64,000 nt of DNA from Paecilomyces variotii (Eukaryota): NCBI GenBank assembly GCA_004022145.1, contig RCNU01000004.1. One strand, written 5' to 3'. Under the pieces are notes generated by a model. That model saw only the letters and a list, made by a program, of their open reading frames with translations, did not search any database and was not told where the DNA came from. The translations under genes were made by a program, and so were the position numbers. Numbering within the stretch: position 1 is the first letter of the stretch; every line of letters starts with the position of its first letter. Of the stretch, positions 1 through 64,000 are shown in pieces.

Positions 1-1329
1 CATCCATATACAGTGCAATTCCCCCCGGTCTCTCGCCCTTCCTCGTGGATCCGAGAGTCTTATCAAACCCTGCTATAGCACACGTAAACGTCTCCTGATA
101 AGCTTAGAATCACCCCAAAAGTAATAATATACACGGGACTTGGCAAGAACGACGCCACATTAACTCGCAGTCTTTTTTTCCTTCCTTTTCCATCACGAGA
201 GGTCAACGCCGCTCATAGAATAGAACAGCGCCTAGGTGTGCGCCTCAAAAATGTTATGACGGCTTATCTTTTCTTAAGTACCACGTAGATTGCAGTAAGT
301 AAGTACTCCCGAGACAAAACGACGGCGGTTAGTTATCATTTGCCGAGCCGCTCCTTTCGAGTTAGGGCAAAGGGAGAAGAAGCGTATGACTCGGCGAGGA
401 TCTTCGGGCAAGTCTACCCAGGTAGTCTACTTACTCCGTAGTTGAAACGGAAATGGATGAAACTTGGCCCATATGCCTAGAAAGAATTAGCGTACTCGTC
501 ACGAATATACTGTTAGTACATACTACATCGTAATCACAATAGGAAGGGCATTGCAGTTCAAGTAATAATCGAGATAAAGAGGTGTTTTTGTGTTCACACT
601 TCATAACTTCTATGCTTTCCGTCAGTGGCTTTCCAATGTCCGCTTTTGTTCATTCTGATATCTTAGGCTTTGCAGATACACCCGGAGAAACTACTAAGAT
701 AGTATCTAGCGCATAGGACAACACGCTACCGTATCCCCAAGGAAAAGTCCTACTGTACCAGTATGTCCGTGGTGAGCGCCACGCCGAGTACGAACGTCCC
801 GATAAGATTTCGCATCCAAGATATGATCGAAATGCGGAGCGATATGATATCAGATAAGGTCCGGGCTATCTAACTCCTTCAAGGTCCTGATTGTGTACGT
901 AAAGTGGGCGATACGACAGGCGAGGATCAGACCAAAACAAGGGAGAGATAATGAGGGGAAGGTAACGAGTTTAAGTCCCATTAGAGAGAAAAAGAAACCC
1001 ATCTTCACTTGCGTCTATCGACTATTCATAACAGCATCATAGATCACATGATATTTTTTGTGTGACCCACGGGGTACACTGCACCATCCCATCAATATAT
1101 TTTGGGAGTCGGGGTCTTCCCGACGGAAAATAAACTCTCGAAGGCAATAAAAGGCAGCTTCAAGATGGGTAAAAGGAAAAATCAGGTCGAACAGAAAAGA
1201 AAAGGTGGACCGCCTGAACGCCAGCCCTATGCCACACTACTGGTCCCATCGATCAAGAAGCCTGCAATTCGTGGTTTGTTGATTAAGAAGAAACAGAGTC
1301 GAAAGAGACGGCCCTGCCACAGATCATGT

Positions 1330-2803
1330 TTATTTGGCAACAGCCGCACTAGAACCATATGTTAGCTATACAGTCTTCGTTTGGAGGAGTTTCCTGGACG
1401 ATACGAACCTCAAGACTTGCGTTCTGAAGAACGCACCCTTGGTCTTCTCGATGACCTGCTGGTACACCGACTGAGGAGGGTGGTTCATGAGGACAGTGCC
1501 CTCCTTGTAGTCAATCTTGGCATCGACACGGGTGTCGCGGATCAGGTTGACAATCCACTTCTCACCCTCATCCTGGTTCAGACCCAGACGGGTGGAAAGG
1601 TCCCTGAATAACCATGTTAGCACTCTTGTCGGACGGTGACTGCACGCGTGTTACATACTTGATATCGATCCGCTGGTGGATCTTGCAGTAGCTCTCAGAG
1701 ATGAGATGTCTGGCGGCCTCCACGAAGGCATCAGCGGCGGCCACGAGGAAGAAGTCGCTCCGCAGCACCTCCTCGGCTTCACCAAGTTTCTTCTGGGCCT
1801 CCTCGAAGTCAAAGTCGACGTAGAGGGCCTTGACGAAGTCCGTGATCGGATCAGAATACTCGTAGTCCTCTTGTCGCACTACTCGGATCAAATCCTTCAG
1901 CTGCTTCTGGTAAGCGTTGGTGTTCTTGTGTCCCCGGTTGCGGTTGGTAATGACAGCGGCAGCCAGATATCGAAGGATCCAGGGGCAGTTGGTCTGGATG
2001 GTGTTGATGTAGGCGGGGGAGAAGAAGAGGTCGGTAAGGACATCGCGGGCGGGTTCATGGTTGAAGAACGGGAAGAGGGACCAGTGGATCAGCCACGATC
2101 GGTGCTGGAGCTGACCCAGAGGGTTGTTGAAAAGCCGAGTCTCAATCGACTCCTTCACCTTCTGTACCTCCTCCATGGCACCCTCCCAGCTAGTGGTGAG
2201 GATCTCAGAGGCCAGCTTACCCCACGTGGCGGAAGTGACCTTGTCGTTATCCGTGGACAGGACACGGAACTGGTAGAGCAGCTCTGCGGCATTGCCATAA
2301 CTACCACAGCTGTATTGGAACCGGCCGTAGTCGTACAGGACGTTGACCATGTCAACGGTGACACCGTGCTGCTCCTCCAGGTACTTCAAGTTGGCAACCT
2401 TGTCGCTGCGTAGGTTACCGACAACAGCATCATCCTGCAGCAGCTCCGTGATCTTGCTGCTATCCTCCTGGTACTGCTGCAACTTCGCCAGCACTTCCTC
2501 CCTCTTCTTCACAAATTCCTCGGGGACCTTGTCAGAGTCGTTGATTTCCTGCCAGAGGTTCGCGACGTAGTCGGTCATGTTGGTGTGCTTGAGAAGCTCA
2601 TACTTGGCGCGGGTGATCTCGCGGTTCTCATCCTCCTGACCGGAGATGAATTCCAACAGCGGGAAAACGAGGTGACGGTCGAGGTAGGGGATCAACTTGG
2701 GCAGCAGGTCGTATTCCTTTGCGATTTCCTCTGCGGTCTTGGGAGGCTGGGCAGCGGCGCCCTTGAGCAGGGTCTCTGCGGACGGGGGAGCGTTGTCTGC
2801 CAT
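1330..2803 (-). CDS. int6: Eukaryotic translation initiation factor 3 subunit E (PCI domain)
   Basis: Motifs [12 protein letters not shown] and [22 protein letters not shown]. Introns 1604-1658 (GTATGT..CAG) and 1349-1408 (GTTCGT..TAG) restore ...[11 protein letters not shown]...RTQVLSAAVAK*. Confidence 0.96.
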
Positions 2804-3157
2804 GGTGAACGATGGCAGCGGTGCAGAGAGCGACAGCGAGGGGGTTGGGGAGGGGAAGGGAAGATAGAAGGCAGAGAGCGTCTGGATCTTCTTCCTTTGG
2901 ATGAATGTGCGACTTCTTTTGGCGGGCGAAAATGTGAGTGGGAGGGCCGGAGCACGCTAGGCCGAGAGTAGTCTAGACCGACGGCCGCCGGTCGAGGACG
3001 TCAAAACTGCTTGAACGCAAGAAAGTATCGAAGATAGCCAGAGATCCCATTGTTCTCTCCCCAGACCTCCACGCTTTCTCGACCCCGTCTGCTTGGGTGC
3101 CGTTGTTTGCAGTCAGCGAGGTGTCAGGTTGCTCGTCCGGTCCTTCTCCTGCCCGTC

Positions 3158-3989
3158 ATGGCGTCTCTGCTGCCATCTTCCTCGCTATCCTCGGCTGTCC
3201 GAAAGCAGTCGTCGTCTCTGTCGCTGAATCTCACATCGACCCAGACCACGCTGTCAACTAGACGCTTCAGCACAATCCCAGTGACATTCTCATACGGAGG
3301 ACAGAGTCAATTGCGTATGGCTTCCATATTCCCCGTGACGCGGCTTCCTACCGCATCGTATGATAGCCGGGAAAAAAAAATTGCTAACATGTCGCAGGAA
3401 ACCTTCTACAATCTCCCTCCAGACCTTCTTTCTCCCACACTGTGCTTCCTATTCAGCAGTCGCGAACCTTCCTGGCAAAGCTCACTCGTCGATCTCCGGC
3501 TACCGCAGAGAGACATTCGAATCCCGCCCCCACGACTCCGCAGACGCAAGCACAAGCTCCACCTCTGCAGCTAACCAACCTGCCTTATTTCGTTCGTCGT
3601 ACTCCCTCCAACCAGTTACCCGTCTATCTCGTTACCAAAGCTGGCGGTACCAAGCAGCAAACCAAGATTCAGAAGACAGAGGGCGACCTGGAGGCCCTCC
3701 GGAGTGACCTGGCACGTGCCCTGGGTTTGGAGTCGGGAGATTCGCGCAACAAGAGCCCAGATGTAACGATCAACAGGCTCAATGGGCATATCATTGTCAA
3801 GGTATGCATAGTCTGCACTCTCTTTTTATTTCCATTTATTTCTTTTCCTCTGGGGTCCAGAGCTCCCTCTCTGGATAGAAGAGAGCAAAAATTCCTCATC
3901 ACCGTAACACGTCGGCTAACCGATAATCAAATACATAGGGCTGGCGTAAACCCGAGATTCAGAAATTCCTTCTGGAACGCAACTTCTAA
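3158..3989 (+). CDS. img2: Mitochondrial large ribosomal subunit protein L49 (Img2 family)
   Basis: PYFVRRTPSNQLPVY...TKIQKTEGD...INRLNGHIIVK|GWRKPEIQKFLLERNF*. Introns 3315-3397 and 3802-3938. Ser/Arg-rich presequence-like N-terminus. Confidence 0.88.
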
Positions 3990-5428
3990 AAAGTTCCTCT
4001 CACTTTGAAATTCAATCAACTCCATATCGACGACCCGGACATACAGCATGACCTACACATCCTTGCGATGACGAATCACATATCATCTTGAAAAAAGAGC
4101 GGTTCACAGTAGCAATTTCGAGAGGGGTTTAAAGAGCCGTGAGAAGAGAGACGGAAAGTCAGAGAGAAATATCGAGTACAGTGAGCGTGGATTCTATTTT
4201 TTCGTTTTTTCTTTTATTTCCCTACTCCATTGGGTTCTGCAGTTGCGTTCTCGGCTTTGTCGATTTTACCGGTGTATGTTTCCTTTTAAACCTTGGCGGT
4301 CTGGGTCTTACGCTCATCTTGTCTCCCTATTTCTTCACGCTTCACGTATCTCCATGTATCATTTCTATCTGTACATCTCCAATGATCTCCTCAAATATGT
4401 CTGTTTGCAGGCTTTTAATCGAGCGTGAAAAAAAATGGACATGCGAATTTTCTGTTATTTGGGGGATGTTATTGAGCCGGGTAAACTTAACGCAGAAAAT
4501 ATATGCGTCTCCTCTTATTCTCACTTTTCTTTTTTTTATTTTCTTTTTCATATTCTGAATCTCATAGTAAGTTAGTCGACTGTACGGACTAGGGGTTAAA
4601 TGAACGGAAATGGAAATCTCTCTACTCGGTAACTGTTTACAACTTACTGTATAATTGATTCTCTGTCTGAGTCTTATAGATGAAACTGTATATGTGAGCA
4701 GTAGATATGCTGAGTACAATATCAGGGACGTTCAGGTCGTTCGGTCTATATCAATATCTCGACTTTACCACTCTCTTATAGGCGTCCGGTTTTCTGCCAG
4801 CTCCAGAGATCACGCAACTTCGAAATGTCACTACGGCTTACTGTGGTTCGAGCATCAGGGTAGCGTCCGTCCCCATTCCCATCTCTCTAACTCTGGGAGA
4901 GATAACCGTTACGTTAATGCAGGATTGAGAACTGTAAAATAATCCGTGTAGAATAGTTTATACCCGCTTCGTTTCTAAATTACCTAGAGAGAGAGCGGAT
5001 GTCTGTTATCGGTATGATACTTTCATGAATTCGCCGTATCCGACCGTTCCTTTCCCAAAAATTTCGCTTTTCCCACTTCGCAGATGAATAACAAACGGCT
5101 CAACACACAATTGAGAGAGATACTATTATCTCGAAAAGCAAATAATGTGCTAGCCATCAATCACAACCCAAAAAAACGTATCATGCACACTCGCTCAAAA
5201 AGGGATTTCGGCACTGTACACTGTCAAACAAAACGGTATAGTATGTCATTGTAGCAGTAGTTGTTTCCTCGCCTGCGCCAAGAATAAAACACCTTCAGAG
5301 GAAAGAAGACATCAGTAGAAGAGAAAAAATATTGGAAATCCGAATGCAGTCAACTAATCCGGAAAGGCCCGAATTTATTTTAACAGAGCACAGAAGGAAA
5401 AGCAGGAACAGCTTTGCGGATAGTATCG

Positions 5429-8380
5429 TCAAACACCCAATCCAGCATAAGTGATCAATTGTCGAACCACCGCTGGATCTAGGTTTGGCGTCAGCAAGGC
5501 ACCAAGCAGGCTTTCTTTCTTCGGAAGAACACCTGAAGGAACACTCAAGGTGGCAGCACCGTCCACGCGTTTTGACTTTTCCGCTAATCGACGCAGAATC
5601 GCCAACCCTCGGTGGATTATGGAGCTATATGCATGCGCATCTGCGTCCGCCTGCCCTCTTGCTGCCTGACTTTGACGCTGGTTGACCGGGGGCACTCGTT
5701 CTGTGCTTAGCAGGCAGGAAAGTCTGAGGAGATGCACTGCGAAACCATCCGTAGATTTCAGCCATGCCTTCGCTAGGGAACCAGTAGCAAAGCCGGATAG
5801 GACATCGGCTGCCAATAAGCCCTGCATTAGGAATATTTTCCGGGCATCTGCAATAGCAAGAGGTTTCCGTGGCTGATCCGGGATGGGGGAGATCGCCAAG
5901 CCGAAGGCACGGGTAAGTAACTCGTCCTGAGGCGCTGCGGACCCTTCACCAGCAAATATAGCCCTGTAATACATTCGGTTTGGTTCATCTCTAGCTAGCA
6001 ATTTGGCCAAGCTATCGATTGCAGCAGGTGTATATCTGTGGACAGCCGGATTGTAAGGCGCAAACATGATGCCCTTGGGTCCAAGACTAGGCGCAGGAGT
6101 CGGCACAAAGGACAAGAGGAAATGTAGAAGACACAAAGCTTCCTCCTTCCCAGGAAGGTGAATCGTGTGCGCCAAGTTACTGAGGTATGTCACCGCGTCC
6201 TTCATGAAATCCAGGGTATTCTGATGTGTCCGCAAAAGCATACTCCTTGTCCCCAGATACCGAATTATAGTAGAGAAGAACTTGACGACAGGCGCCGTTC
6301 CTAATATTCCAAAATTCGACTCCGTGAATGAGAAGTTGCGAAGAATAGTGGTGATACAGATAATCCTGTCGACGGCGCGATCGAGCTCATACTCGAGACT
6401 ACCGAACTCTGGGACGTCGACAAGCGACGATATCTCCAGGCGGCAGCCGCGCACGACCTCCTCATACGAAGGGAGAAGCATGACATCCGACACCTCGATC
6501 GTATTCTCAGCAAGCAGTTCCGCTTGCTCTTCCGCGCATTCCACCAAAGTCTCGACCAGATCGTCACAGTTATCCAGGGACAGCTGAATGGCTGGCTCAC
6601 ATGAGATGGTGGTCAGTGTGTCCAAGGCCATCCGCATCTCAGCATGCAAGCCGGACTTGATACTCATCGTCAAGGCATGAATATCAATAACGCCTAGCTC
6701 CGCAAAACTAGGGACGTTTGGCTTGAGCCTCGTTATATCCTCCGCTAGTGAGTATACTTCGTCGACCACTACCGGGCCATGAAGTTTGTGTTCAGACAAG
6801 ACCTTCGGTTTGAACGGATCTTCAATAGGATGCTGGAAGGGTACATGCGCTGATGGTTCAGGACCTCCAGGAGGCTTCCCAGCCACTGCGGCGGATGAAG
6901 CCTTCCCGGGTTGAGCGGGTGACGGAACGGGGAACTGCCCAGAAGGGTCTTGCGGTGTCCCTGGAGGTTGTGAGGTACGCGAGAGACTTGGTCGGTGCTG
7001 TGGTGGCTGCTGCTTGGACTGGGCCTTAACTTGCGGGGTCATGAATCCGTTCGCTGCGTTCTGTTGCAGGTTGCTCTGGACCAAAATGCCAGTTTGGGGA
7101 GATTGGGAAAACTGTTGCGAGGCTTCAAATCCTTGACCAGGCTTTGCAGGAGATGGTTGTTGAAAGGGCATCCCAGTGGGATCACTAGGTTGCCTCTGTG
7201 GAGTATGTTGCTGCATTTGTTCTGCAAACTGTTTCTGCTGAGAGCTTAGGAAGGCCTGTTCATATGGCGCAAGATTCCTCAGATAGTGGTCACGGATCTC
7301 CTGTGCGGCCATGGGATACTGCATCTGAGGGAATTGTAGTTGCTGAGCAATAGCAGGCCACATATTTGCAGCCGTGATCTTCTTTGATCCGCCCATCTTG
7401 ATAACGGTCGCATAAAGCTGCACTAGATTGAGCGGCCGCCCACTGACGATCGGGTTTGGGTCTAGAGGAAGGTTGCGAGACAGCATGAACTTCTGAAGAG
7501 ATCTCATGAAGCCTTCTGGGTTCGCAGGTTTAGTCATATTCTGCTGCATTTGCCTTATGGCCGCCATCTGGGGATTAACCATAGGATTCATCCCGCTGCT
7601 ACCGGGCCGACCGGCCATGGCAGGGTTGTTAGCATGCATCTGACGGGCTTGATTGTGAAGCTGCATCTGGTACAATCGCTGCTGTTGCGCCGCCAAGGCT
7701 TGAGCAGGATATGCTTGCGGCATGTTATTGAACTGCGCTTGCATGGATGCCTGGACAGCAGCGGATGTCATAGCCGGCGCTGGCGAGAACTGAGGCGGCA
7801 TCCCCTGAGGGAAAGGTTGTCCTGGCATGAAAGTATTGTTTTGAGGCGTGTTTACTCGGCTACCATGTTCAGACTGCGTCGGTGACATCTGAGATCCCAC
7901 ATGGTGACCAGCAGGAGAGAACGGGCTGGGAGACGCAGTCTGCATCCTCTGGACCCCATGCTGGTCAAAGTCTTGCATGATCGGAGACCGTGTCGCATTG
8001 GCTGAGCCCGCTTGTTGGAGATGTTGATAGGGCGTTGGTGGTTGAGCGAACTGCGGAGCACCGTTGGAAGGGCCCTGGAAGCCAGGGAACGGGACCTGAT
8101 GGGGCGTCTGCGACCGTGTCGCTGGCAAGCCACCAGCTGCCTGGCGAGGCGACATAGACATTCCATCTTCTGGTCGTGGCCGCTTCGAGGGGATCACTTG
8201 GTTTGGGTTGAATCCGGGCGAGACGTTTCGCGGGACGCCATTGAACATGCGCTGGAATTGGTTCGGGTCCTGGGGAGTCGGAGAAGGATGGAGGAAGGCC
8301 ATCGAAGGATCGATGGTCGGGTTAAAGGCACCATTATCATGGTTTGGGATGTTCGAGGCGTCAGCAAGCCAGGCATTCAT
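5429..8380 (-). CDS. swi1: ARID/BRIGHT-domain SWI/SNF chromatin-remodelling subunit (Swi1/Sol1)
   Basis: Q/P/M-rich N-terminus, ARID core (GRPLNLVQLYATVIKMGGSKKITAANMWPAIAQQL) and BAF250-type C-terminal region (ICITTILRNFSF). First in-frame ATG at 8380. Probable 5'UTR intron 8404-8731. Confidence 0.9.
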   Translation of the reverse strand: MNAWLADASNIPNHDNGAFNPTIDPSMAFLHPSPTPQDPNQFQRMFNGVPRNVSPGFNPNQVIPSKRPRPEDGMSMSPRQAAGGLPATRSQTPHQVPFPGFQGPSNGAPQFAQPPTPYQHLQQAGSANATRSPIMQDFDQHGVQRMQTASPSPFSPAGHHVGSQMSPTQSEHGSRVNTPQNNTFMPGQPFPQGMPPQFSPAPAMTSAAVQASMQAQFNNMPQAYPAQALAAQQQRLYQMQLHNQARQMHANNPAMAGRPGSSGMNPMVNPQMAAIRQMQQNMTKPANPEGFMRSLQKFMLSRNLPLDPNPIVSGRPLNLVQLYATVIKMGGSKKITAANMWPAIAQQLQFPQMQYPMAAQEIRDHYLRNLAPYEQAFLSSQQKQFAEQMQQHTPQRQPSDPTGMPFQQPSPAKPGQGFEASQQFSQSPQTGILVQSNLQQNAANGFMTPQVKAQSKQQPPQHRPSLSRTSQPPGTPQDPSGQFPVPSPAQPGKASSAAVAGKPPGGPEPSAHVPFQHPIEDPFKPKVLSEHKLHGPVVVDEVYSLAEDITRLKPNVPSFAELGVIDIHALTMSIKSGLHAEMRMALDTLTTISCEPAIQLSLDNCDDLVETLVECAEEQAELLAENTIEVSDVMLLPSYEEVVRGCRLEISSLVDVPEFGSLEYELDRAVDRIICITTILRNFSFTESNFGILGTAPVVKFFSTIIRYLGTRSMLLRTHQNTLDFMKDAVTYLSNLAHTIHLPGKEEALCLLHFLLSFVPTPAPSLGPKGIMFAPYNPAVHRYTPAAIDSLAKLLARDEPNRMYYRAIFAGEGSAAPQDELLTRAFGLAISPIPDQPRKPLAIADARKIFLMQGLLAADVLSGFATGSLAKAWLKSTDGFAVHLLRLSCLLSTERVPPVNQRQSQAARGQADADAHAYSSIIHRGLAILRRLAEKSKRVDGAATLSVPSGVLPKKESLLGALLTPNLDPAVVRQLITYAGLGV

Positions 8381-11300
8381 GTCGTATAGCTCGACCAACC
8401 CATCTATGGAGCGAAGATATGGATCAGCAAGTAATCAGAGACGCGACCGTGCATGAAGGGATCATCAAGAAGCCACGCGACAGCATCGTCACCATCTCAC
8501 TCCGTGCTTCCCCCGACAGGTCTCGAGCGACAGGTTACTACCAAGACGATCCAGACGCGTTGGGATGCGCAACGGGGCCGGCAGGCGAGGGCGCGACGAC
8601 AACGCGCGAAACGCCAGCTGCGGGCCACCAGCACCACTAGAAAGGCCAAGCCACTCAGAGGGACCGGAGAGAGATGGGACGAAAGGCGACGACAGATGCA
8701 AGGATCGGAAAACAACAAGATAAGCACATACCGACAAGGTTGGTTGACTGGGCGGCCGAAATGCGAGCGGAGGAAGAGGTTGATGCCCGGTTCCGAAAAT
8801 AGCAGCGGTCAGAAGAGACTCAGTTGGCCGCGCGCGAGAAGGGCCGGGTCACGGGACCAGCGCCGGGCAGCAGCGAGCGCTGGCGGGATGCGAAGCAGGC
8901 CGACCGTGGTGAGAGAGCAGGACGGGGATGCGGTCGCTACAAGCTATCTATCTCATCAGCATCAAACCGATTTAGAGGATGATGAATCGGACTAATGATA
9001 ACGGGCCATGAGGAGCTGGAAGGGCCTCCGACGGGACGCAGCAAGTGCGCTGTCTGCGCCCGCGTGTCGTGCTGAGGAATGACAGATGGCGGCTAGTGCG
9101 TGGCCACTGGTCACGCAAAGACGACCTGGTGTACGAGACCCGGAGGCCGAGAGAAGGAGAGCAAAGACGAGCGAGATAAACGGCCAGGGGAGGCGTACCT
9201 TGACACGAAGACTGTGCACTCTGGGGAGTGGAGGCTTCGGGGGGCAGCAGGAATGGGACGGACAGCCGTGGACAGAAAGAAGGCGTGTTGGGCGGAATAG
9301 GGGGCCCAGTGATTCCGGGCAGCGCGAAAGCGATCAGAAAAGATTTAGTTAGATAGTTAGTTAGATCAGTGGCAGCGGAAATCCGTGGCGAGAACCAGCA
9401 GTGCTCAGCAGCAGCAGCGGGTTTTGGTTTCAGGCAGTAATACGTTCTTTTTGGTTTGGAGACGCTCAGAGAGAGGGACCGAAAAGAGGGGAGAGCCGGG
9501 GCGCTGCAGAGCGTCTCCTATCCGAGGCCTTCTTCAGTCAGAAAACTTTCCGCCGCCTTAGCCCGCATCCGTTTCGCTTCATCTCATCAAGCCATCAGCC
9601 ATCAGCACCTTGCTCTGCTCTACGCGACAACACAGTCCCTGCTATTCATCTATCAGTGCTGTCCAAAAGGACAATCCAAGATCATCATGGTCCTGGCGAT
9701 GTTTTTTTCCCACCATCCTTATCATCTGGCGCGGGATTTGATGGTCTGAGGCTTGGCTCTGGGCTATTTTGGAGTATAATGGACGGACTCCGATCCGTCC
9801 AACGGCTCCAGACCGTGTTTCGTCATGTCCTGTCACGGAGGCTGACTCTTTGTCCAGCAGAACTGTCTGTCCATCTGGCAATGTCTGTTGAGTAGTTAGG
9901 AGAGATTCCCAGTTGCTCTCCCGTTACTTCAGTGCTCTGCAGATATCCGCCGTGCAGTAAGATCCTCGTCGGCCGCTTCACTGCCAGGCAAGGCTGAAGT
10001 GCTCCCAGAAACGCTGCCCAGTCGGGTTAGTGTGTCCACATTATTGGTATCCCCGGCTTTCTTCTGCCCACGGCAGTTGATGCACGAAGCTGCCATATCT
10101 GAAGCCCCAAACTCCCAGGTAGAGAATGGGATCACATTCTGAGTAGGGGACACGGAGACCGAGGAGAGCAAGGAAAGAGGAGAGATCACGGATTTCAGGC
10201 TCTAGCTGAAAAAAAAAAGCGCACCAACTTCTCTTATATATGTCCTGTCCGTCCGATCCGTCCACCAATTCCCCCTCCGCGAGTCACCAGAGAACGAGAA
10301 CCGTCCAACGAGACGGATCTTTTTCCAACCCTTGCAAGCGTCCGCCTCGATGCGGATCATGGATGCTGTCTTTGTCCCTGTCCCACCTGCCACGTCCTGC
10401 CAAAGCTCCACCCCGGAGAGTGATTGGATCTTCCAAAGATTCCTTATTCTGTGGAGTCGGGCCCGAATCCAGCGGGAGACTTCACCACTCGACTCACTCG
10501 ATCAACTACACCGCGGTACAGGCACTCGTAGACTTTCATTCGAAACACGATTCGACATCGATGGCTGCAGTCGATGATGAAAATCTCCGTCAGCTACCTC
10601 TGGCCTAAAAGTCCTCGTATGAAAGTAACTCGCTCGCCTGATCAGCACTTATCTCAGACAGGGTTCGGAGGCGTAGGAACGGGACTAAGACTATTGGCGC
10701 ACCACAAATTTCCAGGGGAGCCCCTCTTGAACGACGAAACCAACAGTGCCGTTAAAGTATCACATCACTGTAATAACCGTAGGTAGTTTTTCTTTTTTCC
10801 TATCACTGTCTACCGAGTCTAGGATCGCCTGGTCCTGTCGACAGCGGAGATTTTGGAGTATAACTACCTAGCACGTCTGCGTTCCTTGGTTCCGAGATAA
10901 CTCTCGAAAGCACTGCGAGTAGGCGACACTGACCGATTTACTTCGTTCATGTGGAATCACCTTGAGAGGCAGATTGGCTGCGGTCGCACATTTCGTCATG
11001 AGCAGTTGCTCTACCTCGAGATATTCACAAACGTCCGATATGAGCTATATGCGGAGATGCTGTGTGGCCCGTATAACTAGCGTGAAGCGATTGCAGTTAT
11101 CATCGCTCTACTACTGAATATACTCCATAGTAACTGCAACCTTGGCGCGAATCACCACGCCTTTATCCCGTGCCTGGCAATTTGAGGCTCGACGTGATCT
11201 TCACGAAGGCGGGCTATTTAAAATGGACACGGAATGCAGCGAGCGCGTATCAAACCCTATTTCGATTGTGGACAGGGAGAGATCCTTGGGAATTATGTAC

Positions 11301-12142
11301 TCCGTACTCATAGTCAACGCACGCGACTCAAGATACAGTGCCCTATTTACATGTGCACTGCTAAAATTGGATGGTATTCCTCATCAGCGGTGTCGCCTAT
11401 GGCCAAATTCGGAAACCGATCTGACACTAACAGGTGACCAGAGGTGGAGTTTTCACCTCGTCCGAAACTCCTCGATAATACGTTGCTGTTTGGGTCAAGA
11501 CAGTCGTCGTAGCAGGGACTGTTTTTAGAAACCTCTGGTCTGTAGTCTGGATAGCCCTCTCAACTTGATCAATATTGCCGGTTATATCACTCCCGCTGCG
11601 CTTGACAGTCGTTCTTCGAGAGCATTCTTAGAAATAGTCATGTCGTGGACAACTTAATATATATGCTTCAGTCAATATATCTTATCCATGCATTATTGCG
11701 GTACTAACTATACTTAACTACTCTATCATGCTTCTAGCTGGCACAGGTCCCCTTGCGACTAATATATTCCCGCTCGCCAAGAACATCACTGGGTCAGCAT
11801 ATGGCAACAAGTAGGGTCCCATTCTTGATTGTCTTCGGTTTTACCATATCTAATAGGAATGAGATCATGTTTCGTCAAGCCTTTTCCTCTGAGCCTTTTC
11901 CTCTGACGAATATATATAGTCCGACACCGGCCTGATTGTCTATCTAGTACTAACTTTGATATATCTCCTTGAGCGCTCCTCTCATCTTTTGTTGATTTAC
12001 CCCAGAGTACAAGAAAGATGCGTAGGCACATTCGTGTTTCAGAAACTCCAGATCATCACAAAGATGTAGTCCAAATCAAGTGGAGGAAGCATCCAGAAAT
12101 AGCCCCAGCCTTGCTGTTGACAGGACCAACCAGTTGGCCACA

Positions 12143-12217
12143 TCACGTGATACACTTGGCGCGCAGCACCCGCTGAGCTGCATCATCAACGGATGGAGAG
12201 CTCCTAGCAAAAGCTCC
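12143..12217. promoter_or_regulatory. RPT3 promoter elements: TCACGTGA E-box and two AGCTCC (GGAGCT) hexamers
   Basis: TCACGTGA at 12143-12150; AGCTCC at 12199-12204 and 12212-12217. All lie within 200 nt of the ATG. Confidence 0.4.
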
Positions 12218-12339
12218 AGACCAACAAAGACCCGACACCCCTCTTCGCCTTCCCTTCCCTGATTGTTTAGAAAGTCGTCTTTTCCGTACTTCGACAACTC
12301 CCTTGTTTCCTGTATCGCTGAGGACACCAGCTGCCTACC

Positions 12340-13933
12340 ATGGGTGACATCGCCGTGGAGAATCCGGCGAACAGCGTTGCGCCTCACAAGAAGGCAGCTC
12401 CAGCTGACGCCATCCCGAATATCGATTCGCTTGAGGGCTCTGGTACCGACACTGGTGATGAATACGTTACCTTGAAGAGACTACAGAGACATCTAGAGTA
12501 TGTTGCTTGCCTGGAACTGCGCGTGATGTGGCCTGTTAGTGAAGTTAGGTTATGGCTGACACTTGGGGCGGCGGGAATAGGTACATCAACCTACAAGAAG
12601 AATACATCAAGGATGAGCAGAGGTATGAGATTCATGATATTGAAAGGTTCTATAGAGAGGATTGCGTGGCTGACGGATGATCTGTCACAGGAGCTTGAAG
12701 AGAGAACTCGTTCGAGCGCAGGAGGAGATCAAGCGGATACAGAGTGTGCCACTGGTTATTGGACAGTTTATGGAGGCGATAGATCAGAAGTATGTTGGAT
12801 TGTGTTATGACTGGATTCTAGGGCATCTTTTTTTCTAATGGTTTACCGCTAGCACTGGAATTGTGCAGTCGTCAACAGGATCGAACTATGTCGTCCGTAT
12901 CTTGTCAACGCTCGACCGTGAGAAGCTGAAGCCTTCCTCGTCTGTCGCCCTTCATCGCCACTCCAACTCCCTTGTTGATATTCTTCCACCGGAGGCAGAC
13001 TCGTCCATTGCTATGCTTGGTGCCCACGAGAAGCCAGATGTTACATATTCAGATGTTGGTGGTCTGGACATGCAGAAGCAGGAGATCAGGGAGGCCGTCG
13101 AGCTGCCCTTGACGCACTTCGATCTTTACAAGCAGATTGGTAGGTGGGTCCGTATTGGAAGTCTGGGCAATGTCGATACTTACAGTAGCCAGGTATCGAT
13201 CCCCCTCGTGGTGTTCTTCTCTACGGTCCTCCGGGTACGGGAAAGACCATGCTGGTGAAGGCTGTTGCGAACAGCACAACAGCCAACTTCATCAGAGTTG
13301 TCGGATCCGAGTTCGTCCAGAAGTATCTGGGTGAGGGTCCTCGTATGGTCCGTGATGTCTTCCGAATGGCGCGGGAGAACTCTCCAGCTATTATCTTCAT
13401 CGATGAGATCGATGCTATCGCCACCAAGCGTTTCGATGCCCAGACCGGTGCCGACCGTGAAGTGCAGCGTATCCTGCTAGAGCTGCTGAACCAGATGGAC
13501 GGTTTCGACCAGAGCAGCAACGTGAAGGTCATCATGGCCACTAACCGTGCGGACACTCTGGACCCAGCCTTGCTGCGACCGGGTCGTCTGGACCGAAAGA
13601 TCGAGTTCCCGTCGCTCCGTGACCGACGAGAGCGCCGCCTGATCTTCAGCACGATCGCTTCGAAGATGTCGCTGTCACCGGAAGTCGACCTGGACTCGCT
13701 GATTGTGCGCAATGACCCTCTATCGGGAGCGGTGATCGCGGCTATTATGCAGGATGCCGGTCTGCGGGCGGTGCGCAAGAACCGTTACAACATTATCCAG
13801 TCGGATCTGGAGGATGCATACTCCAACCAGGTCAAGGGATCGCGGGAAGCGGACCAGTATGTTTTTGTCTTGTCCTCTCTGCATGTGTTCTATGTACTGA
13901 TTGATCTCCTACAGGTTCGATTTCTACCGGTAA
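12340..13933 (+). CDS. rpt3: 26S proteasome regulatory ATPase Rpt3 (subunit 6B)
   Basis: Six exons; introns 12498-12580, 12623-12690, 12790-12852, 13140-13192, 13857-13914. Walker A GPPGTGKT, Walker [29 protein letters not shown]-terminus FDFYR*. Confidence 0.97.
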
Positions 13934-14575
13934 ATGGGGGACTCTGGGTGGATGCTGGTCACGGAGGTCTTGTGCATGGCGAGAGGGGAGGTGTAGGCAT
14001 AGCATCGTTTCTCTTGATCGGATCTTGCCGTAATGCAATGGGCACGGTGGTTCTCACAGCCGTTTGATGTGTTCGATATCCTCCGGTAGCACCTGTCTTT
14101 CTTATCTTCTCGTAGTAATGACTCCGGGCTAAGTTATCGTGTAGACCGCAGAGTAGAATGCACTTTAGTAGGCGCGTGACTCGGGGGATCTCGCAGGTTC
14201 CTGCAGGTGCCTGACGTTGGTGTAGACTAAGCTCGTCCAGGCACCCGTGTTTCTCCCACTGCCAGCTGTTTCACCGCCTGTTATTATGATTATTACTCCG
14301 TAGTTAGTTATTATTTTATTATGACTACGCTTTTTATTGGTATTCCTCCGGGGTGTGGTGCAAGTACCAAGTCCACGACAACATAGCCGGATGCGGTCTA
14401 TCGATATCTAGGCTAGATAGATAACTAGCACCCCAGCCTCGCTGTCGCGATCCGCATCGTTAGAGCACCATACCACGCCCCCCGCTAAGCAGCAGTCCTT
14501 GTGACGATTGACGGCCCCAGCAAGGCAAAGCTCCGGCTCCACTTCACTCCAGCAACCGTCATCGCTGTCTCCCGG

Positions 14576-14605
14576 TCTCTCTCTCTCTCTCTCCCTCTCT
14601 CTCTC
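14576..14605. repeat. Imperfect (CT)n microsatellite / CT-rich tract in the proteinase A promoter or 5'UTR
   Basis: tctctctctctctctctccctctctctctc. Confidence 0.85.
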
Positions 14606-14738
14606 CTTCATCTCCCCATCCCTATCTTCCCCATCAACATCAACATCCAGTGGACGTTGGTGTCTATCTCGCATCTCCATCTTCTCTCATTCATTTCCTT
14701 TTGAGTTGGGTGTTCTGTATCACGGGAAGACAACCATC

Positions 14739-16127
<1,389 letters not shown>

Positions 16128-17370
16128 ATGAAACATGCTAGTCTTTTGCGAGGACGCTCCGTGATGGCTTTGTGGACAAATGAGTATATATGATATTGTG
16201 ACGGATCGGTACAGATTGACTCGGAATGACCGTAGGGACGGATGGGCCGGTGGACAGTTCCACCGTGTACTTTGTAGCGCAATCCATTTTTTTCAGTCTT
16301 GTATTGAGGCCGGAATCTGCCGTTCATTTGTGTAGAGATTCAAATACGAACCGAGCTTGCATACCTTAAATAGCTAGCAGACATGTATACTCCATCTGCA
16401 ACTGCAGTGAGACGTAAAGCATAAACCTGTGTTTTCCTGTGATCGCTTTCTTGATCTGACTGGGATCAAGAGCTTTGGTTGAGATCCAATCAGTTGGGCA
16501 GTTGAGTGGCAAAGATCACGACGAATGCAGCTGGATGACGAGGATTGTACTCGAAACTCTTCGACCTGAGTGATAGACTTGTGGAGCACAAAGGATAGAT
16601 TCGATGGTCAGTATATAATAGGTTAGATGCGACATCCCACGCCTTAGCTATCATTCTCCAACCACCGCCAGAAGCAGCTCCCTAGTGTTTATGCTTAGCC
16701 TTAGCGGCGGGAGCTGCGTTCATCCATCCGTCTTTGCTCTCCAGTCGACCGTCCTCGACCGCATCTTATCACCACCACTGTTGATCCAGCTAAGTGAGCC
16801 TGCTTCTATAACCATCCGATTTATTTATGAATAACTTCCCGCGCCACACGGCTTTTCCCCGGGTGAACCAGGCACTGTTTGGCTCAGTTCTTTGTTGGTC
16901 GATCTAGGAAGGTTAAATATCTATCTGGTGCAAGCTCCACCCCCCGCACGCACCCAGACACGCCGGCACGCGCTTCTTTGCTCCTCACCTTCTTTCTCTT
17001 GCTTTTCCTATCCCGTCATCATTTCTTTGCTCTCCTACAGTGCCATTCCACCTTCTCCCTCCCCCAATACTCCAATACCGTGCGCTTGCGCTCTCTCTAT
17101 CCAATCCAATCTGGCCTGCTTGCTAGTGCATTGCGCTTGTGGCGATCCGGAGCGCCCTCACACGACGTTCCCGCGCTCGTCGCCTGAGCTATCAGCGGAC
17201 CTGGCCTTGTTCACTGCGTCACGCACTCTCATGGCTGCCTAATTGGACCACCTTTACATGCCATATAGACCAACTGCTCGAGTGCGCAATTCTGCATCCT
17301 GACAATTGACCAGAACAAACGGACTCCGGAGCAAGCAGACTCTCAACAAAAGGCTCGAAGCGCAGGGAGC

Positions 17371-20119
17371 ATGCTCCTCCGACTGCCGCCTACCCTCCAC
17401 TACCCCATCACCGTCACTTCGTTGCTGAAGCGGCCGGGCGACACCGTCAGTAGGGACGAAGCGATCTTCTGGTATGTCTACGAGACCACTGTCACCGAGG
17501 GCGATGGCCTCGGCAACAAGGTCCAAGTTAGGCGGAATTTCCCGACCAAGTTCGAGTCGACGGTGGATGGGGAGGTTGTGCAGTGGAAGATATCCAAGGG
17601 CGATGTCATTACGGAACCGTAAGCTTTTGCTTTTCTTTTCTTCTTGTCCTCCGGGTCGGTGTCAGCGGGAGGCTAGGAAGGTCTGCGTGCTGGCGCTGCG
17701 ACGGGGACGATACCGCAAATCTTGACAGCTAACCGTTTCGTGTTGTAGAATAAATTTCCTCGAGATCGATGAGCCATGCGCTCACGAGATTCAGTTCGGA
17801 GGAATGTGTGCGGAGTGTGGGAAGGACATGACTGAGTAAGGACGGATTTTCTGTCGCGTCAGCCAGGCAGTTGCTAACTGGGGTAACTTATTGCAGGGCG
17901 TCCTATAATACGGATGTTATGGACTCGATGCGCGCTCCCATCCGGATGGTTCACGACAACACAGCTCTTACAGTCAGTCAGAATGAGGCTACGCGGGTGG
18001 AGGAAGATGCGAAGCGCCGTCTGCTGGCCTCGAAGAGACTGTCGCTTGTAGTGGATCTGGATCAGACTATTATCCACGCCACCGTTGATCCCACCGTTGG
18101 AGAGTGGATGGAGGATAAATCGAACCCGAACCATGAGGCTGTCAAGGATGTCCGTGCATTCCAGCTGATCGATGACGGCCCGGGGATGCGTGGCTGCTGG
18201 TACTACATCAAGCTTCGACCAGGTCTGGAGGAGTTTCTTCAAAACATCGCCGAACTCTACGAATTACACATCTACACAATGGGCACCAGGGCCTACGCAC
18301 AGAATATTGCGAACATCATCGATCCTGATCGCAGGATCTTTGGCGACAGGATCCTCAGTCGTGATGAAAGTGGAAGTTTGACGGCCAAGAATTTGCAGCG
18401 ACTCTTCCCCGTGGACACGAAAATGGTGGTGATTATTGACGACCGTGGAGATGTTTGGAAGTGGAACCCGAATCTGATCAAGGTCCTGCCGTATGATTTC
18501 TTTGTGGGTATTGGTGATATCAACTCGAGTTTCTTGCCAAAAAAGCAGGAGCTTGCGCCTACAGACAGAGCTGCCGCAAAGGCGGCCAAGGAGCAACTCG
18601 AAATCTCGATCCGAGAGCGACCGATACCTCCGGTCAACGGCACCAAAAAGGACGAACCGGGGCAAGAAGTCTCAGCACTGGAACAGCTTGTTACCATGGG
18701 TGGTGGCGATAATCCGGCTCTACTGCAGGAGCAGACTACGGAACAAGAAGAAACCATTATGCATCAGGTTGAGGATCGGCCCCTGCTACAGAAGCAGAAG
18801 GAGCTTGATGCTGAAGATGACGCCGCAGAGGCGCAGACTTCGGCCGACAGCGAGTCCTCAGAGAGTATGGATGAGACACCAGATATAACGAAGCCTCGCA
18901 ATCACCTACTAGAGGACAATGATACGGAGCTCTATCATCTACAGGACCGACTCGAGACCGTCCATAGGAAGTTCTTCGAAGAATACGATCGAAGACGTGC
19001 GCAATCCTTGGGAGGAAGAGTGGCGGCTCTGAGGGGCGAGAAAGTTCCTAAGGATAAAGATGTTGATTTGAAGTTGGTTCCGGATATCAAAGTCGTGTTG
19101 CCAAATATCAAGCGCAAAGTTCTTGAAGGTGTTGTTTTAGTGTTTTCAGGAGTGTTGCCTCTGGGAACTGATACCCAGAACGCCGATATTTCACTGTGGA
19201 CTAAAAGTTTTGGCGCTGTCATCTCAACCCGTATCGGATCAAAGACAACGCATCTCGTGGCGGGTCGCAATAGGACCGCTAAAGTCCGTGAGGCTACGAG
19301 GTATCCGAAGATCAAGATCGTCACGACACAGTGGCTCTTGGATTCACTCACGCAGTGGAAACGGCTGGATGAGGATCCGTATCTCCTTCCTGTTCATCCC
19401 GAGGACAGGGAACCCGTTCTGTCTGGAAGTTCTCCTGGATCGAAGGAGGCAGAGAGCTCCTGGCTCTCTTCTTCCGAGGAGGATACAGGGGTTTCTCGAA
19501 CAGATGAAGAAGGTGAGGATAGAAGTGCCCCATTTTATGACTTTAGCTAACGATCTTCATAGAAGGAGATGAGGAAATACTTAGTTCAGCCGGGATGACT
19601 GAATTCTCGCCTGTTGGATATGATGAGAATGAGCAGGCGGCAGTGCATGACGAACTCAAAGAGTTCTTGGGCAGCGATGACGAAAGTGAAAGCGACAGCG
19701 AGGCATCCTTCCTTGCAACGGAACCGACAACGCCTGGGAAGAAGAGGAAGCGGGAGGATTTAGGGGAAAGTGAGGGTGAAGAACAAGAAGGAGAGGAAGG
19801 TGACGAGGATGAAGCGCACGGCTCGCGACTATCACAGAAAATTAAGCGTTCCCACGAGCGTACTACCGGCCTCAAGACAGTTGCCAATGCCGACACCACG
19901 GATTCCTCTGAGACGCCCGCTGCGGCCGACGAGGACGGCGAAGGCGATGGTGGGACTGAAGACCAAGATGCCGGTGGTGAAGGTAACGAAGCGGGCTACT
20001 CCATCGAAGTCAACCCCGAGGAAGAAGATGATGAACTTGAACGAGAAATGCTAGCCGCGTTTGAAGACGGAGACTATGATGAGAAGGCGGAGGAAGACGT
20101 TGCGGCCGAGAATGGCTAG
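17371..20119 (+). CDS. fcp1: RNA polymerase II CTD phosphatase Fcp1
   Basis: DLDQT catalytic motif, YYIKLRPGL, BRCT domain (TTHLVAGRNRTAKV...WLLDSLTQW) and acidic tail. Introns 17619-17748, 17836-17896, 19513-19562. Confidence 0.96.
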
Positions 20120-20859
20120 ACAACCATCGCATCGGGCGTGAATCCATCACTTCCACTTTCTCACCGTACATACCACCATATTTCCTTCGCTTTGTACATA
20201 CTAGTACACACAGCATGCTTCGGAACGACGACTTCGACTTTTGGGTGTCACGTTTCAAGCTGTCGACTCGTTTTCTATCCTTCTCGCCTGTCTTGTTTGA
20301 CGTTTTCATCCCCGCAATACGAGCTATAGCATAGCGTGGCGTTTTGGACGTATCGATTCTGTCCTCTCGATTACTCCGGCGCGTTTGGTGGTTATCTCTT
20401 TACCCAATTTGCTGTTCACGATCGTCATGCCATATCTGCTTTGAGAATTATGGAGTGATTGCTTTCATCTCATCCGGAGCTTGGTCTTGTCGATTTCCTG
20501 CGATATGTACTGTTTACTTTTTCCATCCAGAAAATCTTCAGCTTCTATTTGCCGGTGCCGTGTATTATCTTACTGTCGGGTGGCGCAGAGATAGGATGGG
20601 ACGGGATCATGCTGTTTTACGTGCGCCAGTCATATGAAGAGTTTGTTGTCTATTTTCATACCATACCGCTTGATTCTGCATTTCTCTTCCTACCCTGAAT
20701 CGTCAGTTATGACTTGCAATTGGAAAAAAAGGAAAAGAATCAGAAATTAGAGAAACGGAAAGAGAACATGTAACTGGATTGGTATCTAATTTGGAGTTCA
20801 TTTAGAACGGCAAAATGAGTAATAGTACTTGGGTTTGGATTGTATTGTCATGATGTTCC

Positions 20860-21642
20860 TTATGCGTGCCTTTCAGAGCGCACAGACAGCGTAATTTCCA
20901 ATTAGCTGCTTCACTTAATACCCTATTCTCCTGTATAGGCGTAGGTGCGGGCGTTTTACCATATACATTCTCCCATTGCTTTTGTAGGTCTTTTCTCTCC
21001 TCCATAGCAGTATCTTCAGCCTTCCATACCGCAATGGATCGATTCGCATCGCGTATTTCCAAAGAACCGATCTGGCTAAGCGGTTGAACCTATCGCTTGG
21101 TATCTCGGCGCCGCCGCCGTAGAGGGTGCTTACACGCGCCCCTTAAGAATCCGAGTGATCATATCATTTGCCATAGCAAGCTGTTCACTAGCAATCCGAT
21201 TATACTCAAACAACCGTTCAAGCTGTCTCCTCATCTCCGGCGTAACCGGCCCCGTATCCTCCAACAACTTCTCCTGATTCTTCTCCAAACGCTTCATAAA
21301 CCGATACACCCACATCTTGCTAACCTGTTTATCAGGCTTTCCCGAGCGCGCAAGTGCCTGATTTGCCCACTCCACTATCATCTGCGACGTCACAGGCATA
21401 TTCAACTCGCGCAGATCAGCGACTCGTTGCATTAGAGCTTTCTCCTGATGCGTCTCGAGAGTCTTGTTCACTGGGATTCTTTCCGTGCGGGCTCGAGTGA
21501 TGTTCAAGACGCGGTTTCGCAGTGTTCGCATGGGAACGCCGTATTCACGCGCGACCTTGGTGATGTTGGGCTTTTCAAGGGCTTGGGCCGCTGCGCAGGC
21601 CTCGAGCATGCGAGATTCGTCGAATTTAGGGGCTTTGGGCAT
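20860..21642 (-). mobile_element. Internally deleted, degenerate pogo/Fot1-type (Tc1-mariner superfamily) transposase relic
   Basis: HTH-psq-like (NITKVAREYGVPMRTLRNRV) plus CENP-B-type HTH (QEKALMQRV..LRELNMPVTSQMIVEWAN..VSKMWVYRFMKRL) joined directly to a transposase-like C-terminal tail. No DDE domain. Stops at 21130 and 21090 and a frameshift. TIRs not found, so the left boundary is approximate. Confidence 0.8.
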
Positions 21643-22360
21643 GTTGGTGGGTTGAATGGCTTTGAAAGAAAAAATGTATGAGTACCTAGTGATGGGCTTG
21701 CAATTACGCGGTTGGAAATGAAGTACGGTGTGGGTGGTCAGGGGATACTTAAAAGCCCGATTGACCAGTTAAGTAAGGTTGAGCGGCAGAATTGAAAAGG
21801 AGCAACTTGACTCTCCACCGCTTACAGTACTTAAGTACAATACAGCAAATGCGCAAAATCAACTTAACTGGCCTAAACGAGATATTCTTCCTTTCTTGCA
21901 AGAGCTGTATAGAGATGCGTCTTCTATGATGAGTAAGGTCTGCTGTCGGATGGATGTGACTGGCTTATCCCAGATCCCAGTTCGACAAGTGCTTGGCCGG
22001 CCTGAATGGTCAGTTCGCGATGAACCACTACGGCGTAGTACATTTCAAGGATCGAATCGGGAATTCTTTTCTTTATCTTAAACCTTCGAGACGCTGCCAT
22101 TTTCTACCCTGAATGAGCAGATGCTAATGCCATTTTGAAATATCTTCTTTTAACCAGCGCACGGTCACCAAGAAAGTAACGAAGGTGGCTATCCACCTTC
22201 TACCGTACTATACACATCTTTTATATATATGTATGTACATCTTCAACACTTCGTCCTCAGGTTCGGTTGACCTCTCCCGACGCTGTATATAAACCACGGA
22301 TTCCGTAAATTCGTTGGACAACCCGTTAGAAACATTTTCCTTCCTACTTATAGTCCTCCT

Positions 22361-24504
22361 TCACCATCCGAATGTCTCCAAATGCATTGCAAGTTCAACA
22401 ATCTCTCCTCTAAACACCCTGCTCTGTGCAGCTGCAACCGCATTGCCCAAGTCCGCTCTGAACGTAGCCGGTCCACACCCAATCACCATCGTGCGTTCGC
22501 CCTGCCGCACAGAATCCCGCAATACAGTTGGCATAATGGGTCTACCGCTGTGTATAGTGGCGCCAAAGGTAGTGACACGATGCATTAATGGCGAGGATGG
22601 AGCCGGTGTCTTTTCAGGAGACGCAACGTCAACATTCAGCTCGCAAACTTTCGTTGCTTCAGCACTAGAAGCCTGATAGTGTTGAGTGAACCTTCCGTCG
22701 TCCGTTAGTGGCTCAGCTTCAGTGATATGCAGCCTGATCTCCAATGCTATTTTATTTGCCGCTGCAAGGCTGTCAAACTCATCCGCGAGCCACTGTATGG
22801 CGTCAGGTCTCTTCATCGACCACACCAGCACTACGCGTTTGATTCTGCTATCTGACTCTCGCTTACCGGCACGAGCGACGGTGTCCTGCAGCCATGGAAA
22901 ACAAGCGGTAATACCCGTTCCACCAGCAACCAGAATCAGAGTGTCGTAGCGGTTGTGAGGTGGACGACGCATACCACCGTAAGGGCCATCGAGCCAGACG
23001 GAGGTAATGATTTTTTTGTCATCCGTTGAATAGTGTGCCTGGACATACGATCTGAGTTTGCGAGTGAAGCCAGCATGGGCGCGAGCGAGGAAGACGAGGT
23101 GACAGGGCGAACCACTGGCAGACTCGGCAATGGCGATGGTGAAGGGGTGGTTGTCCAGGGGAGCGATATCAGGGAAGCGTAGAAAGACATGCTGGGACGG
23201 TTTCCAGTGGAATCCATCTGAAGGCCAGACGTCAATGCGTGTTACATCGGCGGACACGATGCTCACGGTCGCTGCGTTGCCATCAAACCAAGAGTTGCGG
23301 ATGTTCAGCGGTTGCGTCTTCCAGAAGACCCTGGTCAGCCAGGACGCCACCCAAATTGCGAGCGCAGCCCAGAGGTAAGACCAGGAATCCATGGTGTTGG
23401 CCGAATGCCAGAAGAGGAGGCCAAAGTAAGTGATAACGAGCAGGATATGAGCCGCGTAGAAGGATTCATAGAACCGGTCTCGGATGTATGGCAGAGAGAG
23501 TACGCAGATTCCAAAAAGAATCGCTAGTGGTGGTACACCAGAGTACTCATGGATGTTAGCGAGTGACATCTAAGGAAGAGATATATGTTTTGTCTACCTC
23601 GTTGGGGGGAGATGATTTGTCCATATAGAATTCTGCCTCTACCATAGCTTCCCCGCCAACTATAGGATTGCGGGCACTGCCAACAAGAAATGGTAGAGCA
23701 TGGAACAGACTTAACGCGAAGCTTATCCACGAGACCCATCGATGTAAAACACTCAGCCGTTCATGACTGATACCTGTGAAGAAAGTCACAATGTTCGCTT
23801 TTCCAGCGAGCGCCACAAGGATCGGAACGCAAGCAAATGCCATCAAACCAGATCTAATAGCAATTGGAGGAGAGCCATATCCGATCTGTTCGCGGTAATA
23901 CGGCTTTACGGCGAACACGAGCGCAGTGAAGAAGACTATGGTAGCGAGAAGGAAAAGGATGGTTCCAACATCTGCAGGGACATCAAATAGCTTTGTGGGC
24001 CAGCTGACTCGAATTCGCCTGTAAAATACGGATCGACCAAGAGCTTGCAATTTCCTGAGAATTGATGGCCTTCGCGGTGCAGTTGATGAATTCTTTATCA
24101 GATTATCTGTGAGGGTTGTGAAGGCGTAGCCCAGAAACAACAGTCCGATAACTGTAAAACTATCAGTATAAAATCACTCAGATTATAAAAACCAAGAGCA
24201 CATCCTGCGGAAACAACCAGCCAAATGCAGCAATAAGTGAATCAAGTCAAAATGCTTCCAAAGGCCAGTTTATCACTAATGTTGCACCCGTTTGTAAAGA
24301 TAATTGTGAAGTAGGAGTATTACTTATCACATAATAGTAAGTCGCCCAATGGCCGTATTTGAATTGATAGGACCATGATACAGCTTCCTGAGAAGCGTTC
24401 GCAGCAGCATAGTAAGCGATACATACATCTTCAGCCTTGATGCAATTAGGATCTGAAAGTGGAAGATTCGAGACCGCCGGGTCGGAAGACATAGGCATAT
24501 CCAT
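22361..24504 (-). CDS. Ferric/cupric reductase transmembrane component (FRE family)
   Basis: Haem-ligand His motifs (LHRWVS..FHALPF; FYAAHIL..FWHS), FAD-binding HPFTI, LDGPYGG, LVAGGTGIT, GCGP and C-terminal ETFGW. Introns about 24152-24323 (donor uncertain) and 23546-23597. Confidence 0.9.
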
Positions 24505-25674
24505 CTTGAATTATTTCTGCCCCTGACGAATTTGTTCGTGTCATATCAAGAACAGGAATTGAGTAGAGGAAGTGGTGAAAAACTCCACTCTATGTAGGAA
24601 CGTAGGAGTGAACATAATTGATCATGGTGGCTTTTCTCAACGCCGGACTCTCGATTATTTCAATAAAACAAACCGTGCTCATTGCACATGGCATGGGATC
24701 TTAGCCAGCTATTTCCCTCAAACATGCTTAGTGAACATACGACAGGAAAGAAGCAATATTTGGCTCCAAATGGGGCCAAGAGCGACCATTGACAGAATTG
24801 GCCAATTGACTGCACCTGTCAACGGAAATATCTCGCCATAGGTTATTTTTATTTGGATCTTGAGATATTGGCTTTTCTTATTGTGGGAATTACGAATTAC
24901 CAACGTAGCTCCCGGTCGAGCCGCCTACCCAGAAATACCATTAATCAATCTACTTACGTTGCCTGCGCTAGTTCGAGCAAATAAATTAACCTACTGCAAG
25001 CCAACAAAGGTCTCTACTTCCGCCACTTTGCTATGTAGTCCCAAGAGTGGAATCTGAAATATTCTGACCGTCGTCAACTTGGTGGAGCATATACTAAGTC
25101 GTTTTTGAGTCACTTTTGTACAGTACCGGTAATCCCTGGTCGATTCCACAATCGAGCATCAGCGCTGGTTTAGAAATGAATAGGCGGAGTAGAATTTTCT
25201 AGGCAAATAGCCCAGACAGATTAGAGGTTCTAGGGATCTCACCAGATCGCTAGGTACCCACTGTCCTTCATCAACAGACACGCAGCCTTCGTCCACACTC
25301 GTTTAATACACACATAAGGCCGCACTGTGTTTAGAACACAGTAGTAACCCTGGCTAAAGATGTGTATATTAGCAGTTTCTGGCGTCATGTATATAATCCA
25401 TCATTTACAATGAGTGCCATCACCAGGATGACGAGATTGTAGCCAGTGAGGTCGGAAATATTATAGCTGCTGGTGGGGATCACGTCTGTCAGCCGTTTTT
25501 CGGCTTATGTTGATCAATATCGTATCACCCTGGCGTTTACCCCGTGTTTTTCTTTGGCCTGAGTCCTTGCTGCCATAATGAGCTGTATTGGGAGGCGCCG
25601 GACAAACTTCGAACTTTCTATTCAAAATGTCTCCTTTCCAGAAGAGATACATCTCCCTGTCGAATACCACATAG

Positions 25675-26724
25675 TCATGGACATACTTCAAGCCCAACAT
25701 CAAGATATGGAAGAAGCAACCCCCACCCCGGGCGGTATCTCCCATTCCCAGGCACACCTAAGAGATGGCCCAAGAAATAATACCAATTTGAAGGTTCTTG
25801 CGCAGGAGGTGCTTTTTCATATCGTGCGTGAACAACTGCCTGGTTAGGAAAGATGGGCTCCTCGGAAGAAGTCTTCTCGATCAAGGCCGTCCGTGTCCAT
25901 TGCTCTTCAAACGGACTTTGGCACTTCCCAAACGCATGCCAAGACGTCAGTCGGATCTCGCATTGACCAGTGTCGCCCAATTTCGTGTGCTGGGAACGCA
26001 TCTCTGCGCCACATACACGACATCTCAGCCACGAGCATAATTCTTCGTCATTTGCATTCGAAGGAGCTTCGAGCGGCTTTGTGTTTCCATAATTGAGATT
26101 AACATGGCGGCACACGCAAGGAATATCCGCAAGGGCTCTGTCCCAGGAACTCGAGTCTCCATATCTGTAGCCTAGCACCATATCCCTCTTGAGGAAGAGC
26201 TCATCATCAATGACTTTGAATTCATCCGCAAATCCTCGACGGGGTTCCGCCTGGAAACGTGCAGTATTGCTCAGTCTCATCTCCATTCCCTGGGAGAATC
26301 CATATCGATATTCGTTCAACATGCGTTGGACGTCGATAAATGTGAGTCCGGGAGTATTCAGGCACTTGACGCGGGTGCGTAGATACCGGTCTGCACATCG
26401 GGGACTGGCTAAAGTACCGAAGAAAAGGCCTCGACCCGGTGGCAGGTAATGGAAAATCTGGCAGTAATAGCACAGAACCCAATGCTCTACATCGCGTTGG
26501 AGAGTTGAGAGAAAGACCATCCAGTCTGTCTTTTCCAGTCGAAAATACTGCCGTCCGACGACATGGAAGAGATATTTATTGGTCAGAGCAAATAGGGCTG
26601 CGGATGGTGTTGGGAGCACTTGGGCGATTTGCTGGAGGATTTCAGGCGGTAATTTGTAGAGGCTTGGTTTCTTTTGTGGCGTGCGCGAAAACAATTGCAA
26701 AAGAGACATTTCCCAATCTTCCAT
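25675..26724 (-). CDS. F-box domain protein, fungal lineage-specific type
   Basis: F-box motif LYKLPPEILQQIAQVLPTPSAALFALTNKYL, followed by CxxCxxxH (CYYCQIFH) and a further CRVC. Uninterrupted 349-aa ORF. Confidence 0.75.
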   Translation of the reverse strand: MEDWEMSLLQLFSRTPQKKPSLYKLPPEILQQIAQVLPTPSAALFALTNKYLFHVVGRQYFRLEKTDWMVFLSTLQRDVEHWVLCYYCQIFHYLPPGRGLFFGTLASPRCADRYLRTRVKCLNTPGLTFIDVQRMLNEYRYGFSQGMEMRLSNTARFQAEPRRGFADEFKVIDDELFLKRDMVLGYRYGDSSSWDRALADIPCVCRHVNLNYGNTKPLEAPSNANDEELCSWLRCRVCGAEMRSQHTKLGDTGQCEIRLTSWHAFGKCQSPFEEQWTRTALIEKTSSEEPIFPNQAVVHARYEKAPPAQEPSNWYYFLGHLLGVPGNGRYRPGWGLLLPYLDVGLEVCP

Positions 26725-28726
26725 AAAAAGGAACCCTGATGCTATGCAGTGAGAAACGTAGGATTCTTCATGGCAATGTTGCTTTCAACAAGCCCCCTGT
26801 GTAGAGGAGGGACTTGCCCGCGGCCTGTAAGGCAGCAACGACTCTACGAAAGATGAGCATAGTAGTTTCTAGAGTGATGTCATGTTGATCGATACAAAGT
26901 AAAGATACAATAACTGATCTTATTAGATCTTTCACCATACATTATACGCGGGCAGGAGGTGGAGGACCGAACAACAGCCATCCAGCCCGCCTTATCCAGT
27001 TCAGAACGCCCGGAGTGCGAAGCACATCCGAAAACCAAGGGTGCATACTTACTTATTCGAAGTGTTGGCGAGGAATAGGGATAGAAAAGGAAGAAAATCA
27101 GAAAAATACTGTGAGCTGTCAAGATAATAACATAGGGGAGTCCTTTGAGAGGAAGGAGGCTGCCTCAAGATGTTTACCTCCCGGGTCCAGATACAGCAAC
27201 AGTGACCGCCAGATCCATATCCTACGCTGCACTTAATCGAAAAAATGAACTCGATTGGCCTTTTGGTCAAGAATACGCTAGTGCGTGGTATTTCTTTTTA
27301 AGACGCATATTATCAGCGAAATCTTTTGAAGAGAATGCAGTCATAGTTTTCGAGAATATGTAATTGTAATTTCTTCCCCTTTACCCTTTTCTCCGAAAGC
27401 TGATACTGGGTACTCCTGCCCCGATCACTCCCATGCCAAGGATGAGGATATACCCAGCAGCAGGATTTAACTTCATTCCTAGGAATATATTCTAGAAGTA
27501 TATTCCTCTAAATCCAGTAAGATGAGATCCATCCTGATCATAGAAAGATTGCCGACATTACTCGAATGTTCATTCCTCTTTACACAGAACTTCTAACTTC
27601 AGACAACAAAACAGCCCATGAGATAGACAAGATAGGCGCTATCTATGATCCACCATAAGTCGTCACATGCGACCTCATAAACCCCTCGATAAGGCCCCAG
27701 TAAAGCAACCACCACACGAAGCGGCGCGTTCCTGTCATGGCTCCTGACACCCAAGTCCCAGAACGTCAGGCTTCATTCGAGTAAAGTGATTATTATTGTG
27801 GCGGTGAAATCTCCGATAATCGTACTACATAGATCTAAATCCGATCTAGATCACAGCCACAGATACGATCACCTGAGTAAAGTAAAGAGCTAGTACCAGT
27901 AACCACTCCTATAATAATGAGTCGGAATCTCGGAGGTTCAGAACCATGGCCCGTCGGGCTGGAATGTTACCTGTACAAAGTATAGTCACAGAAAGGTTTG
28001 CTAGAGGCTTATTTTTACCCAGTGATATATGAGCACGAGTATAAGCGGGAGTAGGAGCAGAGAAGCTGACCTCTTAGTGCGCTCTCTACACTCCTGATAA
28101 ATGGTTTGGAGTTGGTATGATTTTGGGGCGCTATGTATGATGCATGCGACTAAACCGAGGCAAGATAAGTCCCGATCGTATCTGAGATCAGATCGGACGT
28201 GCAGTGCAGTCTGTGCTTCTTGCTTCACTCACCGCTTCGATATCTGGACAGTGCGCAGGTAGTGGCGATTTAGTGCAATGCATAGATACTTACGCCATTC
28301 ATCATTCTAGACCAGTGTCCGTCCTCTGATCCAAGATACAACACTACTGGAATAAATTATGACTCGTAATGTAATTCCTCCCCTCCGTAGAGAACAAAAA
28401 CGTAAATCAATCACGTCTTAATCCAGATAGTAACATAAACAAGTACTATGTATAGCTGTTGTTCGTCCCGTTCGCGGGATGTTTTCATCACTCATCCACG
28501 GAGCCACCGAGATCATGACGTCGTTATCTCCGCCGGCTGGGGAAACGATCGACTCCCGCCAAGAATTTCGATACAGGGGAGAAACAGAACCATCACCATG
28601 ATATGATATGATACGATATGATACCATATGCTACGAGTGGGGTCGATTGCTTTTGGCGTGGCTGAGCTCTCGTTCTCGTTCTTCTTTACGAAGTTTGGTT
28701 ACGGATGGGGAGAGTTTACGTAGTAA

Positions 28727-28754
28727 TACCTACCTACCTACCTACCTACCTACC
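28727..28754. repeat. (TACC)7 microsatellite
   Basis: Seven perfect TACC units upstream of the TATATAA at 28800-28806. Confidence 0.9.
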
Positions 28755-28901
28755 AAGCTAAGTTGGAGCTGATTACCGGATATAGTGGTTTGGAGAAGGT
28801 ATATAAGGAGTGAAATGCTCGTCCCTGGATCTGAATTTCTTTCTTCCATCATCTTGAAATCCAAAAAAAAATCCATCACCACAGATAAAAGAACATCCAC
28901 A

Positions 28902-29280
28902 ATGGCTGACAACACTTCCGGTAACCAGCAGGAGGACTACCTCGACAAGGGTACGTTATCATCCCCGAGGCCTATCTCACACCGATTATCCATTCCCGTT
29001 AGTTACCTAGGTAAATACTGACTTATCATCTCTCGTGACTCCAGGCCTCGATGCCGTCGAGAAGAAGTACGGCGGCGGCAAGGTCGACCCCGAAAAGTAC
29101 CGCAGCCAGAACGAGAAGATCACCGATACTGCTCGTGGTTTGTTCGAGAAGGCTACCGGGTAAGAAAACACTCACTTACTCACTCAATTCTTAAGAATGC
29201 GAAAAACGGACTGGAACAGATGGCTAATGGCATCATTCATAAAATACAGAAAGAAGATCCCTGAGAAGTTCTCCAACTAA
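28902..29280 (+). CDS. Small (64 aa) hydrophilic fungal protein with EDYLDKG motif, probably stress-related
   Basis: Exons 28902-28950, 29045-29159 and 29250-29280 with canonical splice sites give MADNTSGNQQEDYLDKGLDAVEKKYGGGKVDPEKYRSQNEKITDTARGLFEKATGKKIPEKFSN*. Strong codon bias and a TATA box at 28800. Confidence 0.9.
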
Positions 29281-29762
29281 GAGTCTGGGACTCTTGGAAT
29301 CACGACTTGGATGATAGTCTACCATATGCATATCTATAACTATACATACTGCGATAGCTTGATGCTCGCTGCTGTCTAATGAATTGAGGTCTTTAAAGCA
29401 AAGTCACAACGTGCTTTCAATTGTAAAAATTTCCTGATAAGCTGCTGTTCGTAGAGAAGTTCAATGGTAGATTGTAGCGTTTCTCTTATAGAAAACAATC
29501 CTTTTTTTTCGTGTCAACTTCTGCCCAGATGTACGATAACAGAGTATACAATTCCTAAGAAGGATGTTGAAAGAAGCCTGAGGTGAGTATCCACCAGAAT
29601 GATCAGACTGGAAGGAGACCAGCCACGCATAGACAAGAAAAACAATCAAATCCGCAAACACGCCAGGTATCTCGTACACATTGCTTCCGTGACTCATTAA
29701 TATCCCTCATTATAAACAATTCCTCATGTATATGGACAAAAAAAAAAGAACAAATGTACATG

Positions 29763-30456
29763 TTACTCGTAAATATCTCTGTTGACCTGCCATGACATGA
29801 CCATCATCCACAGGTAGAAGACGGTGTTGACGACTTCGAACGCAAAGGCCGTCTTCCAGCAGTTGCCTAGATTAGAAAATAAACATCAGCAACAGAACCA
29901 TAAGCGCGCACTCTTCCCGACCACAGCATAGTCAGTCCACTTACAAATGTTGTTCTGCGTCAACCAGGCCAGCGTATCGATGCTGTTCCCCCTGAACGCG
30001 TTATTCTGGACATAGTTCTGGCAGTTGGCATTGACATTGGCCAGACTACCATAGAGCTGCACTGCCGTCTCGATCATCCCCGTCAACCATAGAACGAAGA
30101 GGACGAAACTCCCTATGATGATAATCCCCGGTAACAAGAATCGTTGCGCGGCGAGGATGAGAATGAGAATGACAAAGGCGACCCCAAGAGCGCTAGAGGT
30201 AACCATGAACGGCATGACCCTATCGGCGAGAAACCATGATTAGAACGGAACCGTACCAAGTCGCGTTGCTATTATTTTCAGGAGAATATACATACCATGG
30301 GATCCCCAATTCCATCTGCGTCTGCACAGTCATGAACCAGGCGAATATACCGAGACACGTCGCAGAACCCGCGAGAACGATGACGATCCATATATTCAGC
30401 TGTATTTCCGGCCAGTGGTACCTGCGTCGAGTTTCTCGATACACTGTTCGCGCCAT
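29763..30456 (-). CDS. Four-TM (MARVEL-like) membrane protein
   Basis: Introns 30220-30295 and 29867-29944. Four hydrophobic segments with Cys residues in the second loop; ends CWKTAFAFEVVNTVFYLWMMVMSWQVNRDIYE*. Confidence 0.85.
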
Positions 30457-31590
30457 GTTGACACCTTAAATGGCCTTACTCCGATTGCGCCTACTGTATA
30501 GAACGATAGGACAGTAACGTGCTTCAACCTCGAATCTTCATCAATCAATGCGATCGATCCGGCTTTACTCAAGCACGGAACTCAAGCGCTCTAAGTATAT
30601 GGCCCTCCGATTCCAACTAGGTCATCCAGGTACCTGCGCTCCGATATAACTGTGACTCGACTCGGAGAACGCGGGGTTTGAGTAGCTTCAGGCGGTCGTG
30701 CAGACGTCGAGTTGCGGCCCTGGCAGCCTGGGTACCTAACGATATGTTTTCACAATATGCGACCAAGATAGGACAGCGCATAAAGGCGCCGCACAGTCGC
30801 CGACTGTCGAGGCCTGACGATGGGCGAGTTGGAGTCGACCAGGATGCTCGAGTCTTCTATTTACATAAGCCTAGCGGCAGGGGAGGGGGATAGAGATAAA
30901 AAGAGTAACGAGCGAACAATGCAGCAGATCAATTTTGTGATTTTCTTTTTAAAAAAGTAAAAATCAAGATGGCAAGCAGCAACTAGACATTCCCAGAACA
31001 TTAGAAAGAAAACGAGGGAATCAAAACGACGCTTGATGTTTCGGCGGGGTGTAAGTCTATCCTGGAGAAACGGAAGCCTGAAAAAGACGGAGGCTGGGGA
31101 AATGGCGTGGCGGGTTAAGCTTGGTCGAATAAGACAACGTCGGCTCCAGCTAGATTGGCTATTTTAAGATAATAATAGGACCTTAGCCTTGAAGACCTCG
31201 TGGCCTTGAATGCATTAATCATTGAAAGATCCGCTCTCTCGCTTGTCCACGAACTATGTAAGTACTATCGCGTTGCGCCAGCTCATAACTACATCTGGGA
31301 TGGCGTCAATCGACTACCAGGGGAAACCCCGGTGCAGATTCGATGGAAGTCTACCAGGAACTATGTTCTTTGACGTGTTTTACTTCTAGCGCATGACATC
31401 AAGTAGTTTTTGTGTTCTGTATTTCCGTCCGTCAGACACTGGGTATCCGCCAGCTGGACGATTGGAATAGCTTCCATTCTATGATGACCTAACTAATAAT
31501 GTCTAAATGTAATGCCGCATGGAATGCCTAACGGGCAAAGGGAAATTTCGAAATCGTACTCATACATCGTTAACCCAAACGTAGTACAGC

Positions 31591-32697
31591 TTACAGGAGG
31601 GTGTCTCCCAAAGCAGATCGGACCAAAGAGCACCCAGCGCGGATGGTCTCGCTGGCGCCCAGCGTCTCCAGACTGGGGTTTACTTCCACCAGGTCCATCG
31701 CGACCAGACTGCCGGTCTCGTGGACGCACTCCGCAATGAAGTCTCCCTCACGGAGCGTCAGGCCGCCTCTCACGGGAGTGCCAGTGCTGGGAGCAAACTG
31801 CGGGTCGAGTGCATCCACGTCGAAAGACAGGTGGATGGGAGTATCGTTTCCGATGTACGCCAGGGCCATCTCGACCACACGCCCGATACCGTACCTGCGA
31901 CCTGTCAGTAACTGTCCGACTGCGAGCCTAATAGGGCACATATGCATACTTATCAACGTCGTGCATGCTGAATGCCTTGATGCCATTCTCCCGGAGAAGC
32001 TGCTTCTCGCCCCGATCAACGTCGCGGAGACCGATATATACCAGCTTTCTCACACTGACCATATGCTCCTTCTCGATCCAGCCAAAGATGTCCTTCTTCT
32101 CTTCCTTGGCCAGACCCGTAAGGAAGGCCATGGGCATACCGTGAATGTTACCACTGGGGCTCATCTCCGGAGTGTTGATGTCGGCGTGCGCATCCACCCA
32201 GATGACCGCCATCTCGCGTCCCAATCGCTCCCGGATCGCCTTGGCAGTACCGGAGATGGTGCCAATGGCAATCGAGTGGTCACCACCCAGGGTGAGCACG
32301 AACTTGCCGTCCTTCGCATGCTCATAGACCTGTTCGCTCAGGCGCTGCGTGACCGCGCTGACAGAGCGGGGCTTCTTCATCCCCCGATGGTCAGGATCTG
32401 ACGCGGGCATGATGTCCTCGTAGGAATGGACGGTATTGTCATGGTGAATCTCATAGCCCAAGTCCTCGCGGAGCTGATCCAGCAGACCGGACGCAATGAG
32501 GGCAGTCGGCGCAGCTTCGACACCTGGTTTGCACTAAAGTTCCTATCAGTTAGCATCTGTCGCGATGCTCACGGACGCCCTAAAGACCCCGCGGAGGGGT
32601 TCTTTCTTACCTGCCCGCCGGAAAAACCGACCGCAACCACGCCCAATTGATTGGGCTTGGAGACAAACTTCTGCTCGATAGTAGACGGAGAAGTCAT
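31591..32697 (-). CDS. agaA: Arginase
   Basis: [27 protein letters not shown] and SFDVDALDP Mn-binding motifs. Introns 32534-32610 and 31895-31949. Confidence 0.97.
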
Positions 32698-32896
32698 CGT
32701 GGCCTATAGCGCTGATTGTGCGAAGGACAGATAAGAAGAAGAAAGAAAAAAAAAAAAAAGAGAGGTAAAGAAATCTGTGTTCCTTGCAGTGGCAAGTATT
32801 AAGCCTGAACCTGGAATGCTGGCGATAGCTTCGGAGACAATCTAAAAAGGTAATTATTATTCTAAAATGAACAACAGCCAACCCACGCGATTGAGC

Positions 32897-32943
32897 AGAG
32901 AGAGACACAGAGAGACACAGAGAGAGAGAGAGAGAGAGAGAGA
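32897..32943. repeat. (GA)n / (CT)n microsatellite at the arginase transcription-start region
   Basis: agagagagacacagagagacacag followed by a pure (AG)n run. Confidence 0.9.
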
Positions 32944-33562
32944 TCACGGTCTTTTCCTCAGGAATATAAATGGAATAAACCCAGCAGGGCCCCAAACGAG
33001 GGCGCCCTTCGAGTTCATATCGTCGACGGGACTCCGAGCAGGCCGTGGGGCGTCCGTGGTAACGGTGAGTAAGAGATCGGTTCAGCCTGCTTTTAACGGC
33101 CAGCGCTCGCCGAGCCGGAGAACTAGTTCCCCCCAAAACACCAAATTCTGGATATCCGTTCCCCTAAGTACAGGTTGACTCGAGGTGCCCGCCGTGGCCC
33201 CGGAATGTCCACGATCACTGGTGTATCACGCGGAACCCGGTGGAAAACTTTTCTCTCTAGGGGTTCATGGCGCGTGGACAAGTTGATCTATCGCCCGGCT
33301 TAAAAAAGCAAAAGAGAAGTTTGACAAAGAGGATCGCGTGGGGGTCCAACTGGATTCCGGGTGCAGTTGGACGCCTATACCACTGGCTTTCTTACGACCT
33401 CCTCGGTTACATGCGGATGGGATATGTGGTGTCTGAGCTACGGATGGCGATCCAGCTTACTTGGGCTGTTCCAAAATGACTGGAGTACAAAGGGTATCAT
33501 GGTTGGTTGGCCGCTACATCGATATACGTATACAACTATAGTACATTGTCTTGGACGAGGAC

Positions 33563-35536
33563 TTATGCACTCCCAAGAATCAACTCGCGCAAGGTCTCCT
33601 CCGCCTTTGGCGCCTCGACACGACCCTTCTCTCCCATGCGCATCATCTGTCCGACAAACCAGCCAAGCTTGCCCAGCTGGTTCTTTTCTCGAATTTGCGC
33701 AACCATCTGTGGGTTCTTGCTGATAGCAGCTTCAGCCAAGGCCACGTACTCTTCTTTCGAAAGAGGCCGCAAGAGAAGGTTCTCCTCTTCCAGAAGCTGG
33801 TTGATAGGCCGCCGGTCCCCTTCAAAGACCATGGCCAGCACCTGTTTTGCCGTAGCCCCAGTGATCTGTTTCTGCAATAGATAGTGGACGATGGTTGCCA
33901 AGGTATCCGCTGGAACTCGATCCGCACTCCATGGCATATCCGCCTTGGTTAAAAGACCACCCAATTCATGCAGAACCCAGTTACCGGCCGTCCTGCCGAT
34001 ATTGTCATTAGATTTGCCGGCCTCGACTCCCTGGAGGGAGCGTAGAGAATCGACAACATTCCAGTAGTATTCCAGTCTGGAACCTTGATCGAGCTCAATG
34101 AGTGGCTTGGCATCTTCCACTGGCAATCCGTATTCTGGGCCAACAAGAGTACCAAGCAGCGTGTCAGGTAAGGTAGGCAGGCCGCCTTTGAGCTCAGAGA
34201 CAAGTCCTTGGTCGATAACGAGGGGCGCCAGGTCAGGGTCTGGCATATACCGGTAGTCCACCTCCCCTTCTTTCCCTCGCAGCTTTCTCGTCTCAGTGCT
34301 GCCGATAGTCCACCCACGCGTCTCGCCCTCCACGACGCCACCGCTCTCGAGAACAGCGATCTGGCGGTTCTTCTCAGCGATGATGGCGTCCTCCACTGCT
34401 TTGAAGCTGCTTAGGTTCTTGATCTCTGTACGCTGTCCCAATCCGCCAACGCCGTGATACTGATGTGCCCCTGGAGCTTCGTCTCGTCTTCGAACGGAGA
34501 CATTGACATCGGCTCGTAGTCCACCCAACTCCATCCCGGTCGTTACCGCATTGACAGACTGTAGCAAGGCCTGGATCTTTCTGACGCATGCAGCCGCAGT
34601 GGCTGGTGAATGGATCTGTGGGAGGGTGATGATCTCGATAAGTGGATGGGATACGCGATTGAAATCAAGCAGTTGTAGGGCTGGTGGATATTCTTGTGAC
34701 TTCGCAGTATCTTGCTCGAGCTGTACCTGCTTTATCTCCACGCGAACCCTCTCTCCATCTGCGGGCGCAATTCCATCGTAGTCGTACAAGTCTACGTAAC
34801 CATTTTTGGCGAATGGCTCTGGTAGATGAGTCAGTCCACTGTCCAAACCCAGATGCTTCAATAGTGCTCACCATAGTATTGTGTGATCTGATAACCGGCC
34901 GGCTGGTCCTGATAGAAATAATGTTTCCGGTCGAACCGGCTTATTGGCTGTATGTCACAGTTCAGAGCGATGGCTGCACGCAGCGCCGGCAGTAACGTAG
35001 CCGCTTGAAATTCCTGGATTCCATTTAATCTCCTATCCAAAACGAGCTATCAGTGGGTGGACGAACTGGTTGACTTCCTGGAAAAGCGAGGTCGAACAGC
35101 GCAACATTGGAATTGGGTAGGTCGCTGGTGGACGTTGCAGCTCCTATCGCAACGGTCAGACAGACTCCTGCTGCAGGGAAAAATCATATTTCGCTTGCTT
35201 ACTTGAGAATAGCTTCGCCTCAGTGTTCAATTGCGCATGTATCTCAATGCCCACTGTCAATTCCCATCCTTGTCGCGAAGCTTCTTCATGATCTTTCTTC
35301 TCTCGCTTGCGAGCCTTCAAAGCTTTCGCTTCCGCTTTCAACTGTTTCCGGAGAGGTACGTGGTCGCCGGCAGTCGTAGAAGCGGTAGTTTGTAGGGACC
35401 GTAGAAACTGTTTCGATGAAGTCTGAGCTGCGTGAAGAGTGGTGATTTCTGGTTGACCACGACTGAGACGAAGGCATCGAGAGCAGAGCTCATAGCGAGC
35501 TACTCGATTGCTTCGGGGCAGCCATGATCGCAGCAT
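33563..35536 (-). CDS. gatB: Mitochondrial glutamyl-tRNA(Gln) amidotransferase subunit B (GatB/Pet112)
   Basis: [44 protein letters not shown] and [10 protein letters not shown]. Introns 35144-35202, 35014-35066, 34819-34871. Confidence 0.96.
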
Positions 35537-37172
35537 ATGTGAATTTGGTCTGAAAACCAGACAGGAAGGAGATAAAATCGATAGTGAGCAGCTTGGATCG
35601 CAGACTGCAGGCTCGATAGCTTTGGTGGTCGTTGCGATCGATCGATCGTTTCCTCCATCTCCGTGTCCGCGGGCTTGGCAGCGATCCAAATGGTTGTTGT
35701 AATCTTAGTGGACGCGCTAACTGGTTATCGATATGGATCTGATTAACTACTCTACTCTACTCCGCACAGATCAGACAGTATCAGAGTAGGAGGTGCCGAA
35801 GAAACATACCGGTGGTCACGAGAGATAATTGTCCAGTACAGACAAAAAAGCAAAAAGTTGCTAACCATCCTCTATGCTGACTTGTCCGTTGGCTGCGATG
35901 GCGACACCTGGCCGGGTGGTTGACTACCAGAGAAACTAGAGATAGTCGGGCGTGTAATCTACGACCACGATGTTGACCTGGACTCACTAATCGTCTAGCG
36001 AAGAACACGAAATCCCAGCAAACTGCGATCAGATGCCTATCTATAGAGAACGCAGGAAAACTGTGGCAGAGGCCCTCCAAATGCAACTACCACCACCAGG
36101 AAATTGCATCCTCAGGGTGCAGGCTGAAGAAAGCATTAGGATTGCGCTCCCCCAGCCGGGGTTTTACCAGCGTCTCCAAGCGACGGGATCTCTTTCTTAG
36201 TCTCTCCCATGAATATGGTGACTCCCTGCAAGAGCCAGAGAGAATGTTCTGCTGAATCCATCGATCTTCGACTATGCGAACAGACGTTCTCACAACTCGC
36301 CGCGCTGAGGTCTCAACGGAGACTCCATGCGCCGCTATACGAAAAGCGTCAAACAACAGGCTTGAGGATGCGGAACCCCACTAGCTAAGTCGACGCAAGG
36401 GATGGCGCCCACGAGTTAACGCTGGCCAGCGCAGCAGGTGCAATGTCTCGCGGGATCTTTTGCGCTGCATTGCTGCAATGCGTCCCACTACGTGCTTCCT
36501 GTTCTCCGAGCAGAGTGCCGATTTGACTATGGATAATGGCACGGAGGATGGACTCGATCCTCGACCTCCCTTTCCGGAAGACACACCTGGAAGACGATAC
36601 GTTGCAGGGTGAGTCCTTGTCAACAACATCTCTGTGTGATGGTGTGAGGTGTCGCTGGCGGCGCTTCAGTCCTCGACTGCACGCAAGCTCTCGTGCGACG
36701 AATTGTATCGTAGTCCTAGCGTCAAGGTGAGCGATAAGTGTTTCAACATATAGGGCTCGTCGTCTCCGACTTTGGGGTCCGGGAGGGGTTTGGCATCCTC
36801 GTGGTGCTGGGTTCTGTACCACTCAGTTCCAGTTCCGACGCATGGACCGACGACGAATTCATCTGACGACAACTTTTGTCCTGGATCATTGAGAATTCCC
36901 TTTTCATTTCGAGCGCAATCTATACCCTGACCTGAAGTCATTGTTTTTACACCACGTTCAATGCAGGAATCTATGTGAATCCCCGCGCCTGTCGCTGTTC
37001 ATCACCGGAGCTTGGTACCTACCTTCACTGGGCTATCTCTTGATGCACTGGTCGACGACGCCATACTGGGACTGCTTTCGACATATCTATATACCATATT
37101 CCCTTCCGATAAAACGCAAGTTTCGTGTTTTCTCGCTATCTGCAATCGATTCTATACCTGGTCTTAATCACC

Positions 37173-38843
37173 ATGCCATCTAGCTCCTTCTTCGGTCACA
37201 GCAGGCATAAAAAGGATGCTGCGAAGAAAGCTTCTGTACCTCCAACTACTGCTCAATCAACCCCTGTATCGATAGCCAATTCCTCTGGGAGCTCTACTCC
37301 AAACGCATCCAGATTCAGACCACGCTCTCAAAGCCATAATGGCGCTGCGGCTTCGGAGACATCGTCCGCCAGGTCAGCAGTGACTGCAAAACCGACTGAG
37401 GCTACGAGAAAAATGCCAAACGTATTCGAGTTTCTCGAAGACGACGGTAAAGGGAATGAGCGCGAACCAGATAACACTGCGCATTCAGCTGGTAGAACCT
37501 CGCACTTCTCAGAACCAACGCGCACGATGCCATCTCCTCAACGGACATTGACAAATGGAGTTCCGCCTCTGGTCGGTACCCCTACTACCAGAGTGCATGT
37601 TGATGCCGGCGTATGTCAGAGGGAAGCCAGCCCTGGTCGATCGTCTTCAGTGGCTTCGAGGGAATCCGCTGAATTCCAGCCTGCCACCCCGCCTGATATG
37701 TCCCCTGCAGGTGTCCATATAGGCTTGGCAAAAGAGCATGCTTCGAATCAAAAGTTACATCTTGCTGGTTCTTATAGCCCCGTAGGTAGTCTTGGAAGTC
37801 CATTCCTCGGAGAGCAAACTTTTGACCTTTCTGTCCCCGAATCTTACTACACCACCCCGAGAGAGAAACCGGTTCAATGCGAGCCCCTGGCGCCTTTACA
37901 AGCGAACGTCAAAGGCAGTCCAGGTTCGAAGAGTGATAGAGCAAAGAAGAACAAGAAGTCGCCAACTGTGTCATCGGGATACGAATATCTTGCGGCAAAG
38001 CTCACGCCTACGGTAAACGGTGACAAGACCATTCCACCACTCTATAGGAAATTCGAGTCCATCAATCATCGAGTACTGCTCCACCTCCAGGATGAAATTT
38101 CACAGATGGAAGAGGATCTGCATATCCTTGATGACTATGAAGAAATGCACCGAATCGCACTAGCCAAACAAGAAGGGACCAAACCGATGGCCGCTTCACG
38201 GCGAATGGAAGCCAACGCACAGTCCTACTCCGCATTGCATTATAGAAGAATGGATCTATTGGGAAAGCTCATCTTGAAGACGGAACAGTATAGTAAGTAC
38301 CATCTCAGTATTTCATTACGGGTTCAGGGCCTGTTTGTAGACTCACTCTGGACATGCTTTTCCGCTACAATGAAGACAACGCACTTTGCTCGTACAGCAA
38401 AGTGATGCAGACATTGCCTCAGGCGCCTGAAAGGGACATCGAAACTTACCGTGCATGGATGAAAGAGAATTGCCCCATAGTACGATCCGAAACGCGTTTC
38501 CTCGACCACAACCTCGATCTCGTTTCCCTTGCCCCTCGTTCTACAACCTCGATCTACTCTACCATGGCTATCACTGCAGCCGCGATCCTTCTCCCCCTGC
38601 TCGCATTCGGAACAATATCAGAGTTTATCGGCCGTCTCGTCGTCGTGGCCATCGTCGGAGGCGCCGCCGGTGTGTTCGCAGCAAAACATGCATCGGGCGT
38701 TGAACAACACGTCGATCCTCAAGATGGGTGGAGATGTGCCGCAATGTCAGTTATTCAACATGTATTATATGTGCATTATGCATAGCTAACCCTGTCACAG
38801 ATACTTCGGTTGTATGGCCGTCGCTGCTATAGCAATACCTTAA
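37173..38843 (+). CDS. DUF6594-like protein with disordered N-terminus and C-terminal TM helices
   Basis: LYRKFESINHRVLLHLQDEISQMEEDL motif, E.RFLDH..DLVSL and three hydrophobic helices. Introns 38293-38375 (AAG acceptor) and 38746-38800. Confidence 0.75.
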
Positions 38844-39955
38844 ATCCCACACAACTGCTACGACTTTCACGAATGTGACGAATCTCCTTTTCCACCTTCT
38901 GCGATGACATTTATATAATCAGTTGATTTTTTTTTTTTTCATCCACGAAGCATTGAATTACTATTAATTTTATGACATGATTGTTTATGAATGTGAAAAT
39001 ATCTAGGCGCTTTGCTTTTTTTTTAACCATTTAACACCTTCTGTATAGATCCTGGCCAAAAAGAAGAAAGAGACAGGTTTACGAATGATTTCTATGAGAA
39101 CGTGCGCTGTACTGGATGAATTTGCTGGCGAGTTCATTTCGAAGCAACTATATTCAGTGTTACGCTTTCTTTTTCTTTTGCTTTTTCTTTTTTTTCTCTC
39201 TAATTGATGTTTACCGGCTTTCGAAACAAGACTCCATTTCATACTTTGCCACAAATCGCAGAACCTAAATAGATTGTTCCCTTCTAAACCATCCATGAGC
39301 CCCGGACTAAATAATACAACCTGCACAAGTCAACTTGAGTCCGTCCATCCGTCTAGCCCTGAATCCCTGTTTTCCAGCCTTACGAGCCAGATCGTGCAGA
39401 AGGGCAAAAGAGAAAAAAAAAATACTCGTGAGAATCTCTAGCAAGATAATAAACAAGCATATAATAAGCTTTTTGTTTAGACTCAGCACCAAAAATTATG
39501 AAATGAAGTGGAAGAAGAAGAAGAAAAAAGCGCCTGCCCGCAGTCGCGGTGCCACGTGACTGTTTCTGGACCAACCAACCGACGAAACCAGTCTTTGAGC
39601 TGCTCCGCGCCGTTACCCCTGAAATGTAAAATGTGGCAAAGGTGGAGGAAAAACTAGAAGAGGGATAGAAAGCAAAGAAAAGAAGCAATAATAACGGGAA
39701 TAATAAAACACAATAGGGGGAAGCAACTTAGGTGGCAAGGTAAGCCCGAAAAGACCGGTCTTAGATAGATTGAATTGTGCTCCAGAAGCTATCAGTATCA
39801 TGTAGTAGCGCTCCATGGGAATGGTATTAAACCAGTTGATAAAGAGCTCCGGAGCATTTCGAAATCACCGTCATTTTGCACGTCCGGGTATCCAAGCATT
39901 TCTTCTTAAAGTCAAGGCAACAGTTCAATCTTACATCACATCCCATAAGGACATC

Positions 39956-42636
39956 TCATTGACTCATTCCAGCCGGCGTAGGTGTGCCGTTCGGTTTACT
40001 TCCAGGCGTGACGCTCCTCTCCTGTGAACTGCTCTGACTACTCTGCGGCCGGTGCTGTGGTGCAGGCGGTTGAGGTGTCCCAGAGTTCTGACGCTGTTGG
40101 TTTGCAGCTATCTGAGCTTTGTTGCGATCCATCAAGGCTGCTTGTTCAGCAGCACTTCGAGAATAATTCGCAGGTGTTGCGGAGTTCGAGTAGGCCGCAG
40201 CAGGAGGAGGGGAAGTCTGGTTTGGAGCGTAGGCTCCGTAGTGCGGAGGTTGCTGCTGCGGATGGTATCGTTGTTGCGGGTTGCTGGAAGCGGCGTTTAC
40301 ATACGGTATTCGAGATTGAGGGGTGGCATATCCAGGTGGCTTTTGAGGGGAAGCACTTCGTGCCGCACCAAAAGAGGCATTATACGCTCCAGGCTGACCA
40401 GGTCGCGCTGCGTACGCTTGCGGAGAGCCCTGGGCCGCTGGTGCTCCTTGCGCCGTAGAATATGGGCCGTAACCATTTGGACCGGCTCTTTGGAACTGCT
40501 GCAGTGTGGCGGCGGGTTGAGAATAAGGCGGCACGAAGCCTGGGCGCCCTGCTGGAGGAACTGCTGGTCGAGCACCTCCATATGCCTGAGGAGTGCCAGG
40601 GGTATACGGACTGGAAGCTGACGCTTGCCTCCCCGCGTAGTACTGCTGGCCGGCCTGATAACCTGCTGCGGGCGGCGGTACTCGTGCATTAGATGGATAC
40701 ACCCTTTGGTTGTACGCGCCAACGGCTCCCGGAGTGCCTTGGAAACTGCCCGATCGCGAGGACGGAGCTATATGTGTCGATGTTCTAGTTGCCCCCGCAG
40801 CAGCGGGAGCTGCTGCTGCTGCTAGGCGCATCTGTTGGGTAGTGTAGTCATCCTGTTCCATTGTACCATGGTAATCAGGGTTCTTAATCACAATCTTTTG
40901 GGTGATGTTCAAATCGGCAAGCTGTTCACCGTTCAACTTTGCAACTGCGTAAGGAGGAAGGGTGGCAACAATGGCAGCCAAACTAGATTTAAGTGTCTCA
41001 TAGATTTCCTTTTCTGCTGAGGATGGAACGTCTGCGCTAGCAACATCCTTTGCAGGATCTTTGGACTCCGAGTTGGCCGGGTTTGTAATGGACGGATCGA
41101 GGCTGCGGATTTGATTATATGAGTTCAGTGTCTGTAGGAGTTCGGAGACTTCACGTAGGACGTCATCCAGTTCTTTAGATTCAGTTCCTTCCTCATCTTT
41201 GGGTTTCTCTTCAGGCAGGCTGTCGGGTTCGAACGTCCTAACAGCATCCTCAAGAGAGCTTTCGTCAAGACCACCCTCCAGTGCTGGGTATTCCTGCTCA
41301 GCAGCCGTGTTGTGCAGAGCTACCAATGTTCTGAAGCGTCGCGCCCCCCGTTTAGCATACCACACGAGATTTTTAGAATGCGATTGGACGATAGCCCCGG
41401 AGCTGTCGAATGAAGGTGCAAAGGAGGAGTACGCTCCGTGGACAAGGTCAGAGACATCTTCAGGTGAGATCGGAATTTCTTCCTGTTTCTCCGTAGAATC
41501 TTTATCTTCGCCATTCTGATTGTGTTGCTTCTGTTTTCGGCTCCAGTAAGATGGAGAAGAGGTAGCCCCTCCATACTGGAGCCACTGACCGGATGGAAGA
41601 GATGCAAACCCGTAATTGTTGTTCCCCCCCGGAATGGTCTTGATGTTAGTAATTGCTTCAAAGGGATCAATCCACATGCTCGAAGACTGTCTAGGCCATG
41701 ACCTCGTCTTGCGAGGGGCCTCTAGCTGGGGTAGCGTTGAAGGAGGCGCAAATACTTCACCCAAGGTTCTCCTAGTTTCAGGCTGGGCTTCGATATTGAA
41801 GGGAGCCACTTTAGTTGTTGTAATTCCGTTGGGCAACGCACTCTCGCGCAGATGTGCGTTAAGGTCCACATAGCGCTCCTTTCCGGGTGCGGAAGAAAGG
41901 GATACTTTCAATGGTCTCTGGAGACTTGAGAAGAGGTGCTTCGGATTCGAAGGATTCCCGAACAAGGTCAATGCGACCTTATCTTCTCGCTCCCCCTTGA
42001 TCACAGCTGGGCTCTCGGCCGGGGTCGCGGCATCGTCGGAGGGCTCTGCTTTGATCACAGACTTCTTCAAGAGAGACGTCTGAAAAAGAAGATTATTCAT
42101 ACGTCTCTTGAAAGCTGCTATACGAGCGACTAGAGCAGTATTTGATTCCCCGCTTGGCAGCCGGTCAATGAGAGACGAAGAAGCTTTCTCCACATCATCC
42201 AAGAAATCCTGAATTCCCTTGTAAACACCAGAGGTTGCCTTCGATTCTATAGTGTTCGTCTCGTCCTTATCTCCAGTGATCTTTGCGCGCTTCGAGCGTG
42301 GTTTCGTGGGTGAGGCTGAGGTCAAAGAGCATTTCAAGAGGCCCAGATCGACATCGTCCCTGAAGCTTGGTTAATGGCATGAAAGGCAGAAATACAGTTC
42401 AGGGTTGTTGCTGACTTGGCCAATATTGTTACGAGATACCGTAGCGTATCTTCGATGGGTTCACTGTCCTTCTGTGGAACAGCAGAAGCAGCGTCATCTT
42501 GCGCCGATTCCTCCGGACTAGAGATGCGCTTTCGCTTTCCTGGAGTTGCTGGTGCAGAGACCTCTGCAGCTGGTGGATGCAGTTCCCCGTTCGCGGCGGG
42601 CATTGTAGCTGTCTCTCCGCCTTCGTCACCGTTCAT
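39956..42636 (-). CDS. Uncharacterised nuclear-type protein, candidate Rsc58/BRD7-like chromatin-remodeler subunit
   Basis: Intron 42360-42415 joins MNGDEGG...PGKRKR (NLS-like) to the 793-aa ORF. Contains LPSGQWLQYG...YSSFAPSFDSSGAIV and a Q/P/Y/G-rich C-terminus. The gene is solid; the function is inferred. Confidence 0.8.
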
Positions 42637-43252
42637 GGTCCGTGTCGCGCCGTCCTGGAGGACTTTAGACGCGAATGACAATTAAAACTTCTCCTGCGCA
42701 GGTGGAAGCTGGGAAGCCGTTGCAGTCGCCCCGCAGGAAAGATGCAAGGCCACCAGAGTGCCTCCAGTCGCAAAATTAGGCGTTACAGACTGCCCGCTGG
42801 AATATGACAGCGTTGTCTTCGCCGTCTGTATGCGCCAGTCGATGCGGCGATAGAATCCTGACGCGATTTGACGATGGGTTCGCAACAAGGGAGTGCACGG
42901 GAGCGTCAATAGGCCCAACGCCACAGCAGCAGCAAGCACAGCGCGACAGAGAAGCCAACAGGCACCAGGAGCACAGGAACAGAGAGCTGAGATTGAACAA
43001 CAACGATAAATTGAGCGACGGGGGACAGAAAAAGAGCAAGTGGGCCGGCTGAAAGAGACGTCGTTCTGGATGGGTCTTGCGCGCAGGCCCAGCGACGCAC
43101 CCCGTGACAAGTCACGTGATGGCATTTTTCTCCGGAGCTTTCTGACCGGATAGAGATCTATTGTTCATTGTATACCAACACACAGCCCTGTTCGAGAGAT
43201 ATCTGAGCCATTGCCCTTCTTTCTGGGCCTGTACACATGGTTGTCTTCATGG

Positions 43253-46200
43253 ATGTCATCGGTCCTTAATCATGCACCGGGCCACTTGGGGCTACCAGCT
43301 CTGAGGGCGGCGCGTCCGCTCTACAGCAGCGGTCGCCGGCAGAAGGTATGCAATTATTGCCCGTGGGTTTCGACTGCTGCCAAATTGTTGAAAATGCTGA
43401 TTGCAGTAATTGTAGTGCTTTCTTGCTTCTATTCCTGCATCTTCACTGGCTATCGCACACGACAAGAAGTGCCTATCCACTTCGTTCAACCATGCACGAA
43501 GAGCAAAGAGCAATGGCACAAATGCTGAAAGGGCCTTCAACGAGGTCTCCTCGAGCCCCTGGTACAAGGACTCGCGGTCACAGTCGACATTAAACCAGGC
43601 ATTCTCGCATGAATCAGCGTCTACCGCGATCGATAACTGCAACGTCGATTTGCGACATAATCTGCTAGATGATGAACGGTCGACCGCGACAGAGACAGGG
43701 TACCACCATCGCTCATATGATCGAACGAGGCGAGAAGATGGAGTTGGAGCCCAAGAAAAGCACCTGGGAAAGACACCAACCGAAATATTAATTGCCGCCC
43801 TGCAAAGTACTGGGCGGAAGTTGGATCTGCGACAACCGCCGCGATGGACCACGGATTTATCCTGGGTCTCCCCAGATACGCCAATGCCTACTACCTACCA
43901 ACAGAAAGGTGGAGCCATTAAAACAGCGAGACAGTCTCCTCGGATATCATTCCAAACTATTGTCGCTGAATATATAACCACCGTCGATACTCTCATCCAG
44001 CAGATGGGGATTCCAACAATGAACGAGCAAATCGAGCTTCCGTCACGGATGAACGAGGCGCTTCTCCATACTTTCAGCAAGGAGAATCTGGCCTATCTCG
44101 ATGCGAGAGGTTATTCTGCAGCGGACGTCATGGCATGGGCATGGATACTCAAGAGCGAATGTTCCTACGAAGCAGCCTTAAAGCTCTTTGCGCTAGAAGA
44201 CTCGTACAGGCTACAGAAGAACGATGTGCCAAAGAGTGTTCCTCCTTTCATTCCATTGTTTCTCTTGCGACGACAGCATCTCGATCTCAAAGCTTACCGT
44301 TTACTGCTTTTATACAGTCTTCATCTGATGAGCGGTTGCCCTGTTCCGACTGTTCAAACCGCACTCAGGGAGTTCTCTGGCAATGTAGATGCCAATACTC
44401 AAAACGAAACCCTGCAAGCTGAGTCCCATCTCGATCCGACTATGTGTATGACGTTCGTCGTTCGGCTTCTTCGTCACGCTCGCCAGGTGTGGCCGTCCGC
44501 ACAACTTAGCATCGCGCGTGCATTCGCTTCCTTCTTGACAACCATAAGCATTGACGGTAAATCTGACGATGCGATCCAGCGCCTAAACACATTTCGAGCT
44601 AAAAAGTTCAATGCTTGCCTGTGGCTGCTCTCTTTGCCGTCCAGACCGGGTCCGTTTACATCGGCTTCGATCCAGCAGCGTGCACAGTTTGAGCTCCTGA
44701 AGGCAATGGCATCGCATCGTCCTGTCCTGCCCGTCACACGTCGAGGGTATCAAGGCATTGTTGCCGTTCAAGTGGCCCATAAGAAGACGCCGGCTGAAAG
44801 ATTGTCCGCAGAGCTGAAAGCGCCCTCCTGGCCTCCTTGGAAGGAAGAGAAGCTTGGAATGGACTCGAGTAGAGGCAATGAGGGGATGAAGAGTCGTGCG
44901 ATTCACGTGATGGCCCAGATGAAGGAAGCTGGCTATTCCCACGGACTATGGGAGGACGTCGCTGCGATCCTGGCTGGTTGGGACACTGATCGAAGCCCAA
45001 CAATTCAGACGAGAACGTTGATGCCTCGTCGACATGTGTTGCGCGGTTCGCAGAGGAGCAGTCCCGATCACCCAGCGATTTGGGCTGCTCGTATTAGAGC
45101 TACGCGGACTGTTCGGGAAGCTTGGGCTTGTTTTCTGACGTATCATGATCAAGGACTACCACCGCACAAGTCTGTGTACTATGCAATGGCCCATAAACTA
45201 GTCTTCCGGACAAAAGCGATAGAGAATGGTTTCGAACAGTCCAGCCTAGCTTTGCCCGGTGATGGCCCTGAGGTCTTCTCGGAGCCCTCCTCTTCGCGGG
45301 ATGTGATATACGTGCACACGGAACCTCCGGCCTTGGACGACTTTCTAAAGAAGATGCTTTCTGATGGTATTCGACCATCTGGCCGATTCCTCGCAATGCT
45401 TTTGGAATCGGCAACCTCGTTTGCTTCTGGCATAACCTATATCCGCTATAGCGATCTACCGGAGAAGCAAGTCCAGGCGCTGTGCACTATCTGGCCAGCT
45501 GAATCCGATTATGCGAACGCCACAGCTGTGGGCAAGCTTCCGGAATATCTTTTCTCGTCCTTTATAGAGTTCCTCTGCAAGTTTTCCAGCTTCGATCCAT
45601 CATATAGATCCAAACGTGAGTTCCGGACTTCGGATCTCTTCCCTATTATCATGCGAAATCATCATCCTTCACGGCAGACGACATCTCTGCTCTCCTATGC
45701 TGCAACTTCCGAGGAAGATCACATACATCATCCAAGGATGCTGGCACATGCAGTTCACCTTGTCAGAACGCACAAACCAAGGCACCCTCCAGCGTGGACC
45801 GCGCTTCTTTCAGTTCTGAGTAGAGATCGAATTAGCATACGCTATCACAACTTGGATCAAACTGTCCAAAGGATTCTCGCATGGCATGAAGTCCTCGAGA
45901 TAAGCAAACAGGCAGCAGGTCTCGATGTCGAACTCGGAACGCGTGGTTTTCATGTTCTTTGTGCTTCATTTGCTAAGGCTGTAGCAGCTGGGATCAAACA
46001 TCCAGAGGCCGCAGAAGAAGCGCTGGAAATTATCCAGGAGCAAGCGAGATATGGCGATGCTGCTCTTTCTCTGCCAGTATCCACTACATTTGAGCAAATG
46101 GTCCACAATGGTCTCGGCATTCTGAAACGCCGCTTTGATCGAATCGCCCTTCCAGGTTCGACGAGCATTTCAGCTGATATAAAGGATGCTGGTGATGGTA

Positions 46201-46694
46201 GTGAATCCGGGGCATCTCGTATCAGTACCCCTGCTATGCTTCAGGTACCAACCCCCGCCGTTCTGCACGCCTTTGTCCGGGCTCTTGGTATAGCTGAAGA
46301 TTATGATGGTTTGTTGGATCTTTTGCGATGGATGAGCCGATCTGCACCAACATTGAAGGATGCGGCAGACGAGCTCTTAAACGGAGAGAGGATGATGCGC
46401 CGCACTCTCGTCGCCGTTCGGGTCTTCCTAGAGGGATATTGGGAAACTAGTTCACCGAGAGTAGCGCATCCCGATGATTATGGTGCCACCGATGATCATA
46501 CTAGAGGTGGTTTTGGCTTCGGAACGCAGCACTCATTGTCCCACGAAGAGAGGCAGCTTGAATTCTCCGATCCCTACGTCCAGGAGGCGCACGACATCAT
46601 TGAACAAACGGAACTTTGGGGCGCTTGGCCGACGGACGACGAAGTTCGGGAGTATCTGCTGTGGGATCCTTCGCCGCACGGAAAACAACACTGA
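43253..46694 (+). CDS. Large helical protein, probably mitochondrial (PPR-like RNA-binding; function uncertain)
   Basis: ATG 43253 plus intron 43346-43415 is in frame with the 1014-aa ORF. Basic presequence-like exon 1 (MSSVLNHAPGHLGLPALRAARPLYSSGRRQK). PPR-like segments such as LKKMLSDGIRPSGRFLAMLL and VPTPAVLHAFVRALG. Confidence 0.75.
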
Positions 46695-47329
46695 TTTCTT
46701 TTGGTGTATATGTACAGCACATATGTATGATTACGGTTGAGTAAATTGATACCCAGATTTTTCCAAAAGCCATCGTTCTATCGTGTTGACCCGGCAGGCG
46801 TGCAACACGCAGTGGTCCGCATAAATATCACCCTGCATTGGTGTAACGATGTAACTGTGGCGCCTGATAGCGGGATTTCGCTGAGAAGCATCGTACTCTA
46901 TGTTTAGAAGATCACTTCTTCGAGTCAATCATTTATGAACCAAAGCTGTAAGGATCTGCGAGGATTCAGAACAGCAGAAAAGAAAACACCAATAGAATCG
47001 AGACAGACCCATTATCCGGGGTAACGGTAACATATAGATATACATATACATAGTCCTGAATCGTCAGCTCCTTTCGACTGTTTTGTCGTCGCTAACTAAC
47101 CTAGCCCATCAACCGTTCCGTTTCTCCCCCGCAGTCTGAGCTTTCCCCACAGCAAGCTTGGACTCCCTCAAGGCCGAGGGAGCTTTGAACAGCCGGCCCA
47201 TTTTTGAACTACCGGCCGGAGAGAAAACTACAATAACGTCCACTGCTTTCAATCCACTGGTCCAATTCCACTCCTTTTATTATTACTGCATTTCTTCACA
47301 TAATTCGGTTTTTCTCTTTCTTTCTCAGA

Positions 47330-48324
47330 ATGCCGCCGCGCATCGTCCGTCCTAGCCTTGCGTTTCCGCGTTGCCCGGCCGTGTCCATCCGGGTACGCGC
47401 CAGATACAGCACCAAGACCGAGGATAATGTTATTCAGGTCCAGCAGGTGCCTGCGCCAGGATCGGGACACGTACGGGTCCTGCTATTGAACCGGCCCCAG
47501 GCTCGCAATGCGCTCTCCAGACAGTTGCTGGACGGCCTGTCACGACATGTCGATTCGATCGCTGCTGAGGAGGCCAACGGGCCCACGAGAGCATTGATCA
47601 TTGCAAGCAATGCGGATGCTGCCTTTTGCGCGGGTGCAGATCTTAAGGAAAGGGCTGGAATGACTAAAGACGAGTATGTTCAAGATTCTGGAACTGTTGC
47701 CTGTGTGTTTTTGTTTGGTTTTTGAGCACTGTATTGATCTCTACTGCTATTAGGACCAATGAATTCCTCTCGAAACTACGCGGAACCTTCAGCAACCTTG
47801 CTGCGCTTCAGATACCCACTATCTCTGCAATCTCGTCCATGGCTCTCGGTGGCGGTCTCGAGCTCGCCCTCTGCACCCACCTGCGCGTCTTCGGTTCCTC
47901 CAGTATCGTCGGCCTGCCAGAGACAAGACTAGCTATCATCCCAGGGGCTGGCGGCACTTACCGTCTGCCTCGACTGATCGGGATGAATCGCGCAAGAGAC
48001 ATGATCATCACAGGGCGTAGGGTGACGGGCGCTGAGTCATATTTCATCGGACTTTGTGACCGGCTCGTCGAGATCACGCCGGAGGAGGAGGGTAAGGAGG
48101 GTGTAGCCAGATCCAAGGTTCTCCGGGAGAGCATCAAACTGGCCCTGGATATCTGTGATGGTGGGCCTGTTGCCATCAAGCAGGCTCTGAAAGCTGTGAG
48201 CGAGTACCAGAGAGGCGAGGCGGCAGAGAATGAGGCGTATGCGGGCGTGTTGGAGACCGAGGATCGACTGGAAGCCTTGAGAGCTTTTGCAGAGAAGAGA
48301 AGGCCTGCTTTTAAGGGACGCTGA
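47330..48324 (+). CDS. Methylglutaconyl-CoA hydratase (enoyl-CoA hydratase/crotonase family), mitochondrial
   Basis: LNRPQARNALS, FCAGADLKER, ALGGGLELAL, GLPETRLAIIPGAGGT and AFAEKRRPAFKGR*. Intron 47674-47753. Confidence 0.93.
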
Positions 48325-50040
48325 AGACCATATCCCTTGTCGATGGTGTTACGAGATGAGTCACGGTCACTCATTCCCGAGTGACGTCCTTGCCTGGTCG
48401 TGCTGGTTGCCCAGGTTGGATTCACACCAGAAGTATCAATTCCGCATAACTTGATAGGCTGCAAATCCTGGGAAAATACCCAAATCTAGCAAACATGCAG
48501 TCTGTTTAGATATCATGCATTTGGGTAAGCGGTCTGATAGATATTCTGTGTCGATATTGTCAAATAGCCTGCTTTTTCTGCGAGATTTACTATGATCATT
48601 GAACGACCCCGAAGTAGGACTCAGACCAGGCAAACAAGCAGGCTGCAGAATTCGAAATCTTCGACAACCAATATCACTCCAGGGACAGAGTTCCTTCACC
48701 ATTTCCGCCTTGCTCCAATGACGTAAGTTAGTATGACTGTTAATTGCTTTCCTTCAGACTGGAAATCTCTATAGTATCATCTGTGAGGCAGTGCGATCAT
48801 TTACTGTCTGCTCCGTGGAACGTAATAGCCAGCAATGCCTTTGCCATCAACTCTGGAATGTGATCAACCGGGCACGAAGTTTAAGTTAACCAGTATGACT
48901 CGACGGGGCAGCTCTTCAATGTAGTAGGTTCATAGCCTCGAGAAAGTTTGCTGTAGAGTTGCACTCGTAAAATGTATGCGCCGTACTAATAATATCTTCC
49001 TGGATAGGCGTCGATCTCTCTCTTCACACTGGAACATACTCTTGACTTCTGGAGATCTATCGTAATGGCCTCAGGATCGCCTGACTCCAACTCGTATCGG
49101 GGCAATCTGTCAGGTCCCATCCGGCGCCCCAGGGATCGTGACTACTGTAGGTCCGCAGAGATCGGCCACTAGGATTCTCCAGACTGAGCATCCGAGTGGT
49201 TTAGGAGGGTAAGCACGGGCTCAAGATCTTCCCGGTAGTCAGTGCGCATGGCCGTGAGACGGTTAATAATAATAGGTGATGCTGGAGTAGAGTAGAGTAG
49301 AATTCCCATCCGTAAGATTACTATTCTTGCATACTCACTTGCGGCCATGGATGCGCGGGACCTGACGCCAAGTAATAATCCTAGAAGACCTAGAGAACGC
49401 TCCTAATCCAATCACTTTGAGGATCAGCGCTGTCCGTAAGTCAAGACAAGTGCGCGACGCCCGGTCAGCCTTGCAGCTAAATGTAAAACACCGGGCAACC
49501 TGGGGAACCAAGAGCCTCCTGCGCACCCGGGTTGGGTTGTCGACCATCCAGCGAGCTTTGTTCGTCAAGAGGAGGGTAGCGATATGTGCTTCTCTCGTAT
49601 CCTCATTCGATAGAGCAGACCATGGCCCTTTCTTCATGGAGAATCGGCCCCAGGTCCCCAGCACAGCCTCTGCCTGGGAGGGCGAGATCTGCCGTCGACT
49701 AACGGGCGCCGCCTCGAGTTTGGACGAGTTCAGGAAGCGACAAGGGCTGGCCGTCCCTGATGATGCTCATTTCCACTCGCTGGAGTGGCAGCTGGACATC
49801 CATTTTCTCCTTTCTGTTACTCAGACTGCTGAAAAAGAGAACTTCCTGGAGGCTGTTCAGCTCACGGGACACGGTTCAGCACGCGCGCCAGGCTGCACTC
49901 ATTCCTGGCCTGTCACTTGCCCCTCGCGATCGGCGTTGCTCACTCAGTCTATATATACGAGAGGCTTTCAAGTCGAATGTGCTCTCGTTGAGCAAAGCCG
50001 CACGCAATAACGGCTCGTTCTGATCGCAGGAGAGAGAACC

Positions 50041-51353
50041 ATGACGGGCGCATCCAAGCCCAAGCAGATCAAGCAGATTGGCGTGACTGAAGTCTACCGC
50101 TCGCAGGCTGAGAAACCACTGGTCGAGTATGTTTATTGTTCCCCGCAGCCTGACCCGATCTATATAAATTATAACCAGACATTCTTGTCGACAAGCTCTG
50201 AACTGACTTCTCGCGTGTGATAGTATCGTCTTCGTACATGGCCTCAACGGCCATCCCAAGGATACATGGACAAGTCGCAATACAGATGTGTTCTGGCCGG
50301 GCGACTTGCTGCCTGAGATCCTCGAGCCGTATCGAGTGAGGATCCTGACATACGGATACAACGCGAACGTCACAGCATTCACGGAGGGCACATCGAAGGA
50401 CAGAATCCACCATCATGCGGAGACTTTGGGAGCGGACCTCTCAGCTAACAGAAATGTAAGTTGATGCACCTTTCTACGGAATAGGGTCTTCTTTTGCTAA
50501 ACGAAAAGTAGCTGCGGGGAGCTTCAGAAAATCCTATCATCTTTGTTTGTCACTCGTTGGGAGGTCTAATCGTAAAGCGCGCTCTGATATATTGTCGAAG
50601 CGTGGCAAATGAGAAGCTGGAGCATCTCAGATCGATCTACGTCTCGACTTATGGGATCCTCTTCTTAGGAACGCCGCATGAGGGTTCAGATATCGCGAAA
50701 TGGGGTCTCCTACTGCAGAACATCTGCAGCGCAGTGCTTCCGAAGAGGTTTATGGACTCGTCGCCTCAACTTATCAAGGCTCTAAAGTCGGATAGCGAGA
50801 CTCTGCAGAACATCAGCCGCTTGTTCGTGGACATCCAGCCTCGGTTCCGCATCTACTTCTTCCACGAGACAAAGCCCACGGACCTAAAGGGCACGCGTGA
50901 ACTCATCGTCGACGAACGTTCTGCTGCCCCCAACTTTGACGGAGTGGAGCGCATGGGTATCGAAGCGGATCACAGTCATATGTGCAAGTTTGACGATGAA
51001 GATGCACCTGGCTACGAAGCAGTCGCTGATGCGCTCATACGCTATGCGCGCGACGCCCCGGCTTTTATCGCCAATAGATGGGTGCAGGAGAAGCGAGAAT
51101 TGATGCTCGCGAGAAAGGCAAGGGCTGACGAGATCTATAATGGTTAGCTCTTCGAACGAAATGATCTATTTTGCCCATGGTGCTAATTTATGCAGGGGGG
51201 AGGGATACTGCTTTCACTGGAAGCATGCCAGACATTGGCCAGAAGGGTACGGAACAGCATCTTCTTCCAGCACCTGGCAGTGAAGTTACCTTGAAGCAAT
51301 ATGAAGTAGAAGAAGTCGGCTCAGGAGACGAAAAAGTGCCAGTAGCCCGATGA
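50041..51353 (+). CDS. Predicted short isoform: hydrolase effector only, with an alternative terminal exon
   Basis: The same donor (51143) joined to the proximal acceptor 51195 (branch GCTAAT 51182-51187; 53-nt intron) stays in frame for about 52 codons to TGA 51351-51353. Confidence 0.65.
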
Positions 51354-54300
51354 CGAGTGATTGTTTCAGGCACCAAATGCGACTTGCTAAAACTTTCCTA
51401 TCTGTGCTATAAGGCTGCTTTCCTGTTCAATCAAGAATACGATTTGTTTCGCTGTCAGATCTTTGCTGACTCTTCCCTTCTTTTTCCGTAGGCACTCCGA
51501 ACACCTACCCCCCACGCCCAGCTTCGGAGGGAATAAATTCGCCCCTGTCCTGGAGTCTCGAGCTCCCGACACAGCAGAGCCCTCTTTTCGTTGTCCCACC
51601 AGGCTTCCACCCGAATGCTTTCTTCGTCGGTATGGAGAAAGAATTGAAGGAGCTACATTCGAGGCTGTTCAAGGCAAAAAAGCGCGCCGAACGCGTTACG
51701 GCCGTACTTATCTGTGGAGGCCCAGGATCTGGCAAGTCACAGCTTGCACGGGAGTATATTTACACACATCGCCAGGAATATCCAGGGGGGGTCTTTTGGA
51801 TTGATGCCAAATCGTTACAGTCAACATCAAACTGCTTCTGGGATATTGCTCAAGCGGCCGCTCTTGTCGATGACCACGAGTTTGGAAATCCAGACCTAAG
51901 AAACGCCGACAGATATGTGGAGATCGTGCGAAACTGGTTCCAATCAAGGGAAGAATGGCTACTGGTATTTGACGGCCTTACTTTCGACAAAGACGAGGAT
52001 ATCAACGATTTCAAGCAGTTTCTGCCCTTCAACAAGAACAGCAGCATCATCTACACGTCTATCAACCGGACACTGCGGAAGAAACAGCGATTATTTGAGC
52101 CATACTGTCTGATGGTACAACCGCTTAAAGTCGAAGAGGCTTGCAAGCTCCTCTTCAAAGACCTAGGGATAAAACTGCCGACGATAAAGCAAAGGCAAAA
52201 GGCGAAGGAGCTAGCTGAGTATTATCAGTGTTTGCCGCTGGCGATTCATGCAATTGGCCATCGTCTCAATGCTTCTTCGAAGCCTATTGAGACTTACCAG
52301 ATCAACTCTCACCTGACCGATGAAAAGCTGGCAGAGCCATACCTGATCATTATGAATGATCTCTGGGTGAATAAACACTACGAAGCGTTGAACTTGATAA
52401 ACTTGCTATCCTTCTTGGGACATCACGTACCTGTTGGCCTTCTTACCCTGGGGAAGTCGGAACTGGACGCCTTCAACGTCCAGATCATGACTAGCATCCA
52501 TGCTGGAGAACCAGGAGATCTTGACAATACGTTTGCCGTCCTAATTCGCTACGGGCTGATCGAGAGAGGTCCTGATCACTACAACCTGAAACGGAAGAGT
52601 CCGACCTTCGGGGGCGCTGGCGAGGATTTGCCAGACGTGAAAGCAGTCGCGCCTGATCTGTCTGAATCACAGACTGACGGTAGCCTGGAGACGATGGTCT
52701 CGTCTGTATACCGCAGTGCTATTGATGTGATCAAGATCCACAGTGTCGTACAAAGGTTTTGTCGCGATGAGCTGATACTGATGGACGATGAGCAGCGCCA
52801 GTTACCTAACTCCCAACGGAGGAGTCCCGACAGAGGTATGCAGGATGCAGGATTCCATGATTCCTGGTTGGTTGTTGCAACGAGGGTCTTCTGCAAATCT
52901 TACGAAAATGCGAGCATGAAGATGCGAGACTCGAAGGACTCCGGGCTGGTCAAGGACTATCGGGAGTATGAGACACACGCAGGAACCCTTGCTGAACACT
53001 TCTCGAAGAAAAAGCTCTCGGTCTCGCCGCCTATTGTTCGTGAAGCCCGTGAGCTCCTGAAACAGGTCGCCAAGAGCATCAAGAAAGACATCCAAAGAAT
53101 ATCACCCAGTTCATCCCAGGAGTCGTTTCGACACCAGAAGTCAATCTTCGACCGTTCAAGTAGCTCCTCATCCTTTCCTGAGTCATCGTCCGCAGACGAG
53201 GGCCCGGGACGCTGGGATGGAAGTGAGACCGGTTCCATAAGAGTCGAGTCCCCGCAGGAAATGAGGCCTAGTCATCGCGTCCGTCTGGATCCTTTCCCTC
53301 CGCATATCTACAGAGGATCCTCTCAAGAACCGGACGCGGGATATGAGACCGACGGAGAAGGCAGACGCAGAGCTCATGGAACATCCCCCACGCTCTCCCA
53401 GATAACGGAGAAGCCGACGCCGCCTGCCTCGAGCCCTCCTCAATCGTCAGAGGAACAAGGTTGGGAGGTAGTCCATAGACCTAGGTCGAAGATTCCCATT
53501 CCAGCCAGGAGTTCCCGGCCCAAAGGCAGAAGAACCTCTCGAGACCTTGGCCAGTTCAGGCCAAAGCCGGCCCTTACCAAGCTCTCTTCGGTTCAATGTA
53601 AGGGCGCTGTTCGAGACCCAATATCGGCACCGATCTCGAGAGCTGAGGCATCGCTGGCCGCAATGCATCTGCCTTCACGCAGAGGTTCTCAGCCTATTAC
53701 TCGTGGACAGCTCCACAAATCAAACAGTGTAACTTACGCAACGATTGCGGCCGGGCCATCGCGAGGAAGAGGACGAGCAAAGACTCTATCATCCAGGGGT
53801 AGTTCTCCGTCTCCTGCCTCAGCAGCCCTAGCTCGTTCTGCTATGCCCCTACGGAACCATTCGTCAGGAGACTCGCTGAGAAGTCGCTCTAGCAACGTAC
53901 AATCCTCACCTTTCTCAGCAGAGGCAAAATTAAGCCACTCTGCCCATAGCGAATCTGGTCTTGCACTTCCTGGATCTAGTCCGAGGACTCTGGAGCCAGT
54001 CTCAGCACCTGGCTCTCGCCGTCATTCCCGTCAAGGGTCTTCCTCTAGATCCGTGGACATCACCAGAGAACTGTCTTCTGGCCTTTCCCCTGGAGGTCTT
54101 CCGCCGCTACCTTACGATGAGGAAATTTCGATAACTCGTCGGCAGCATGCTGGTTCAACTTCCATGTCACCTGTTACGTCTCCCCCGATGCGTTCCCGCA
54201 GTCCAGTCCCACATCCTTCAGCAATTCTACCAGGGGCGTCACCCACTCATATACCGGGAGGTTACACATCTGAGCCGCCGATCTCTGACGGCGAGCCCAT

Positions 54301-54847
54301 GTCTCGAGGCCCTTCGGCGCAGTCGACTCAATCCTGGCACACAGATCCTACTAACATCCGATACCAACCTGCAGGCACCGCTATTCCAACCATCGGACCT
54401 GCTATACCAGCGACACCGCTCAATGGACCTTCTCAGTTCATCCCACAACCGCAGTTGTTATCGGGCACTGGAGGTTGGGCTGGAAATGGCAACGAGAATG
54501 TCTTGCAACCGGAGGCCGCTTATATTCCTCAGGATGTTCGTGCAGCTCATCTCAGCGGGCAATGGACAAGATTCGAATACGGTGGAGAGCCTGAATCCTT
54601 GTATCCTAGTGATCTTGCGTACAGCCTCCACGATCCACGGCGCAGACTTCAGAATTATGGACCCGTGCAGGAAGGAGGACTGCCTCGCCATATTCCAACA
54701 CATAATGCCGGTGTCTCGGTCGTCCCTCCTGCTGTGTCGTCAACCTCTTCGCCACAGATTCCCTTTGCACGGGGAAGCGCAGTTCGACGAGCAAGGAGCG
54801 GCAGTTCTCCCTCGCGCGGCATCAGCGGCCTCGGATTGCGCATGTGA
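50041..54847 (+). CDS. NLR-like STAND protein: N-terminal SesB/PGAP1-like alpha/beta-hydrolase + NB-ARC + long disordered tail (long isoform)
   Basis: Exons 50041-50126, 50224-50455, 50512-51142, 51492-54847. Hydrolase motifs DIVFVHGLNG, CHSLGG, FLGTPH and ADHSHMCKF. NB-ARC: Walker A GGPGSGKS, GVFWIDA, Walker B WLLVFDG, CLPLAI and IHSVVQ. Confidence 0.88.
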
Positions 54848-55560
54848 TTTGGGTCCAGTCATCATTTTTCGTTTCTGCTTATGTTTATTCCCCTTCACAT
54901 CTCTGTGTTTGTGAGCTTCTTATTCTTTCCGATGTACACCTCATGAGCTCCAGTCAGTGCATGACTGGACACTGGACTGTTGAGCTTTCATTTCGTTCTG
55001 CCGATGCTCATATTGTCGTTGTTCTTTCCAGTTTGATTCCCAATATCCTCGTTTCGCTTGACGGCGTCGGTCCGTCTTATTATGGAGAAAAACGAGCATG
55101 ATAGCGGCGTTTGTGTGGTCTTATTTCTTTCCCGAGATGTTCTGGCATAGATCCCTCCAGGAGATGTTGCATAGGTACTTAATACCCTGTTGCCGTTTTT
55201 GCTCTTCTTTTTTTTCAATTCTCTTGTTTGTTACCTATAATGTGCATACGCAGTGTGAATGGGGCCATGGTGATATACGAAAAGAAAAAGGATCCCGAAT
55301 GCGGACTGTTGTGGAGTTTGCATGTGGTTTTTTTCTGTGTCTATTTTACTAGTCTTTGCATCATGGTGCGGTGTGAGGAGAAAGACATGCCATGGTTTGC
55401 TTCTATATACGGAAATAATGCTAGACTTTGCTCATTAAGGATCATGTGCCAATATCAAGTATTTTCTAATAATAATCTTAATAACAAGAAAAGAAAAGAA
55501 AAAACCCCCATTACCAGGAAAAAAGAAAGCCAAAACCAACAAGACACCATGCACAAGTTT

Positions 55561-55580
55561 GCATAGCATAGCATAGCATA
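55561..55580. repeat. (GCATA)4 tandem repeat
   Basis: gcatagcatagcatagcata. Confidence 0.85.
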
Positions 55581-55978
55581 ACTCGAACGATCACCGAACA
55601 CCAACGATATTTCTAAGTTAAGTAACTTATTCTCAAAACCAGGGCTCCTTACCATCCGATCATGTGGGGAAAAAAAATAAGTGGCTTTTTTTTTTCCTTG
55701 GTGATTTTATTCTTTTTTTTTTTTTTGGTGGTTGGTGGTTTGACCAACTTGGCAAAACTACCTAACTTGACAGTGTATCGACGTAAGAAACGGAAACGGT
55801 CGCGGTCAATGACGTCGATGATGATGATGATGGCATTGAAACAACAAACCCCGAGTGGCTGTGGCGAGGGATATAAAGTAGAGTAGGTAGGGCTCCTGGA
55901 TGTTATATTATTTTATTATTTTTATCATCATATTCATCCGAACTTAAAACGATCGGGGGGTTTTTTTGTGATCGATTG

Positions 55979-56002
55979 ATCTATCTATCTATCTATCTAT
56001 CT
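55979..56002. repeat. (ATCT)6 microsatellite in the 5' region of the LEA-like gene
   Basis: Six perfect ATCT units. Confidence 0.9.
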
Positions 56003-56057
56003 TATCCTGTCTGATCTACTACCGGACAAAACAAATCGTCAACAGTGATAATCAACC

Positions 56058-56481
56058 ATGTCGTTCATCACTCGTGTCACTCCTCTCTCCGCGCGGGTTT
56101 CTGCCAACACCACGGCCCCCGTCCTGTCCGTGGCTCGGTCCCGTTTCCTCTCCTCCACGGCTAGCTACCAGAAGGGACCAGTCGAGACCACCAAGGAGAC
56201 TCTGAAGAAGGTCGACCGAACCATCTCAGATGCAGCGGTTAAGGGGATTGAGAAAGGCGGTAGGTGCAATTTTCATGCTTCTTGTCGATGGACACAAAGA
56301 CAGGTAGGCTGACAGCCTTCTAGAACAGGTGACCGAAAAGGCCAAGGACACCGTCGGCGTCAAGGGCTCCAAAGCCAAGGGCGAGGCCGCTGAACTCACC
56401 GGAGAGGCCAAGGGCAAGGCGGAGGAGCTCGCCGGTGAAGCCAAGGGCAAGGCCAAGGAGGCTTCCAGCAAGCTGTCGTAA
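56058..56481 (+). CDS. LEA-like small protein with a mitochondrial presequence
   Basis: Intron 56260-56323. Arg/Ser/Thr-rich N-terminus, then 11-mer repeats AKGEAAELTGE / AKGKAEELAGE / AKGKAKEASSK. Confidence 0.88.
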
Positions 56482-56713
56482 ATATTGTCCGTGACGGAAC
56501 GGGAACATAATCTTGTGCATGATTTCTCATCATAGCGAACGCGGTGCTGCTTTGCATGTATAAATAATGAAATGATTCGTTTCTATGTATTATTCCATGC
56601 TGGACACGATAATCTTGTAGCCTGTCTCACTTATTCTGTCGTTCTCGCGTAGCATGTAGATCAGATCCAGAATTCAGGGCGGCGGGTATATTCTTTGCGG
56701 CTGAAATCTGATT

Positions 56714-57724
56714 TCATTCCGGGGGAGGCAGCATGAGTACATATTCTCGTGAGCTCAGTCCAAACTTGAGGACGTCCTTGTCCCTCAACTCCACATATCT
56801 CCCTGGCGGGATAAGTTCCTCATTGACCATGGACCCGTTGGCACTTTCCAAGTCGATAAGGTAGGGTCGAACCCGTCCGATACGGTCTCCAAATTCGTTC
56901 CTCTTCTCGACGTAGCGAAATTGGATGGCTGCATGTTGCTTCGAGCAGCTGGGATGGTCCACGGGAAAGTCAACCACGAGTCTCTCTCGTCCGATCAGCC
57001 AGCAACTGCGTCCGCCCAATTCCACCGTCTCCAACAGATCAGATCCCTTGAACACGTAAAGCCGCCATGCATCTTTGGCGGGAGGCTTGCGGGCCTCTGG
57101 CGGCTCATGGTACTTGAGCACAACAGAGGTGCCATTGACCGTCACTGTATTGCTCTCCGCTGCCAATCGACCCGTATTTGCGAAATTTGGCCTCTGCTTC
57201 TCCGGTGCTGGCGAGTCTGTCTTGGCTACCTCGTTAGAGAATGCGTCTTTTTGCGACGGCAGAGGACCCTTGGACCGCTTCAGGGCGCGCGGGGAGGTGC
57301 TCCCCGGACGCGTTGCAGGAGAACGAGACCGGCGACGTCGTGGTGCTGGTGAACGGGATCGCGACCTGCTTCGAGGTCTCTTGGACGGTCTGTCTTCCTC
57401 ATCGTCATGGCGATGGCGATGGCGTCTGCGGTGACGGTCCTCTCGGGACACACTGCGGCGCCTTCGTCGAGCGTCAGCAGAATCTCTCGAGCGGTCGCGT
57501 CGTTCACGGCGCCGATCATCCCTCTGGTAACTGCTCTTGCTGTCAGGGCTGTAAGAATCGCGTCTCCTGCGGTCTTCCCTCGAGCTCCGTCCGTCGTCGC
57601 GGCGTCGCGTGCCGCTGTATTCTTCCTCGCGGTCCCTTCGCCTCCGCTCCTTTGGGGCGTCAGGAGAGGCTGACGAAGTGCGTCTCCGGCGACGATCCCG
57701 GGAATCGTCCTCAGCTCGCTCCAT
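56714..57724 (-). CDS. pml1: FHA-domain RES-complex splicing factor SNIP1/Pml1
   Basis: RS/RD-rich N-terminus, LKYHEPPEARKP, and FHA core WLIGRE..DHPSCSKQHAAIQFR..DLESANGS. Likely start MERAEDD at 57724. Confidence 0.93.
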   Translation of the reverse strand: MERAEDDSRDRRRRRTSSASPDAPKERRRRDREEEYSGTRRRDDGRSSREDRRRRDSYSPDSKSSYQRDDRRRERRDRSRDSADARRRRRSVSREDRHRRRHRHRHDDEEDRPSKRPRSRSRSRSPAPRRRRSRSPATRPGSTSPRALKRSKGPLPSQKDAFSNEVAKTDSPAPEKQRPNFANTGRLAAESNTVTVNGTSVVLKYHEPPEARKPPAKDAWRLYVFKGSDLLETVELGGRSCWLIGRERLVVDFPVDHPSCSKQHAAIQFRYVEKRNEFGDRIGRVRPYLIDLESANGSMVNEELIPPGRYVELRDKDVLKFGLSSREYVLMLPPPE

Positions 57725-57953
57725 GGCGGACAGAGACTGTAGGTGGGGAGAATTTAGTCTGATCTGAAGGTAACGAGCAGCTCTTGTCGCGCTCGACGGT
57801 CCAAGTCCCGCAGACACGTGACGTGATACCGAGCAGGATTGAGGGGGTTTGCCTCCGGCGTTATTCAGCATTTATGGACGAGATTCTCCCTTCTATCTGT
57901 CGGACGACCTGGAGGTGAGAATGCGACCCTGGATCGCCTAGGGCCATGCGGCA

Positions 57954-58871
57954 ATGTTCAGGAAGACAAATGTTATCTGCTGCGGCGGTCTGCAGGTCTT
58001 GACTGCTTACCCTCCAGCTCCGCGAGCATCTCCGTCGCGGCCAACTGTGCGGGCAGGACCATGTCGTGCTCGAGGCCGATTGTATGCCACCGTTCAGGAT
58101 TCTTCGGATGCTGATCTGTCATGGCCGAGCACTCCGAGCTTCACTCCCTATGATATTTTCAAGCAAGACAGGAGTGCGCCGTACTCGAAACGACGGTACT
58201 ACGATTTGGTCAAGATCTACCACCCCGACCGGCGAGGCGACGACCATCCCTTATGCAAGGATATTACTCGTGAAGTCCGTCTTCAACGGTATCGACTCAT
58301 TGTGTCTGCCCATGAGATCCTCTCCGATCCCTCGAAACGAGCCGCCTACGATCAGTTCGGAATCGGATGGCACGACCACCCTGATAACAAAATGCCGCCG
58401 CCGCGGTACCAGCCGGCAATGAACATGGATGACCCGATTTTTGCCAATGCGACGTGGGAAGACTGGCAACGATGGTATAATCGCGATAGCCCAAAGCAAC
58501 GGACAATCGTGGACCACCGGACCTTTGCGACGTTCGTTATCCTCCTGGCCATGTTCGGGGCTGCCGTGCAGGCATCCTGGCTGGGCCAATTCACTATGGG
58601 ATTTGACGAGAAGGTCCGCGATATGAACGAACAGTCCATGCGTTTCCTGGCTGGACGGCGACAGCAGACTCAGAACCAGATGAAGTCGACGGAGGCTAGG
58701 GTTCAGAATTTCTTGATAAGGCGGGATCCTTCGGGTCATGGCCTCAAGGAGGGCGAACAAGAGGTCTACCAAAAGGTCCTGGATCCACGGAACCGCGCAC
58801 CTTTGAAAGAGGTTGAACAGTTGGGCCCCGGTCAGGATCCGGGGAAGAAAGACGAGACGACTGAACGATGA
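57954..58871 (+). CDS. DnaJ/Hsp40 J-domain protein, Jid1-like (probably mitochondrial membrane)
   Basis: J-domain with HPD (LVKIYHPD), AHEILSDPSKRAAYD, NATWEDW and one TM helix. Confidence 0.88.
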   Translation: MFRKTNVICCGGLQVLTAYPPAPRASPSRPTVRAGPCRARGRLYATVQDSSDADLSWPSTPSFTPYDIFKQDRSAPYSKRRYYDLVKIYHPDRRGDDHPLCKDITREVRLQRYRLIVSAHEILSDPSKRAAYDQFGIGWHDHPDNKMPPPRYQPAMNMDDPIFANATWEDWQRWYNRDSPKQRTIVDHRTFATFVILLAMFGAAVQASWLGQFTMGFDEKVRDMNEQSMRFLAGRRQQTQNQMKSTEARVQNFLIRRDPSGHGLKEGEQEVYQKVLDPRNRAPLKEVEQLGPGQDPGKKDETTER

Positions 58872-59865
58872 TATTGCTTGTTTTAGTTCTCTACTATGGC
58901 GTCACTCGGGATGCGTTTGATTCTTTGGATTATACAAGGCGAACAGGCGTAGTAGACTCTCCTTTCACTATTTTTCCTCTTGCAGGCTTCAAGCTATTCA
59001 CTCTTTAAATATTATTATCTGTGTAGATGGACGTTCTGGCGTTCAGTCAATGCATGTACATACAAATGATCCAATTAACTCCAGCTAGTAAATATATGGT
59101 TACCGCACCTGAAACACAACGCTTGCTTGATTCTCAATCGATAATCTCTCCTTTAGATTGTTACCCTTATTTCTGAGACCATGGATCGATAAATTCAATG
59201 GTTTCCCTTCAATACTCCGTAGAAAGCGTTATATCTTGTCCACGTGCACGAGCTGTGTCGATCCTCCCACATCGCCTAATCCTCAACGAGAATCCGGAAA
59301 CATCCCACGGATCGAGCCATAGAGAGAGCCAAGGATCGACCAAGAACAAGACTCTCATGGTCAGTGTCAGAATAGACCTTTTCCATATCGCCACATGCTC
59401 GCACATGCTCAAGCGATTCCCTGAGAAGACAGATATATGTCTAGCATATGTTTCACATCGTGGACCGATACCACGCATTCCCCGATCTCAGGAATGCTCT
59501 GTAAATCGAGTACTACTCCGTACCATAGATAATACTATCTTTATCGATATGATCGCTGATACCGGACGATGACGTTCCATGGCGCTTGGCCCGTGGATGC
59601 TTGGATGGACCGAGGCCCGTTGCGCGTTCTCCTCCGCCGTACCTTGGAATCGGTAACGGCTTTTTTCTTTTTTCATTTTTTTCTTCTTTTCTTCATTTTT
59701 TCTCTTAGCACATCATGTACGTCTTTGCGCCATCTGTCTAATTCTGTCTTTCTTTTTTTTGGTGCATTCTCGATACCCCCCCAAGTTCAAACCCCCGGCG
59801 CATTCCGCTCGTTAGGTACTTAGTTAGATCGAGTACTCAACGCCATAGAATAAATCGCCGTCGCA

Positions 59866-61404
59866 ATGAGCAGTCACGACTCTGCAGTCGCCAAGCTGAA
59901 GGCGCTATGCTGGAGGATCCCCCTGATCCTCAAGACAATCTTGCTGCATGGCGTGCGCATGTCGCCCGTCCGGGACAAGCAGGATCTACGCACTGAACTT
60001 ACAGTCGCGATTATCCGGTCGTTCATTACCTACAGCATGCCCGTGAGCAAGCAGCAGAAGAGCAGCATGCGAGATCCGGGGATCAAAGGGCCTATGTGGG
60101 TGTCGAAGATTACGTTACCAAAGCCGGAGGATGACGTCCAGAGAGCCGTGCTGGATGCTGTTGAGAATTTGAAGACGACAGGTGAAGAGACGTACGATAT
60201 TCCCGGCGTTACGGCCGTCGAGGCAGAGTGGACGGGATACCGCAAAGGCGTGGAGAAGAAGACGCCGCAGCCTGATATCTCGGAGGAGGAGAAGTATGAG
60301 GAATTGCGAAAGGACTCGCCGGCCGATATGGTTATTCTGTATTTTCACGGAGGCGCATACTAGCAAGTTCACCCTGCTTCTTTAACGCTCCAAGGACGAC
60401 TTGCTGACTCTCATACCAGTTTAATGGACCCATGTACACATCGCGTACCTGTTGCGCATCTTTCGAAGATGACCGGAGCCCCTGTTCTCTCGGTGCGATA
60501 CCGTCTTGCTCCTCAGCATCCGTTTCCGGCAGCCTTGATCGATGCGTTGACCGCATATCTCTCTCTGATTCACCCGCCTGCTGGGTCGCTGCACGACCCC
60601 ATTCCAGCAAACAAAATCGTCCTAGCCGGTGACTCTGCGGGTGGTAATCTATGCCTCGTTCTTCTACAGACACTCCTCACGCTGCGCCGGATCCCTCCCA
60701 CGGCGACAGTCCGCTTCCATGGAAAGGAAGTCCCCATTGACCTGCCCGCCGGCGTGACCTTGGTCTCCCCCTGGTGCGACGTGACCCGTTCAATGCCCTC
60801 AGTCTTCAGAAACGCAAAGTTCGATTACCTCGGTCCTCCTCCTCAGGTCCCAGAGGCGCTCTATCACCCATACCCCTTCCCCGACGATGACGTCTGGCCT
60901 CGAAGCCCACCACGCGTGGACATGTACGCATACGCAAATTGCGTAACGCACCCATTAGTCTCCCCTCTCGCTGCTCCAAAAGAGCTGTGGGAAGACGCCC
61001 CGCCCATCTTCATGGTCATGGGCGAGGAAGGCCTCACGGACGAAGGACTACTGGTCGCGCGCAAAATTCACCACGCCGGCGGAACAGTCGTGGTGGAGCA
61101 ATTCGAAGGCATGCCGCATTGCTTCGGCATGATCATGCTCGGAACGCCCGCGGGACGACGCTCTTTCGAGACCTGGACGAAATTCTGCCGCGACGTTGTC
61201 GCAGGCCGTCCCATCAAGCGTACTGGAGAAATCACTTATCTGCAATATAAGCTGCGGGGAACAAAAACCATTCCGATCGACGAGGCGTGTCCGTCTCTCA
61301 GTGATGAGGAAATCGATAAACTGTTGCACAAGGGCTTGAAATGGCGCATTGATGGTGAACAAGCGCTCGTGAGTCAGTGGAAAGAGAGATCATCAAAGTT
61401 GTGA
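59866..61404 (+). CDS. HSL-family lipase/esterase (alpha/beta hydrolase-3)
   Basis: HGGAY oxyanion motif, YRLAPQHPFPAA, GDSAGGNL nucleophile and MPHCF. A GC-AG intron at 60363-60419 restores HGGAYYLMDP. Confidence 0.93.
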
Positions 61405-62100
61405 ACAGAGCTATTCTTTCTCTGTTCATATTCTTCCTCTGTTTTATACCCTTGAATTCCCTTTGCTGCTGTTCTCGCTCAATATTAGCTTTTATTCTTG
61501 TGTTTTTTTTCCCTTCATTTTTGAACATATGGAAACAGCGCACATACCATACCCCCTTTGCACTTCATGTTGTCTTTATATATGTCCCTCTCTCTGATGG
61601 ATCAGAGAATTATGAATATGGAACGAGCATATTACACGCTCATACATAAGATTTAAAATCTTTGAATTAAAATGTATATGAAGAATCTGATAGATTTTCC
61701 ATTGTGCCCTTGCAAGGCAAGATTAGACTAGAACCAAGTACTTAGATATGCTAGCCCATGCTATGTCAGATTTATTCTTCGATCTACCTAATCTTTAATT
61801 GATCCCCTTCCCCTAGTCTCATCTCCAACAGTCTTGCAGCATGGTATCATCGAGATGAAAGTTCAAAAGAAATCCATTGAATAACTAGCAAAGGTGACGA
61901 CGGAATATTATACCGACGAACTCCCGATTTCCTGATCATTAAAACCAACGCCTTTAAATAATCTCCTTTTTGACTCCGCTTGATATTCCGTTCCGGTTCG
62001 ATGCTCCGCCTTGCTTTCGTCGCAAAAAAGAAAAGGGAAAATGGATAAAGAGAGCCCCGGACCAGAAAGTGCAATTGTCTAACAGTCACCAGTTGTTTAT

Positions 62101-64000
62101 TTAGAGATCCTCGTCATTGTCCATACTGAGCCCATCATTGTCCCAGTATTGTGTCGGTTCTCGGTTCGTAGGGACCTGTATCTGACTTGGAAGGCCAGTG
62201 GCGGCTCGTATACTTTGCGTGTGTTGACTGTTCGGTGTGCCTTTGATGACGACAGGGATATTCCGAAGGGGTGGCCCTTGGCCATGGCCAAATCCGAATT
62301 TGCTCAGCCCCCATGGCTGCACTGAAGATGGAGAGTCGTCCAAATAGCCGTCCCAAAAACCGAAGAGTTGAGCGATAAGCCGAAAGAAGGCGACGAGGAG
62401 TGTCAATACCGGTGTCAAAACCGTGGAGAGATGCGACCAGCGCCAGAGCATTGTCGGAAGGACGAATGGGAAGCGGGGTGCATCAGGAGCGAGACAATTG
62501 CGATCGCAGGTGTCTGCGACGAAGGGGTGGCAGTAGTAGCTGCACATAACGTTCTCTGTCCAGTACCAGATGATAGCGGCGAGGATGAACCATCTCAGGC
62601 GATAGATGCGATGGGAGATACCATCCTGTCGATATGCTGCTTTCCTGCCGGAGAGATAGCCTTCGAGATCGCTGCCTAGATTGTGGAGTCCCTGTCTTGC
62701 CTCGTGGATGTTCTTGCCCATAGAACGAAGTTTAGTGCTCATATTATCTAGGAAAACGACTGGTTCTCCAGGTAGCGAGGGGTCGTCGTATTCTGAGATC
62801 GTCGGATCAACCTGGTCATCGGTAGCAGAATCATCTTCGGTCTTGATGAAGCTTGAGTCCTGATCAAGCATATTCTGGAGAGAGTCGATCGTATCGTCGC
62901 CCAACATCAAAGAGTGGTCTTCGGATTTAGCGTGTTCAAGGACACTCTCCAAGGCGCTCTTTGGTAGGCGAGGTTTGATCAGCTCCAGCTTTCTCTTCAC
63001 TTTCTTCTCTTCAGGCTTTTTAGGCTCCTCTTTCTGCGCGGGTCTCTTCTGTGGCTCATTTCTCGCCGGCTCCTGCTTCTTCGTTTCTTCCTTTTCTGAT
63101 CCGTATTTCTTCGTCTCCTGCTTCTGCGGTGGCCGCTCTTCTGGCGCTTGAGGGGTATCTTCAGATTTGGGATTTGTTTTGCGCGCTGTATTGCTGGGCG
63201 ACAGTATCTCTTCTGTTACGTCTTGCGGAGGTTTAGCAACTCGTTCAGTCATGGGCGTGTCCACCCACGCGCCAGTTACGACTGGTGTTTTCGCCAACAT
63301 CCATTTGTCGACAGGTTTTGATTCTGGAGTGCTAGTCTGCGGCGTATTCTGAGGCGGGCTTTCTGCCCTTGCAAGCTTGCGCAGAAGCTCTTGTGAATCG
63401 TTCTTGGCCATGGCGGGCTTGTTGCTTGAATCCTTGTAGATGACAACTGGACTGTTGGGGATCGGACTTCCACTCTGCGACGGCCGCCCTTTTTCTGGTG
63501 AGATATTCTTTGGCGTGTCTTCACTGGCCGACCTTGGAGATCGACGTCCCATCACTCTTTCCGTTCCCATTCGCGTCTCAGCCGGTCTGCGCATGGGAGG
63601 GCTGTCGGATACCTGCAGCGATCTGGCCGTGAAGTCAATCTCGGGCTCCCATCCTGGAACGACTGGTTCGTCCTTGGATGGTTCTTCCATTGATGCATTC
63701 CCATTGCGACGTTTGAGGGTGCTCAGCCAGTCCCTATGACTTCGTCGCCCATTACCCCAACTTCTTGGAAGGTTCAATGATGGGTCCATGCCGTCGTCGA
63801 CCTCCTCCGCCTGCTGTGTCTCGCGCCGTTGCAGATTGTCTGCCGACAGCGCCGCCTTGATTCCCACTTTTGCTCTGCTGAACACGGGAGATTCCTTTGC
63901 GGTGACGCGCTTGAGTCGTTGCTCATCCCGGATATGGTTCGCGAGGTTCGCCCGCAGCGAGTCGTCCGTCAGCTCGTCCAGGAAGCTTAGATCTTCATCC
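62101..64000 (-). CDS. Uncharacterised protein (5' end outside window): disordered or coiled-coil region plus C-terminal membrane domain with a Cys cluster
   Basis: The frame is open from the window edge (DEDLSFLDEL...) to the stop at 62101. Hydrophobic segments flank MCSYYCHP..CDRNC..PRFPFVLPTMLWRW. Confidence 0.8.
   Translation of the reverse strand, partial: DEDLSFLDELTDDSLRANLANHIRDEQRLKRVTAKESPVFSRAKVGIKAALSADNLQRRETQQAEEVDDGMDPSLNLPRSWGNGRRSHRDWLSTLKRRNGNASMEEPSKDEPVVPGWEPEIDFTARSLQVSDSPPMRRPAETRMGTERVMGRRSPRSASEDTPKNISPEKGRPSQSGSPIPNSPVVIYKDSSNKPAMAKNDSQELLRKLARAESPPQNTPQTSTPESKPVDKWMLAKTPVVTGAWVDTPMTERVAKPPQDVTEEILSPSNTARKTNPKSEDTPQAPEERPPQKQETKKYGSEKEETKKQEPARNEPQKRPAQKEEPKKPEEKKVKRKLELIKPRLPKSALESVLEHAKSEDHSLMLGDDTIDSLQNMLDQDSSFIKTEDDSATDDQVDPTISEYDDPSLPGEPVVFLDNMSTKLRSMGKNIHEARQGLHNLGSDLEGYLSGRKAAYRQDGISHRIYRLRWFILAAIIWYWTENVMCSYYCHPFVADTCDRNCLAPDAPRFPFVLPTMLWRWSHLSTVLTPVLTLLVAFFRLIAQLFGFWDGYLDDSPSSVQPWGLSKFGFGHGQGPPLRNIPVVIKGTPNSQHTQSIRAATGLPSQIQVPTNREPTQYWDNDGLSMDNDEDL

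Follow-up and report, generated by a model that had tools for sequence, protein, structure and literature searches.

Does a single NLR-like gene of Paecilomyces variotii supply both a free lipase and a lipase-NB-ARC receptor, and if so, through which choice of RNA processing? The question was raised by a first-pass annotation of the window, by which we mean the whole analysed stretch of 64,000 nucleotides from contig RCNU01000004.1 (GenBank assembly GCA_004022145.1), and all positions given here are those of the window. In our reading, to which we assign a probability of about 80%, one gene gives two products by way of a composite exon, in which splicing from an internal 5' splice site is set against intronic polyadenylation.

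Gene identity and domain architecture

Since a 100%-identical database entry exists, the locus could be named: the P. variotii entry P0001 (1451 aa) matches the protein of the window at 100% identity across the lipase exon. As judged from sequence, the locus is the P. variotii member of the conserved 'LipA and NB-ARC domain protein' orthologue group, and 108/120 relatives among the matches listed are annotated as fusions of the two parts. The features of the gene are collected in Table 1. The 5' ends of the contigs from RNA runs X1 and X13 lie near 49990.

Table 1 Features of the lipase-NB-ARC locus in the window.
Feature	Position	Strand	Description
Exon 1	50041..50126	+	ATG at 50041; gene model, RNA contigs
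Exon 2	50224..50455	+	N-terminal part of the predicted alpha/beta-hydrolase, VFVHGLNGHP
Exon 3, main lipase exon	50512..51142	+	CHSLGG nucleophile elbow, IVDE Asp, DHSHMCKF His (predicted)
Intron 3	51143..51195	+	53 nt; branch GCTAAT 51182-87; spliced out in both products
Composite exon, common part	51196..51246	+	17 codons, GRDTAFTGSMPDIGQK; in both products and in P0001
Internal 5' splice site GTACGG	51247..51252	+	within Gly-Thr codons of the read-through frame; switch point
Short-form-specific tail and stop	51246..51353	+	GTEQHLLPAPGSEVTLKQYEVEEVGSGDEKVPVAR; TGA 51351-53; contigs of X1, X2, X4, X13
3' UTR of the short mRNA	51354..51459	+	poly(A) cleavage at 51457 (X1) and 51459 (X4)
Branch, pyrimidine tract and acceptor of the long intron	51465..51491	+	GCTGAC 51465-70, AG 51490-91
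Last exon of the long form	51492..54847	+	linker, NB-ARC, helical region, Ser/Pro-rich part; stop 54845-47
Linker motif PPGFHPN	51596-51616	+	within the final exon
NB-ARC domain	about 51635-52333	+	Walker A GGPGSGKS 51716-39; Walker B LLVFDG 51959-76
Ser/Pro-rich stretch	from about 53108	+	after the helical region, last exon

For the hydrolase part, the Pfam scores of P0001 lay just under the cut-offs (DUF676, 20.2 vs 20.3; Abhydrolase_6, 25.7 vs 26.3), while the orthologues P0053 and P0101 passed the Abhydrolase_6 cut-off and P0053 passed that of DUF676 too. A Ser-Asp-His triad with a nucleophile elbow is predicted. In P0101 numbering, H260 is invariant among 114 orthologues, and S121 and D240 reach a conservation of 90% or more; in the elbow CHSLGG, Cys replaces the first Gly. 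The AlphaFold model of P0101 obtained with 114 sequences reached a mean pLDDT of 80 and contained an alpha/beta-hydrolase domain, with most 10-residue blocks of that domain at 80-98 and the cap region lower; a model with only 10 sequences (mean pLDDT 50) was unusable. Foldseek matched the P0101 model to thioesterases, monoacylglycerol lipases and serine hydrolases, and a PDB sequence search with P0053 returned no match. The lipase exon keeps 63-76% identity across Eurotiales, Onygenales, Chaetothyriales and lichen MAGs, unlike a variable NLR.

Pfam recognized the NB-ARC domain with 35 bits against a cut-off of 23.5, and G78, G80, K81 and D160 were invariant in 53 sequences. The long protein has the layout of a fungal NLR, namely a central NB-ARC with Walker A and Walker B behind an N-terminal effector domain. 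C-terminal ANK, WD40 or TPR repeats were found neither in P0001 (Pfam, E<=0.1) nor, by precomputed Pfam domains, in any of the 120 relatives among the matches listed; the last 477 aa consist of 17% Ser and 13% Pro. Since Pfam repeats are present in only about half of fungal NLRs, according to the available text of Dyrka 2014 (PMC4986451), their absence weakens the NLR membership of this gene but is compatible with it. Reading from 51492 gives G-TPNTYPP...PPGFHPNAFFVGMEKEL in the NB-ARC frame, which stays open to 54847. The conserved linker is preceded by no in-frame ATG within the NB-ARC exon, so this exon would be translatable only once spliced to the lipase exons.

Two RNA forms in the assembled contigs

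The RNA evidence came as assembled contigs instead of reads (runs X1, X2, X4 and X13, from four studies), so isoform ratios, strand and exact ends are soft, and rare variants get dropped by contig assembly. The upstream introns were removed, with the joint 50126^50224 (GT..AG) in 4/4 runs and 50455^50512 in 3/4. The sequence features described in the first-pass annotation were all in place: the lipase exon ends in phase 1 at donor 51143, with GTTAGC after 51142; acceptor A (AG 51194-95), downstream of GCTAAT, opens an in-frame exon that reads G-GRDTAFTGSMPDIGQKGTEQHLLPAPGSEVTLKQYEVEEVGSGDEKVPVAR from 51196 up to its TGA; and acceptor B, with GCTGAC and a pyrimidine tract in front, lies in the NB-ARC frame. 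Taken alone, such features carry little weight, since a random AG is not rarely followed by an open frame of 52 codons, and it is the RNA contigs and the comparative data that lift the acceptor-A exon beyond chance.

Both RNA forms and poly(A) ends are present in these runs. The joint 51142^51196, common to both forms, was found in three of the four runs (X1, X2 and X13). For the short form, contigs in which the lipase exons are spliced continued across the tail and its stop up to A-tails at 51457/51459. These untemplated A-runs occurred at 51457 in X1 and at 51459 in X4, that is, in 2/4 runs and two studies, as contig ends and not as 3'-end reads. At 51457 the loose contig end reads AAAAAAAA, and at 51459 it consists of A13 with other letters behind; the genome sequence at these positions is GATCTTTGC, so the A-tails are not genome-encoded. 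A motif scan placed an A-rich AAGAAT about 25 nt upstream of the cleavage. A contig of X2 was spliced at introns 1-3 and then continued unspliced to 51415. The interval 51460-51490 had no contig cover in the four runs, and this uncovered part counts neither for nor against full intron retention.

For the long form, the joint 51246^51492 (GT..AG, skipping 245 nt from 51247 to 51491) was seen in one of four runs, in a single X1 contig whose short side of 28 nt (flank from 51218) falls under the 31-nt rule for contig joints. The P0001 database model has the identical junction, although that model may itself be a prediction. In the long form, the exon starting at 51196 is internal and joined to 51492, a case that the first-pass annotation had named as fatal to its proposal. 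The internal position of the exon agrees with that case; the donor does not, being GTACGG at 51247 and not GTGAAG at 51280, which keeps the frame yet was used by no contig in the four runs. The first-pass annotation had underrated this phase-1 donor AGG/GTACGG (51247) and named only the weaker GTGAAG (51280).

Contig depth over the tail, the lipase exons and the NB-ARC exon was 42/37/12, 997/997/227, 121/100/13-32 and 33/20/14 in the four runs. The order was the same in all of them, with the tail at least as deep as the lipase exons and both deeper than the NB-ARC exon, contig depth being a hint only.

Conservation of the tail and of the splice signals

The predicted short protein has 368 aa, of which 35 residues are private to it and follow the pattern LLPxP...YE[VI]EE...V.V.R before the stop; the predicted tail peptide reads YEVEEVGSGDEK... 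Tail, donor, stop and phase-1 acceptor are all conserved in Eurotiomycete-like and lichen-like loci and proteins, a pattern that speaks for very long retention of some function. In other species, short database proteins finish with ...LLPxPxxxVTLxxYE[IV]EE...V.V.R before the stop, and a tail HMM matched 29/120 short database proteins among the matches listed, in 23/29 at the C-terminus. In metagenome loci, the NB-ARC exon was found downstream in 42/80; the tail was detected by the HMM at E<=0.01 in 36 of these 42 and by eye as the motif in 5 more, L045 being the only NB-ARC-bearing locus without it. On the reverse strand, the tail HMM matched 0/80 metagenome loci at E<=1. Short metagenome contigs (L010, L011, L013 and others) were considered as possible transcripts and rejected, as they are genomic with introns; they therefore give no poly(A) evidence for other species.

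The first-pass annotation had made conservation of the short terminal exon in relatives a test of its proposal, and the exon is indeed conserved. Tail dN/dS ranged from 0.07 to 0.83 and was below 1 in 40/40 computable pairs, the pairs being non-independent and the region only about 35 codons long. Third-position differences were the majority in groups A and C and the largest class in group B, and the tail was conserved better than the post-stop stretch in 11/11 pairs. Judged by these codon comparisons, the tail ORF is under purifying selection.

The splice signals are kept as well. The window and 17/17 Eurotiales-like, B and C loci carry a phase-1 GTA.G donor at the homologous Gly codon, and four Chaetothyriales-like loci have a weaker homologous donor, GTGCGC or GTGGGC. 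A phase-1 [CA][GA]TAG acceptor is present in 17/18 sequences, the remaining contig ending too early. The element GTC[AG]GA[CT]..GCTGA[CT] occurs in the window and in L001, L005, L006 and L009, with variants in L008, L058 and L059. In Penicillium-like loci the donor, branch and acceptor of intron 3 are conserved. Rfam gave no match on 51000-51700, so the conservation is not accounted for by a known intronic snoRNA or another RNA family, and RNA folding of 51236-51500 (z-score +0.82) gave no sign of a stem joining donor and branch.

As to its character, the tail is acidic and probably disordered. In the AlphaFold model of the short-form orthologue P0101, the tail (residues 320-382) has a pLDDT of 43-57 without docking anywhere, and the model thus gives no hint of what the tail does; a complex prediction of the 35-aa tail with the NB-ARC exon product (its first 640 aa) scored 0.00 with alignments unused and carries no weight either way. 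The tail matched no Pfam family at E<=0.01. Free SesB has a C-terminal amyloid motif. An amyloid signalling tail (HET-s, sigma, PP) was considered here and rejected, as there was no Pfam match, P0053 and P0101 showed none of these amyloid families at E<=0.1, and the composition is acidic and proline-containing.

A probable composite exon, its rivals and known systems

The locus shows shared upstream exons with a shared acceptor, an internal donor followed by an in-frame stop, and poly(A) ends before the downstream acceptor, which is the arrangement of a composite exon. When the 5' splice site G/GTACGG is used together with the branch and acceptor at 51465-51491, the 1451-aa alpha/beta-hydrolase-NB-ARC protein would be made. 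When it is left unused, transcription would run on through 35 more codons to the stop at 51351, and cleavage and polyadenylation of the RNA would follow at about 51457-59, slightly 5' of the branch point (by a few bases). The branch region begins only about 6-8 nt past the cleavage site. Cleavage would take away the acceptor, and the short mRNA would encode a free hydrolase with the private, probably disordered C-terminal tail. Splicing and polyadenylation probably compete kinetically. We infer that the short protein is made and functional, and it may be the more abundant product; because the hydrolase domain and a long helix are common to both forms, its role may be that of a constitutive enzyme or of a partner to the receptor form.

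The first-pass annotation had proposed that two 3' splice sites compete for donor 51143, which would be joined either to acceptor A, giving the short form, or directly to acceptor B, giving a 1434-aa protein without the 17-codon mini-exon. Both acceptors are canonical and frame-keeping, the Penicillium models P0034, P0048, P0062 and P0063 join the lipase exon straight to the NB-ARC exon, and one P. canescens locus has two differing models (P0048 and P0050). Yet the joint 51142^51492 was found in 0/4 runs of assembled contigs, which drop rare variants, against three and one for the joints into and out of the mini-exon; acceptor B is reached from 51247 in both X1 and P0001; and the mini-exon is present in the P. 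variotii and P. lecythidis database models, with its SMPD[IL] block and its donor conserved. This arrangement is quite unlikely, and the proposed competition between acceptors is not supported; a minor exon-skipped form may still exist. What stands of the earlier proposal is that a free lipase and a lipase-NB-ARC protein come from one gene, as the spliced contigs with A-tails and the conserved tail ORF indicate, and that the switch falls at the effector/NOD boundary. The short form might, as suggested there, act as an amplifier, a decoy or an independent enzyme.

Could the short mRNA instead be a by-product, with intronic polyadenylation merely braking the output of the NLR-like protein and neither the short mRNA nor its protein having a function of its own? 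Premature ends of this kind are widespread in the related Aspergillus fumigatus, where the available text of PMC12810187 places 154/484 intra-CDS 3' ends within an intron or beside an alternatively spliced one, and in our runs NB-ARC exon contigs were shallower than lipase exon contigs in 4/4. Attenuation has no need for a conserved peptide, yet the tail frame, motif and stop position are kept across distant lineages, with dN/dS below 1, a third-position excess and conservation above that of the post-stop sequence; moreover, the stop of the short mRNA lies in its last exon, which would make it no obvious decay target. We regard attenuation alone as improbable. The least likely reading, in our view highly improbable, takes the locus for two adjacent genes, one for the lipase that stops at 51457 and one for the NB-ARC protein with a start of its own; the contig between them would be rare read-through splicing or an assembly chimera. 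In other species, many annotation pipelines do treat a short lipase as a protein in its own right (120 short proteins among the matches listed), only one contig with its 28-nt side connects the two parts here, and 46 codons in, the NB-ARC exon has a conserved Met (GMEKEL). Against this, strong protein-level conservation extends over the 45 codons before that Met (…SPLFVVPPGFHPNAFF), which hold no in-frame ATG, donor and acceptor are both in phase 1 wherever a contig reaches the NB-ARC exon (17/18), the X2 NB-ARC contig stops exactly at the acceptor and not within the intron, and the relatives are mostly annotated as fusions.

If the composite-exon reading holds, a fungal NLR-like gene can yield its effector domain as a separate protein through RNA processing, as is already known in plant NLRs; in the available literature on fungal NLRs, we found no effector split off in this way. 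It would also expose a systematic annotation problem. Among the matches listed, 27/108 long database models, from other species, read the tail motif into the long protein and 4/108 skip the mini-exon, and many pipelines divide the locus into a short lipase gene and a presumably headless NB-ARC gene. The sequence after the motif in those 27 models is not conserved; even so, the long form of some lineages could include the tail as well. A collection of 5.8 billion proteins lacks the P. variotii short form, the sole match to its tail peptide being P0001, through the mini-exon part. Only tentatively, and as a possibility on the unlikely side, do we picture an ancient one-gene receptor/effector pair of Eurotiomycete-like and lichen-forming lineages: an abundant short free lipase with an acidic docking or targeting tail, and a rarer NB-ARC isoform that would nucleate or gate hetero-oligomers through the shared hydrolase domain and long helix, with the choice between splicing and polyadenylation, possibly together with an antisense transcript over the NB-ARC exon, setting the receptor-to-effector ratio. 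In evolution, such a pair would stand midway from NLRs of the all-in-one kind to two-gene NLR/effector systems.

The choice between secreted and membrane immunoglobulin mu is a composite internal/terminal exon switch. The P. variotii locus resembles it in having a weak 5' splice site within an exon and an in-frame stop and poly(A) site in the next intron, with splicing and cleavage mutually exclusive and a common N-terminal part followed by short, differing C-terminal tails; it differs in belonging to a filamentous fungus, in an intron of only 245 nt and in cleavage a few bases from the branch point. Among plant NLRs, truncated isoforms are described in the available text of PMC9201817 for tobacco N (NS/NL), where both products were reported necessary for full resistance, and for Arabidopsis RPP7, where intronic alternative polyadenylation uses a site derived from a domesticated retrotransposon. 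In these cases too, RNA processing lets an NLR-type gene yield a truncated product beside the full receptor. TIR or CC(-NB) signalling domains are what the plant truncations carry, whereas the P. variotii short product is a complete predicted enzyme with a private tail that is conserved across two fungal classes, and no domesticated retrotransposon was seen at the P. variotii locus. Intronic premature termination in A. fumigatus (PMC12810187, RNA 2026), from the same fungal class, likewise combines an intronic 3' end and stop with a shortened protein; the main text of that paper contains no occurrence of NB-ARC or lipase and, as far as available, describes no conserved isoform-specific peptide, and its supplementary tables may list an orthologue.

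Closer in domain content are the fungal NLRs with sesB-like lipase effector domains and the two-gene NLR/effector systems covered in the available text of Dyrka et al. 2014 (PMC4986451). They share with our locus an alpha/beta-hydrolase, putatively SERAC1/DUF676-related, before NB-ARC and the occurrence of free and receptor-linked lipase forms. Here, unlike in those systems, one gene makes both forms, the tail is acidic and proline-containing without a Pfam amyloid/Ses match, no C-terminal ANK, WD40 or TPR was found, and the gene appears to belong to a conserved orthologue group and not to a variable paralogue family. In the available text of PMC4986451 and PMC13449251, alternative RNA processing of fungal NLR genes is mentioned solely for the NACHT-ANK genes of Tuber melanosporum, whose codon-sized micro-exons are alternatively spliced (Iotti 2012, cited in both). 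The Tuber mechanism diversifies the repeat domain, whereas the P. variotii switch drops the entire NOD module.

Splice joints and transcript ends at the lipase and NB-ARC exons

Sequence inspection covered 49800-52200, where the splice motifs were located and gene models were then built from coordinates; the sequence statements of the first-pass annotation all proved correct. When the exon that opens at acceptor A (exon A) runs to its stop codon, the gene model encodes a 368-aa protein. The long intron measures 245 nt, versus 97, 56 and 53 nt for the other three. Pfam places NB-ARC over its cut-off and alpha/beta-hydrolase families at the cut-off or slightly below.

Features of the gene model, in window coordinates
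Feature	Position or motif	Strand	Remarks
Exon 1	50041-50126	+	start ATG 50041, coordinate-built gene model
Exon 2	50224-50455	+	coordinate-built gene model
Exon 3	50512-51142	+	ends in phase 1, followed by GTTAGC
Acceptor A	AG 51194-95	+	preceded by GCTAAT 51182-87; in-frame exon to TGA 51351-53
Acceptor B	AG 51490-91	+	preceded by GCTGAC 51465-70 and a pyrimidine tract; NB-ARC frame to 54847
Internal donor	AGG/GTACGG, 51247	+	phase 1, in frame with 51492, within exon A
Second internal donor	GCA/GTGAAG, 51280	+	phase 1, in frame with 51492, within exon A

A search of public runs gave 20 rows containing the stretch, and the assembled contigs of four runs (X1, X2, X4 and X13), each from a different study, were compared over 49900-52400. 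X1 and X2 are labelled merely 'RNA?'; their contigs nonetheless lack the introns. Intron 1 was removed in all four runs and intron 2 in three of the four. The joint 51142^51196 occurs in X1, X2 and X13, and the X4 contigs end on either side of it. Contigs entering at 51196 continue across the stop codon and the 35-residue tail before it, which starts at the internal donor, and a single X2 contig spliced at introns 1-3 extends unspliced to 51415. One X1 contig runs to 51457 and then reads AAAAAAAA, and one X4 contig runs to 51459 and then has 13 A before other letters; since the genome at 51457/51459 reads GATCTTTGC, these A-runs are untemplated.

The joint 51246^51492 (GT..AG, skipping 245 nt) was found in one 753-nt X1 contig, whose short side is only 28 nt, and a 4205-nt X2 contig of the NB-ARC exon terminates precisely at acceptor B. 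It had been proposed that one NLR-like gene makes two products, with the exon-3 donor choosing between acceptors A and B. The two products are borne out by the contigs with A-runs at 51457 and 51459 together with the joint 51246^51492, but the choice between alternative 3' splice sites is not: joint 51142^51492 is present in 0/4 runs (assembled contigs, 49900-52400), and acceptor B is joined from 51246. Contig depth was greater over the lipase exons and tail than over the NB-ARC exon in 4/4 runs; because contig depth is unfit for ranking parts of one gene, this is no more than a hint at a higher abundance of the short mRNA than of the long one.

In X2, a 3307-nt contig with spliced lipase exons reaches 1997 nt upstream of 49900, unlike the X1 and X13 contigs, which start near 49990; the upstream stretch is either an overlapping neighbour transcript or a long 5' extension. 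Within the NB-ARC exon, X1 also contains the joint 52214^52298 (skipping 52215-52297), whose CT..AC ends are GT..AG on the minus strand with donor GTAAGTC. A loose end at 52379 in the same run resumes at 52433, a second skip of 53 nt that also becomes CT..AC after a 2-nt shift (about 52378-52432). Both skips come from one run, in short contigs with a depth of 6-12 and sides of 28-29 nt, and suggest that the NB-ARC coding region is crossed by a spliced antisense transcript.

A probable choice between splicing and intronic polyadenylation

Partly by inference, we regard the exon from 51196 as a composite exon. When the internal donor is used, the tail, stop codon, 3' UTR and poly(A) site are spliced away and the mRNA encodes the 1451-aa protein; when this donor is left unused, the transcript is cleaved at 51457/59, with the branch point about 6-8 nt further downstream. 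The short and long outcomes are mutually exclusive because this cleavage removes the acceptor, and the 245-nt intron is long because coding sequence and a 3' UTR lie inside it. Splicing and cleavage may be in kinetic competition, possibly tipped by some factors.

The separate lipase annotated by many pipelines would fit two independent genes, one for the lipase and one for the NB-ARC protein. However, the first 45 or so codons of the NB-ARC exon (...SPLFVVPPGFHPNAFFVGM) are conserved and have no in-frame ATG ahead of them, and donor and acceptor phases agree wherever a contig reaches this exon (17/18 sequences). Both points argue against two genes, and because of them the long form, judged from sequence, must be a lipase-NB-ARC fusion.

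Conservation of the splice signals and the tail

With four Penicillium-like loci aligned to the window, the exon-3 donor, branch, acceptor A, ATGCC.GA (Met-Pro-Asp) and GGTA.G at the internal donor are conserved, and LLP.P, VTL[KR] and YE[IV]EE show codon-like conservation with third-position changes. The order downstream is stop, unalignable sequence, GTCAGAC..GCTGAC and YAG. At the homologous Gly codon, the window and 17/17 loci of groups A, B and C have a phase-1 GT (as GTACGG, GTAGGG, GTAGGA, GTATGA, GTAAGG, GTAAGA or GTAAGC), and the donor is therefore embedded in tail-frame Gly-Lys, Gly-Arg or Gly-Thr codons. Four Chaetothyriales-like loci have a weaker homologous donor (GTGCGC, GTGGGC, GTACGA). 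The phase-1 acceptor [CA][GA]TAG is found in 17/18 sequences; the remaining contig ends too early.

The branch GCTGA[CT] of the long intron is preceded, at a distance of 3-5 nt, by a conserved GTC[AG]GA[CT] element; in the window the distance is 4 nt and the two span 51454-51470. The window, L001, L005, L006 and L009 match this element exactly, whereas L008 has the variant GTCACAC and L058/L059 have GTCGGAT, and the window's poly(A) cleavage positions 51457/51459 fall within it.

The lipase exon had 537 database matches. The 120 listed are mostly 'LipA and NB-ARC domain' proteins of 1300-1550 aa from Aspergillus, Penicillium, Talaromyces, Rasamsonia, Onygenales, Chaetothyriales and lichen MAGs, with 63-76% lipase-exon identity and no precomputed repeat families. 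By this comparison the conservation of the lipase exon greatly exceeds that of a typical variable NLR. Twelve of these 120 are short (<500 aa), and nine of the 12 terminate in ...LP...YE[IV]EE and a handful of acidic residues, in many cases with V.V.R[RK] after them. A separate search for short relatives gave at least 120 proteins of 203-648 aa among the matches listed, including Talaromyces marneffei, Penicillium oxalicum, P. digitatum, Pyrenula and many lichen MAGs. A profile of 15 tails matched 29/120 listed short proteins at E<=0.01, with a G[RK] start in most, and 23 of the 29 matches finish within 8 residues of the C-terminus.

The genomic comparison set comprised 80 metagenome loci, and in 42 of them P.GF[HR].N, the motif of the NB-ARC exon, lies no more than 1.5 kb from the lipase exon. 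The profile had been trained on 14 of these 42 and on L011, which lies outside them; it matched 36/42 at E<=0.01, training loci and duplicates included, and the nine independent matches are all of one group (L033-L039, L041, L042). By eye, L012, L013, L030, L031 and L040 have a YE[YIV]E[FE]E-type tail and stop, and L045 alone of the 42 has no tail. The reverse-strand control gave 0/80 loci at E<=1. In five paralogues (L024, L050, L073, L076, L080) the junction contains no intron.

Conservation of the short terminal exon in orthologues, which the first-pass annotation had named as a check, was found for the tail: Nei-Gojobori dN/dS from donor to stop was 0.07-0.83 in 40/40 computable pairs, which are non-independent and cover a short region (L005-L006 0.07; L058-L059 0.12; window-L001 0.14; L016-L021 0.27). 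Tail differences at codon positions 1/2/3 numbered 171/154/289, 46/79/113 and 107/95/163 in three groups. Nucleotide identity was higher in the tail than between the stop and acceptor B in 11/11 pairs, Rfam gave no family in the tail region, and the region folded no better than shuffled RNA (z = +0.82). Because dN/dS is below 1, identity falls after the stop, and neither an Rfam family nor excess folding appears, protein-level conservation is the simplest reading.

X13, from a relative (organism B), differs from the window at 13 positions over 626 nt of lipase exon and at none of the 161 nt (51195-51355) that take in the mini-exon (51196..51246) and tail, where about 3 would be expected at the lipase-exon rate.

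Gene models, proteins and known systems

A 'hypothetical protein' of Paecilomyces variotii (P0001, 1451 aa) is 100% identical to the window's lipase exon and contains ...IYNGGRDTAFTGSMPDIGQKGTPNTYPP..., the junction 51246^51492. Gene models of this orthologue disagree from species to species (P0008-P0119). Among long database models, 27/108 include the tail in the long protein, followed by sequence that is not conserved, and four skip the mini-exon (P0034, P0048, P0062, P0063); for the P. canescens locus L009 (100% identical) the models P0048 and P0050 differ. In many genomes the short lipase is the sole annotation.

An AlphaFold model of the short-form orthologue P0101, with 114 aligned relatives, had a mean pLDDT of 80; in it the alpha/beta-hydrolase is modelled with confidence and carries a helical cap, along with a long helix at residues 274-319. 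Its tail (residues 320-382) was undocked at pLDDT 43-57 and looks like a short linear motif inside a disordered region; a predicted complex of tail and NB-ARC part gave no usable answer and is uninformative either way. Foldseek matched the model to thioesterases, monoacylglycerol lipases and further serine hydrolases at 9-16% identity. Both the Ser, Asp and His positions and the Walker A and B motifs are conserved. The helix (about 45 residues; about 51010-51142 in the window) is single, follows the hydrolase, is common to both isoforms and is a candidate oligomerisation element. At its C-terminus the long protein has about 580 aa (53108-54844) rich in Ser, Pro and Arg, the last 477 aa being 17% S and 13% P, and several blocks of this part are conserved in the orthologue alignment consensus. 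Pfam found no repeat domain there, which is unusual for an NLR-like protein.

In the literature, the name 'LipA and NB-ARC' was found only in work on conidial fusion in Colletotrichum, and no paper was found coupling intronic polyadenylation with filamentous fungi. For fungal NLR genes, Tuber micro-exons are the sole alternative RNA processing mentioned in the available text of PMC4986451 and PMC13449251. An end-mapping study in A. fumigatus gave 154 intronic or intron-adjacent 3' ends within coding regions, which its authors present as the first account of premature termination from Eurotiomycetes; neither NB-ARC nor lipase comes up in the main text, and the orthologue may be listed in the supplements (PMC12810187). 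The event type, splicing versus intronic polyadenylation, is already known, and plant NLR precedents are the NS/NL forms of the N gene and RPP7 intronic polyadenylation (PMC9201817); within the reach of our searches, the novelty lies in finding it in a fungal NLR-like gene, in how deeply it is conserved and in an isoform-specific tail that is itself conserved.
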